Positions 1 to 64,000 of a DNA stretch of 64,000 nt are shown piece after piece. This DNA comes from Ostrea edulis. Lineage: Eukaryota. Location: positions 42,408,001 to 42,472,000 of the forward strand of contig NC_079172.1 of NCBI RefSeq assembly GCF_947568905.1, given 5' to 3'. The stretch's first letter is position 1; every line of letters begins with the position of its first letter. The translations under genes and the position numbers were made by a program. Below the pieces are notes generated by a model that had not been told where the DNA came from, did not search any database, and worked only from the letters and a program-made list of their open reading frames with translations.

Positions 1-279
1 TATTTTATTATAATTTTACATTATTAGAAATAGTAGAAAATTGTAAAAATTAATACAATAGGAGACATATTTCAAGCCCTATAAAATCTGTAAAATTCAG
101 GAGCTTCCGGGGCGGGGGCTTCGTCCCCCGGGCCCCTAACAGGGCTTCACCCTAGACCCTCTGAATCCGCCCCAACAGATGTAAATATCGATACATGAAA
201 TGAAACACACAATGAATACCACATTACAGTGTTGTGTATTCCTTCTATATAATAAAAAGGTTATATTCTCTTTTATCAG

Positions 280-964
280 GTTGTATGGGCCACCACGGAG
301 TATCTGGGATGTGGAGAGAGATACTGTCCGTCCTTAGGGGGCTATCTCGTTGTGTGTAACTACGCACCTGCGTAAGTACATTTCCTACAGTGACAGATCT
401 AGAGGGGTTACGGGCATTTCAAAGCCACTTTTGGTTGAATTTTTTTGTCCAACTAATTTTTTGTCATTTTTGGGTCTTCAAACCACCTTTCTTGTCGGGA
501 AAAGGTACAAACTTAGGTCGCTTACACCCCCACCCCCCACCCCTTCCAAAATAAATTCTGGATCCATCACTGCCACCGGTGCACGTTAATTACTACACAT
601 TTTTGAAATTGAAATTTACTAATGTTTATTTCGCACTAGCGAAATCTTTGGATGAGTTTATCAACTTGTATGTAATGTATGCATGACTGTTAGTCTTTTA
701 TTATTCTTCAGGTATTCTTATATGCATGTACATACGTACGTAGAGCAAATATATATACATATATATATATATATATTTAAAAAATATGAAAAGAAAACAC
801 AGAAATCCTCCGTAAAGCTTTAGCGCTTTCATTACATCTTCAGAAGAAGGTAAAGCTTTTGAAGATGTAATGAAAGCGCTAAAGCTTTACGGAGGATTTC
901 TGTGTTTTCTTTTCATATTTTTTTAATATTAGTATCCGATTACTGAGACTCTATTTCAATTTTG

Positions 965-1020
<56 letters not shown>

Positions 1021-2485
1021 CACAGTGAAACTTCTTTAAACCGGCCGGCTCTCGGACCGGAAAAAACGGCCGGTTTAGAGGGATGGCCGGTATACCGAGA
1101 ATTTAGCAATTATAGACATTTTATCTCAATATTCACAAAGTAGGTACTGTTCACTTTGATCTGGTGATCTATGATCAATTATCGGTGGAGATCAAATTAG
1201 TCCGCTTGTACCTAAAGATAATTATGAATTACAAGAAATATTCTCGCTGAAATCATCTAATTTTAAACTGAAAATCTATAACAGGATACATAAAGAAAAC
1301 ACAGAGGCCTATTATTGGAATTCCTCTTACCTATAAAAACTCTGTTTACATTCATCGCTTATGTCATTAACAATTTTGTTTAGACGTTTTTAAAAAGTAC
1401 AGTAGTAAATGAAATTGTAATTTGAATATTTCTTTGGAATTTTAAGTCTAAGGAAACCAAGAAAATTAATCTATCTTTTAATAATTATCATTAACAGTCA
1501 TGGGTTTGTTCTTTATTAACTACCACTTATATCCATACGAAAGTATGGCGAAGCAATATGGCGTTTGATAAGGTATTCATTCAATAATTTCCTAACTGTT
1601 TTTTACATTTTGTACAGAATTTGGAAGGGTCTCTTGGATTAGCTAGGTGTCAATTAACACGCTTGACAGCACAGGTAAACAATAGAAATTGAAGAGGCCA
1701 CTAGTGTTTTTCACACCTCCGATGGATAATTTCATACCTGGCCAGTGGGTCAGTCAATTTGCACACCTGGACGATCTTAATTAACATTTGGCCAAGATTT
1801 TCTTGTCTTCAAAAAGTGGCCAGTATGTTAAGGGTAAATTACACATGTTTGTTAACAAATGTACTTTAAAAAGTGGCCGATGTCCGGTTTTCAGGAGTGG
1901 CCGGTTTTGTAAGACTTTCTTTGTAAGGAAATGTTAAGATTTCTGCCGGGACTTTGAAAATCGGCCGATATTCAGGGAGAACCGGTATTCTGAGGGGNNN
2001 NNNNNNNNNNNNNNNNNNNNNNNNNNNNNNNNNNNNNNNNNNNNNNNNNNNNNNNNNNNNNNNNNNNNNNNNNNNNNNNNNNNNNNNNNNNNNNNNNNNN
2101 NNNNNNNNNNNNNNNNNNNNNNNNNNNNNNNNNNNNNNNNNNNNNNCAGGTGAAGTTGAAATACAATTTGCATTAATTTACTTCTTCCTAATGTTTTTAA
2201 AGTATTTGATTATATTTCAATTTCATAATATTCAATATGTCATATTACTGTCTGACTATGTAGCTTTAAACAGTATTGTAATGTAATTCAGAAGCAGTAC
2301 CTAGCAATGCAAATCTAGTTTGTATAAGATAAAACAAAGCGATACTAGTAATTAACAAATTTTAAATCTATTTAATTGTCTTTTGTAGGGGCAACTTTCC
2401 AACACAGCCCTACAAAAACTGTCAACCGTGTAGCAGATGTCCAGATGGATATAAATGTTCGGACAGATTGTGTCAACCTCCTTAA
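280..2485 (+). CDS. CAP/SCP (CRISP/GLIPR/PI16-like) protein, last two coding exons; 5' part lies upstream of the window
   Basis: Exons 280-371 and 2389-2485 have AG/GT boundaries and matching phase 2. They translate VVWATTEYLGCGERYCPSLGGYLVVCNYAPAGNFPTQPYKNCQPCSRCPDGYKCSDRLCQPP*, containing the CAP motifs VVW..T..LGCG and CNY.P.GN plus a Cys-rich hinge. Confidence 0.9.
388..572. mobile_element. Short non-autonomous TIR element (CAGTGGCGGATCCAG-type family)
   Basis: Degenerate inverted termini cagtgacagatctag ... ctggatccatcactg. Relatives at 14203-14433, 23684-23842 and ending near 61802. Confidence 0.55.
781..922. repeat. Perfect ~62-bp-arm palindrome between (TA)n tracts; probable Penelope-like element terminus with a minimal hammerhead motif
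   Basis: aaaaatatgaaaag...acatcttca is the reverse complement of tgaagatgt...cttttcatattttt, with a ~17-nt loop. Positions 850-890 read GTAAAGCTT-TTGAAGA-TGTAAT-GAAA-GCGC-TA-AAGCTTTAC. Confidence 0.75.
1023..1997. mobile_element. Non-autonomous DNA transposon with CAGTGAAAC terminus (pogo/Tigger-like MITE); right end lost in assembly gap
   Basis: Starts cagtgaaacttctttaaaccggccgg beside a (TA)n tract. Subterminal ccgg-rich motifs recur in inverted form at ~1870-1997 just before the N run. No ORF. Confidence 0.55.
1998..2146. other. Assembly gap (N run)
   Basis: Run of n characters. Confidence 1.
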
Positions 2486-2590
2486 ATGATTCCAGCAATT
2501 TGTCAACCTCCTTAAATGATTCCAACAATGTGTCAACCTCCTTAAATGATTCCACCAATGTGCCAACCTCCTTAAATGATTCCAGCAAAT
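2470..2590 (+). repeat. 30-bp tandem repeat (~4 copies) overlapping the CAP gene stop codon
   Basis: Unit tgtcaacctccttaaatgattccagcaatt. The first copy contains the last codons and TAA. Confidence 0.9.
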
Positions 2591-3255
2591 AGAACATTTG
2601 ATTGGGTGCGTGTACAAAGGCGTGTAAATATTAACAATGACATTAATTTAATTTTGTGTGATGGTGCATGTTGGAAAGTTTGTTTTGTTGAAAGGTTTTC
2701 AAATCCCCTCTTGTCTTACCGATGTTTATCTGCAAAACCTGTTTACTACATGCAAGTCAAAGCATAATTGTACCATGCGACAATTATAATTATGTACGTG
2801 TGTGTGTATCTACAATAGTATATCATGTTGTTACAATAAATTATTTAATATCACCTTGTATCATAATTTTCATCGCCATAGTCTGCTAAACTTGGTATTA
2901 CATAAAGAATATCAAAATATTCATTGCAATCATTCTCATGCATAAATGTGCAATTCATATGTGCATTCAAATATGTTTGTGAATATATCATTGACATTTT
3001 CCCCCTAAATGTCGAGGAGGATATATACAATGATTGTTTTTAAAAGTCCCAAGAATCTGAATTGTTTGCGATTATAATTATTGGACAGAAAGGTATAGAA
3101 TATAATGGAACTTTTATCGGCATTTTTAACTACATGCAAAGGAAATGAAATGTTCCTTTTCTTGAATTCAATGACAATATATGCTGGAGTAAAATATAAA
3201 TAAGTAGACGGACTTTTTTTTCAACAATGTACGCTTGTTATGTTGTACATTTATA

Positions 3256-4675
3256 CAGGGTGATCCAAAACATATGTTACAGTTTAAGCTGTTATAAAAT
3301 TTTAATACCTTAAGTTACAATTATGAAATTTACAACATATAACAAAAAGGATTTAAATTTGTTGTCAATGCATACATTTGTCACAGCTTCCTTATTGATC
3401 ACCAAAAACTTTCTTCGGAATAACATATGTCATTTTACAACATATGTTCCAAATGACGTCCCTTTGTCTTTAACATTATTTGAACACGATTTCTGAAGTT
3501 TTTTACCACAGCTTTACATGTATCAACAGAGATTGATCTTATTTCTCGTGTAATTGCTGTTTTTAAGTCTTCTGTTGTTTGTGGGGAAGGAGAGTACACT
3601 CTGTCTTTTAGATGACCCCACAAGAAGAAATCAAGGGGGTTCAGATCGGGGGAGTGCGGTGGCCAAACATTTGCGGTACGATAAGAAATGTATTGATCAC
3701 CAAACGTGTTGTCAAGCCACTGAAGAACACAACATGCAGTGTGTGGCGTAGCACCGTCCTGTTGAAACCACACATTATCGAAATTTACAACTTTTCGTCT
3801 AAGAGCTGGTAGAAATTTTGATTTCATTAACTCTAAGTATCGTTCAGAATTTACCGTCACTGCATCGCCTTCGGTGTCTTCGAAGAAAAAAGGGCCAATT
3901 ATTCCGCTTGAATTTAATGCAGCCCATACAGTAACTTTCTCACAGTTAAGAGGTTTTTCCACATAAAAATTGGGTTTCGCCGAACCCCAGAATCTAAAAT
4001 TCTGTTTATTGACAACATTATTAAGATGGAAGTGGGCCTCATCGGAAAACCATATGGCATCTGTAAAATTTTCAGAGTCGGGTCTACTTAAAATCCAATG
4101 GGCAAGCTCTAAACGACTTCTAATGTCTGTCTCTTTTAAATGCTGCATCACACTTATCTTGTATGGAATCAATTTTAAATCAAATTTGAGCATTCTATGA
4201 ATACTAGATTTCCTAACGGTGCCATTCAGTTCATGCAATACCCGTCTAACTGATTTTTGTGGAGTTTCAGTAATAACTCTATCAATGGCATCAATGTTCT
4301 CTTTGGTACGGGCACTCCTTGGTCTCCCAATACCAGAATTGCGTCTTGTGTCATTTGTGGTGCATTAACATTCTGTTGAGCATTTTCATTCCAGGATGTT
4401 GTTTTCTCATGGTTCTAATGGCTAAAGTAGCAGATTTACACTCATAGTAAAGTTTGACAATTTCTGCCAGCTGTTCACATGAAGGTTCCATCTTGAAAAT
4501 GTGATGACGTCATTATGACGTCATAATTAACTGACTATTTAACAGAATTTCCCGAAATTTTGTCAAATAAAATTTATATTAATACACTAGATGTTGACAA
4601 AATATCTTTGTAATTGCTTTTGGTTTGGTAAAGTTATAGATGATTAAAAGTGTAACGCATGTTTTTGACACCCTG
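3256..4675 (-). mobile_element. Tc1/mariner DNA transposon, DD41D (rosa/Visitor-type), 1420 bp
   Basis: TA at 3254-3255 and 4676-4677. Imperfect ~30-bp TIRs: cagggtgatccaaaacatatgttacagtttaa versus reverse complement cagggtgtcaaaaacatgcgttacacttttaa. Contains a transposase ORF. Confidence 0.92.
3435..4491 (-). pseudogene. Frameshifted DD41D transposase
   Basis: Catalytic motifs WFSDEAHF, WFQQDGATPH and WPPHSPDLNPLDFFLWG, with 41 residues between the second and third Asp. The N-terminus MEPSCEQLAEIVKLYYE from ATG 4491 is out of frame with GRPRSARTKENI (span 1057 nt), so there is a frameshift near 4340-4380. Confidence 0.88.
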
Positions 4676-4959
4676 TATGAGAGCGAGTCGTGGCTTTTGT
4701 CATACATTCTTACTTTATGCAGGTTTTATAATTAATTAGTGAGTGTATGTAGATTAAGGTTATACAGCCATCTGTAATACAAATCTAAGTGACAATAATG
4801 TCAGTTACCTGTCTGCTGCAGACATCAATGTACTATGTATATAGATACTGGGGAAAAAAAAGAACATAGATGTGCTTGAAACTGCATAAACTTGTGTAAA
4901 ACAACTTACTTCGTGCTTAATATGCGTCAAGGGTGTAATCTATCGATAATACGTTACAG

Positions 4960-6605
4960 CTGATGTAACCTGTAGATAATATGTGTAACCTGTCGATAAT
5001 ACATGTATCAGATGCAACCTGTTGATAATACGTGTAACTGATGTAACCTGTAGACAATACGTGTAACTGATGTAACCTGTAGATAATACGTGTAACTGAT
5101 GTAACCTGTAGATAATACGTGTAACTGATGTAACCTGTAGATAATACGTGTAACAGATGTAACCTGTAGATAATACGTGTAACAGATGCAACCTGTTGAT
5201 AATACGTGTAACAGATGTAACCTGTCGATAATACGTGTAACAGATGTAACCTTTCAATAATACGTGTAACTGATGTAACCTGTTGATAATACGTGTAACT
5301 GATGTAACCTATCGGTAATGTGTAATTGATGTAAGTTGTTTTAAACATATGACATATTATATGTAACTGAGGTAACTATCGATAATACGTGTAACTGATG
5401 TAACCTGTAGATAATACGTGTAACTGATGTAATCTGTCAATAATACGTGTAACTGATGTAACCTATCGATAATACGTGTAACAGATGCAACCTGTTAATA
5501 GTACATGTACCTGATGTAACCTTGGTAATACGTGTAACTGATGTAACTTGCTAATAATACATGTAACTGATGTAACCTATTAATAATACGTGTAACTGAT
5601 GTAACCTATTGATAATACGTGTAACTGATGTAACCTGTTGATAATACGTGTAACAGATGTAACCTGTAGATAATACGTATAACTGATGTAACCTATTGAT
5701 AATACGTGTAACAGATGTAACCTGTAGATAATACGTGTAACAGATGTAACCTGTAGATAATACGTGTAACTGATGTAACCTGTAGATAATACGTGTAACT
5801 GATGTAACCTGTTGATAATACGTGTAACTGATGTAACCTGTAGATAATACGTGTAACTGATGTAACCTATTGATAATACGTGTAACTGATGTAACCTGTT
5901 GATAATACGTGTAACTGATGTAACCTTGGTAATACGTGTAACTGATGTAACTTGCTAATAATACATGTAACAGATGTAACCTATTGATAATACGTGTAAC
6001 TGATGTAACCTGTAGATAATACATGTAACAGATGTAACCTATTGATAATATGTGTAACAGATGTAACCTGTAGATAATACATGTAACAGATGTAACCTTT
6101 CAATAATACGTGTAACTGATGTAACCTATTGGTAATGTGTAATTGATGTAAGTTGTTTTAAACATATGACATATTATATGTAACTGAGGTAACTATCGAT
6201 AATACGTGTAACTGATATTACATGTCTATAATACATGTAACTGATGTAACCTGTTAAGAGTACATGTACCTGATGTAACCTTGGTAATACGTGTAACTGA
6301 TGTAACTTGCTAATAATACATGTAACTGATGTAACCTATTAATAATACGTGTAACTGATGTAACCTATTGATAATACGTGTAACTGATGTAACCTATTGA
6401 TAATACGTGTAACTGATGTAACCTGTTGATAATACGTGTAACTGATGTAACCTGTTGATAATACGTGTAACTGATGTAACCTATTGATAATACGTGTAAC
6501 TGATGTAACCTGTAGATAATACATGTAACAGATGTAACCTGTAGATAATACGTGTAACTGATGTAACCTGTAGATAATACGTGTAACTGATGTAACCTGT
6601 AGATA
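4960..6605. repeat. 29-bp minisatellite (~55 copies) with a higher-order duplicated block
   Basis: Unit ataatacgtgtaactgatgtaacctgtag. The interrupting block gtaagttgttttaaacatatgacatattat occurs at ~5330 and ~6148. Confidence 0.95.
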
Positions 6606-6799
6606 ATAAGTGATGTGAACTGTCGATATCAATCTGTCACTGATATGTAATCAAGTAATGTGTTTCACTGGTGTAACTCGTAAACACATGCTACTTCTGC
6701 CAATAACATGTCATAGATATAAAGTGTAAAATCAGGACGTGCTTATATCATCAGTGTGACTTGATGAAATTTTGAGTCAGTTGTGCGACCTGTGAACAC

Positions 6800-7530
6800 C
6801 CTGTGTTTCACTGGCGTGACCACGGAATATCATTCTATGTATAACATGTTAATAGTATGTGTTTCACTAAGATGACCACGGAATATCATTCTATGTATAA
6901 CATGTTGATAGTATGTGTTTCACTGGCGTGACCACGGAATATCATTCTATTTAACATGTTGATAGTATGTGTTTCACTAAGATGACCACGGAATATCATT
7001 CTATGTATAACATGTTGATAGTATGTGTTTCACTGGCGTGACCACGGAATATCATTCTATTTAACATGTTGATAGTATGTGTTTCACTGGCGTGACCACG
7101 GAATATCATTCTATTTAACATGTTGATAGTATGTGTTTCACTAAGATGACCACGGAATATCATTCTATTTAACATGTTGATAGTATGTGTTTCACTGGCG
7201 TGACCACGGAATATCATTCTATTTAACATGTTGATAGTATGTGTTTCACTGGCGTGACCATCCAATATCATTCTATATGTGTAACATGTTTTAAAATAGT
7301 ATGTGTCTCACTGGCGTGACCACCGAATATCATTCTATATAACATGTTAACAGTATGTGTTTCACTGGCGTGACCATCCAATATCATTCTATATGTATAA
7401 CATGTTAATAGTATGTGTCTCACTGGCGTGACCACCGAATATCATTCTATATAACATGTTAACAGTATGTGTTTCACTGGCGTGACCACCCAATATCATT
7501 CTATATGTACATTGTATAACATGTTAATTG
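6800..7530. repeat. ~54-bp minisatellite (~13 copies)
   Basis: Unit gtgtttcactggcgtgaccacggaatatcattctatttaacatgttgatagtat. Confidence 0.95.
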
Positions 7531-8075
7531 TGTGTATCGATGTTGTTAACTAAGCATAGAATTACATACCACTATCAAATTGGCAATTACTGGAGTAACC
7601 TATTAGTATGTATGTACTCTTATGTATGCCATAAGACATATGTCTTCAGCAATATCGTTAATAATATATAAAAACGCACTAATAATGGAATAAATATATT
7701 TTACTATCATCAATATTTGAAATACAGATGTAACTTCAGAATAAGAAAATATCACAGAGTTGGAACAAGCAACATTAAAAAAAAACCAATAGTTACAATA
7801 ACTCTTCACCACACTCATCATAATCTCACTTACTCTGCAAAAATAACTCAGTCGATCAACACGTTCAAACAGTGACAATGAGAAGTACTCGAGAATATAT
7901 ACTGTACCATTACAGAAATAACACACTTACATGTATATTGCAATGAATTTCTTAATCAAATCAATGTACATATGTCAACAATTCACTCAGTGAGCAATGA
8001 TTATAACTAACAATGAAAAACATATGTACATATGTCAACAATTCGCTCAATGAGCAATGATTATAACTAACAATG

Positions 8076-8817
8076 AACAAGAGTACCGCAAACGATACAT
8101 AATACGCCCGTGAAATGCTTACATAGGGTGTTTTTCTTGTGCTATAATTTGTATAACTTTACTTCAGGTATTATCAGCCATCATGAGGCTGTGACAAACT
8201 TTCAATGGAACAAAGGGTCTTAACTTAAAAATCTAGATTTCCTCAAAATGGACCAAGTTCAACAACCTGTAATTTTTTCAAAAATGGAAGAAAATCAAAA
8301 TCCTTCCTCAGATACACATCTTCAATACCCATACAAACACTCCACAAAATAAGATGGTCCTCACTTGAAAACTGTGGGAGGAGTTGGGCGGACAAATTAT
8401 GTACCCTCCATAGAATATTAATTCCCAAATAGACTAAGTTCAACAACCTGTAATTTTCTCAAAAATTGTAGAAAATCAAAATCCATCCCACATGCACATC
8501 TTCAATACCCATAAAAACACTCCACAAAATAAGAAGGCTCTCACTTGAAAACTGTGGGAGGAGTAGGGTGGACAAATTATGTAACATCCATATAATAATT
8601 ATTTCCAAATAAAGGGGCAAAACTCCTGGAAAAAAGGTCGAAATGGATCAAAATTGCAGTATGGTCTAGAGTGACCCACAAAGAAGCTACACAGCAAGTT
8701 TCAGCATGATATGTGAAAGGGAAATGAAATTATAAAAAGAAAACTCTGAACAGACGGACGGACGTACAGACATCGCTGTACCATAATACGTCCCGTCTAA
8801 AGACGAGCGTATAAAAA
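8076..8817 (+). mobile_element. Helentron/HINE-like non-autonomous element
   Basis: Starts aacaagag with subterminal tacgcccg. Has an internal ~185-bp tandem duplication, a gacg/gaca microsatellite, and a 3' hairpin tacgtcccgtc-taaa-gacgagcgta followed by an A-run. Confidence 0.65.
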
Positions 8818-9173
8818 CATGCTTAAAATACTGCTCAGCTTTAAATCTTACAACAAACCACATCTAATATACAATAATGGACCAAAAGCGAAAAAGCACC
8901 ATTTAAACAGTGCAACATGTAAATGTTAAGGAAAATGTAAGGACTGAAGTTCGAGGCTTTTATCATGAAAGGAGCAAAGACTGAAATTGTATGATCACTC
9001 GACCATTGAAACTTACAGCATTACAAAAATTTCAATCCCGTGATGGTGTACTTAGATACTTATGATGATATTTAATTCATTGACATAATCAAAGTACACC
9101 AATATTATTGTTACAAAGAATGAATCCTTGTACTATTAAAGCTATATGTACACTGAATATAGAGGGGGATATA

Positions 9174-9332
9174 CAGTGAAACCTGTCTAATACGAAATCT
9201 CTGGAAGGCCTGCTTTTTGTCGGAATACACAATGTGCCGGAATAAACAATGTAAAACAATGAAATTAAAAATAAGAGTCGGAATGTCCAGTGAAACAGAT
9301 TACACAGGTGTCGGATTAGACAGTTTTCACTG
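9174..9332. mobile_element. MITE with TA target duplication (CAGTGAAAC family)
   Basis: TA|cagtgaaacctgtctaa ... ttagacagttttcactg|TA. Confidence 0.8.
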
Positions 9333-10089
9333 TATTATTGTGTCAATGATTCCATCCAGGGATTTAGAGTTTATCAATCTGGTGATATCATCTTACTAAA
9401 TCTACAGAACTGCGTCATTATAGATTAAGATCTCCATTACATATGTCCACATATTGCTGGGACTATATGTTGTTTTAAATGCACACGGGAATGCCAATTT
9501 TATATCCCGCATGGTTACACATACGTCAAGAAGAAATACATGTAGCAATAACCGGACTAGATTTCTTTTTAAAGTTCATAATTAGCTGTGCGAATCAAAA
9601 TCTGTCAAAGCTACATTAGACATGGTATCTTACATGATGCAGACAACATTCATTGATAGGACATACATGTATAGTATATAAAAAGAAACAGACACGGAAA
9701 AAATTCATAGGATCATGTGCAAGATAAGATCATTCTGTTTTCTGCCACAGAAGGGGGGTGGGGGTTGCATCCCGAAGATGACAAGAACAACCATTTTGGT
9801 AAAACAAAATCAAACCGAAGGGGGTGTACCGTAAACCAAAGGGGTGTAACTATGCCCCCTTGATTCACCACAGCTATAATGAAAAAATGAATATCAGATG
9901 TATGATAATGTTTTTTCCAATGATTTTCAATGTGTAGTGAGTTTAAGACAAGCTAGTTAAGGCTACATCATTATGTCTGTGCTGTAGGACTATCTTAAGG
10001 CTGGTCGGTTATCATGACTGACTGGTAACTAAACGCCACTGAGGTCATCTGTCACAACGTCTGATGTCTAATGAGGTAGATCCGCTCCT

Positions 10090-13000
10090 TTATTTCTTTT
10101 TCTGTAATTGAAAACTCGCATTATATAGATGCATGTATGCAACAACTAATCAATTCAATGTAAAGCAACATGTACGTTCTGAGTAATTCCTTCCATCATT
10201 CCGAGTAATTCCTTCCATCGATCAGGATTGTGACACACCATCGACGTACAAACAGATTCGACAAAATTTTACTTCCTTCTTTAAGAACCATTTTATATAC
10301 TAAATTAAAATCCTTTTGGATAATTTTTGTTAGTAGTAACTACGAAAAACCAACATGCAATCGTACATCTTTCCTTGTCGTATAACTGCATACACAAATA
10401 CTTTTTATTAATCTATAAACTCTTTGGACCATGAAACTCGAGATCCCCCAAATACAGTTTTAAAGTAATATGAATGCAATTGTATTTTCCAACCTACAAA
10501 ATTTCAATCCAAAAGACAGAGCAAGGGTAAGATAATAAAACAGGATTACACCTTGATCTAAGGGTTTTAATGAGCAGGAATAAACTATAAATTTACATAA
10601 TGTGAAGTATCATAAAAAACACGCAAGAATTTTGTATATGATAAAAAGAGTCCCAATACTCCCGTCCGCATTTTTTCCATATTTTAAATGCGGAAAAAAT
10701 CTGGAGATCTGAGGTGCGGGAGTAAAACTCAAATGTAAACACTCTGAGTTAAAACATTATTTATTCTGTGCATGACATGGACACTTCTTGTGTACACATT
10801 TGTTCTGTGTATGACATGGACACTTCTTGTGTACACATTTGTTCTGTGTATGACATGGACACTTCTTGTGTACACATCATTTGTTCTGTGTATGACATGG
10901 ACACTTCTTGAAATCGGAACTCCTCGAATGTCTCGTGCACTCGACATAGATCTCGGATGTAATACGATGGCATCCATGAGTGAATTTGATGCATTGCTAG
11001 TTATGACGTACATAACGTAGTGCAGTAGGCTGTGACGTCATATTTGACAATGCATCAAATTCACTCATGGATGCCATCGTATTACATCCGAGATCTATGT
11101 TGAGTGCGCGAGACATTCGAGGAGTTCCGATTGCACATCTTGTGTACACATTATTTATTCTGTGTACGACACATGTACACTTCTTAATTGTGTACACAAG
11201 TTTTTCATTTTGTGTATGACATGAATTCATACTCACTGTGTACACGAGTTATTTATTCTGTATAAATATACACTTAACTGTGCACAAAATTTATCTGTTA
11301 TGTGTACGACAGTACAATTATTCTATACGCAAGTCATATACTCTACATGTATGTATGACTTATTCTGTTTTGTATTTTGTACATGACGTGTACACTTATT
11401 GTGTACATGTGTCATTAATTCACGAATTTACGTGTCCTTGAACATTTTTAAACCAAGTAGAGTTATCTCTCCTAGTGACATCGTATCACTTACCCACGAA
11501 ATTACATCCTCATGAACCAGCAAAATTTTGCTTGCCCATGAACATTGGTCTCCAGGAATTAAAATGATTCCACAGTAATGTTTTCCCTACCTTTTTCCCT
11601 CCTTTTTTCTTTTTCTTGAGACCAGACCCTAGTTTGAGGATGCCATCAAAAGTGTCCTTCTTTATCCTGCTGGTGACCCGCACTTTACAGCCACCTAGCT
11701 TTTCTAAACAGGGTAAATACAAAGATACAATAATCAACCAAATGTGACCTTCTTTATCTTGCTGGTGACTGCACGTTACAGCCTCCCAGCTTTTCTACAG
11801 ATTGTAAATACAAAGTTACAATAATCCACAACACCCTTAATTAAAAACAATACAACAAGTGAAACATTTGCGTAGAATTTGTAAAGCATTACCGGTTTCT
11901 TTTCTGTGTTCTAATGCTTCTAAAATGTCTTTCCCTGCCATATCACCTATCAAGTTTTTCTCAAGGTCCAACTCCTCAAAGCAATCGGAATACATGATGA
12001 GGCTTTAAATAAAGTCAATACAGCCATTTGAAGATGTTTCAGAAAGTAATACATATGTTGTACTTATATTCAATGTTGCATGCCCTGTCTAATAGGAATT
12101 CATTCTGGATAATAGCTTCACACTATTGCAAAATACATTTAAAATCTAACTTGCAATCTTGGTCAGAGAAATATTTACATCTTAAAAAGTTTCAAACTCA
12201 AACAATATGGTACATTTTCACCAATTTTCCCTTACTTTCTTAATATTCTCATCATCTGAAGGGGAGCTAACTCTTTCTTGAATGCCAAACCATCAATACC
12301 ATTATCTGCCACATGTAGCTTGTGGATCCATGGCCCTACAGCGGGAGGGGGAGGTGGCTCCTTTTTCTTCTTTTTCTTGCCTAAGTTTGGTCAGAATTAA
12401 TCATTTTAAGTAAAATCCCACCATTTTCTCTCTCAGGATTTTTTGTCTTTGAAGGCTTATTCTATTATTCTACAGGGATGTGTGAGCTCAACCTTGGACT
12501 ATGACATTACTGCTAAAAATATCCCACCATATGCATTCTGATTTTTCTCTAAATTTTTATCATAAAGGGTACCAAAAAGTCTGGACTTTATCATGTCTGA
12601 AGTTAAATGTCAAACTGTTTATCATTGTACAAATGTACCCTAACCCAAAAAGTTCGGACTTTATCGTCTCTGAAGCTAAATGTCACACTGTTTATTATTG
12701 TCTTAATCTAAGAAAACAGACCCTTAAAGCGAGAAGTTTGTCACATACCATCTGTCTGTGTGTCAGCCCACATCCTGCACGTCCAGATGACACCACTTGA
12801 AGATATATCTCACAATATAATTTGAATTAATACACCAAAATTTTTGTACCTTTCTTTTTCTTTTTCTTCTTTCCACCTCCATCTTCATCACCAGATAATC
12901 CCGAAGATCTGTAACCCTGTTCTCTCTCTACAGAAACAATAGAGATTGATTAATGTATACAGAAAATAGAAATATTGTCTTACATCATTTTCACTTCATT

Positions 13001-16000
13001 TATATACAAGGAATCGGTGTCAGCTGTCCTTTCTATTGATTTTAATGCAGATTAAATTTACCATTATTTTTCATTTACAAGCTGATGTTAGTAGACGTTT
13101 TGAGTAAACATTTGTTATAAAAGCAGTTTCATTGTATTCTGATGGTACGTACAATTTAATCACAGAAAGTAAAACAAATCAACAAGTGAGAAATATCAAG
13201 TTTCACCACGGAAAATGCTAATGGCAATAGAAATATTGTAAATTCTGTTGATCCGCCATTTCTTATGTATCACCTGCGTTCAGTAGTACATAGCACAAAT
13301 ACAGTTCAACATGAATGGGTTTGCGAATCAATGTTGCTAGATTTACACGTAGGTCTCACTGAATGATTGTTCTTGTCAAATCCATGCCTCTGAAGTTTTC
13401 ATCCTGTGTTATTTGTTGTTTTGTAAAATTTATTTTTAAAGAAAAATTTTGCGTAAAAAATTTTCTTTCCATTAATTGAAACAAGGGGTATAAGAACACT
13501 GGGCAAAAACTGTCACATTGTCGCAAGCCACGCCTATTGACTCTGTTTGAACTATGTCAAATGAGGTAGGATAGGTACTACCGGACTCAGTAACCGTGGC
13601 TAGCGACGATGAAACTGTCAGTACAAATGATTGCAGAACCAGCTAGATATCCCAGTTGTTGAGAGAGAGAGACAGTACAGACAGAGAGAGAAACAGAGAT
13701 TAAGTCAGAGAGTCAATATAAGAGAAAGAAGAGATAGAGAGAAGAGAGAGAGAGAAGAGAGAGACAGATTGAGTCAGAGAGAAAGAGAGAGTCAGAGAGA
13801 GACGATAGAGAAAGAGAGGGTCAGAGAGAGAGGATAGAGAAAGAGAGAGGATAGAGAGAGAGACAGAGAGGATAGAGAGACAGAGACAAAGAGAGACACA
13901 CACACAAAAGTGGGGGGGGGGGGGTAGAAAAAAAGAGACAGAAACCAGACTGAGAGACTCTTTCATTAGAATTAGCATGCATCTATTCAATAGTTGTGAT
14001 TAATATTATTCATTTTCAATGATAAGAATCCTATGCCAATGAGGAATAACTAAGCTATATCAACTTTGCCAAAAACTAAAAACAACCAAAGAGAAATTGA
14101 AGATAGCAAAATTAAAGAAATTCAAAGTATATCAAAGACTTTGTTAACATATAACTATAAGGCACATTTCTTAGAAACAGTGGAGGGAAAGTTGATCAAA
14201 TCCAGTGGCGGATCCAGAAACTTCTGGACAAAGGGGCACAGTAACTGGCTGGGTGTCTGGGGGTTGTCTTGAGGCTCCCAGTGAGTCCAGGGCCAGCCCC
14301 CTGAAACTACTGAGTTATGACAAAATAATATTTTGGACAGATTTGGGTTTTTTAAATGGATCATATTTGTGATTTGTCAGGGGAGGGGTGGATGGGTTGA
14401 GGGGGGGGGGGGGGAGCACTGGACCCGCCACTGAAATATCTAATTACATGTGAATACATACCACGTCTTTGTTGAGGGGTTAACTTACTCTCTATGTTTA
14501 TCAATTAACAAAACACAGAGGTCAAATCATATATAAACTTTACTGTACATAAAAATAGACATTCTTTTAGAATTAATTCCTGTATATTAGCCATACTTTT
14601 GAAACAAAACACAATCATCAATTTTTAAAAACAAATAGAGTCAGCACATCTAGTTCCTATAATGATAGCTATAGACAATCTAATACTATCACTCCGTTCC
14701 ATTCATATTTTAGAACTCGATAACAATTTTGATATGAACAAATTCACTAAATGCATATTTTGTCATCACACTAGTGTACACATGTTCTAACCAGTTAATG
14801 TCCTTGTTGCATACATACCTCGTTCAGCTTTCTCCGCCTCCTCTTGGAGTTTTCTGGCTGCTTCTTCTGCCCTCATTGTGGACTCGTAGAGAGCCTGCTG
14901 AGCACACTGGTCAATCAAACTGACCACTCCTTTACACTCCAGGTTATTGCCATCTAAGTACAACTCCCTACAACACAGGCCGTCAGATTATAAATACATG
15001 TGCATTGTCAAAATTGACCTTTCTATTCTCCAAATATTCAAACAATTGATTAGTAATATGGATGAGCAACAACTTCTGATCAATATCGATATAGAAGAAA
15101 TGCTTGAGAAACATGTGCAAAATTGAAAAGGGTTATACACATGTGTCATTTAATTGATTATAGTGTTAAATAACAATTCAAGATATTATGCGAACAGTAT
15201 CTTCCTCTGTCAAGAGTGGATTTACCCTTGACCTTTAATTATGTGACCTCAAAATCAGTAGGGGGTCATCTATTTCTTCAGATGTACCAGCTAGTGTACC
15301 AAGTTTGGTGTCAATCAAGCAAACAATTCTCAAAATATAGAGGAGACAATACATTATTATGTCCAGTTTGATTCTTGACCTTTGACTATGTGAACTCAAA
15401 ATCAATAGAGTTCATCTACTCCTTACAAATCGTACCAGTGTTCCAAGTTTGATATCTGTCAAACAAAGCGTTCTTAAGATATTGAGTGGATAAGACTTGG
15501 TCTACAGACCTACAAACAGACCAACAGGTGCAAAACCATCTGCCCCTCATTTTTCAAAGGGGGGGGGGGCATATAATTACATGCAAGATTCCATGAGTGG
15601 GTATAATCAGTAATTAATTGGTAACCGGTAATCTTGATTCTAATACAGTTAAACCTGTCTGATATGACATCTGTATATCATGTTTCACCATGAATTTAGA
15701 CCCTATTTTCATTAACTATTACCTTTTTTCAATTTCTTCACACTACAAATTCTAACATCCTGTCTAATCCAACACAAAACTCATCTCCAAGAGTAATTAT
15801 CAGATTAGACAGGTTTCACTGTATAAATGTAAAACTCATCTCCAAGAGTAATTATCAGATTAAACATGTCTCACTATATAAACGTAAAACAGAATTATCA
15901 TAGAGTAGTACAGGCAGTGGTTTTGTATGAGAGGCTTTACCTGACCGCTGTTTTGACCAGCATTTTGCCCAGGATATCACCACTTTCTACACCCAGATCA

Positions 16001-17896
16001 CAGTAACACATGCTAATCGACAGTAGCGTGATATTTCCCTCCAGTCCTTTACAAAAATATCGGGCTCCTTCATCTCCAAACCTGTAGATTTAGGGTTAGT
16101 TAATACATAGTAATGTCTATTTTGTTTGACTTTCACTAATTGCAGGGTTTTCATGTTTCAAAGAAAAGTGAAGAAATATTTTACTATTGTCTTTCCCAGA
16201 GGTACATTATATTTGTTGATGTTGTTGTATATGCAAAATTATCATATAATTTTTACATTTAATTTGGTAAATGAATCAACTATATGTATATAATGTGTTC
16301 TAGTGTTTTTAGAAAAAAAATTTAACAAGTTTTTCATGCTGCATTAATTTCCATTTAATCATATCGACACCATTGTGATTTTGTGTTAAGAAATATCAAG
16401 TTTTATAGAAATAAACATCCAAAAATATTATGATTCATATAATTATACTCTAATGCAAAAATTTAAGGTCCCCTTGAAAGTTCCAAGCAAGTCTAGCTGG
16501 GTTTAGATGTAACCAAAATGAGACAAAATGTCTTCAGAATTAACATACTCATTGTAGTCCAACGTAACAGAGGTCAAAGTGGAGCAGAAGTTGAAGGACC
16601 TCGTGAACCGCTGAAGGGAGTATCCCTCCAAAAGGCAGTCCAGGAACTCCATATATTTCAGGGGGTAGCAGGCCTTCTCCATCAGCAAAGCCTACAATGT
16701 ATCGGAATACCCCTCTCACTTGTTAATGTGTACATGTTATGTCTGCAATATTTTTTCACTGTGACGTTTTAAAACATTGTTGGATAAGATAAGCGTCAGT
16801 TTTGCTAAGAATGGCTCAAATACTGACAATCTCAAGGTTTGAAAATATTGTGAGTGTGCATTCAATAAAATTGGTTCCCAATTCAGAAACTTATAGGACA
16901 TTTTTATATTTTAGTCAATATATTATCTTTAATTGAAATAAAGATTTTCTGCTGGTCACCTACCACGGTTGCCATGTTTTCGTATGTCATCGGGTAATTC
17001 CACACGTACAGATCCTGGATGTGAACATATCGTTCCTGTCTGAAAGCTGCTATTAGGGGCTCCAGTAACACAGGCAGATCCCCCTCCTTCTCCACAGGCA
17101 CAGGCTCCAAGATAAACTGCATTTGAATGGGGATAGAGTAATCATTTGAATTTGATAATGCAAAAAAATTTCAATTTTGTGCTAGAATTATTCTATTTTT
17201 TTTATTGTATGTACAATACACATATCAATACGTCACGCAAGTTACATCCCTTGTCCTCCATCTTACGGCTAAAAATCGAATTTCCCTACGTTGTAATTTT
17301 CTTATCTATAGCTTTGACATTAGTTATTTTTCCATCAACTGCAGTCAACTACATAAATTAATGCCCCAGGGTGAGGCAACCCATAAACTTGTATGAAAGC
17401 TTGATAATTATAGCTATGATCACAATAGTAACACCGTACATTTGGTAGGGTATTAAAGAAGGAAAACTTGGTCTTTCACCAATTGACCTTTGGCTGACCC
17501 CACAAAGGAATGTAACTCGCGGTCAAGTGTTGATATGTGTATCATATGAAAAAATCCAACTGTCAAATTTTACCATCACTCAAAATGCTAGCAAGTTATA
17601 TTGTCTATTAAATAATTGTCCTATGTTCGTTACTGTAATTCTCATGTTTAATGACACCTTGTCATTAATGTTTCATGACACCCTGCAGATAAACCTACAG
17701 TAGAAAGCACTTTCTCATTCTCCTTGCAATCTCTCAATGCACTTTTGATTCTGGGACTCATTTGGGACTCGGTCAGTCCACAATTCCTCTCATAACATTT
17801 CAGCAGACTGTGCACAATATCCTCTGCTCCAGCCACTGTTTTCTTGGCCTTCTTTTTTCCTTTGCCTTTTCCTTTTTTCCCACTCTTTTTCGGCAT
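10090..17896 (-). CDS. Leucine-rich-repeat (RNI-like) protein with Lys-rich termini, 10 exons, 413 aa
   Basis: Exons 17896-17699, 17116-16964, 16691-16549, 16081-15941, 14967-14819, 12927-12850, 12380-12236, 12002-11893, 11703-11591, 10101-10090. All introns are GT-AG with compatible phases; total 1242 nt, ending KKK*. LRR motifs include LTSVTLDYNEFGDEGA, ELYLDGNNLECKG, KLHVADNGID and ELDLEKNLIGDMAG. Confidence 0.85.
10750..10911. repeat. ~37-bp tandem repeat with a degenerate tail extending to ~11420
   Basis: Unit tgtgtatgacatggacacttcttgtgtacacatttgttc, 3-4 copies. Confidence 0.8.
10912..11132. mobile_element. Hairpin MITE inserted in the tandem repeat in intron 9 of the LRR gene
   Basis: Inverted arms of ~95 bp: aatcggaactcctcgaatgtctcg ... 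cgagacattcgaggagttccgatt. Confidence 0.8.
13660..13900. repeat. GA-rich compound microsatellite
   Basis: (GA)n with gaca/gata variants. Confidence 0.9.
15170..15575 (+). mobile_element. Helentron/HINE-like element (tgaccttgacct family)
   Basis: Internal tgacctt repeats, a caga microsatellite and a 3' hairpin tgcccctc...ggggggggggca. Confidence 0.5.
15646..15821. mobile_element. MITE with TA target duplication, related to 9174-9332
   Basis: TA|cagttaaacctgtctga ... ttagacaggtttcactg|TA, followed by a degenerate duplicate of the right end. Confidence 0.75.
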
Positions 17897-20800
17897 CTTT
17901 TAAAATACAATGAAATATTTAATACTAAATTTAACTCCGGTTACACTTGTAATGAATATTTAAATGGGGAAAATGTCCCACCTGTCTTATATGTGTATCA
18001 TCAGTCTATATCATTAAAAACCCAATTTTAAGTTGACACCCCCAAATTGTAAGTTGCCTGCCAATCAAACATTTAACAATAGATCTCAGGTGGAGTGACA
18101 TCTGCAGACACTGTGGTCTGGGGCTACCCCAGAGAGGTGTTTTGATAACAATAACAGCCAGTATCTACAGGCATTCTTTAGATCTTGAGGAAGCCCAGTA
18201 TACCTGAGTTTTGATAGCAATGACCTGTGCACAACTGCTATTTTCTTGTAATTCAATTGTTTTTAAAAAGGCCCCTGAACAATGCAATTTCAATATAATT
18301 GTAATTTTCCCCCTCTATATACCTGTATTATTTACACAATCAGAAATCAAACAATAATTTCTAAAACTTGTAACTTATTGAAATAATTTATGTCATCAAT
18401 TTATGATACCTCTATATTTATAACAGAAATTATTCATTGAGTCAATGACAGAGAGAGAGAAAGAGGGGTGGGTGTAGAATGTGTCAGCTACCCTTAGGAA
18501 TACAACCATTATTCAAACACTATGACCACAGAAACTCTGCAGAGGTCCCTGAGACAGGTCCTGTGTATATCAAAACTATATAAAAAAAACAAAAAAAACA
18601 TGGACAGGTAGATTTCTACCATGTTCTGTCTCTGTGTATTAAATCTTTGAGTGTCATGGGATATAGCAATTAACACCTTGGTATAGACCCTGGCCACTCC
18701 AGGTAAATAACATCTGTTTAGATTAGGCTCCGCCTACATTTTCACTGACCGTACGGTCATGAGATGGGTCTTTAAGAGAAATCCTTCAAATGATATATCT
18801 AGGAATAGGGTAGAAGATGTCAGAATATTGAATGGAAGGAGGAAACTTTAGAAAGAATGGACAGCATTTTACAAGAACAATGTGAAGTAAATACATTTAA
18901 TGTAGAGCTATTGTAATTAGCAGGTTTAGGAGAAGATTTTTAAAAAATGAAAATCTACATAAAAAGTTTCATCGCAATTCTCAATGCAAACAAATTACAT
19001 AAATATAAATGGGGCAAAAAATCGAGGAAACTCGAACAAGATTGAAAAGACCTTTGGATGCGTTATTTGTTTATTAATTCAGAGTCTCTTGACCAAAAGG
19101 TTTCTCTATCTAGCTTGATCATTTTTTTAAATTTCCTTTTAAAACTTTTATAGAATTGTTAATCAGCTAAATCAACTTTTATTTTTTGTCTTTTCATTCA
19201 ATTATCAACATTTTACCTTTGTTGACTGTTGTTACGTTCTTTTGAACCCAAGCGCACAAAAGATCTCCGTTTCTGGGAGATAACTCGTGCAGTAAAAATG
19301 CTTCTCAGCTGTGCACGAGATAGTCGGTTTCGATGCCCTCTAGTTTTCCCCAAATATATTTTCTTAAGGTCAAATAGACAAACTCCTATGCAAATTCTAG
19401 AAAACTCTCAATTTGATGAACATGGGCAAGATTAATTTTGAAACAGATAAATTAGATAACCAGGGCCGCTGGGTTTATAAGCGAGTACATGTATATGTCA
19501 AAATCGCAGGCGCTTTGGAGTCGCAGTATGTAGGTGAAAATCCACTGTTTATCTGTAATTTTTTCTATCAATCAAATGACTGTGTTTTCATTTGTAATAC
19601 TGATGCATTGTTATTCCAAGTGCGTCGGTGTCACTTCAGACGTTGGCACTTTCTAGAATTTAAAATTGATATACCGTAATGCATCGATATATAATTAGAT
19701 AATTACATGTACCCTCTGATTCCACGCGTCATAAGCTGTAACAAACTTAAGAGATAATGAAGCAGAAATTTCAAAATGATAAAGACAAAATGCACTGACG
19801 GGAACGTCTGTATAGGAACCATTTGATTAATCTCGTGATGAGGACCTGACAGCATCTTAAACATTGCCGAGGAGTTCTGACTCACTGTTCAGATAGATAC
19901 ACGGCCTGACAAGAGCGGGTCATCTAGCAAAACAAAGAAGTGGATCTCAAAGGCCGAAATTCCGCACGGGGAATCGCAACACGTACGTACCTTTAATTTA
20001 TAATCACCAATTAATTTCTCCGCAGAATGTTGCATGGTATTTTGTACAAATTCGATAGATTCTTTGTAGATAAATGCATGTACATGCATGTGTTTTATTT
20101 GGCATACATACCGGCTCAATTAACCTGATGTGAAGTGTAGATCGGTGGGTTGTTTAATTTTTTTTCTCTGGACATTATTGTAAGTTTTAAATTAAAAGTA
20201 CGAACTTCCTGCAATTAGCACGCCATCGGTTATGTACTTCGACAGGAGCCTTACAATGGCAGGATATAAATATCATAAAATTGTTTGCAGGTGGTTGTCT
20301 TTGTTTTTGCACAACGCACATAAAGATTTATAAACATACACACACACTGGTTGGTGCGCACGTGTTTTATATTGTATGTAAACATTTGTGCATATGCAAT
20401 ATCATTCCAGCTGATATGCATCTCCCACGTTCAAACTACAAGATAAGAATGCCAGACTCCTTGAGCTTAATGAAAGAGTTAGAAATATATCTAACTTATC
20501 GACTTCGGGCATGAAATACTGTCAAGTTCAGCAAAACATTCTAAGAGGGTTTAACACAGAAGTTATTTGATGGCTCATCATTTTGTGAACCAGTGTTTAC
20601 CATCAGCGTTCGATCTGTCGACGATTTTCTGGCCGTCTCTCTTGGTTTCTGAATTACTCTACAAATTGTGTATAGTTTTGAAAAATGTGCCCTGTAGTGT
20701 TATCATTCGGGATTCAAAATAAACAAAGAAAATTGTTAAAAATTTGTCTACGGAATGTGATTCCGAGTCAGAGAGAATTGCACCCCCTGACTCAGCTCGC

Positions 20801-21148
20801 GGCATTAAAGAGTGTCTTATCAGCGTTTTCACTGAATGCTGATTGAGTTCTTAGCTTCCACTGCAAATGATATTCGATTCCTCTTGTTTTAATCATGGAA
20901 AGCTATGTACCTGAATAAGTTTATTCGTATGTAACGTGTGACTTTGGGTAAGTCAACCGAAATACAGAATGTAAGTTAGGTAATATCTTCGAAAGCTGCG
21001 TCATACATGATGTATTTTTCTAGAGACATTTTTCTACAATGAGCGTTGAATTTGGAGCTTGTTTTCTGGTATTGTGCTTCTGCTAGTTTTAACCAAACAA
21101 TGATTGATGATGAATTAGAAAAATCAATATAAATAAATAAATAAATAA

Positions 21149-21213
<65 letters not shown>

Positions 21214-21672
21214 TGTATAAATCATTGTAAAATTATCTCTATACCATATAGTTATTGGTTTATGAGAGTAAAGAATACTATGGGTAAGTGGAAAAAAGCT
21301 ATAATTAATGATGGTAACATAAATTTGATGACGCTTATCATAACTCACTCATCATGGATTGTATACAGAGAATTGGGCCATCTTTTCACACCAAAAACTG
21401 AAGAGTTATAGTGTACCTAATCTTTATTTTTTATCATCATTCTTTGTGTTTGACGAACTAACTACACTGGAACACTTGAACGCGATGCTTCTTTCGGTCG
21501 ACCAAACGGCAACACTCAAATTGATATGGAAATAAGATTGCATGCTATGTGTATGCATCTTAAATTGCATGTGTAGTGTTTTGTCCATCAGGAGACTTGC
21601 TTTTGCGAAATAGGCATATTGCATTAGTCTTAAGAATCCTTTGAAAGAATCATATATTCAACCGTAAATGTT

Positions 21673-21703
<31 letters not shown>

Positions 21704-23482
21704 CACATCGGCCCAGAGTTCCCACTGCCGCGAAGTAAGATTTCCCCTCCATTTTAGGTGGTGTCACACCCCCTTTGAAAATTTTCTAGATACTTATATA
21801 TATATATAACCAATGATAAAGTTCATTTCGCTTAGATTGTTTTCTTTTATATTTTTTTTAGAATCACTATCAATCAAGTTTCGTTGAAATAATGCCTAAA
21901 GATAGTGGTCTCTGTCTCTGTAAATTGCCAGTTTCATTAACTTAGAGTTATATGCCGGTTTTAGTATTTTTCAACATGAAATTATGATTAAAAAACTATT
22001 CCGTATAGATGGGGATCTCAACATAATCCGACAAGATAATTTTGATGCAAAGATTAAAATCGGCCGCTAAACTTTTAAAAAATATTCTCCACTACATGTA
22101 CATGTATTTCCAAAGAAACACGAAAATTGAGATATGAAATACTTTATTTCAAAAATGGTAACAAAAGTAAGAAACAATTTTAAAATGAATACTCATTATT
22201 TATGTAAGAGCCCTTAAGAGTTTCGAAATAAATTATGAATGTATGAAATATAATTCTTTATGTTTCAATATTGGGTGTGTCCGATTAAAATTGCAGCAGA
22301 ACTTAGAATAAATCATTTCAAAATCAGCAGGTGCGCTTCAAAAGATCTTAAACTTACAAGTGTTACAACATGTATATCGAGGAAGTTCGGAGAAAACATT
22401 AAAAAAAAATAGTTCGTCACCCAAGTCTGTCTATGAAAAAGATGCTATAGACACAGGAAGCCATCAGCGGTATCAAACATGATAGGAGGAGATTTATAAA
22501 CTGAAACATTATTTATACCTAAATTAGATTACAGCATTTGTACTTCAAAATCCTATTAGCCTTACACCAGATTTCATTATTATAGTCAAACAAGGCCCCC
22601 TTTGGCCGATTAGGGCGAACTAGGGAACTTTAAGCGACCAACAGACCCCTTGTCTCTTACCACGCCCGTCTAAATTGAAATCCTAAATTGCAGAAACCAA
22701 ACACGCTTCAGAACTGTGTTTGCTGGACCATAGGAACCGGTAATTTTGTCTGTAATGATAATAGTACGGGTCTATACCATACCACCCCCTAATAAAAATA
22801 GGGGGCAGTATAGTATTCACCCTACGATTATTATTATTAGAGGCAAAATTAGTGGTTCCTGTGACTGGACTAACTCTACAATCCGATTTGCATGTAGCGA
22901 ATTTTAAACAAAGCAATGGCCAAAATATATATAAATATTTACAGCTGTAGCATATTCAAACCAAACTAACTTTTGTTTTTATTAATGCAATTACTCAATT
23001 AATATCTGGAAACCCATAATGAGTAGCTTCTATATTTTACACACTGCTACTCCGGGGAGTATGTCGAATATAATCGTTAATTGTTGAATGATAAATAAAA
23101 ACGAAACTTATTAATTACAGTAATCAAGAACCATATTTAGATATTTTTTTTAAAAACCTTTTATTTAGAATTGTTATACATGTTACATGTATTGGTAAAG
23201 AAGTGCTCTACAGAAACAATAAAGAATTATTTTTAACTCCACAAGTAGATCGACCGCTCCTTACATCTGATGCTGGATGTATCGTTACCACCGTGATTGA
23301 TATATTCATTCTATGGTCTGTCGCATGATACTTGCGAAAAAAGCCCCAGTTATATTTAAAACCAAGTATCTCTCCTCTTTAGAGAAAAGCCTCAGTTATC
23401 TAAAACCCATTATCTCTCCTCTTTAGAGAAAAGACTCAGAACTTATTTAAAACCGAATATATCTCCTCTTTAGATCTGAAGA

Positions 23483-26400
23483 ATGGTGTCGGCCAAACCA
23501 TTCAAGAATCAGAAATACCAACACATAAAGAGAGAATGCATCAAGAAGAAATCGCTGTTCAGGGACAGTGAGTTTCCACCAGAGGGCGCGTCCCTGTTCT
23601 TCAGCAAAGCGGCCCCGGGAGACATAGTCTGGAAACGACCAGGGGTAGGTGACTTATTTTCAACGATATTACGAGTAGTTGTTCAGGGGCGGATCCAGGA
23701 ATTTTTGAAAGGGTGTTTTCTCATTAATTTTGGTTTATAAAAGGGGTACCCTCAAAATGCGTTATTTTTACCTTTTTCAGCAAGGTTTTCTCACAAGGGG
23801 GGGGGGGTTCAAATCCCGGAACCTCCTCTGGACCCACCACCGTTCTTTATTCAGAAAATACAACACAATTCGTATGAGTACCAACTCAATATCTAATATA
23901 ACATAGTCATATATTTGTATTATTATTATCATCATCAAAAACAGCTATTTGCTATGTAAAGAGGTTCCATTCGTAGGTTTGGTAATTTTACATTTCTTTA
24001 GCCTTTGTGTTTCTATACTACAACCGAACTAATTATTTGGTACTACATGTAGTTTGTACCAATGCAAGCTAATTATGAATAACATGTATAAACTGTGACT
24101 GTTTTAATCCCCCCCCCCCCCCCAAAAAAAACCCAACCTTAAGCAATCGATCTTTTTATAGTGTTTTATTTTGATAATTTTACAGATATCAGATTTTATG
24201 TCATACTGTCATTTAATTTCATTTAATTATGTTTTATTGTCGCATTCCTTTGCTTATCCTTGTAAAGCACCTTGGAGTAATTTAATTTATACAAGGCGCT
24301 GTATCAATTTTATCATCATTATTATGTAATTTAGGAACATATACAGAGAGTTATTTCAGAATATGATACATGATACATTACCCGACAGTCCAATAGAGTC
24401 AAACTTGAACATCTAATATCAACGAACTGGTTGAATTATAAACACTCGTATGAAAGGTGAAGATAAAAAACAGTGAACAATCTCATAACTCCTATAAGGA
24501 ATACAAAATAGAGAGTTGAGCAAACACGGACCCCTGGACACACCAGAGGTGGGATCAGGTGCCTAGGATTAGTAAGCATCCCCTCTCGACCGGTCACACC
24601 CGCTGTGAGCCCTATATCTTCATCAGGTACACGGAGTTATCCGTAATCAAAATCAGTAAGCCAAAAACGGCCTAACTGTCGTATGAAACACGTCAGACAG
24701 CATTTAACCCAAGGATAGGTTGTATTGCCATTCTTTTTATCGTTAGCGACGTAGAGTTATCGTTGAAAAAAAAAATCCCAATTTAGCGTCTTCCGTTGTA
24801 TCGACGTTACTTTTTAGTGTAACATGAAGTGGTGTCTGTACCCATCTGATCATATGCCAAGTAAGAAATGTTTTACTTTCAGGAAATAGTTTCCAATCCG
24901 AGGTTTTTTATTGACGGCAGTAAAGCAGACGACTTGTCGCAAGGTTCCCTGGGTAATTGCTGGTTCGTGGCGGCGTGTGCGTGTATCGCGGAAAGGAAGA
25001 ATCTTTTGAGAAAGGTATTCCATAAACCGGCGGGTGGATCGAAATATCTTGACATGAAATGTGTTGACTAGTATACAAACATGTACGTTTTCGGACCGCT
25101 GTTTTGAACTTTGATTGACGATTAAAAGATATGTTTTATTAATCAAATTACAGATTGTTCCCGACATTGAGGAACAGGATTGGGGTAGAGGTCGGAAGTA
25201 TGCTGGGATATTCCATTTCAAGTTCTGGCAGTGTGGCGAATGGGTCGATGTCGTCATCGACGATTACCTTCCCACCCGTCAGGGGAGACTAATCTTCATG
25301 CACTCTAAATCAAGAAACGAGTTCTGGACCGCACTTCTGGAGAAAGCATACGCCAAGTACTTAGTTAAAATAGCAAAATTCAGAATTTACCAGTACATGT
25401 CTATACTACACTTATGTAAACAGTGTGCGCAATTTTTTAAATAGATTATTTGGTGATTACGAGTCATTGGTCGCCGGGAAAGCGAAGGATGCTATGGTGG
25501 ACATGACTGGGGGCGTGGCCGAGGGTATAGAAATCAAGGACTACAACGCGGAGGAAGGGAGGAAAAAGCTATTCAAGATTCTGCGTAAATCTAAAGAGGA
25601 TAAATCTCTGATGAGCACATCCATCGCTGTAAGTGTGTGTAGGATTTTTTAAATTAACTTGAGTAGTCCCGTGGGGATTCGGGTTAGAATAGGTCCTCAG
25701 TACCCCTTGTTTGTCGTAGGAAGCGACTAAATATGGCGGTCCTTCGGATGAGACTGAAAAAACCGAGGTCCCGTGTCACAGCAAGTGTGTCACGATATAG
25801 ATCCCTCCCTGCTCAAAGGCCGTACGCGCTGAGCATAGGTCTAATTTTTGCAGTCCTTCACCGGCAATGGGGACGCCTCCATATGAGTGAAATATTCTCG
25901 AGAGGGACATTAAGCAATATACAATCAACCAATCAAAACCTTGAGTAGACACATGTGTATCACAGACAATTTTCAAAGGAATTTGGGACCTAAATTGATA
26001 CTTTTTCAAATTGAAAAGGGTTGAGGATTACAGATCCAAAATTGCAGGAAGTGACATTTTTGGTTTCCCGCTCTCCCTTCTAGATCTGTCTCTGTAATAA
26101 TTCTGAATCAAGCCACCTAAACTGTATTTAACTTTTGCTAGTTCTGTTTACTCTTCCTTAGTTATATATTCTAGCTTGGTCAGTCTTCCATCCTTGTCAC
26201 TAGTTTGAACAACAGATCTATTATACTATAGAGTTGTGTTGAAAGCTCTATTGTGTCGTTTTCAGGCCACTGGGAAGGAGATGGAGGAAAAGCTTGCCTG
26301 TGGGCTAGTAAAGGGCCACGCCTACAGCGTGACTGACGTACGAAAGATAAAGTTAGGAACAGGACTAAAATCCATTTTCAGCAGAGAGAAAATCCATATG

Positions 26401-29400
26401 ATTCGATGCCGCAATCCATGGGGCGGTATCGAATGGAAGGGGGCGTGGAGTGACGGGTAAGTATGACTTGATGCCGCAATCTATGGGGCGGTACCGAATG
26501 GAAGGGGGCGTGGAATGACGGGTTAGTATGATTCGGTGCCGCAATCTATGGGGCGGTACCGAATGGGAGAGGACGTGGATTCGATGCCGCAATTCATTTG
26601 GCGGTACCGGATGGAAGAGAGCGTGGAGTGACGGGTTGGTAGTCTAATATGAAAATATTATAACCTTTTTAAAATTGGTTGAAGCAAACTAAATTTGTTA
26701 TATTTATTACAAAAATATTTATATGTAAATATAGTTACTATATGGATACATGTATGCAGGGTTGGGCCTAAGATATGAAAATTCAAGAGAATGAGATTTA
26801 AATTGTTGTTAAACGTTGTTGTTTTGGTTTTTATTTTGTCTTGTGATAAAGCCTTTGTAAATGAACCAGTTTTGCGTTTGTTGTCGTTTTTTCCCCGAAA
26901 GCATCATTTCAATTATGTCTGTTTTTATATTTTAAAAAAACATAGAGCGACTTAATTGGTGAATGATATAGATGTTTGATTCCTGCTAATAGCGTAGATT
27001 TGAAGATGTACTAATCTTGGTTCCGAAATCACTGTATATTCTCGAAATTGTACATTGTATAAAAATTCTGCTTTTTTCTTTGACTTTTAAAAATCTGAGA
27101 ATTGTTTTTGAATCATTACATCGTATCTTAGAATTACTTACAATATTCCAAAAATAGCATATGCAAAAGATTTGCATGTAATACAATCTTCATCAGAATT
27201 AAAGTATAAGTAACCTTGCTTTTAAAAAAACAATGAAGTAAGTTTGATCCGCTCACTAAGACTGCTACATGTTTTAATTTTGCGTAGGTCCCCAGAGTGG
27301 AAGAAAGTGAGCGACGGTGAAAAGAAGGAGCTAGGTCTTACTTGTGACGACAATGGAGAATTCTGGTAAGTCAGTGTATGTGTGCGCTGATAACGTAGAA
27401 CATGACGTTTAAATGCACGTGAAATGAGGTAGTGGTAAATATGGTATCCCATCAATTAAATCTTCTTGTAGCACCGATGAAAACAAAAATCTGCTGATAA
27501 AATTTTCTGTACTGCAGGATGTCATTTGAAGATTTCTGCCAGTATTTCACCAGTATAGACATATGCCACATCATCAACACGTCCCTGTTTTCGCTGTCCA
27601 AGACATGGAAGGAAGGAAAAGTGGAAGGGGAATGGAAGCGGAATCGGAGTGGTGGGTGTGGGAACAATGGAACTTTTCTAGAAAACCCACAAGTGAGGCT
27701 TACATGTCACATACTAAACATACTGCTAGTTTGTTGGTTTATTATGCTATATCAGACCTTTTTCTTCGTTTAGTGCACTTGACATGTGTCAACGAATTTG
27801 GACAGAATGGACTTCTGATATGCTTATAATACTGTCAGCTATCCGGGTCCAGTCAAGGCTGAAAGGGGATACAACCCGGAGTAACTCCACAGACAACCTT
27901 GATTGGGCCTGTATTCCAATGCACCAGTCGATGTTTTAAAAGTTGTCCCGCTTTGTACATGTTATGAAATTCAATGCTAGAGAAAAAAATTCCATTTGAA
28001 TGAAATGTACCAGTTTTATATATTTGTGGTAATGTAGAGAAGCAATGTATTATGACGTCACGTTATTTAATCCCTCCCCCCCCCCCCCTTCCGGCTTCAT
28101 TAGGTTGTACAAGTTACATGATAGGAAATAAGTGTATTGTATGAGATCTAATTTCCTTCAAACATGTACACTGTATAGAGGTTTCTGTATAGTGTTTGTC
28201 ACAAAACATATCAATTTATCCAATGCCTTTAGTTTGACCGTGACGTCAGGTTTTTTAAGACATTGCGTATATTTTAGTTTATGTTCGAGATTACCGATAC
28301 GGCCGTGGAAGTCCTGGTGTCTTTGGAACAATACGACAGACGCCGAGAGAAGGACCAAGGAAAGTCCAACTATACCATTGGTGTCACCATCATGAAAGTA
28401 CGGCTTCATTCCAATCTATCAAATTATGTTCTCAACTTTCACAATTGTTAGACTAATGAACACATTGTATAACTTCTTCCAAACAGGCGGATTTAAACCG
28501 GAAGTACAGAATGCATGATAGACTAGAGCGAATACATTCCGGACCATTTTCTAACGCCAGGAACGTGTTCGTCCGGGTTTCTCTACACCCCGGACGTTAC
28601 ATCATCATCCCATCGACCTTTGATCCGGGTTGTTATGGGAAATACATTCTTAGAATGTATTGCAGCAGTCATCTAAATCTTCGGTAAGTTTTTTTTTTTT
28701 TTTTTTTTACGTTTAATTGGACCAGTCGCGATAGCTTACATGTACTAGTTATCTAGAGTGCTCGATAGCTTACGTGTACTAGTTATCTAGAGTGCTCGAT
28801 AGCTTACATGTACTAGTTATCTAGAGTGCTCGGTAGCTTACATGTACTAGTTATCTAGAGTGCTCGGTAGCATACATGTACTAGTTATCTAGAGTGCTCG
28901 GTAGCTTACATGTACTAGTTATCTAGAGTGCTCGGTAGCATACATGTACTAGTTATCTAGAGTGCTCGGTAGCTTACATGTACTAGTTATCTAGAGTGCT
29001 CGGTAGCTTACATGTACTAGTTATCTAGAGTGCTCGGTAGCTTACATGTACTAGTTATCTAGAGTGCTCGGTAGCTTACATGTACTAGTTATCTAGAGTG
29101 CTCGATAGCTTACATGTACTAGTTATCTAGAGTGCTCGGTAGCTTACGTGTACTAGTTATCTAGAGTGCTCGATAGCTTACATGTACTAGTTATCTAGAG
29201 TGCTCGGTAGCTTACATGTACTAGTTATCTAGAGTGCTCGGTAGCTTACATGTACTAGTTATCTAGAGTGCTCGGTAGCTTACATGTACTAGTTATCTAG
29301 AGTGCTCGGTAGCTTACATGTACTAGTTATCTAGAGTGCTCGATAGCTTACGTGTACTAGTTATCTAGAGTGCTGGGTAGCTTACATGTACTTGTTATCT

Positions 29401-32400
29401 AGAGTGCTCGGTAGCTTACATGTACTTGTTATCTAGAGTGCTCGGTAGCTTACATGTACTAGTTATCTAGAGTGCTCGGTAGCTTACATGTACTAGTTAT
29501 CTAGAGTGCTCGGTAGCTTACATGTACTAGTTATCTAGAGTGCTCGATAGCTTACGTGTACTAGTTATCTAGAGTGCTCGGTAGCTTACATGTACTAGTT
29601 ATCTAGAGTGCTCGGTAGCTTACATGTACTAGTTATCTAGAGTGCTCGATAGCTTACATGTACTAGTTATCTAGAGTGCTCGGTAGCTTACATGTACTAG
29701 TTATCTAGAGTGCTCGATAGCTTACGTGTACTAGTTATCTAGAGTGCTGGGTAGCTTACATGTACTTGTTATCTAGAGTGCTCGGTAGCTTACATGTACT
29801 TGTTATCTAGAGTGCTCGGTAGCTTACATGTACTAGTTATCTAGAGTGCTCGGTAGCTTACATGTACTAGTTATCTAGAGTGCTCGGTAGCTTACATGTA
29901 CTAGTTATCTAGAGTGCTCGATAGCTTACGTGTACTAGTTATCTAGAGTGCTCGGTAGCTTACATGTACTAGTTATCTAGAGTGCTCGGTAGCTTACATG
30001 TACTAGTTATCTAGAGTGCTCGGTAGCTTACATGTACTAGTTATCTAGAGTGCTCGGTAGCTTACATGTACTAGTTATCTAGAGTGCTCGGTAGCTTACA
30101 TGTACTAGTTATCTAGAGTGCTCGGTAGCTTACATGTACTAGTTATCTAGAGTGCTCGGTAGCTTACATGTACTAGTTATCTAGAGTGCTCGGTAGCTTA
30201 CATGTACTAGTTATCTAGAGTGCTCGATAGCTTACATGTACTAGTTATCTAGAGTGCTCGGTAGCTTACATGTACTAGTTATCTAGAGTGCTCGATAGCT
30301 TACATGTACTAGTTATCTAGAGTGCTCGGTAGCTTACATGTACTAGTTATCTAGAGTGCTCGGTAGCTTACATGTACTAGTTATCTAGAGTGCTCGGTAG
30401 CATACATGTACTAGTTACATGTATCTAGAGTGCTCGCGCTGCTTTGCTTCACCGGAAGGTCCCGGGCATCGGTGTCGCGTTAAACTTCAGAAAGACGTTC
30501 AACATAGACTGACTATTTCTCTGTCAATCAGTCGATGTTTGAAAAACCCGGAAGTGAGAAGATGAAAATAACGAACAGTGACCAATCTCATAACTCCCAA
30601 AACGAATACAAAATAGAGAGTTGGGCAAACGCGGACCCCTGGATATACCAGAGGTGGGATAAGGAAAACGGAGTAAGTCGGTGTGCCAAGAACGGTCTAA
30701 CAATTGGTATTAAATACTGTTTGGCATATTTTTAATCTTAAAGTATGTCTCGTGCACCAATCCATCTTTTAGCTCTAAAGTAGGTCACGGTGCGTACACC
30801 AATCCAGCTGAAATGTAAGCTGAAGTTGTCTTCTTCCAAGAGGAGATTTGTGACTATTTTTCAGGTTAATATCTGTATCCGTAACGAAAAAAGTCCGGAA
30901 AACTGTTTGTCCACTTTTAGTCCTAAAGTAGATCACGGTACGTGCACCAACCCAGGTGAAATACAAACTGAACTTATATTCCTCCGAGAGGAAGCTTATG
31001 ACTAAATTTCAGGGTAATATATGTATCCTTAAAGACAAAAGTACGGAAACTGTTTGACCTACTTTTAGCCCCAAGTAGGTCACGATGAACTAATCCAGCT
31101 TAAATGCAAACTCACTCTTATGTTTCTCGAAGGAGAAATTGTGACCAAATTTCAATGCTGTACATGCATCCGTTACGGAAAAAATCTGGAAAATATTACC
31201 TTGGACAGACGCATGCACGGACCCACGGACAGTGCCATAGCATAACACGCACCCTCTGATGACGGGTGTATAAAAATGAACGATTAAATATGTGAAACGG
31301 AACTTTATGATGTAAAACTTGTACGGTACCAATTTTGATGCACCAGATGCGCATTTTGACAAATAATGTCTCTTCAGTGATGCTCAAGCCGAAATTTTGG
31401 AAATTTAGAATGACAAAAAACTTGTAAGAGCTATAAGGAAAACTAAAGTGCCAAAAACTGGAGCCAAATTCGTCCAAGGATCAGAGCTATGTATGAGGGA
31501 GATATAATCCATAATTTTGAAATGAATTTCTAAATTTTATCCCAGCAATTAAATATACATCCGTATTTTCAAGCTACATATGTAGTAACGAAGTACTTAG
31601 ATACTGGGCTGTAGAGACCCTCGGGGACTAACAAGTCCACCAGCAGAGGCCTCGACCCAGGGGTCATAATGTAAAACTTATACAGTAGCAATTTTGATGA
31701 TATCAATAATTTAGTGCTGCACATATTAGTCTAATAGTATGATTTAACTTACGTTTCAGGGAACTGTGGTTAGACGAACCACCCCCTCCCACCGTGTGTG
31801 GCATTCCATCCAACCTCAAGAAACGAAGAACATGCGCAACACAGGTCACTATTGTAAAAGGTGAAGGGTTTCCGGGAAACGATAACAAGGGAAGTAAGTT
31901 AAACATCACCTAGATGTAGTAAATATCAAGTAAATGTAGTAAAATGTTGAGTAAAAATAAAAAAAGATTTAAAAAAAAACAACCACAGATTAAAGGATCT
32001 ACATTAGTCTTAGATATTATTTATTCATTCATTACTGAATTTCTATTCCCTATCATGTTTTCCAGGTAACATGTATTGTAAAATCTCCTGTGAAGGTAAA
32101 GCTTATAAAACAAAAGTATGTAAGGATACCTTAAAACCACAATGGAATGACAGAGCAACATTTTACAGGAAAAAACCAGAAATCGACATCTTTATTGAGG
32201 TATGTATTTCCTTTTCATTTCTCATTAAAAGATGCGTTTATTTAAGAATTATGTGTATTTAAAAGTATGTTGTACAGATAATACGCAAAGATGTGCAGAC
32301 AATTCTAAAATGAAATCCATAGCAAAATCAGGTTGAACAATTTTACTCTTTTGATTAATTCTTCTACATACTCTTGTTAATTCATTTGAAGGTGTGGCAT

Positions 32401-32589
32401 AGCAGTATAATAAAGGACGAGTTTCTTGGAGAGTGTGTGGTACCCATGTCAGAGAACGCCACCTATCGGGGTGGAAACACCATCCGAAGGTTTGATGTTA
32501 AAACCAAGAAGAACGGTGATGGGACAGAGAAGAGAGAGGGCTACATCTGGCTCAAGGTCCTTCACACTAATGAAATGGACACAGTCTGA
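23483..32589 (+). CDS. CAPN5: Calpain-5/TRA-3-like protease, copy 1 (CysPc, domain III, C2), 12 exons, 635 aa
   Basis: Exons 23483-23644, 24883-25014, 25154-25356, 25445-25628, 26266-26456, 27288-27365, 27518-27692, 28278-28397, 28487-28683, 31760-31893, 32066-32199, 32392-32589; 1908 nt in frame. The triad [18 protein letters not shown] is intact. A C-terminal C2 domain replaces the penta-EF-hand. Confidence 0.93.
24452..24722 (+). mobile_element. Dispersed repeat family beginning gaaggtgaagataacgaacagtgatcaatctc
   Basis: Homologous copies at 30556-30725, 36397-36550, 40776-40915 (-), 41277-41610 (both orientations), 44137-44200, 46644-46666 and 52243-52290 (-). Element class not identifiable. 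Confidence 0.75.
25666..25935 (+). mobile_element. SINE-like retroposon
   Basis: Body ccgaggtcccgtgtcacagc...caccggcaatgg...ctcgagagggac with a caat-repeat tail. Copies at 46896-47135 (+), 55845-56116 (-) and 51395-51490 (-, partial). Confidence 0.8.
26462..26640 (+). repeat. Three degenerate tandem copies of the 3' end and donor of calpain-1 exon 5
   Basis: Copies of gatgccgcaatc..ggcggtaccgaatggaag..gcgtggagtgacggg. Confidence 0.85.
28725..30436. repeat. Highly homogeneous 34-bp minisatellite (~50 copies) in calpain-1 intron 9
   Basis: Unit agtgctcggtagcttacatgtactagttatctag. Confidence 0.97.
30744..31275 (+). mobile_element. Helentron/HINE-like element
   Basis: Internal ~170-bp tandem repeats, a ggac-type microsatellite, and a 3' subterminal hairpin cacgcaccctc..gacgggtgtataaaaa. 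Confidence 0.55.
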
Positions 32590-32790
32590 TAAAACGATAC
32601 TTTACACTAATGAAATGGACAGAGTTTGAAAAATGCTACTTTACACTAATGAAATGGACAGAGTTTTAAAATATGCTTTATTGCACTAATGAAATGGACA
32701 GTGTTTGAAAAATGATACTTTACACTAATGAAGTGGACTGAGTTTGAAAAAATGCTACTTTACTCTAATGAAATGGACAGGGTTTGAAAT
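32561..32790 (+). repeat. 39-40-bp tandem repeat (~6 copies) derived from the calpain-1 stop-codon region
   Basis: Unit ttacactaatgaaatggacagagtttgaaaaatgctact. The first copy encodes HTNEMDTV*. Confidence 0.9.
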
Positions 32791-32886
32791 TTGTTATTTC
32801 ATGAAGTACTTAAGATTTTGTGTTTTTATAATTACTGATGACGTGATATGACACGAGTGTTTGTATAGTTGTCTGGGGCTGTAGAG

Positions 32887-33194
32887 TATGGTGTCCGGAT
32901 AGGGCCATTTGCAAAGGCGTGACTGCGCGTTAGTCACAACACGCCGTCACGCCAACAAGCAACGCGCTCTCACGCCAACAAGCAACGCGCCTTCGCGCTC
33001 TCACACCAACAAGCAACGCGCCTTCGCGCTCTCACGCCAACAAGTAACGCGCCATCACGCCAACAAGCAACACGGCGCGAAGGTGTGTTGCTTGTTGGCG
33101 TGAGAGCGCGAAGGCGCGTTGCTTGTTGGCGTGACGGTGTGTTGTGACTAACGCGCAGTCACGCTTTTGCAAATGGCCCTATCCGGACACCATA
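32887..33194. mobile_element. GC-rich foldback MITE with ~80-bp TIRs and internal 30-bp repeats
   Basis: tatggtgtccggatagggccatttgcaaa ... tttgcaaatggccctatccggacaccata, flanked by gtagag on both sides. Confidence 0.88.
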
Positions 33195-33689
33195 GTAGAG
33201 TATGTTAACAAAATAGATACATATGAATTCTACATGCCGGTTCTTCTATTCCTCAGCTGGGTATGTGTGTGAATGTAAGGAGTGTTTATTTTTGTATTTA
33301 TTTATTGACTCTAAATTTGTATTCTATTTATATAAAGTGTATCATATACAATATTGAATACCGGCTAACAATCAAAAATTTTCACGAGGTTTTGTTGTTC
33401 TTTTACCTGTTGTAAATTTTTACGTTAAATGTTTTATTTATTTTAAAGATTTCCTTTGTTTCAAAAGACCTGTTGTTTTCTAAACTGAAACACATTTGTT
33501 TTACCATATGTGATTCTTTTGCAGATTTATACATTAAAATACAAAAATAGACTATTAATTAAAAATAGTGTTAAGGATTCAACGTTAAAGACGTTTTAAA
33601 GCTTTTTACTTTTCTTATTCAATTGAAACTGTAATTTATGTCTGAATATTATATTTCATTTATGTATTATACTTTGAGATCTTGTTGTG

Positions 33690-33834
33690 ATATATATATA
33701 TATATATATATATAATCCAAATAGAAAGAGTTGATATCACACAGTCAAAATAATTCAATAAAAAAAGTAGGAAAATATACAGTTCCAAAATATATGGAGT
33801 TATATATGTGTATATTTTCCTGCTTTTTTTATTG

Positions 33835-33893
<59 letters not shown>

Positions 33894-34012
33894 GTAAAAA
33901 GAATTCAGTATTTGATACAGTAAATACATCCAATAATAAAAGTCAAGAAACACAAAACTCGAATAACATTTCACTGTTAGCGCTTTCAGCTTTAAGCCGA
34001 AAGTGCTAACAG
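33690..34012. repeat. Microsatellite-embedded hairpin remnants, probably Penelope-like termini
   Basis: 33714-33838 is the reverse complement of the family at 44350-44490. 33974-34012 is a palindrome ctgttagcgctttc-agctttaagcc-gaaagtgctaacag that runs into the gap. Confidence 0.6.
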
Positions 34013-34150
34013 NNNNNNNNNNNNNNNNNNNNNNNNNNNNNNNNNNNNNNNNNNNNNNNNNNNNNNNNNNNNNNNNNNNNNNNNNNNNNNNNNNNNNNNN
34101 NNNNNNNNNNNNNNNNNNNNNNNNNNNNNNNNNNNNNNNNNNNNNNNNNN
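34013..34150. other. Assembly gap (N run)
   Basis: Run of n characters. Confidence 1.
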
Positions 34151-34757
34151 TTACATAGCTTTGATTATATGAATATCCATATGGCTTTGTACGTTGTAAA
34201 TCTATTTTTATATTTCTAATAAAAAATGACATGTATATATCTGTGTAGTTTTAAAATGCACCCTGTTCAATGAAACGTTAAGTGCGGAATACCGTTTAAT
34301 TGGAGCAGTGTTGATTGATTTAAATAGACAGCAGTTTAAACCCACTCATTTCAATTACTAAAAACAGACGATTGGAAATGCGAAATCCGGTTGTGCTTGA
34401 CTGCTTTCGTCAGCTGGAGCATAATACTTGCTTAGTGACATATAAACACAGCCGCATGTAGGTATAGAACAGGGTACAAACACTGATGTTCAGGTTCGTT
34501 GGATCTTCGAGTTAATATTGTTCATGGATTGCGCAGACAATGCATGGTAGTGGAATAATCACTGCAGGTAAGATATTGTGCAATGGTTTAGAAACATACC
34601 AACCTTGGAGAGCATTACTTTATTAACACTTATCAGGAAAATGAGATGTAGAATTGAGATATATCACTTTACACAGAGATGAATGTATCGACGTGATTAT
34701 GTTAATGTTCTGTCAAGTGTTGAGCAATATACGTATCAGAATTTTAAAAATCGGTAA

Positions 34758-34945
34758 GTGTTTATTTGTTGATCTGTTGCTGGTAGCTTTAGTAAGTGCT
34801 ACGGTAAGTATTTATTTGTTGAACTGCTGCTGATAGCTTTAGTAAGTGCTACGCTATTTGTTGACCTGTTGCTGATAGCTTTAGTAAGTGCTACACTATT
34901 TGTTGAACTGTTGCTGATAGCTTTAGTAAGTGCTACACTGTTTGT
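34758..34945. repeat. ~39-bp tandem repeat (4 copies)
   Basis: Unit tatttgttga.ctgttgctgatagctttagtaagtgctac. Confidence 0.85.
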
Positions 34946-35021
34946 TTCCTCTATCAATGCATAAACAAATGTTTTTAGTCTCCCCATGATTTCTACAGTG
35001 GATATCCAGTAGCAGACGACA

Positions 35022-38000
35022 ATGGTCCTGGGGCTATTTGATTCTGCTGTTCCCTATAAGGGACAGGCGTACAGTAAACTGAAGTCTGAATGCGTCAGTT
35101 CCGGTCGGTTGTTTGAAGATCCGGAATTCCCTCCAGTTTCTTCATCACTTGCTTATTCTGAACCTGCATCGTCTAACATCGTGTGGAAGAGACCAGGGGT
35201 AGGTGTGTGCTTAATGGCATTCAAATAATGAAAACACTAGTATGGATCATATTGACTATTTTTCTTCCTAAGACATTTTTCGCCCCTGTTACTGAACAGC
35301 ATTTTAGTAATAGTAGTGCTTGATGTGTTTACCATGAAAACATATGAAAGTACTGTTGTATGTTGCAAGTACGCCGGTCATTTACGATTATTATGTCAGA
35401 CGTGTTTACTACAAACATTAATGATTTTCATAAAGCTATGACGATTCACTATGCAAAAGGATTGGGATTTGACGTGATCGTGTTTCCGTGCGGGGATGAC
35501 ACCAGTATATGACTTTTAAGAAATGAGAAATGTTGAAAATTGTGATTTTTATCGCTTTTCTAGGAAATCACTGGAGATCCTAAATTTTTCGTTGACGGCG
35601 CCGGAACTGATGATTTTAACCAAGGGGCGCTTGGGAATTGCTGGTTCGTAGCCGCAGCAGCATGTATAGCTGAAAAACCCAAACTGCTGAAAAAGGTAGT
35701 TTTAAAAAAGACTATAAGTAATCATATTTCCCATGTGATTTATACATGGTAACAATTGTATGGGAAACCCTTACCTAGCAAATAAGAATTTATTGTACCT
35801 GTAGATTGTGCCAGATATTGAGAAACAAGAGTGGCTTCCGGAGAACAAGTATGCTGGGATATTTCACTTCCGGTTCTGGATTTGTGGAGAGTGGACGGAT
35901 GTTGTGATTGACGATTATCTGCCTACTGAGGGTGGTAACCTGATTTACATCCACTCAAACAAACGGAACGAGTTCTGGTCAGCTCTTCTGGAGAAAGCTT
36001 ACGCAAAGTAAAGAGAAATAGACCTTTCGGATATTGTTATCTAGAATTGACGGATGATGCAGAGTTTGTGACTAACTACTACTAACACCACAGAATAGTC
36101 CGAAATGTTATATTTTTGTATTTCATTCCTCTAGTGTCTAACTGTATCTCATTTTCCTTCCTCATCGCCTCTTTTAAAAGAAAGCCCATTTCACTCACAT
36201 CGAGACGTCACCCGCGAATGGGACGCAAACGAACACAACCAAACATTTGTCTCCTTGTATACTGATATATTATATTGATAATTTGTTGTTGCGGAACCTC
36301 TGATAGGAATGGCTTCTGTTTAGTATGACAATACTGAACTCGTCCATCCATTTGTTTATTACACAATTTTTTAACCAACAATAACATGATTATGAAAGGT
36401 GAAGGTAACGAACAGTGGTCAATTTCATAACTCGTATAAGAAATACAGTACAAAATAGAGAGTTGGGCAAATACGGATCCCTGGATATACCAGAGGTGGG
36501 ATCAGGTGTCTAGGGGGATTAAGCATCCCCTGTCGACTAGTCACGCCCTCCTTTATCTTTATGTTTAAAAAATGAACCGATGCTCCAGTAATTTTTATGA
36601 GTTGACCTGTTTCGTTTTGCAGACTATTCGGATGTTACGAGTCTTTGCGCGGAGGTTTTGCTAGAGACGCTCTTGTCAACATGACAGGGGGCGTAGGGGA
36701 GGTCATCACATTGTCGGACTACATCGAATCAGAGGAGAAGAAGGAAAAACTTTTTCAAATACTTCATTCTGCCATTGACGATCAGTCTATGATCAGCGCC
36801 GCCATTCTAGTAAGTATAGTCGTCTTTCTTCACAAGCATAGTGTCAAAAATCTATTTTAGACATACATTTCAATGACGAATACTGACGTTCTCAAATTAC
36901 ACTATGTTTCATTCAAAATGTTTAAGTATTAAATACTAGAATGGTAATTAAATTTCACACTTCGCATACTCATTTTAATATTCAGAAGTAAACATATTAA
37001 TATTTTGTTTGTTTTCCAGACAGGCGGAAATGATATAGAGTCCAAACGGGACAATGGTTTAGTGAATGGTCACGCTTACAGTGTCACAGCCGTGAAAAAA
37101 ATACGATTAGGGGAAGGTCTGATTGCGTTTTTTAAGAGAGATTCCATAAAGTTAGTTCGTTGTCGCAATCCTTGGGGTGATACTGAGTGGACAGGGGCTT
37201 GGAGCGATGGGTAGGATTTCACAAATCTAGAAGACAGTTTCCTGCAAGAAAGTGTTTAGCATCATATAGCTCAATTTGTTCTTCAATAACACTTACAATT
37301 GTTACCTGTAGGTCCCAGGAATGGGCTAAAGTGAGCAGCAACGAGAAGGAAGAAATGGGAATCACTATAGAGGATAATGGTGAATTTTGGTAAGTCATGC
37401 CTGCATCGTCAATCAGAAACTATGGATTGGAAAGGTGACAATGTTAAACAAAAACGATTATACTTCCTGAATTCTGAAGTGCATAATGTACAATGGTATT
37501 CTCCAGATATGTTTACGTTTAGATGCAAAACTGTAGCTCTCTGGGGAAAGTATTGGAACAAGTCAGAGAGCCACAGATCCACCCCTTATAAAAACCTCCG
37601 ATATACAGTACGGCGCAGACAAAAATGCACTCGGTTGAAGCCTTATATCATAGTATTCTTGCATTGCCGTCTCAAAAATTCAATATGAAAAATTCCTAAC
37701 ATTTTCTTGTTATACTTGTGTCCAAACATACCTTCAAACATTCATTAAAGCCCCATGCGACCCGAGATCCCATAGCTTTAAATGATTCCGCTTGTTGACT
37801 AGCTATGTTAGGCAGCCAGTCAAATCGAGCCCCTTTTATTTCCATACTCATAGCATTTTTAAAACAATATAATGTCTGCGCCGTAAATCGTGAAAGGTTT
37901 CCATAAGAGAAGGGACGGCTCTGTAGCTCTGTGGTCTGTCTGCAGCTGGTTTAAACTGAGATACTGTTTTGCACTAATCAAACTCGTCGTTCAAGTTGTC

Positions 38001-41000
38001 AAGGACTACACTAGAACGTCTTGCAGGATGTCATTTGAGGATTTTTGTACGAGTTATTCCCACGTTGACGTCTGTCATTTGATCAATACATCGTTCTTCT
38101 CCCTGTCCAAAACCTGGCATGAAGGCAAGGGCATGAGCGAATGGACGGATCGCAGATGTGGAGGATGCGTGGACCACGACAGCTTCATACAAAATCCGCA
38201 GGTACGTATACTTATGTAGGATGTCCTAAGTTAAAACAAGCCCTGGAATTCGTAGGGAAAATGGTGTACTTTAGCAGCTGTAAATGTACAATATTAAATT
38301 TTCATTTTCAATCTAAAATTATTTATATGAATAGGTGAAGATAACGAACAGTTATCGAAGTAGCTCGTTAAACTTTTTTTATACACTACATTGTCAGAAG
38401 TTTACAAATGGTGATATACAGAGAAACAGAGAGTGAAAGTTTTTGATTACAATATCTCAGAACCTTTCCTTCTTCAAAATTTCTATTGTGTTCCTCCTTC
38501 ACCAGTATGTGTTTGACATAGACGACAAGGAAGACGAAATTTTGGTGTCGTTAGAACAACAAGACAAGAGAGAATTTAAGAAAGATGGCGAGGGAAAGAA
38601 CCACGGAATTGGTTTCACGATTACCAAGGTAAACTCTACAATACAGTAATCGACTAGTTTTAATTGTTTAATGATTTTCCATCATAATCATAATATCCCA
38701 AGACTGAATAGTATAATTACTAGTGAAATGCTGTAGATATACATAAAATTAATCAGATTTCAGCAAGTGAATCTGTATAATGTGTTCATTATAGTACATC
38801 GTGTCAATTCAAACGAATGTGTGCATGTGTAAAAGAAAAAATATAGATACATATACTTTATACAAGCGCAACTTAAAAAATTATATTAAAAATACTTTCA
38901 AATGTTTACAAAAAATAATCGTGTATGTTTTGACAATTTACTATACTTTTACTAATTATGTATATTGTTTAGTTTTGTATCTTTTATTTAACTAATTCAT
39001 CAAATATTCATGTGACATTTGATAGATAACCAATCATTAGGAATATTAACATTAATATGCCTGTACAATGTTCTAGCCAGGGTGGACCTAGGATTAATAT
39101 CAACATGTTTAAAATGTAATTTCGTGTATCTCTAAAAGAAATACCTCATTTTCCAAATGCTTTTCACAATAGATATGTACAATATATGAGCCATCAAAAT
39201 ATATAGATCTGATATCCATTATGTACTTATCTTAGCGAAACTTACTTCCAATGTCAATTTTCGAGAACGGGAAATGGTGAGAATATAATCTGCAGGAATT
39301 GATTCTGTACAGATTAGTGATGAATTGATCAACACCGAAACTTGTGATATGAAATTGTCTTCTGGCGAATTAACATAGTTATTACTTAATTCCATGCAAT
39401 ATAGAAACTACAATAAATTAATCAAAACTTTGATGAATGTATACAGGAATTTGATATTTGGTAATATTGGAGCTGTTTATATTATAGAAGTTATCTCTCT
39501 TATCAGCGCGACTTTGAATCTTTCATGATTTGCAAATCCATCAATACTAGGAAAACTTGAACATCACCACTTTACAGCTTATCTTCAACTACTAATAGCA
39601 CCAGATGATTTTTTTTTAAAAAACCCACTTTAGCTATCGATCTTAATTATAATGGGGTTTTCTGTGATACTTTCACAGATATAAGATCGTATGTCACACT
39701 CTCATTTAGTTTAATTTCATTGTGTTTTATTGTTGCTTTCCCCTTCTTTTCCTCGTAAAGCGCCTTAAAGTAATTTGTTTTACTGAAATTATTTTATCAT
39801 CATTATCTTCTTAGACTGACCTCAACCGAGAGTACAGAATGCACGATAAATTACAGACCATTCATACATCAGAGTACGGTGCTAATAGGGCTATTTTCGA
39901 ACGTGTGACCATAAAGAGGGGACGCTATGTGATATTCCCCACCACACACGAGCCAGACAAGAAAGGGAGATATGTTTTACGAGTGTACTTCAGTTCCTCA
40001 CCAGCCTTCAAGTGAGTAAGAGTGTCAAAATAAAATAGGATACGTATTGCTTTTAATGTTTCATCTTCATAGATCAAATGTTACAAGACAGACACTGTGG
40101 TATTGACAATAGTAATATTCTCTATTTATACAAGACTGCACAATTAATTATGAAAATTAGTTTACATTGTGGTCCTGTCTTTAACATGAATACATATCGA
40201 GAACATACATCACAAAACACGAAAGTATCACAGTTAATTTACATACTACCTAAGAGGAGAACATACAAATCTGAGATATGCAAGATGAGTATCAAATAAT
40301 ATGCTTATATTCTTTGATTGTAGGGAATTAGTGTACGAGGAACCACCTCCACCAATGTGTTGTTCCTTCCTTTTTAAATCCAACGGCGCCACACAAATCA
40401 CAATAGTCAGTGCCAACGGTCTGGAAAACCCGAACATCGTCCTCAGTAAGTTTCATTCCTCAAGTTACATGCTTTGATCAGGTTTGTTATAGAAATTACA
40501 GTAATGCTAATATTATGTAACCATTTTGTACGATACAACCATTCTCGTTATGGATATTTAAAGATCACACTGGCAACCGTGCTGTATGTTTAATCTTATA
40601 ACCCACTCCATGTAACATCACTCTTCGCCGAGTCTGGGAAATGGTTTGAATTGGATACCAATATAAGATAGTGTTATCATACATAAATTTCTCATGAAGT
40701 ATGGAAAAATTGCACTAGGTGTTGAATGCAGATACATCAAGAAAAATCCCAAAGAAAAGATATTGAAACCGGTCGACAGGGAATGTTTACTCCGCATAGG
40801 CACCTGATCCCACTTCTGGTGTGTCCAGGGGTCCGGGTTTGTCCAACTCTTTATATTGTATTCCTTATAGGAGTTATGAGATTGATCACTGGTCGTTATC
40901 GTCACCTTTCATTGAATGTCAAATGGAAGATATGAATAATATGTTTTATTTTATACTCTTATCTCTGGAATGATTTATTTATTACATAGAACCTGATCTG

Positions 41001-41845
41001 TACTGTGAAGTAACCTGCGGAAGAAAGAAAGTGAAAACAAGTGTTTGTGACGGGACGAAGGACCCATTCTGGGACGAAAGAATAACATTTTACCAGAAAG
41101 ATAAGGACATCAAAATTGAGGTGATAGAGATACAAGCATGGGTATATTTCTCAAACGTGAACTCTCCCGATTTACCATAGATATTCATTTCTTTCATATT
41201 ACGAAGACATTTCAGTTAAATGATGATTTCAAATCTAAACTACTTCCCATAAGTTTAGAAACGTTTGTGAAAAAGTGAGGGCAACGAACAGTGATTAATC
41301 TCATATATTCCATAAGGAATACAAAATAAAGAGTTGGGCAGAAACATTAGAAGTGGGAGTAATCATCCTCTGATTTAGTTATCACACCCGCCACGAGCCC
41401 TACATCTCTTGATCATGTAAACGGAGTAATTCCTAGCCCAGGGGTCCGTGTTCGTGCAACTCTCTATTTTGTATTCCTCATAGGAGTTATGAGATTGATC
41501 ACTGTTCGTTATCTTCACCTTTTGTAGGAGTTATCAGACTGACCCCTGTTCCTTATCTTCACCTTTATAGGAGTTAAGAGATTGATCACAGTTCGTTATT
41601 TTCATCTTTTCACTGTACAGTAATTACTGTTCTGTTTACTTAAAACGTTTTCGTTCTAGATCTGGAATGACAATCTAATTAAGGACGATTTTATCGGACA
41701 GTGTATCATTCCAATGAAAGGAGCTAAACATACAGGAAAAACAATTCAGCTACCACTGTACGGCAAAGGCAAGGAGGAGAAAGTGAAACAGAAAGGATCC
41801 CTGTCAGTGACGATATTGTGTACAGCTCACATGGACACCGTGTGA
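35022..41845 (+). CDS. CAPN5: Calpain-5/TRA-3-like protease, copy 2, 12 exons, 633 aa
   Basis: Exons 35022-35198, 35564-35695, 35805-36007, 36623-36809, 37020-37210, 37312-37389, 38027-38201, 38506-38628, 39815-40011, 40324-40445, 40990-41120, 41660-41845; 1902 nt in frame. The triad [18 protein letters not shown] is intact. Intron positions match copy 1. Confidence 0.93.
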
Positions 41846-42719
41846 TGATTGATAAGAATGAGAGCTTAATGATGTGAGACAGAGTGTAAAGATTTATATA
41901 TTTCCACGTCACTGTTCACATGTTACATTTTCATGCATTAACGAATTGTATTATTACATGTAATTACCACTATAAAGGTGGAATGAGGATTATGATTTGA
42001 TTTACATATATTGCATTCATTAAATTGACATTCGACTGAGTGGTTATTGTATAGATATAACATATTCCCAGATATTCTGAGCAACCAGTTTCACCAACTG
42101 ATGACGTAATAAAGAGGATCATGTGATCGTCCATCATCTGCAACCATCCAATCCACTTTTGCAGTGGTGACTTCTTTTCCTTTTTTTTTCCAGAAAAATA
42201 GTTATTCTGTAGAATATTTATCTCCTTAGGAATTTTCGAAAACTGCTGTAGGAAATTCGATTCCTTTCTGTTTTATATAATCTTTCAAAATATGATGCCT
42301 GATATACAAAAAGGAGTTCTGTTACATTTTAACGAAATTCCACCCATCTAGAAATAAAGGTTCCATCTTATATTTCATTGTTCGTTCTTCAAAAAAATGT
42401 ATCTTGGTAACAAATAAAAAATGATAAAATAAGTATGATGTGGTATTAACATATTTTTTATCAATTAGCAAACATATACCTGTTATCAACGTCAGAAAAT
42501 TGCAAATCAAAATTTCACAAAACACTGGTTAAAACAATACAATAGTATTTATAACAATTTTATGAAACTGTTTCTTTAAAAAAAAATATACAAAAAATAA
42601 AGGGACTCTATAGCATAATGGACTTCATAGATAATTTGATAAAAACAGGCATTGCCCTTGGATTGAATATTATCTAGAAACATAATTGATAATTCATATA
42701 TACATGTACATGTTCATGT

Positions 42720-43900
42720 TATACAATAAATCTTATTAAAAATCATTGACAAGAGGGTGGAACTACGTGAAATTTGATCTTATCGTTGTTTCGTTAAGTA
42801 TGACCGTAACATGCTTTTTCTAAGTCATTGGCTTATTCAAGTCAAACTAACAACTCAACTTTACGACAAAACAATATCTAACTTATCGGATCAGTTGAGA
42901 GATATAAAAACCGTATGCAAGTCATAATGGAATATTGCTTCTTGAATATGGGGAGTTGACGATGGAAAAGCTGAAATCATCCCGTCTGTCATAAAGTTTT
43001 CAACAACATTTATATCAACATTATCAGTAATGACATGTCCAGCTGGACTATAGTGGATTAAGCATAAGATGGTCTATATCTAGCCACTGCAAAGTTTGTT
43101 TGTAATTAAAAAGTTTGGATGCAGTAGTAGAAGTATATCGGTATGACATTGCCTCGCTTCATTCTGGAAGTTTCCATAAGCTGATTCAAGACTAAAATCA
43201 CGGACTGAAGAAACGAACAGGCATATTTCATTTATTCAACAATTATCAAAACTTCTTTCTTCCAGTAAGATCAAAATCAAGTATCGATAAACAACGAATT
43301 AACTTCATACCGTATTATCAAAAGTTGTTAAGCTTAGATCCGCCACTTTACTTTCATTTTTGCTAGTTCAAGGTAGTTTATCGAAAATGAAAGTTGGTGT
43401 TTAATTAATTTTACGATATTTATTAATCAAGTAAGATTCTATTATAGCTCAGGGACTTCGCTTGACATATGAAACAATATTAAAGGTGCAAGCAGTATCT
43501 CTGGAGCAAGTGTTTCTGAGTTTATTGGCAAAATTTGTTAATTAATAAGTATAGATAATGAAAAAGATGGATATCAAATATCCTTATAATCATTTAGGCA
43601 TAGCATACGCAAAACACATTAATTTACTGATCAAAATTGTGTAGTAGGATCATGTAATGGAGTGAGTTGTGCCTCTCTCTTCGTTCGCCTTTTCTGAAGG
43701 TTGGATTTCTCCAGCACAATCTTGTCCACATATAGCATACCGGTAATACATTGTAGAATATGCATAAAAACAATAGCATTACCCGATAACCACAAGTGAA
43801 TCTTTTTACTCAGCACCAATGGCCAGTATTTGAGATAAGGTACCTGTAGATGCATTCATCAGCATCAATCACGTTATATTCTTTTGTTAGTACGATCTTG
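42720..43900 (-). mobile_element. Decayed, internally deleted Penelope-like retroelement, endonuclease-first (Naiad/Chlamys-like) order
   Basis: Minus-strand peptide remnants in order: ILQCITGMLYVDKIV (GIY-YIG-like), SYRYTSTTASKLFNYKQTL, YSPAGHVIT, YDRRDDFSFSIVN, NIP..AYGFYISQLIR. Many stops and frameshifts; the RT core is missing. Motifs were recognised from memory. Confidence 0.65.
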
Positions 43901-44294
43901 CCAAGTAACTTTTGCTTGTTACCTGATCAAGGCAGTGAAAACAATACATTCATGTGGATTGAAAAAAGTCATTTACTTTGAAATTTACGCCATTATATAA
44001 CAGACTAAATTAGTGGGGACCAGAATGACTTGGGGGGACATCATATGTATCACATAGGTATGATTAAATAAAATAAAATGTGATCCCTACAACACAGGAT
44101 GAAATATCTAAACAGAGCTGCCTGCAATCATTTAGAACGGTGAAGATAACTAACAGTCTTCAATCTCATAACTGCTACAAGCAATACAAAATAGACAGTT
44201 GGGCAAATAAATATGGTATCACTTTACTGGTGTCGCTGAAAGCCCTCAAGGGGATGTACACAAATAAACATTAACGCTATTTATTCACACAGAT

Positions 44295-44349
<55 letters not shown>

Positions 44350-44352
<3 letters not shown>

Positions 44353-44476
44353 TTCAATAAAAAAGCAGGAAAATATACAGTTCCAAAATGGCAGTCTAAA
44401 ATATTTTGGAACTGTATATTTTCCTGCTTTTTTATTGAATTATTTTGACTGTGTGATATCAACTCTTTCTATTTGG

Positions 44477-44490
<14 letters not shown>
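44350..44490. repeat. Palindromic element between (CA)n/(TA)n tracts
   Basis: ttcaataaaaaagcaggaaaatatacagttccaaaat ... attttggaactgtatattttcctgcttttttattgaa. Confidence 0.85.
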
Positions 44491-44525
<35 letters not shown>

Positions 44526-45364
44526 CAATGACTTTTGATGCGACAGTCTGGTGTATGTGGTTATTTTGGATTCTCTGTTATACTTATCCTATATAGGATC
44601 ATTGCTGTTATCTCACTACAACAAATTAGCCAATCTTGAAGAGCTCGGACTGATCGTTTCTAATTCACATATCTAACGATGGGTTTACCTTGGATGATGA
44701 GAAGAAAGATGAATTCAGCCGTGGGTAAATAATATTGATCTTTCACTATTAACTTTCGACACTCTCACCGTAGACTGTCACTACTATACCATCAGATTAT
44801 ACAGTCATGGATTGTTTACATAGTTTGTAGTCAAAAATCGAATAAAATTTTTTTGTAATATGCCTGAAAGCAATAGAGACAAATAACTGAAGTGATTAAT
44901 ATTCTTATCTCGATTAAAAACAATACAATTTTAAATCACATTATCAGATGGAGGTTACGTTAAAAGTCCGGTATTACATTTACAATGTATATCACAATAG
45001 TTTTATATATGCAGATATTCGTAAAATTTTATATCGAGATATCCATTAACTAGTCAGTGACGGGATTTATCCAACACGTTGGGCGTCTGGGGCTTCGGTG
45101 TTTTAAGTGGAGATCTCTGGACTGGGTGTCTGGAGGCTCCAGTGTATTGAGTGGAGATCCCTGGGCTGGGCGTCTGGAAGCTCCAGTGTATTGAGTGGAG
45201 GCTGGGCGTCTGGGGCTCATGGCATGGGTTTGAGGTTTTTCAGGTTACATATATGTGTTATTGTACATTTATTTATTTTTATACATAATAAAATAAATAG
45301 ATAACAACAAATAATTGCTTTCTTTTCTCTATATACATGTTTTATGTTTCTAAATATGCCACTG

Positions 45365-48300
45365 CTAATCTCCTTGTTTCCTTAACCATTCACCGTACTT
45401 TTCTAGATAATCGCGGCTTTGTTGGTTGTCTATTTCGTCCATAATGACGTCAGCTAACTTCCGCTCAGAATCTAAATCATGAAAGACAAATACAAATCAT
45501 ATCAGTGAGAGTTTTATTATCAGTTGAGGTGCTAATAAAATCACTGCATGATGATGATCAGTCACAATATTTTCTTCATATTTAACTCACCGTTGTATTT
45601 AATGCATTTACATTTTTTCTGCATATCATCACGTGTTGCCGGCGAATTCAAGATGGCCGTAAGCTGTTCTACCAATGCATCACATTGTTCGTACATTTGA
45701 TTTTTAGAGAGTCCCGCTATCATTGATTTCTGCATCTCAGCCAGAGCTTTAATTGGTGTTAACATCTCTCCTGCGAAGTAGTAATCACAGTTTTCTCCCT
45801 GTAAAATAAAAATCGTCCAGAAAAACAAATCAGATACAGAGAAAGCATTTGCGAATAGCCAGTCTGCTAACTGTGTATTCAAGTACGAGTACACCAGATT
45901 TTATCACATTCCAATGACACCGTCGCGGTAGTTCAGTGTATAGTGTTCGTAACCAGGAGGTCGTGAGCTCGAGCCCCGCTCGTGCAGTGGCCTCGTCAAA
46001 CCTAAGACATCAACATACATATGTACATGTACGTAGTAATTGCTTCTTCGCATTTAGAATTGAGAATCACGAATCTTTCGGACATGACCTTAAAAAACGG
46101 AGGTCCCGTGTCGATATGACGTAAGTCAATCAATCAACCAACATTCCATCGGTTCTTTATAGAAATGTATCCGCCGCTGGTGTCGGTGTTGTCAAACTTT
46201 CAACAATTTTACTTCTTTTTTAGAACCCCGAGGGTATGCTTAACAAAATGTCATGTTTTGAATTTATTTTGAATTTACTGTGTATAGTGGTAAATACTAA
46301 ATTTTCAACACAACACCAACAAGATTCACATGTGTTAAAGATATGGTATTTGCTTTTACCTAGTAAATTCAAAATGTCTTTCAATCAAGTCATTATAGGG
46401 ATATAGGATATTGCATAGGAATATACAATGGGTTTTAAGAAGTTTCTCTAGAAGGTCTTCAATTTGTCAGATTCGTATGCAAGTATCCATCTATAACGTA
46501 ATTCAATTCTTCTTCAAGACTGACGCATGGCATGAAGCCGATTTCACTTTCACAATTTCATCTTAAAATCTTTTCAAGAATTACAATGGTTCAATTCGTC
46601 AAAATGATATCCTTATTCATGTACCGTACTTGCACAATGAAAGGCGAAGATAACGAACAGTGATACAATCTTTGAAATATTTCTGCCCTAGACGTTTAAT
46701 TTTTTATTTTATGATCAGTAAAGTTACCCAAGTACAGTACGCGTTTTTCCACGTCCAGCATTATACGTTGGGGGGGGGGGGGTACGTGGTAACTGAATAT
46801 AATATATATTATATCAAATATTTATAACTATACGCATAGGGGAAATTTACGCACTTATTACGTGACCGCGTAATTAATGTAAATTTCCACACGCGATCTC
46901 ACGGGGATCCAGGTTGTTATAGGTCCCCAGTACCCCTTGTTTATCGTAAGAGGCGACTAAATGGGGCGATCTTTTGGATGCGACCGCAAAAACCGAGGTC
47001 CCGTGTCACAGCAGGTGTGGCACAATAAACATCCTTCATTGCGAATATAGGCCTAAATTTTCCAGCCCTTCACCGGCAATGATGACGTCTCCATATACAT
47101 GAAAAGTTCTCGAAAGGGACATTAAACAATATACAAGGTATATCCATCCTCCACACGTAAATAACCACTTTTACAGTAAGCACTATGACCCATGATCCTC
47201 AGTTTGAGATCCCAACGTACTTTGCGGATAAAACCATCGAGTGACATTTTCACTTAATCAGCTGATAAAATTTATTTGCAAGATCCTACCAGGAGAACAC
47301 TGCGGGTCGCACGTGTTTTTTTATATGACTCAAAGATAATGATGAAAGAAGGGAAAAAAGATAGAAAGGCAGTCTGAAATAAGATAAAGTGATGCTGAAT
47401 ATTCTATAACTGAGAAGTACATGCATCTAACCTCTATTCTATAAAGTTTGCACGGAAACACTCGTCTTGTTCCGGCTATGTCCTTAGCAATAGGTTTCAC
47501 TTCAAATGGTCCTTGTATTCTGTCGTCAGCCATAGTCAGTAAAGGTTTAAATTCACAAGATTTTGGAACAAACTCTAAAAGAATTTTGGAAAGTCGATAT
47601 TTTTTCTTAATTGCTGTTGATTTTCTAATATCATCTTCTTCCATTCTAAGCTCCAACCGTTCGTTGAAATCTGAAAGACGGGTAATGATTCAATTCCTTA
47701 TTAGATGACAAAATATTTAAGGAATGAATCTAATTTTGACCTGCGTTATACGATATAATGTAACTTAGTGCTGTTTACGCTTTATAATCCGCGAAGCAGT
47801 TACCAAGGGGGCGCGTCCTCATAACAAGTTACATTATATACAATATAAACTAATTTTTTCAGTGTGTTCAGCCAATCAAATTGCGTGTTACAAATAAAAT
47901 TTGATTATTCAAAGTTGAAACTGGCATTTTCTTTTTCATCACAACGGAAAACAGTAATAATGAATTGGTCGAGCTTATCACTGCTGGACATTTCCATACC
48001 TGGCAGTACATGTCTAAGGTAATTCACATGAAACGCCCACGCCAAACCAAAGGCAACGTTACCGGCGGGCACCTGAGATCTCAGGGACACCACATCGCCT
48101 ATAGATATCACAATCACATATTAAACATGTACAACATCTTTCAAATAACATTCATCATTCATATATCCATGGGAATGAACGTTCTAATTTTGTTTTAATT
48201 AGTGCCGAGGGTTTGCAAAAATAGACATCGTTTATTAGTTAACTTACCTTTTATGATCTCAAATATCCTTTCTTCATATGAGGGCTCGTTAAAAATGTCT

Positions 48301-51300
48301 ATATATGTCACCCACCGAATGAAGTTTGGTATATATGAACTATCAACGTTTTTCAGTAATATTACTATTTTCAAATGATTTTCCTCGATACATTTGCTCA
48401 GTAATGCTGCCAACCAAAACTCGATGTACCCCCTCTTCCTGATAGTGTCCTTGGATATCAAACAACACACCCACTTGGCTTCTTTGACTCGATCTTCTAT
48501 CACCCCTAAAATTATCATCATATATTCATTGTCAAACTGGCGATTCGATGACAAGGATAAATTATGCTACGTATCACGCGACTTGATATTTACATGATCG
48601 CTCGATCCGTTAAGAATTTACATTTAAGTTTTAAAAAAAAACTAACACTAGTGGTATTCAAAGAGAAGCCAACAATCTGTTTAGATACATATACTGACTT
48701 ACCCATAGCATCGTTTGGTGGTCTTGCGATGGAACAACGTACTTTTCTGTCTTCAAGGTAAGTTCTAATTTGGTTTACAGTTCTATCATCCGGGCTACTG
48801 CGGACAGAGATAGAGCCGCGGTTTTCTGTGTCACTGTACAGAAAGCATACATCAATAGGACAGGACGACTGTACTTGATCAAAGCGACTCGGTGGTCTCT
48901 CGCTCTGAAATGAGAAATGACCCTCTGAAGGTACTAGTACCACCAATGTTCACTTCTGTTATACTGTACTAAGTGTGCTTAGTGAAATCATACGCCTACA
49001 GGCTATGTTTCTTATGATTCTCAAATTCATCTTCTTTATAGCTCAACTGTCAGTACAAAATTAAATACCAGTGGCTTTAACATAGTTTCTTCTATTGCAT
49101 TTCTGACTCCATTGAAGAGAACATGGGATGGAGTATTTTCCTGCCCTTTGCCTTCATCTGAATTAAACAGGTGTTAGTAAGTTTCATTTGCATTGGAGAA
49201 GTGCTAGTAAGTTTCAACATAAAACATGTCGCGTTAGTCACAAGATTCTTCAAACCGTCTTTTGTTTTGTTTCATCTTTTCATGGTGGATAAATCCAAAT
49301 ATTTCGGGGCATTACAAAAGTGTAGCATTTAACGAAAATACTCTATTAGGTTGTAGTATGAGCAGAATAGAATTTATAAGTTTATCAGATGACGAATCAC
49401 TAGATAAACCAAACAAACCGTCAAACATAAGGACTTTCGCTCTTCCGTAGCATTCCGCATTTCTTGAGTGGTTCAGTATCTCCTCTAGTTTATACTTGAA
49501 CCTTTCTACTTCCGTCCTGCGTTGTTGGGGTGTGAGAAGATTGAGTGCTTCATCTGCAATCAACCCAAGAGCGCAAAGTGCACTAGGGTACTCAGCACAG
49601 CAAAAGTACTCCTACAAATATAATTGTTCATCAAGTTACGTTGAATTATGATGACGTGTTGGGGTCTGAGATTGAGGAGAATGGAAAACTTTCGTAATTT
49701 TATGAGCTACTTCATCGATCCAACTCCCCGCCGATGTTATAGGTCTAAACAAAATCTGGAATTTGGAAATGGTGTTTAAAAACTTAATTTTGAATTTCTT
49801 TTTTTGTCCTCTTTATTTCTCCCTTTCACCTTATAGATTGTTGGGTTATATTTTCATTTTATTTATTTTTTCATTTTTGATGTTGAACATTAAAGATATA
49901 ATTCATTTAATGTTGATAGCCAAATTTTTTAAATTCTGAATGGAAGAATAAAAGCTATAGTTCAACCTTAACTCAGTGTTATGTGAACAAAGACTCGAGT
50001 CTTTTTATGTCATCAAACAAACCAGTAAAATATTAATTTTATAATATAAAACATCTTAATTTTGCATAGTCACAAATTTCGACTTTAAATGACACATTTT
50101 ACCTACAGAATGCTTGAAATACGATAGATATACATGTAATAAACTTAAATTGATATCCATTTCTTTTGAAAATATCGTGAACAATAACATATCGTAATCT
50201 TTGTTTACAAAACAAATAATAAACTCTCTAAAATGAGCTTCTGTGATAATGTACAACCTTACTTTTTCGTGAAACCTTTTAAACACATTAAACAGTAGAT
50301 ATTGATCATTAAAAATGAAAAACATGATTTTGGGGGAAATCGTGAATCAGTCCTTTTAAGAGCTACTTCAACGATGCAACTCCTCGCCGATGTCATAGGT
50401 GTTATTTTTCCTGGAATTCGGACAAGGTGTTTAAAAACTTTATTTTGAATTTCTTACCTCATCTCTGCCCTCTTTATTTCTCCCTTTCACTTTATAGATT
50501 GTTGGATTATATGGTCTCTTGTTTATGACCAACTCAATTGCCCCTTCTTTCGTTATGTTTGGATCTATGTCTGCAATGTTTCGTGGCCCTGTTGCACTCG
50601 TTGGACACAGCATAAAAAACACAGTCGACATTCTACCCAAGTTGTTTTGAAAAGTATCGGACTTCTTTATGCTTTGCGCAAGTTCTAAAAAAAAAGATAA
50701 TGGTTGGTTTCATCAACGTATCTCCGCATTCACAAATTACTAGCTATAGTAGTATTTCATTGAATACATTTCATTTCCGCGAGTTTTTGAATAGTGACTT
50801 CCCTAATTTCCGTGTGGTATTTATTTTTATCAATTAAGATAGCTCTCACTGACGACATTGCACTACTCCTCAGTTATTTCTATTTTCATCCACATGAAAA
50901 GAATAAAATACTAATGAATGAAAACTTCAAAATAACAAAAACATGGACACAAATATTTACAGTCACATGTAAAGTAACTGCAATCTATCTCTTAAAACAC
51001 GAACATCTATTCACCGTATATTACAGATCTGATTTGCAGTAGAAAATGTTATTATTGTCTGTTCATATTCTTGCAAACTTATGGATTGATGGAAAGGCTT
51101 GGAATATGATGTGTTGTTAGGTCGATTAGAATGAAGTATATCTTTCTATAGATAAGCAAGAGTGAGTAAAGGGGGTCAAAAACACGTGGACGTAATGTTC
51201 GTTTGATGTGTATCAAATAAAACGAAAACCAAAAATATATGGCAACAGATGAGATATAATATAGTAAAACTGTAAAACTTAACAGCATTTGATTGACTTT

Positions 51301-53388
51301 TTTTTTTATCTATCTATTTACTAATTTTCATTAAACCTACGAATGTTTTTAGAGCTATGCATGATGCTCAGGGTCGTAGCAGTGATAGGATTTTTATTCT
51401 ATCAACGCCTGTCGTGACACGGGATCTCGGTTTCTAAGATTTTATCAGAAAGACCCGCGACTCTGCTTCTGAATGTCGAGCATTTGACAAGGGAACAGTC
51501 GTCACGGATCAATGGCCCGTGCGTACCGGGTAATATAAACTGATGTCTCACGGAATGCAGTCTAGTGATTGACCGTTGGTAAGAGACGTTCCTGCAGCTG
51601 TTTTGGCCCTCATTATCAGTATATGGAGAGCATAAAACGGATAATGTAGATTCTTTATTTTACGCGAGTTCTTAATATGGCAAAATGACTGCTATACGTC
51701 AAATCGCGTGAACATGAATTCGTGCTTCGCCTGTTCATCAAGGTTTTACATGTATTTTAGCAACAGAAAATAAAAAGCGAGCAATTTTATTTCACGAGTG
51801 ATATCTCCCGTCAAATCACGCGATGATATATTCTTCGCGTGTATTTAAGAACCTACAGTAATAACCGTACAGTTACCGGACAAGCAACGATCATTGCATG
51901 GATTTCACCGATTGAGGAATGGATACTTGTCATCAGGTAAAACGAAAACGCAAAGCATGAGAAACTGACCAAATGGCTTTCAAACGGCCTTCAAACAGTA
52001 GATGTGGTCCAGAGCGCATCCGCTTTAACCGTGTCTTGTCCGGTCGTTGTTAAAATATAGCTGGGGCAATAGCCCAACTGACATCAACGGAAAACAATCG
52101 GTTAAGCACAGAACGAGACTCGTAGGAGATCCGAACAAAACGCATCCTTACCCACTGTTACTGTGCGCTGGACAGATTCAGTTCAGTGATTTCAGATCCA
52201 TGTTCTCATTCTCAAAACTTTCCATCGGACTGAACGGACTTCACCGAGGAGTTATGAGATTCATCACTGTTCGTTATCTTCATCTTTCACTGAATAAGTA
52301 TTGAATCCGACGAATAAGGAACGGACGAGAAACGCATGCGAATGGAAACGGATTATGCGGTCCGGTTTTTATGCGTAACAATTATCTGGTGAGGCAAGAC
52401 CTGTTATAAGTTTGACCCTGCCAGGGTACGAGCGGGACTCGAACCCCCTCGTCACGAAGGAAACTATTTAACCACTGAGGCATTGCAACAAGTATTACTA
52501 GTGTTTGGTAACCTATTAACTTAAAGAATTTAAAACGGGGTAAAACTGTCTGCAAGCGTAAAGGCGAAAATAACACGGGGCGAAAATAACCTTGTATACC
52601 GTGTTTGTAAGCTACTCGCTACTTAATTCACGGTGACAAAAATCTAACCTTCTAGTATATTCCCTATATAGTCCGTGATACGCTGTCAAAATGAATAAAG
52701 AAAGGATACCTGGTAATATCTGTTTTAAATATCCAGCAAAATGTGACCAGGCCATTCCCACTGCAAAGTTCCCCGCCGGTAGAAGCTGATTTAGCTGTAC
52801 ATCTCCTGTATAATTTACATAATATACTATACGTTAGAGGTTTCACTCAGATACCATAACATACAAGATCAAAAATCTAATCCTTCAGGTGGAATATGTA
52901 CAAAATGAGGAATGCGTACTTTTCAGTGTCCGACATATTGTCTCCATACAGCGCTCGTGATAATTGTCAACTAGAACCATATGAGATGCTTGTTGAAGAA
53001 AGGGGATTTCTGGTAAATCTTCAACGGTCATCCCGTCGATCAACAGCACCATCAGTGAAAGACGACCGTTCTGCAGACATTCTTCTAACGCAAGATAGGT
53101 CTCCAAGGAAAAGTCAACTTGTTTAGCACTTTCTGATAAGATCAGAAGGGTTTTTCTACTCTTCTTAATAGCTTTTGCAATGTTTTTGTATTTTTGAGCT
53201 CCCAGTGGGATAGAAAAGCCTGGCCGTATGTAGATAATTTTTTCTCGATCTAAATCGGCTAAAATAGTTTTGGCAATTCTATATTCGTCGTCCGGGTTGA
53301 AAAATATAGTGACGTCACTGTCACCGGTTTTCATCCAATCATATTCTTCGTCTCCCGAGTCGTCACCAGGCTCTCGGGCTCCTGCCAT
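45365..53388 (-). CDS. STING1: Tandem TIR-STING-TIR-STING protein with no transmembrane segment, 11 exons, 728 aa
   Basis: Exons 53388-52920, 52805-52710, 50684-50458, 49611-49419, 49157-49069, 48904-48703, 48505-48248, 48098-48000, 47670-47432, 45798-45591, 45471-45365; 2187 nt in frame, all GT-AG. STING signatures: GNFAVGMAWSHFAGYLKQILP and GNVAFGLAWAFHVNYLRHVLP; KRPYNPTIY and RRVFPCKLY; CAEYPSAL and AGEMLTPI. Each STING domain is preceded by a TIR domain. Confidence 0.88.
45921..46140 (+). mobile_element. tRNA-headed SINE, internally deleted
   Basis: Head accgtcgcggtagttcagtg...gtcgtgagctcgagccccg (A/B-box-like), body aaaacggaggtcccgtgt, tail tcaatcaatcaacc. A reversed head fragment lies at ~52404-52488. 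Confidence 0.65.
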
Positions 53389-53978
53389 TATGCAATACCC
53401 TGGTAAAGAAAATTATATAGTTAGTTTAATTCCCAGCAATTTCTTCATTGGGATTCCTTTTATATTATAGTTGATACAGAATTGCACCATTAGATGTTAC
53501 TGAAATATCTACTTGTCTCTTCACATGAAGTATATTAGCTAATGATGATCAATGATATTAGTATTAAGCGCTTAAATGCATTTCACATGTAACATTGACA
53601 GATTTGGCAACTTGAGACATATTGCTAATTGAGATTTACCTCCAAATACCCTTAACATGTTTGCAGAATTATCCATTACTAAGACCATTTATAAAGTCTA
53701 TTGACTTTTTTTTCATTGCCACTGAGCAGAAAACGGGGAAATATTGCGGAGAATTGTCAATGTTGGTGATGGTATTGGCGAAAACGCTTTGAACTGTGAT
53801 AAGAGGTCCATTTTGGAGCAATATCTGCAATGACTGAAAGAATCATACTTTTACCGACAGAAATTCCCTACTGAAAGACTTATTGACAAATTCTTCGCAA
53901 GCCAACCATTATTGATAGATCGCAGATCGCGAGTTTTGCTGTTACATGTACACAAATAAGAAGTAGTTGTTTGAGAAA
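53389..53978. promoter_or_regulatory. Divergent region between the TIR-STING and sulfotransferase start codons, probably a bidirectional promoter
   Basis: The ATGs are 590 bp apart, head-to-head. A minus-strand acceptor at 53400-53401 implies an upstream STING 5' exon within this interval. Confidence 0.55.
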
Positions 53979-61938
<7,960 letters not shown>

Positions 61939-64000
61939 AGCATTGTTCAATAAAAATCTATGTAACGATGTTTAGTGTTTAAATTTGATAGAATTTGATT
62001 AATGAACTATATCATTTAATGATATTTCAGTTATAAGAAATGAGTACTTCCAAAAATGTAATAAATACTATTGAATAAAAGTCAAATAATACCTTGTCAA
62101 TTCAAATATGATTATTTACTTTACGTGATATCACGTGACAGAAAGGGATGGATACGTTCAGTTAGATGAATATGACATTGTATCGATTACAAACATGTTT
62201 TTCCTTTACTAGTAGAATATATGCACGTACATGTACAATATGCGTAACATCACAATTTATATACGCAATGTCATATGTACCTGTCATGATAATCATTCTG
62301 AACAATATACTATTAAAAATATTTAATTTATTTTTTTTTTGAAAAGTTTTGTCAAACGCCATAATTTGTTTATACTTGTTTTCATCAAAAGGTCAATTAA
62401 CCTAAACCAGTTTTGAAATGTGAAATTAATGAGTTGGGTTTTTTTTAATTAAGATTCTAAATTGCTAAATTTCTTAATCATGTTTAGAAGCTTCGTATTT
62501 TATTTTATTTTTTTTAAATTTAAAATATCACTTTTTAAAAACTCGGAAGTTTAGATTATTGAATATGATATTTTTAAACTAAACTTTTTAAAAAAATCTC
62601 AGAAATTTCTTATCCTTCTACACTTTTGATACATCAAGTGTTGCCCGAGTTATATAGATTTATATATACATAAAGATGATCATAACCGTATAGATATTTG
62701 AAATACGTGAATTTTAACATTTATTGAAAACAGAAAATTTTCAGATCGAGGATGCGTTTGACAACATGTTACACGAATTTAGTAATGTAATCCCGAAGAT
62801 CAATTAAATTTTTGTAAGTGGACTGAATCACATCGACAATTCATACTTCTCAGTATCTTATACATGTAACCAATGGACGTGAAAGAAAGCCCGGACGTCC
62901 AATTGCTTCCAATAGCGTTCTGTGCAGCACAATGGAATATTGAAAAGACTTCGATCAACATTAAACGTTCCTTTTTCCACCGAAAGAATGGATTCTTCTC
63001 ATATTCATTGGACATGTTGAAATTTGATATTTTATATGCAACAACTATAGAATACATACATTTCTTTGACGCACACACACAGAGAGAGAGAGGGTGTCGC
63101 CTTTCTTGCTTTTGTGTCAAGGTTATTTCAAGGTCGCAAGCTTTTTTCCACCGGAGGACCCTGAAATTCCAATAAGAGCAGGCATAAATTGTATACACAA
63201 TGGCTGACCCAAAAGTTCGTGGAATTCCTCTATAACTTTTTTTTTTCAATAGATATGATTCAAAATTATACTTGATAATATTTAAAAATTTTGAATTTAT
63301 GTACAGTTATCAAAGAACCAATGTTGTAAACGGCGGGAGAAGAGATGCTTTGAAAAATTTATATTCTGTGCCTGATTTATTGTTTATCATGACATCATTA
63401 GAAAACATTCAAAATCCATCAGTTATTTTTAAAGGTTGTGAAAATCTTGGGAACACCCCGACTCATAAATTGACGACACAAGCAGGATGAAAACGTAATT
63501 ATGAACTCGTGTTTTTAAAGTGGCACAAGAAAATATGATAAAAGATCTGGTTGGCAGATTGGTAGATGTGTACATGTACGGTGTCCTTTCCTTGCTAAAA
63601 AGAGTGACGACATTAATAGACTTGGACCGCCGGAGGAATGTGCGGAAAATTGCTGCCGAAATTTGAAGCTCATGTGAAACGGCGAAGCGCATTTTGAAAA
63701 TTGATCTGAATTTGAAGAAAAATAGTTAAAAATAAATGCCTAGAGTCTTTTCTAAGGCAGATATGGAGAAGAAAATCCAGTGTTCTACGACAAAGCAGCC
63801 GAATTTAACGTCACGTCAAATACTCCCAGATTTTACGACAATATAGGTGAATGTGACGCGACATTTGTAACGTAAAACGTCAAAGACCCCCGCATTTACA
63901 ACATACATGTACCATTTTCAAACTATTTGTCTGACTTAAAAGTGTAACCATAACGTTATAAAATTTTCTAGTCATATTAGATAACTTCTCTAGTTCATAG

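What the first reader, a model, noticed from the sequence alone, without database searches (positions are those of the whole stretch)
45365..53388. Single-chain TIR-STING-TIR-STING immune receptor with two CDN-binding domains and no membrane anchor
Seen: eleven phase-compatible exons give a 728-aa ORF of two complete TIR+STING modules joined in frame (…ETMLKPL|SERPP…). Both STING domains keep residues matching human Y167, R238 and E260; Y240 is Y in module 1 and F in module 2, and T263 is S and T. Known: STING binds cyclic dinucleotides as a two-fold dimer, TIR-STING fusions act as NADase effectors in bacterial CBASS, and TIR-STING proteins occur in oysters. Inference: the chain could fold as an intramolecular asymmetric STING pseudo-dimer with its own ligand preference, or as a pre-linked filament unit. 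I recall tandem forms being noted in oyster gene catalogues, so the architecture may not be new; I know of no described mechanism.
Basis: partly seen in the sequence, partly recalled or inferred. Interest (0 to 1): 0.9.

Follow-up and report, generated by a model that had tools for sequence, protein, structure and literature searches.

The report
Oyster tandem TIR-STING-TIR-STING receptor gene
This is a real, intact oyster gene encoding one soluble protein with two TIR and two STING domains. It is a counterpart of already annotated but unstudied bivalve genes, and its two unlike STING halves may together form one lopsided pocket for a cyclic-dinucleotide alarm signal.

Summary
On the minus strand, 53388..45365, eleven GT-AG exons give an open 728-aa frame reading TIR1-STING1-TIR2-STING2. 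There is no hydrophobic segment that could span a membrane.

The fusion is not an artefact. Module 2 has no usable ATG. The intron between the modules is 164 nt with no poly(A) signal. The coding sequence aligns in one piece to intronless transcript-like contigs of related oysters.

The protein is 78% identical to a Saccostrea cucullata protein and about 71% identical to C. gigas LOC105344500. The same layout occurs in pearl oyster, scallop, mussel and ark clam. The architecture is therefore annotated, and one 2024 paper lists it as a class. I found no mechanism for it in the literature I could search.

New here:
- The two STING domains are an old pair, only 23% identical, and separate cleanly on a tree.
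- All four domains are under purifying selection.
- Each STING domain has its own pocket signature. STING2 has an invariant Asn where solved STINGs, and STING1, have Gly166.
- The catalytic-position Glu is conserved in TIR1 but not in TIR2.

An intramolecular pseudo-dimer is the most likely mechanism, but I could not test it because no coordinates or PAE were available. Earlier scan note s1-271602 covers the same stretch.

The parts
52920..53388 (-). Exon 1: start codon and the whole TIR1 domain (aa 1-156); ends in phase 1
   Evidence: TIR_2 25.6 bits and TIR 18.3 bits. 71% identical to Saccostrea P0001 residues 1-157. Splice donor AAA|gtacgc.
52710..52805 (-). Exon 2: STING1 helix alpha1 (GNFAVGMAWSHFAGYLKQILP); phase 1 at both ends
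   Evidence: STING_LBD profile positions 1-20, 24.9 bits.
50458..50684 (-). Exon 3: STING1 central sheet and lid, carrying the R238 and Y240 equivalents (KRPY)
   Evidence: STING_LBD profile 22-97. The long donor at 50458 agrees with all orthologues.
49419..49611 (-). Exon 4: STING1, carrying the E260 and T263 equivalents (CCAEYPS)
   Evidence: STING_LBD profile 99-157. 88-91% identical to orthologues.
49069..49157 (-). Exon 5: STING1 C-terminal helix, ending ...ETMLKPL. Its donor sits 10 codons before an in-frame stop, so retaining the intron would give a 368-aa single-module product.
48905..49068 (-). Intron 5 (164 nt, phase 0) between the two modules
   Evidence: No AATAAA or ATTAAA. The in-frame ATGs inside it run into stops.
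48703..48904 (-). Exon 6: inter-module linker (SERPPSRFDQVQSS...) and the first half of TIR2
   Evidence: Collinear with P0001 residues 360-428. No in-frame ATG before the last codons of the exon.
48248..48505 (-). Exon 7: second half of TIR2
   Evidence: TIR_2 23.5 bits.
48000..48098 (-). Exon 8: STING2 helix alpha1 (GNVAFGLAWAFHVNYLRHVLP), with Asn at the human G166 position
   Evidence: STING_LBD profile 1-20. Pocket table.
47432..47670 (-). Exon 9: STING2 central sheet and lid (TRRVF = R238 and F240)
   Evidence: STING_LBD profile 23-91, 21.2 bits.
45591..45798 (-). Exon 10: STING2, carrying the E260 and T263 equivalents (FAGEMLTP)
   Evidence: STING_LBD profile 97-159, 26.1 bits.
45365..45471 (-). 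Exon 11: C-terminal helix and the TAG stop (45367-45365)
   Evidence: Collinear with orthologue C-termini.

Best explanation
Shown here:
- The locus is one intact 11-exon gene for a soluble 728-aa protein, TIR1-STING1-linker-TIR2-STING2.
- It is the orthologue of annotated but uncharacterised bivalve genes, for example C. gigas LOC105344500 and Saccostrea cucullata LOC134243266.
- It arose by an ancient internal duplication of a multi-exon TIR-STING unit. Both STING halves keep the same intron phases (1-1-0-1) and the same intron positions in the STING profile.
- The two halves have since stayed together while diverging to 23% identity.
- Both STING domains are complete ligand-binding folds and keep the cyclic-dinucleotide contact residues.

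Inferred, about 50-55% likely: STING1 and STING2 pair within one chain to form a single asymmetric cyclic-dinucleotide pocket. One half-site would be S162/H163/G166/Y240/S263 and the other A162/F163/N166/F240/T263. Ligand-induced closure and side-by-side oligomerisation, as in other STINGs, would then bring the TIR domains together for signalling. TIR1, whose catalytic-position Glu is conserved, would be the active or signalling TIR. TIR2, with a shortened BB-loop region and a non-conserved Glu, would be a structural partner. Whether the TIR output is adaptor recruitment or NAD+ cleavage is open.
For: - Gene model and junction.
- No ATG for module 2 and no poly(A) signal in the 164-nt intron.
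- The window CDS aligns as a single blastn HSP of 2078-2143 nt across all ten exon junctions to intronless Logan contigs L001 and L002, which carry 758-aa and 739-aa ORFs.
- Full-length collinear identity is 78% to Saccostrea, 71% to C. gigas and 69% to C. virginica. The same layout occurs in Pinctada, Mizuhopecten, Mytilus and Tegillarca.
- Pfam finds two STING_LBD and two TIR_2 stretches in six family members. It also hits the window's own exons.
- Fold, on the model of the Saccostrea orthologue: STING2 against human STING gives Z 21.6 at rmsd 2.1 A; STING1 against duck STING gives Z 21.0.
- On the tree all STING1 domains separate from all STING2 domains (support 100/99). A 1422-aa scallop protein alternates S1-S2-S1-S2.
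- dN/dS is 0.09-0.17 in each of the four domains and 0.65 in the linker.
- Pocket asymmetry is conserved in 14 proteins. Human STING, 6WT6 and 8YDN all have Gly where STING2 has invariant Asn.
- The model has pTM 0.56. It superposes over several domains at once on independent AFDB models, which argues for a fixed inter-domain arrangement: TM 0.65 by query on an 873-aa protein; TM 0.68 by hit on a 532-aa STING-TIR-STING; TM 0.66 by hit on a 444-aa protein covering both STING domains.
Against: - No transcript data from this species was available, so the fused mRNA is shown only in relatives.
- An isoform retaining intron 5 would end module 1 after 10 more codons, giving a single-module protein. 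I cannot exclude this.
- I could not see model coordinates or PAE, so STING1:STING2 contact is not demonstrated. The multi-domain TM-scores do not say that the geometry is the canonical STING dimer.
- Asn at position 166 lies in the pocket rather than at the helix crossing (PMC9343627). It therefore does not rule out STING2:STING2' pairing between chains.
- The structure model was built for the Saccostrea orthologue from only 11 sequences (mean pLDDT 73.6).
- TIR1's structural neighbours mix NADases (SARM1, SPARTA) and scaffolds (TLR1, TLR2, MyD88), so they do not decide the output.
Confidence: 0.6

Rival explanations
1. The chain is real, but the STING domains pair between chains (STING1:STING1' and STING2:STING2', or head-to-tail STING1:STING2'). 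This would give two pockets per two chains and a pre-linked unit that polymerises into filaments or networks on ligand binding.
For: All known STINGs, including the oyster single-module TIR-STING 6WT7, act as two-chain dimers that oligomerise (PMC9402430). Both modules keep the GxxxS/A helix-alpha1 motif (PMC9343627). The roughly 20-residue low-confidence linker is fast-evolving, with dN/dS 0.65, and would allow domain swapping.
Against: Homotypic pairing would not explain why STING1 and STING2 have been kept as a pair, each with its own fixed signature, in every family member, including the S1-S2-S1-S2 scallop protein. Independent AlphaFold models of distant relatives superpose on this model over both STING domains at once.
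Confidence: 0.3
2. One module is a regulatory pseudo-receptor. Only one STING domain, and only TIR1, is functional. The second module autoinhibits or tunes the first rather than contributing half of a shared pocket.
For: TIR2 has a shortened BB-loop region, and its Glu is conserved in only 6 of 14 proteins, against 13 of 14 for TIR1. STING2 departs from solved STINGs at positions 162, 163, 166 and 240.
Against: STING2 keeps Y167 in all 14 proteins, E260 in 13 of 14 and R/K238 in all. It scores as well as STING1 against Pfam and against solved ligand-bound STINGs. Purifying selection on it is as strong as on STING1.
Confidence: 0.07
3. These are two adjacent tandem-duplicated TIR-STING genes that have been wrongly joined. 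The in-frame junction would be a coincidence of gene prediction.
For: The module 1 reading frame runs into a stop 10 codons past the exon-5 donor, leaving a tail as long as module 2's. Oyster STING genes are known to expand by tandem duplication (PMC5869526).
Against: Only 164 nt separate the modules. There is no poly(A) signal and no in-frame ATG for module 2. Intronless contigs from related oysters read straight through the junction. The junction is conserved in at least nine bivalve species.
Confidence: 0.03

Closest known systems
Bivalve tandem TIR-STING-TIR-STING genes: C. gigas LOC105344500 (XP_034330665/7), C. virginica LOC111136300, Saccostrea cucullata LOC134243266. Listed as an oyster STING class in PMC11103948.
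   Same: Same four-domain order and about the same length (726-739 aa). Same module junction. 69-78% identity along the full length. Same pocket signatures.
   Different: Nothing of substance; this is the orthologue in another oyster species. Sources name these genes only 'uncharacterized protein' or 'STING ligand-binding domain-containing protein'. I found no functional study in nine literature searches.
Single-module metazoan TIR-STING of C. gigas (PDB 6WT6, 6WT7; Morehouse et al. 2020)
   Same: N-terminal TIR fused to a STING ligand-binding domain, soluble, no transmembrane region. It is the best structural match for TIR1 (TM 0.74 by query) and the best sequence match in the PDB (E 3.5e-26 for the orthologue).
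   Different: One module per chain, forming a symmetric two-chain dimer with Gly at position 166 in both halves. Only about 22% identical. Here two diverged modules sit in one chain.
Bacterial CBASS TIR-STING effectors (e.g. Sphingobacterium faecium SfSTING, PDB 7UN8)
   Same: TIR plus STING in one soluble protein. The likely logic is shared: ligand-driven oligomerisation brings the TIR domains together (PMC9402430).
   Different: The bacterial proteins are intronless operon genes with the prokaryotic STING fold family and a proven NADase. Here the STING domains are of the metazoan type: PF15009, with no PF20300 hit for the orthologue. The TIR-STING fusion in oysters is thought to be an independent animal invention (PMC10732462).
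Vertebrate transmembrane STING (human TMEM173)
   Same: Same ligand-binding fold (Z 21.6, rmsd 2.1 A). Y167, R238, E260 and T263 are conserved.
   Different: No four-helix membrane domain and no TBK1-recruiting tail. TIR domains take the place of the effector part, and there are two ligand-binding domains per chain.

Membership tests
STING ligand-binding domain (Pfam PF15009) | Profile match covering the domain, in each module | tested here: met
   Window exons: module 1 covers profile 1-20/22-97/99-157 and module 2 covers 1-20/23-91/97-159, summing to 62 and 65 bits against a cutoff of 27. The orthologue P0001 scores 173 bits in 2 stretches.
STING ligand-binding domain (Pfam PF15009) | STING alpha+beta fold in each module | tested here: met
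   Tested on the AlphaFold model of the 78%-identical orthologue, not on the window protein itself. Residues 526-714 match human STING at Z 21.6. Residues 170-357 match duck STING at Z 21.0.
STING ligand-binding domain (Pfam PF15009) | Cyclic-dinucleotide contact residues (human Y167, R238, E260, T263) | tested here: met
   Module 1 has Y, R, E, S. Module 2 has Y, R, E, T. Numbering is anchored by the HMMER and VIA alignments to human STING.
STING ligand-binding domain (Pfam PF15009) | Two ligand-binding domains forming one pocket; actual nucleotide binding | not testable with these tools
   No coordinates or PAE were returned. Binding needs an experiment.
TIR domain (PF13676 / PF01582) | Profile match and flavodoxin-like TIR fold, twice | tested here: met
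   Window E1 scores TIR_2 25.6 bits and E7 23.5 bits; both are fragments just under the cutoff of 28. The orthologue scores 44 bits in 2 stretches. The TIR1 model (pLDDT 82) matches the 6WT7 TIR, SARM1 and TLR1. The TIR2 fold was seen only in the full-length model's secondary structure.
Bivalve tandem TIR-STING-TIR-STING orthogroup (C. gigas LOC105344500) | Collinear full-length similarity with the same module junction | tested here: met
   71-78% identity over about 726 aligned residues. The junction KPL|S(E/D)R is conserved.
Single-module metazoan TIR-STING (6WT7 type) | One TIR and one STING per chain, symmetric homodimer | tested here: not met
   Two modules per chain, 23% identical to each other.
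Bacterial CBASS TIR-STING NADase effector | Prokaryotic STING domain (PF20300), operon with a CD-NTase, intronless | tested here: not met
   Ten spliceosomal introns. The close orthologue has no PF20300 hit.
Bacterial CBASS TIR-STING NADase effector | Catalytic Glu on TIR helix alphaC, and NAD+ cleavage | tested here: inconclusive
   The Glu is present in TIR1 (SLET, 13 of 14 proteins) and, at the same spacing, in the window's TIR2 (YIEFW), but only 6 of 14 TIR2s keep it. Non-enzymatic TLR TIRs also carry this Glu. Activity cannot be tested here.

The most novel reading that the evidence does not exclude
The protein is an obligate single-chain STING heterodimer. STING1 and STING2 fold back on each other into one permanently asymmetric pocket, with Gly/Ser/Tyr on one side and Asn/Ala/Phe on the other. 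That pocket would read an asymmetric nucleotide signal made by one of the many bivalve cGAS-like enzymes. The asymmetry would carry through to unequal TIR domains, one active and one structural. This would be a natural example of a homodimeric immune receptor turned into a pseudo-symmetric monomer, kept since before the bivalve orders split and possibly present in annelids.
Probability: 0.45. Interest if true: 0.75.

Novelty: new member of a known kind. Interest (0 to 1): 0.5.

Why it matters
STING is a textbook symmetric dimer, yet its animal ligand 2'3'-cGAMP is asymmetric. A natural receptor whose two pocket halves are encoded separately and have diverged for hundreds of millions of years would show how asymmetry can be used for ligand choice. 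Bivalves carry very large sets of cGAS-like enzymes and several STING genes (PMC9980059). Which receptor reads which signal is unknown, and this conserved tandem family is an obvious candidate. The gene itself is not a discovery, because its orthologues are annotated. The useful output here is a checked gene model, evidence that the fusion is expressed in relatives, and a concrete, testable asymmetry with named positions.

Tried and rejected
- One translation call failed on a frame slip and was corrected. The 79-aa STING2 exon alone finds nothing in the PDB by sequence.
- The window's own full-length protein did not turn up in the protein collections. Clusters whose representative is a short exon-1 ORF are filtered out by length, as happened for C. 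virginica. I therefore did structure work on the 78%-identical Saccostrea orthologue P0001, and handled the spliced window protein only in scripts.
- Searching with module 2 alone for stand-alone relatives returned only a 98%-identical partial Saccostrea copy. This is weak negative evidence because the search depends on shared words.
- No model coordinates or PAE are exposed, so I could not measure STING1:STING2 contact.
- The Atlas feature search gave only generic bacterial TIR clusters below the trust level.
- Morehouse et al. 2020 and Gerdol et al. 2017 are not held, so what they say about tandem forms or oyster TIR activity is unchecked.
- Searches for the locus names and for 'tandem TIR-STING' wording found nothing relevant.
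- The shorter exon-3 donor at 50491 and the exon-6/7 boundaries at 48674/48536 are in frame, but I rejected them because all orthologues support 50458 and 48703/48505.
- I first considered Asn166 as steric evidence against STING2 homodimers. I dropped that argument because position 166 is described as a pocket residue rather than a helix-crossing residue.
Full report
**1. What is in the sequence**

The window is AT-rich eukaryotic DNA, 31-40% GC. On the minus strand between 53388 and 45365, stop-free segments carry TIR-like and STING-like peptides.

I rebuilt the gene from splice sites and from collinear tblastn matches of related proteins. It has eleven exons, all with GT..AG and pyrimidine-rich acceptors.

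Pfam STING_LBD hits the window's own exons collinearly, twice:
- E2/E3/E4 cover profile positions 1-20, 22-97 and 99-157.
- E8/E9/E10 cover 1-20, 23-91 and 97-159.

TIR_2 hits E1 and E7. No 19-residue window reaches a hydropathy typical of a membrane helix; the maximum is 1.21.

**2. One gene or two?**

Four lines of evidence point to one gene.
- The 164-nt intron has no poly(A) signal. Its in-frame ATGs hit stops, and exon 6 has no in-frame ATG until its last codons. Module 2 therefore cannot start on its own.
- A search of 1.84 billion representatives with the TIR1 exon found proteins of 713-730 aa with two matched stretches. Pfam shows two STING_LBD and two TIR stretches in each.
- Two of the closest relatives (739 and 758 aa) sit on Logan contigs of only 2433 and 3069 nt. 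The window's spliced CDS aligns to each of them as a single blastn HSP of over 2000 nt, crossing all ten exon junctions. Those contigs are intronless, so they are assembled transcripts reading straight through the junction.
- The cluster of the 758-aa protein holds C. gigas LOC105344500 isoforms (733-736 aa) and C. angulata LOC128181004. Another cluster holds C. virginica LOC111136300 (726-730 aa).

The window protein is 78% identical to Saccostrea cucullata LOC134243266, about 71% to the C. gigas protein and 69% to the C. virginica protein, over the whole length. It is therefore the orthologue in a further oyster species.

What remains open is whether this species also makes an intron-5-retaining isoform. 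That isoform would end 10 codons past the donor and give a 368-aa single-module protein.

**3. History of the architecture**

The two modules are only 23% identical to each other. Even so, they have the same intron phases (1-1-0-1) at the same positions in the STING profile, and similar exon sizes: 96/99, 227/239 and 193/208 nt. The architecture therefore came from an internal duplication of a multi-exon TIR-STING unit.

The exon-5 donor lies inside what looks like the old terminal exon. The read-through tail is about as long as module 2's tail.

On a maximum-likelihood tree of 28 STING domains, every STING1 falls on one side and every STING2 on the other (support 100/99). The four STING domains of a 1422-aa scallop protein (Ylistrum balloti) alternate S1, S2, S1, S2.

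The same layout is present in Pinctada (three paralogues), Mizuhopecten, Mytilus trossulus and Tegillarca granosa. The pair is thus older than the split of these bivalve orders, and in these sequences it has not been separated.

Between two closely related oyster transcripts, dN/dS is 0.09-0.17 in each of the four domains and 0.65 in the linker. Against the window, synonymous sites are saturated while non-synonymous differences stay at 11-19%. All four domains are under constraint.

**4. The two halves are different in a fixed way**

I anchored human numbering with HMMER and VIA alignments: model residue 527 corresponds to human 154. I then tabulated pocket positions in 14 family members.

| Human position | STING1 | STING2 |
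|---|---|---|
| 158 | G | G |
| 162 | S | A (mostly) |
| 163 | H | F |
| 166 | G | N, invariant |
| 167 | Y (12 of 14) | Y, invariant |
| 238 | R | R or K |
| 240 | Y or F | F |
| 260 | E | E |
| 263 | S | T |
| 264 | A | P |

Human STING, the oyster TIR-STING 6WT6 and the oyster STING 8YDN all have Gly at position 166. A review places G166 in the ligand pocket and notes a GxxxS dimerisation motif on helix alpha1 (PMC9343627). Both modules keep that motif in the form GxxxS or GxxxA.

The TIR domains are also unequal. The Glu at the catalytic position of helix alphaC is kept in 13 of 14 TIR1s. At the same spacing from the preceding strand (Ser+11), the window's TIR2 also has Glu (YIEFW), but only 6 of 14 TIR2s do. 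TIR2 also lacks several residues in the BB-loop region.

This refines earlier scan note s1-271602. TIR1's Glu is confirmed. The Trp in TIR2 lies two residues after a Glu, and that Glu is simply not conserved outside oysters.

**5. Structure**

AlphaFold2 on the Saccostrea orthologue with an 11-sequence alignment gave mean pLDDT 73.6 and pTM 0.56. Confidence was low in the N-terminus, in the inter-module linker (357-371) and in the TIR-to-STING connectors.

Both STING modules match solved STINGs strongly. Residues 526-714 match human STING 153-338 at Z 21.6 and rmsd 2.1 A. Residues 170-357 match duck STING at Z 21.0.

A separate TIR1 model (pLDDT 82, pTM 0.80) is closest to the TIR of 6WT7. After that come a mixture of SARM1, SPARTA, TLR1, TLR2, TLR15 and MyD88. 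This confirms the fold but does not tell an enzyme from a scaffold.

I could not obtain coordinates or PAE, so intrachain STING1:STING2 contact is not shown. There is indirect support:
- A pTM of 0.56 is more than any single domain, at most 26% of the chain, could give.
- The model superposes over several domains at once on independent AlphaFold DB models of distant relatives: TM 0.65 by query on an 873-aa TIR protein covering residues 1-723; TM 0.68 by hit on a 532-aa STING-TIR-STING protein; TM 0.66 by hit on a 444-aa protein covering both STING domains.

This points to a fixed arrangement of the domains. It does not prove that the arrangement is the canonical STING dimer.

**6. Mechanism**

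Most likely, about 50-55%: the chain folds into an intramolecular STING pseudo-dimer with one asymmetric pocket. Nucleotide binding closes it and drives oligomerisation as in other STINGs (PMC9402430). The clustered TIR domains then signal, with TIR1 as the conserved working copy.

Rivals:
- Pairing between chains, giving pre-linked filament units (about 30%).
- One module acting as a regulatory pseudo-receptor (about 7%).
- Two wrongly merged genes (about 3%).

The TIR output is open. Published trees place the oyster TIR-STING TIR among animal adaptor TIRs and call its role unclear (PMC10732462).

**7. Comparison with what is known, and novelty**

The fusion of TIR and STING in oysters is well known. 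A single-module protein has been solved (6WT6, 6WT7). [quoted passage not shown]

RefSeq and UniProt carry the orthologues as uncharacterised proteins. Nine literature searches found no paper that treats the tandem form mechanistically, and none that mentions these loci. Two key subscription papers could not be read.

The locus is therefore a new member of a known, catalogued kind. What this work adds is the verified model, the evidence for a fused transcript in relatives, the age and constancy of the STING1/STING2 pair, and the position-by-position asymmetry.

**8. Verdict**

Interest is moderate at 0.5. It is not surprising as a gene, but it gives a well-defined and cheap test of whether nature has built a single-chain asymmetric STING.

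Noticed in passing
window 3435-4238 (-): A 267-aa ORF with a DDE_3 transposase domain (31.1 bits, cutoff 28.6). Probably a Tc1/mariner-type or related DNA transposon remnant.
   Followed up: partly
window 45080-45200: A 44-bp tandem repeat of 2.8 copies at 87% match, about 165 nt downstream of the stop codon and probably in or near the 3' UTR. Pure AT/TA microsatellites lie at 44315-44350 and 44479-44524.
   Followed up: partly
window 49039-49068: Past the exon-5 donor the frame continues for 10 codons (VFNFVLTVEL) to a stop. Intron retention would give a 368-aa TIR-STING1 protein whose tail is about as long as module 2's. This may be a relic of the ancestral terminal exon.
   Followed up: partly
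P0009 (Ylistrum balloti XP_060080375, 1422 aa): A scallop protein with four STING domains in the order S1-S2-S1-S2 and at least three TIR stretches. It is either a real doubling of the two-module unit or two adjacent tandem genes merged by annotation.
   Followed up: partly
AlphaFold DB hits R7T8P6 (873 aa), R7T7C2 (444 aa), A0A6J8D1Q6 (532 aa): Predicted structures that superpose on several domains of the model at once. The 444-aa one spans both STING domains and seems to lack the TIR between them. The R7T accessions are, from memory only, Capitella teleta (an annelid), which would take tandem STINGs beyond molluscs. I could not fetch the sequences.
   Followed up: no
P0021 (Saccostrea cucullata, 459 aa, same contig as P0001): A 98%-identical partial copy covering residues 279-730 of the orthologue, including the module junction. 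It is a recent local duplicate or an alternative model.
   Followed up: partly
window 53967-54158 (+): A short ORF just upstream of the gene on the other strand contains ...[10 protein letters not shown]..., which from memory resembles the N-terminal PAPS-binding motif of cytosolic sulfotransferases. Pfam gave no hit for the 63-aa piece.
   Followed up: partly
window 24850-25257 (-): A 135-aa ORF with a weak hit to the reovirus VP3 guanylyltransferase family (20 bits, below the cutoff of 27). Probably chance. It lies in the window's most GC-rich stretch (24-32 kb, about 40% GC).
   Followed up: no
window 1998-2146 and 34013-34150: Two runs of N (149 and 138 bases), left as they are.
   Followed up: no
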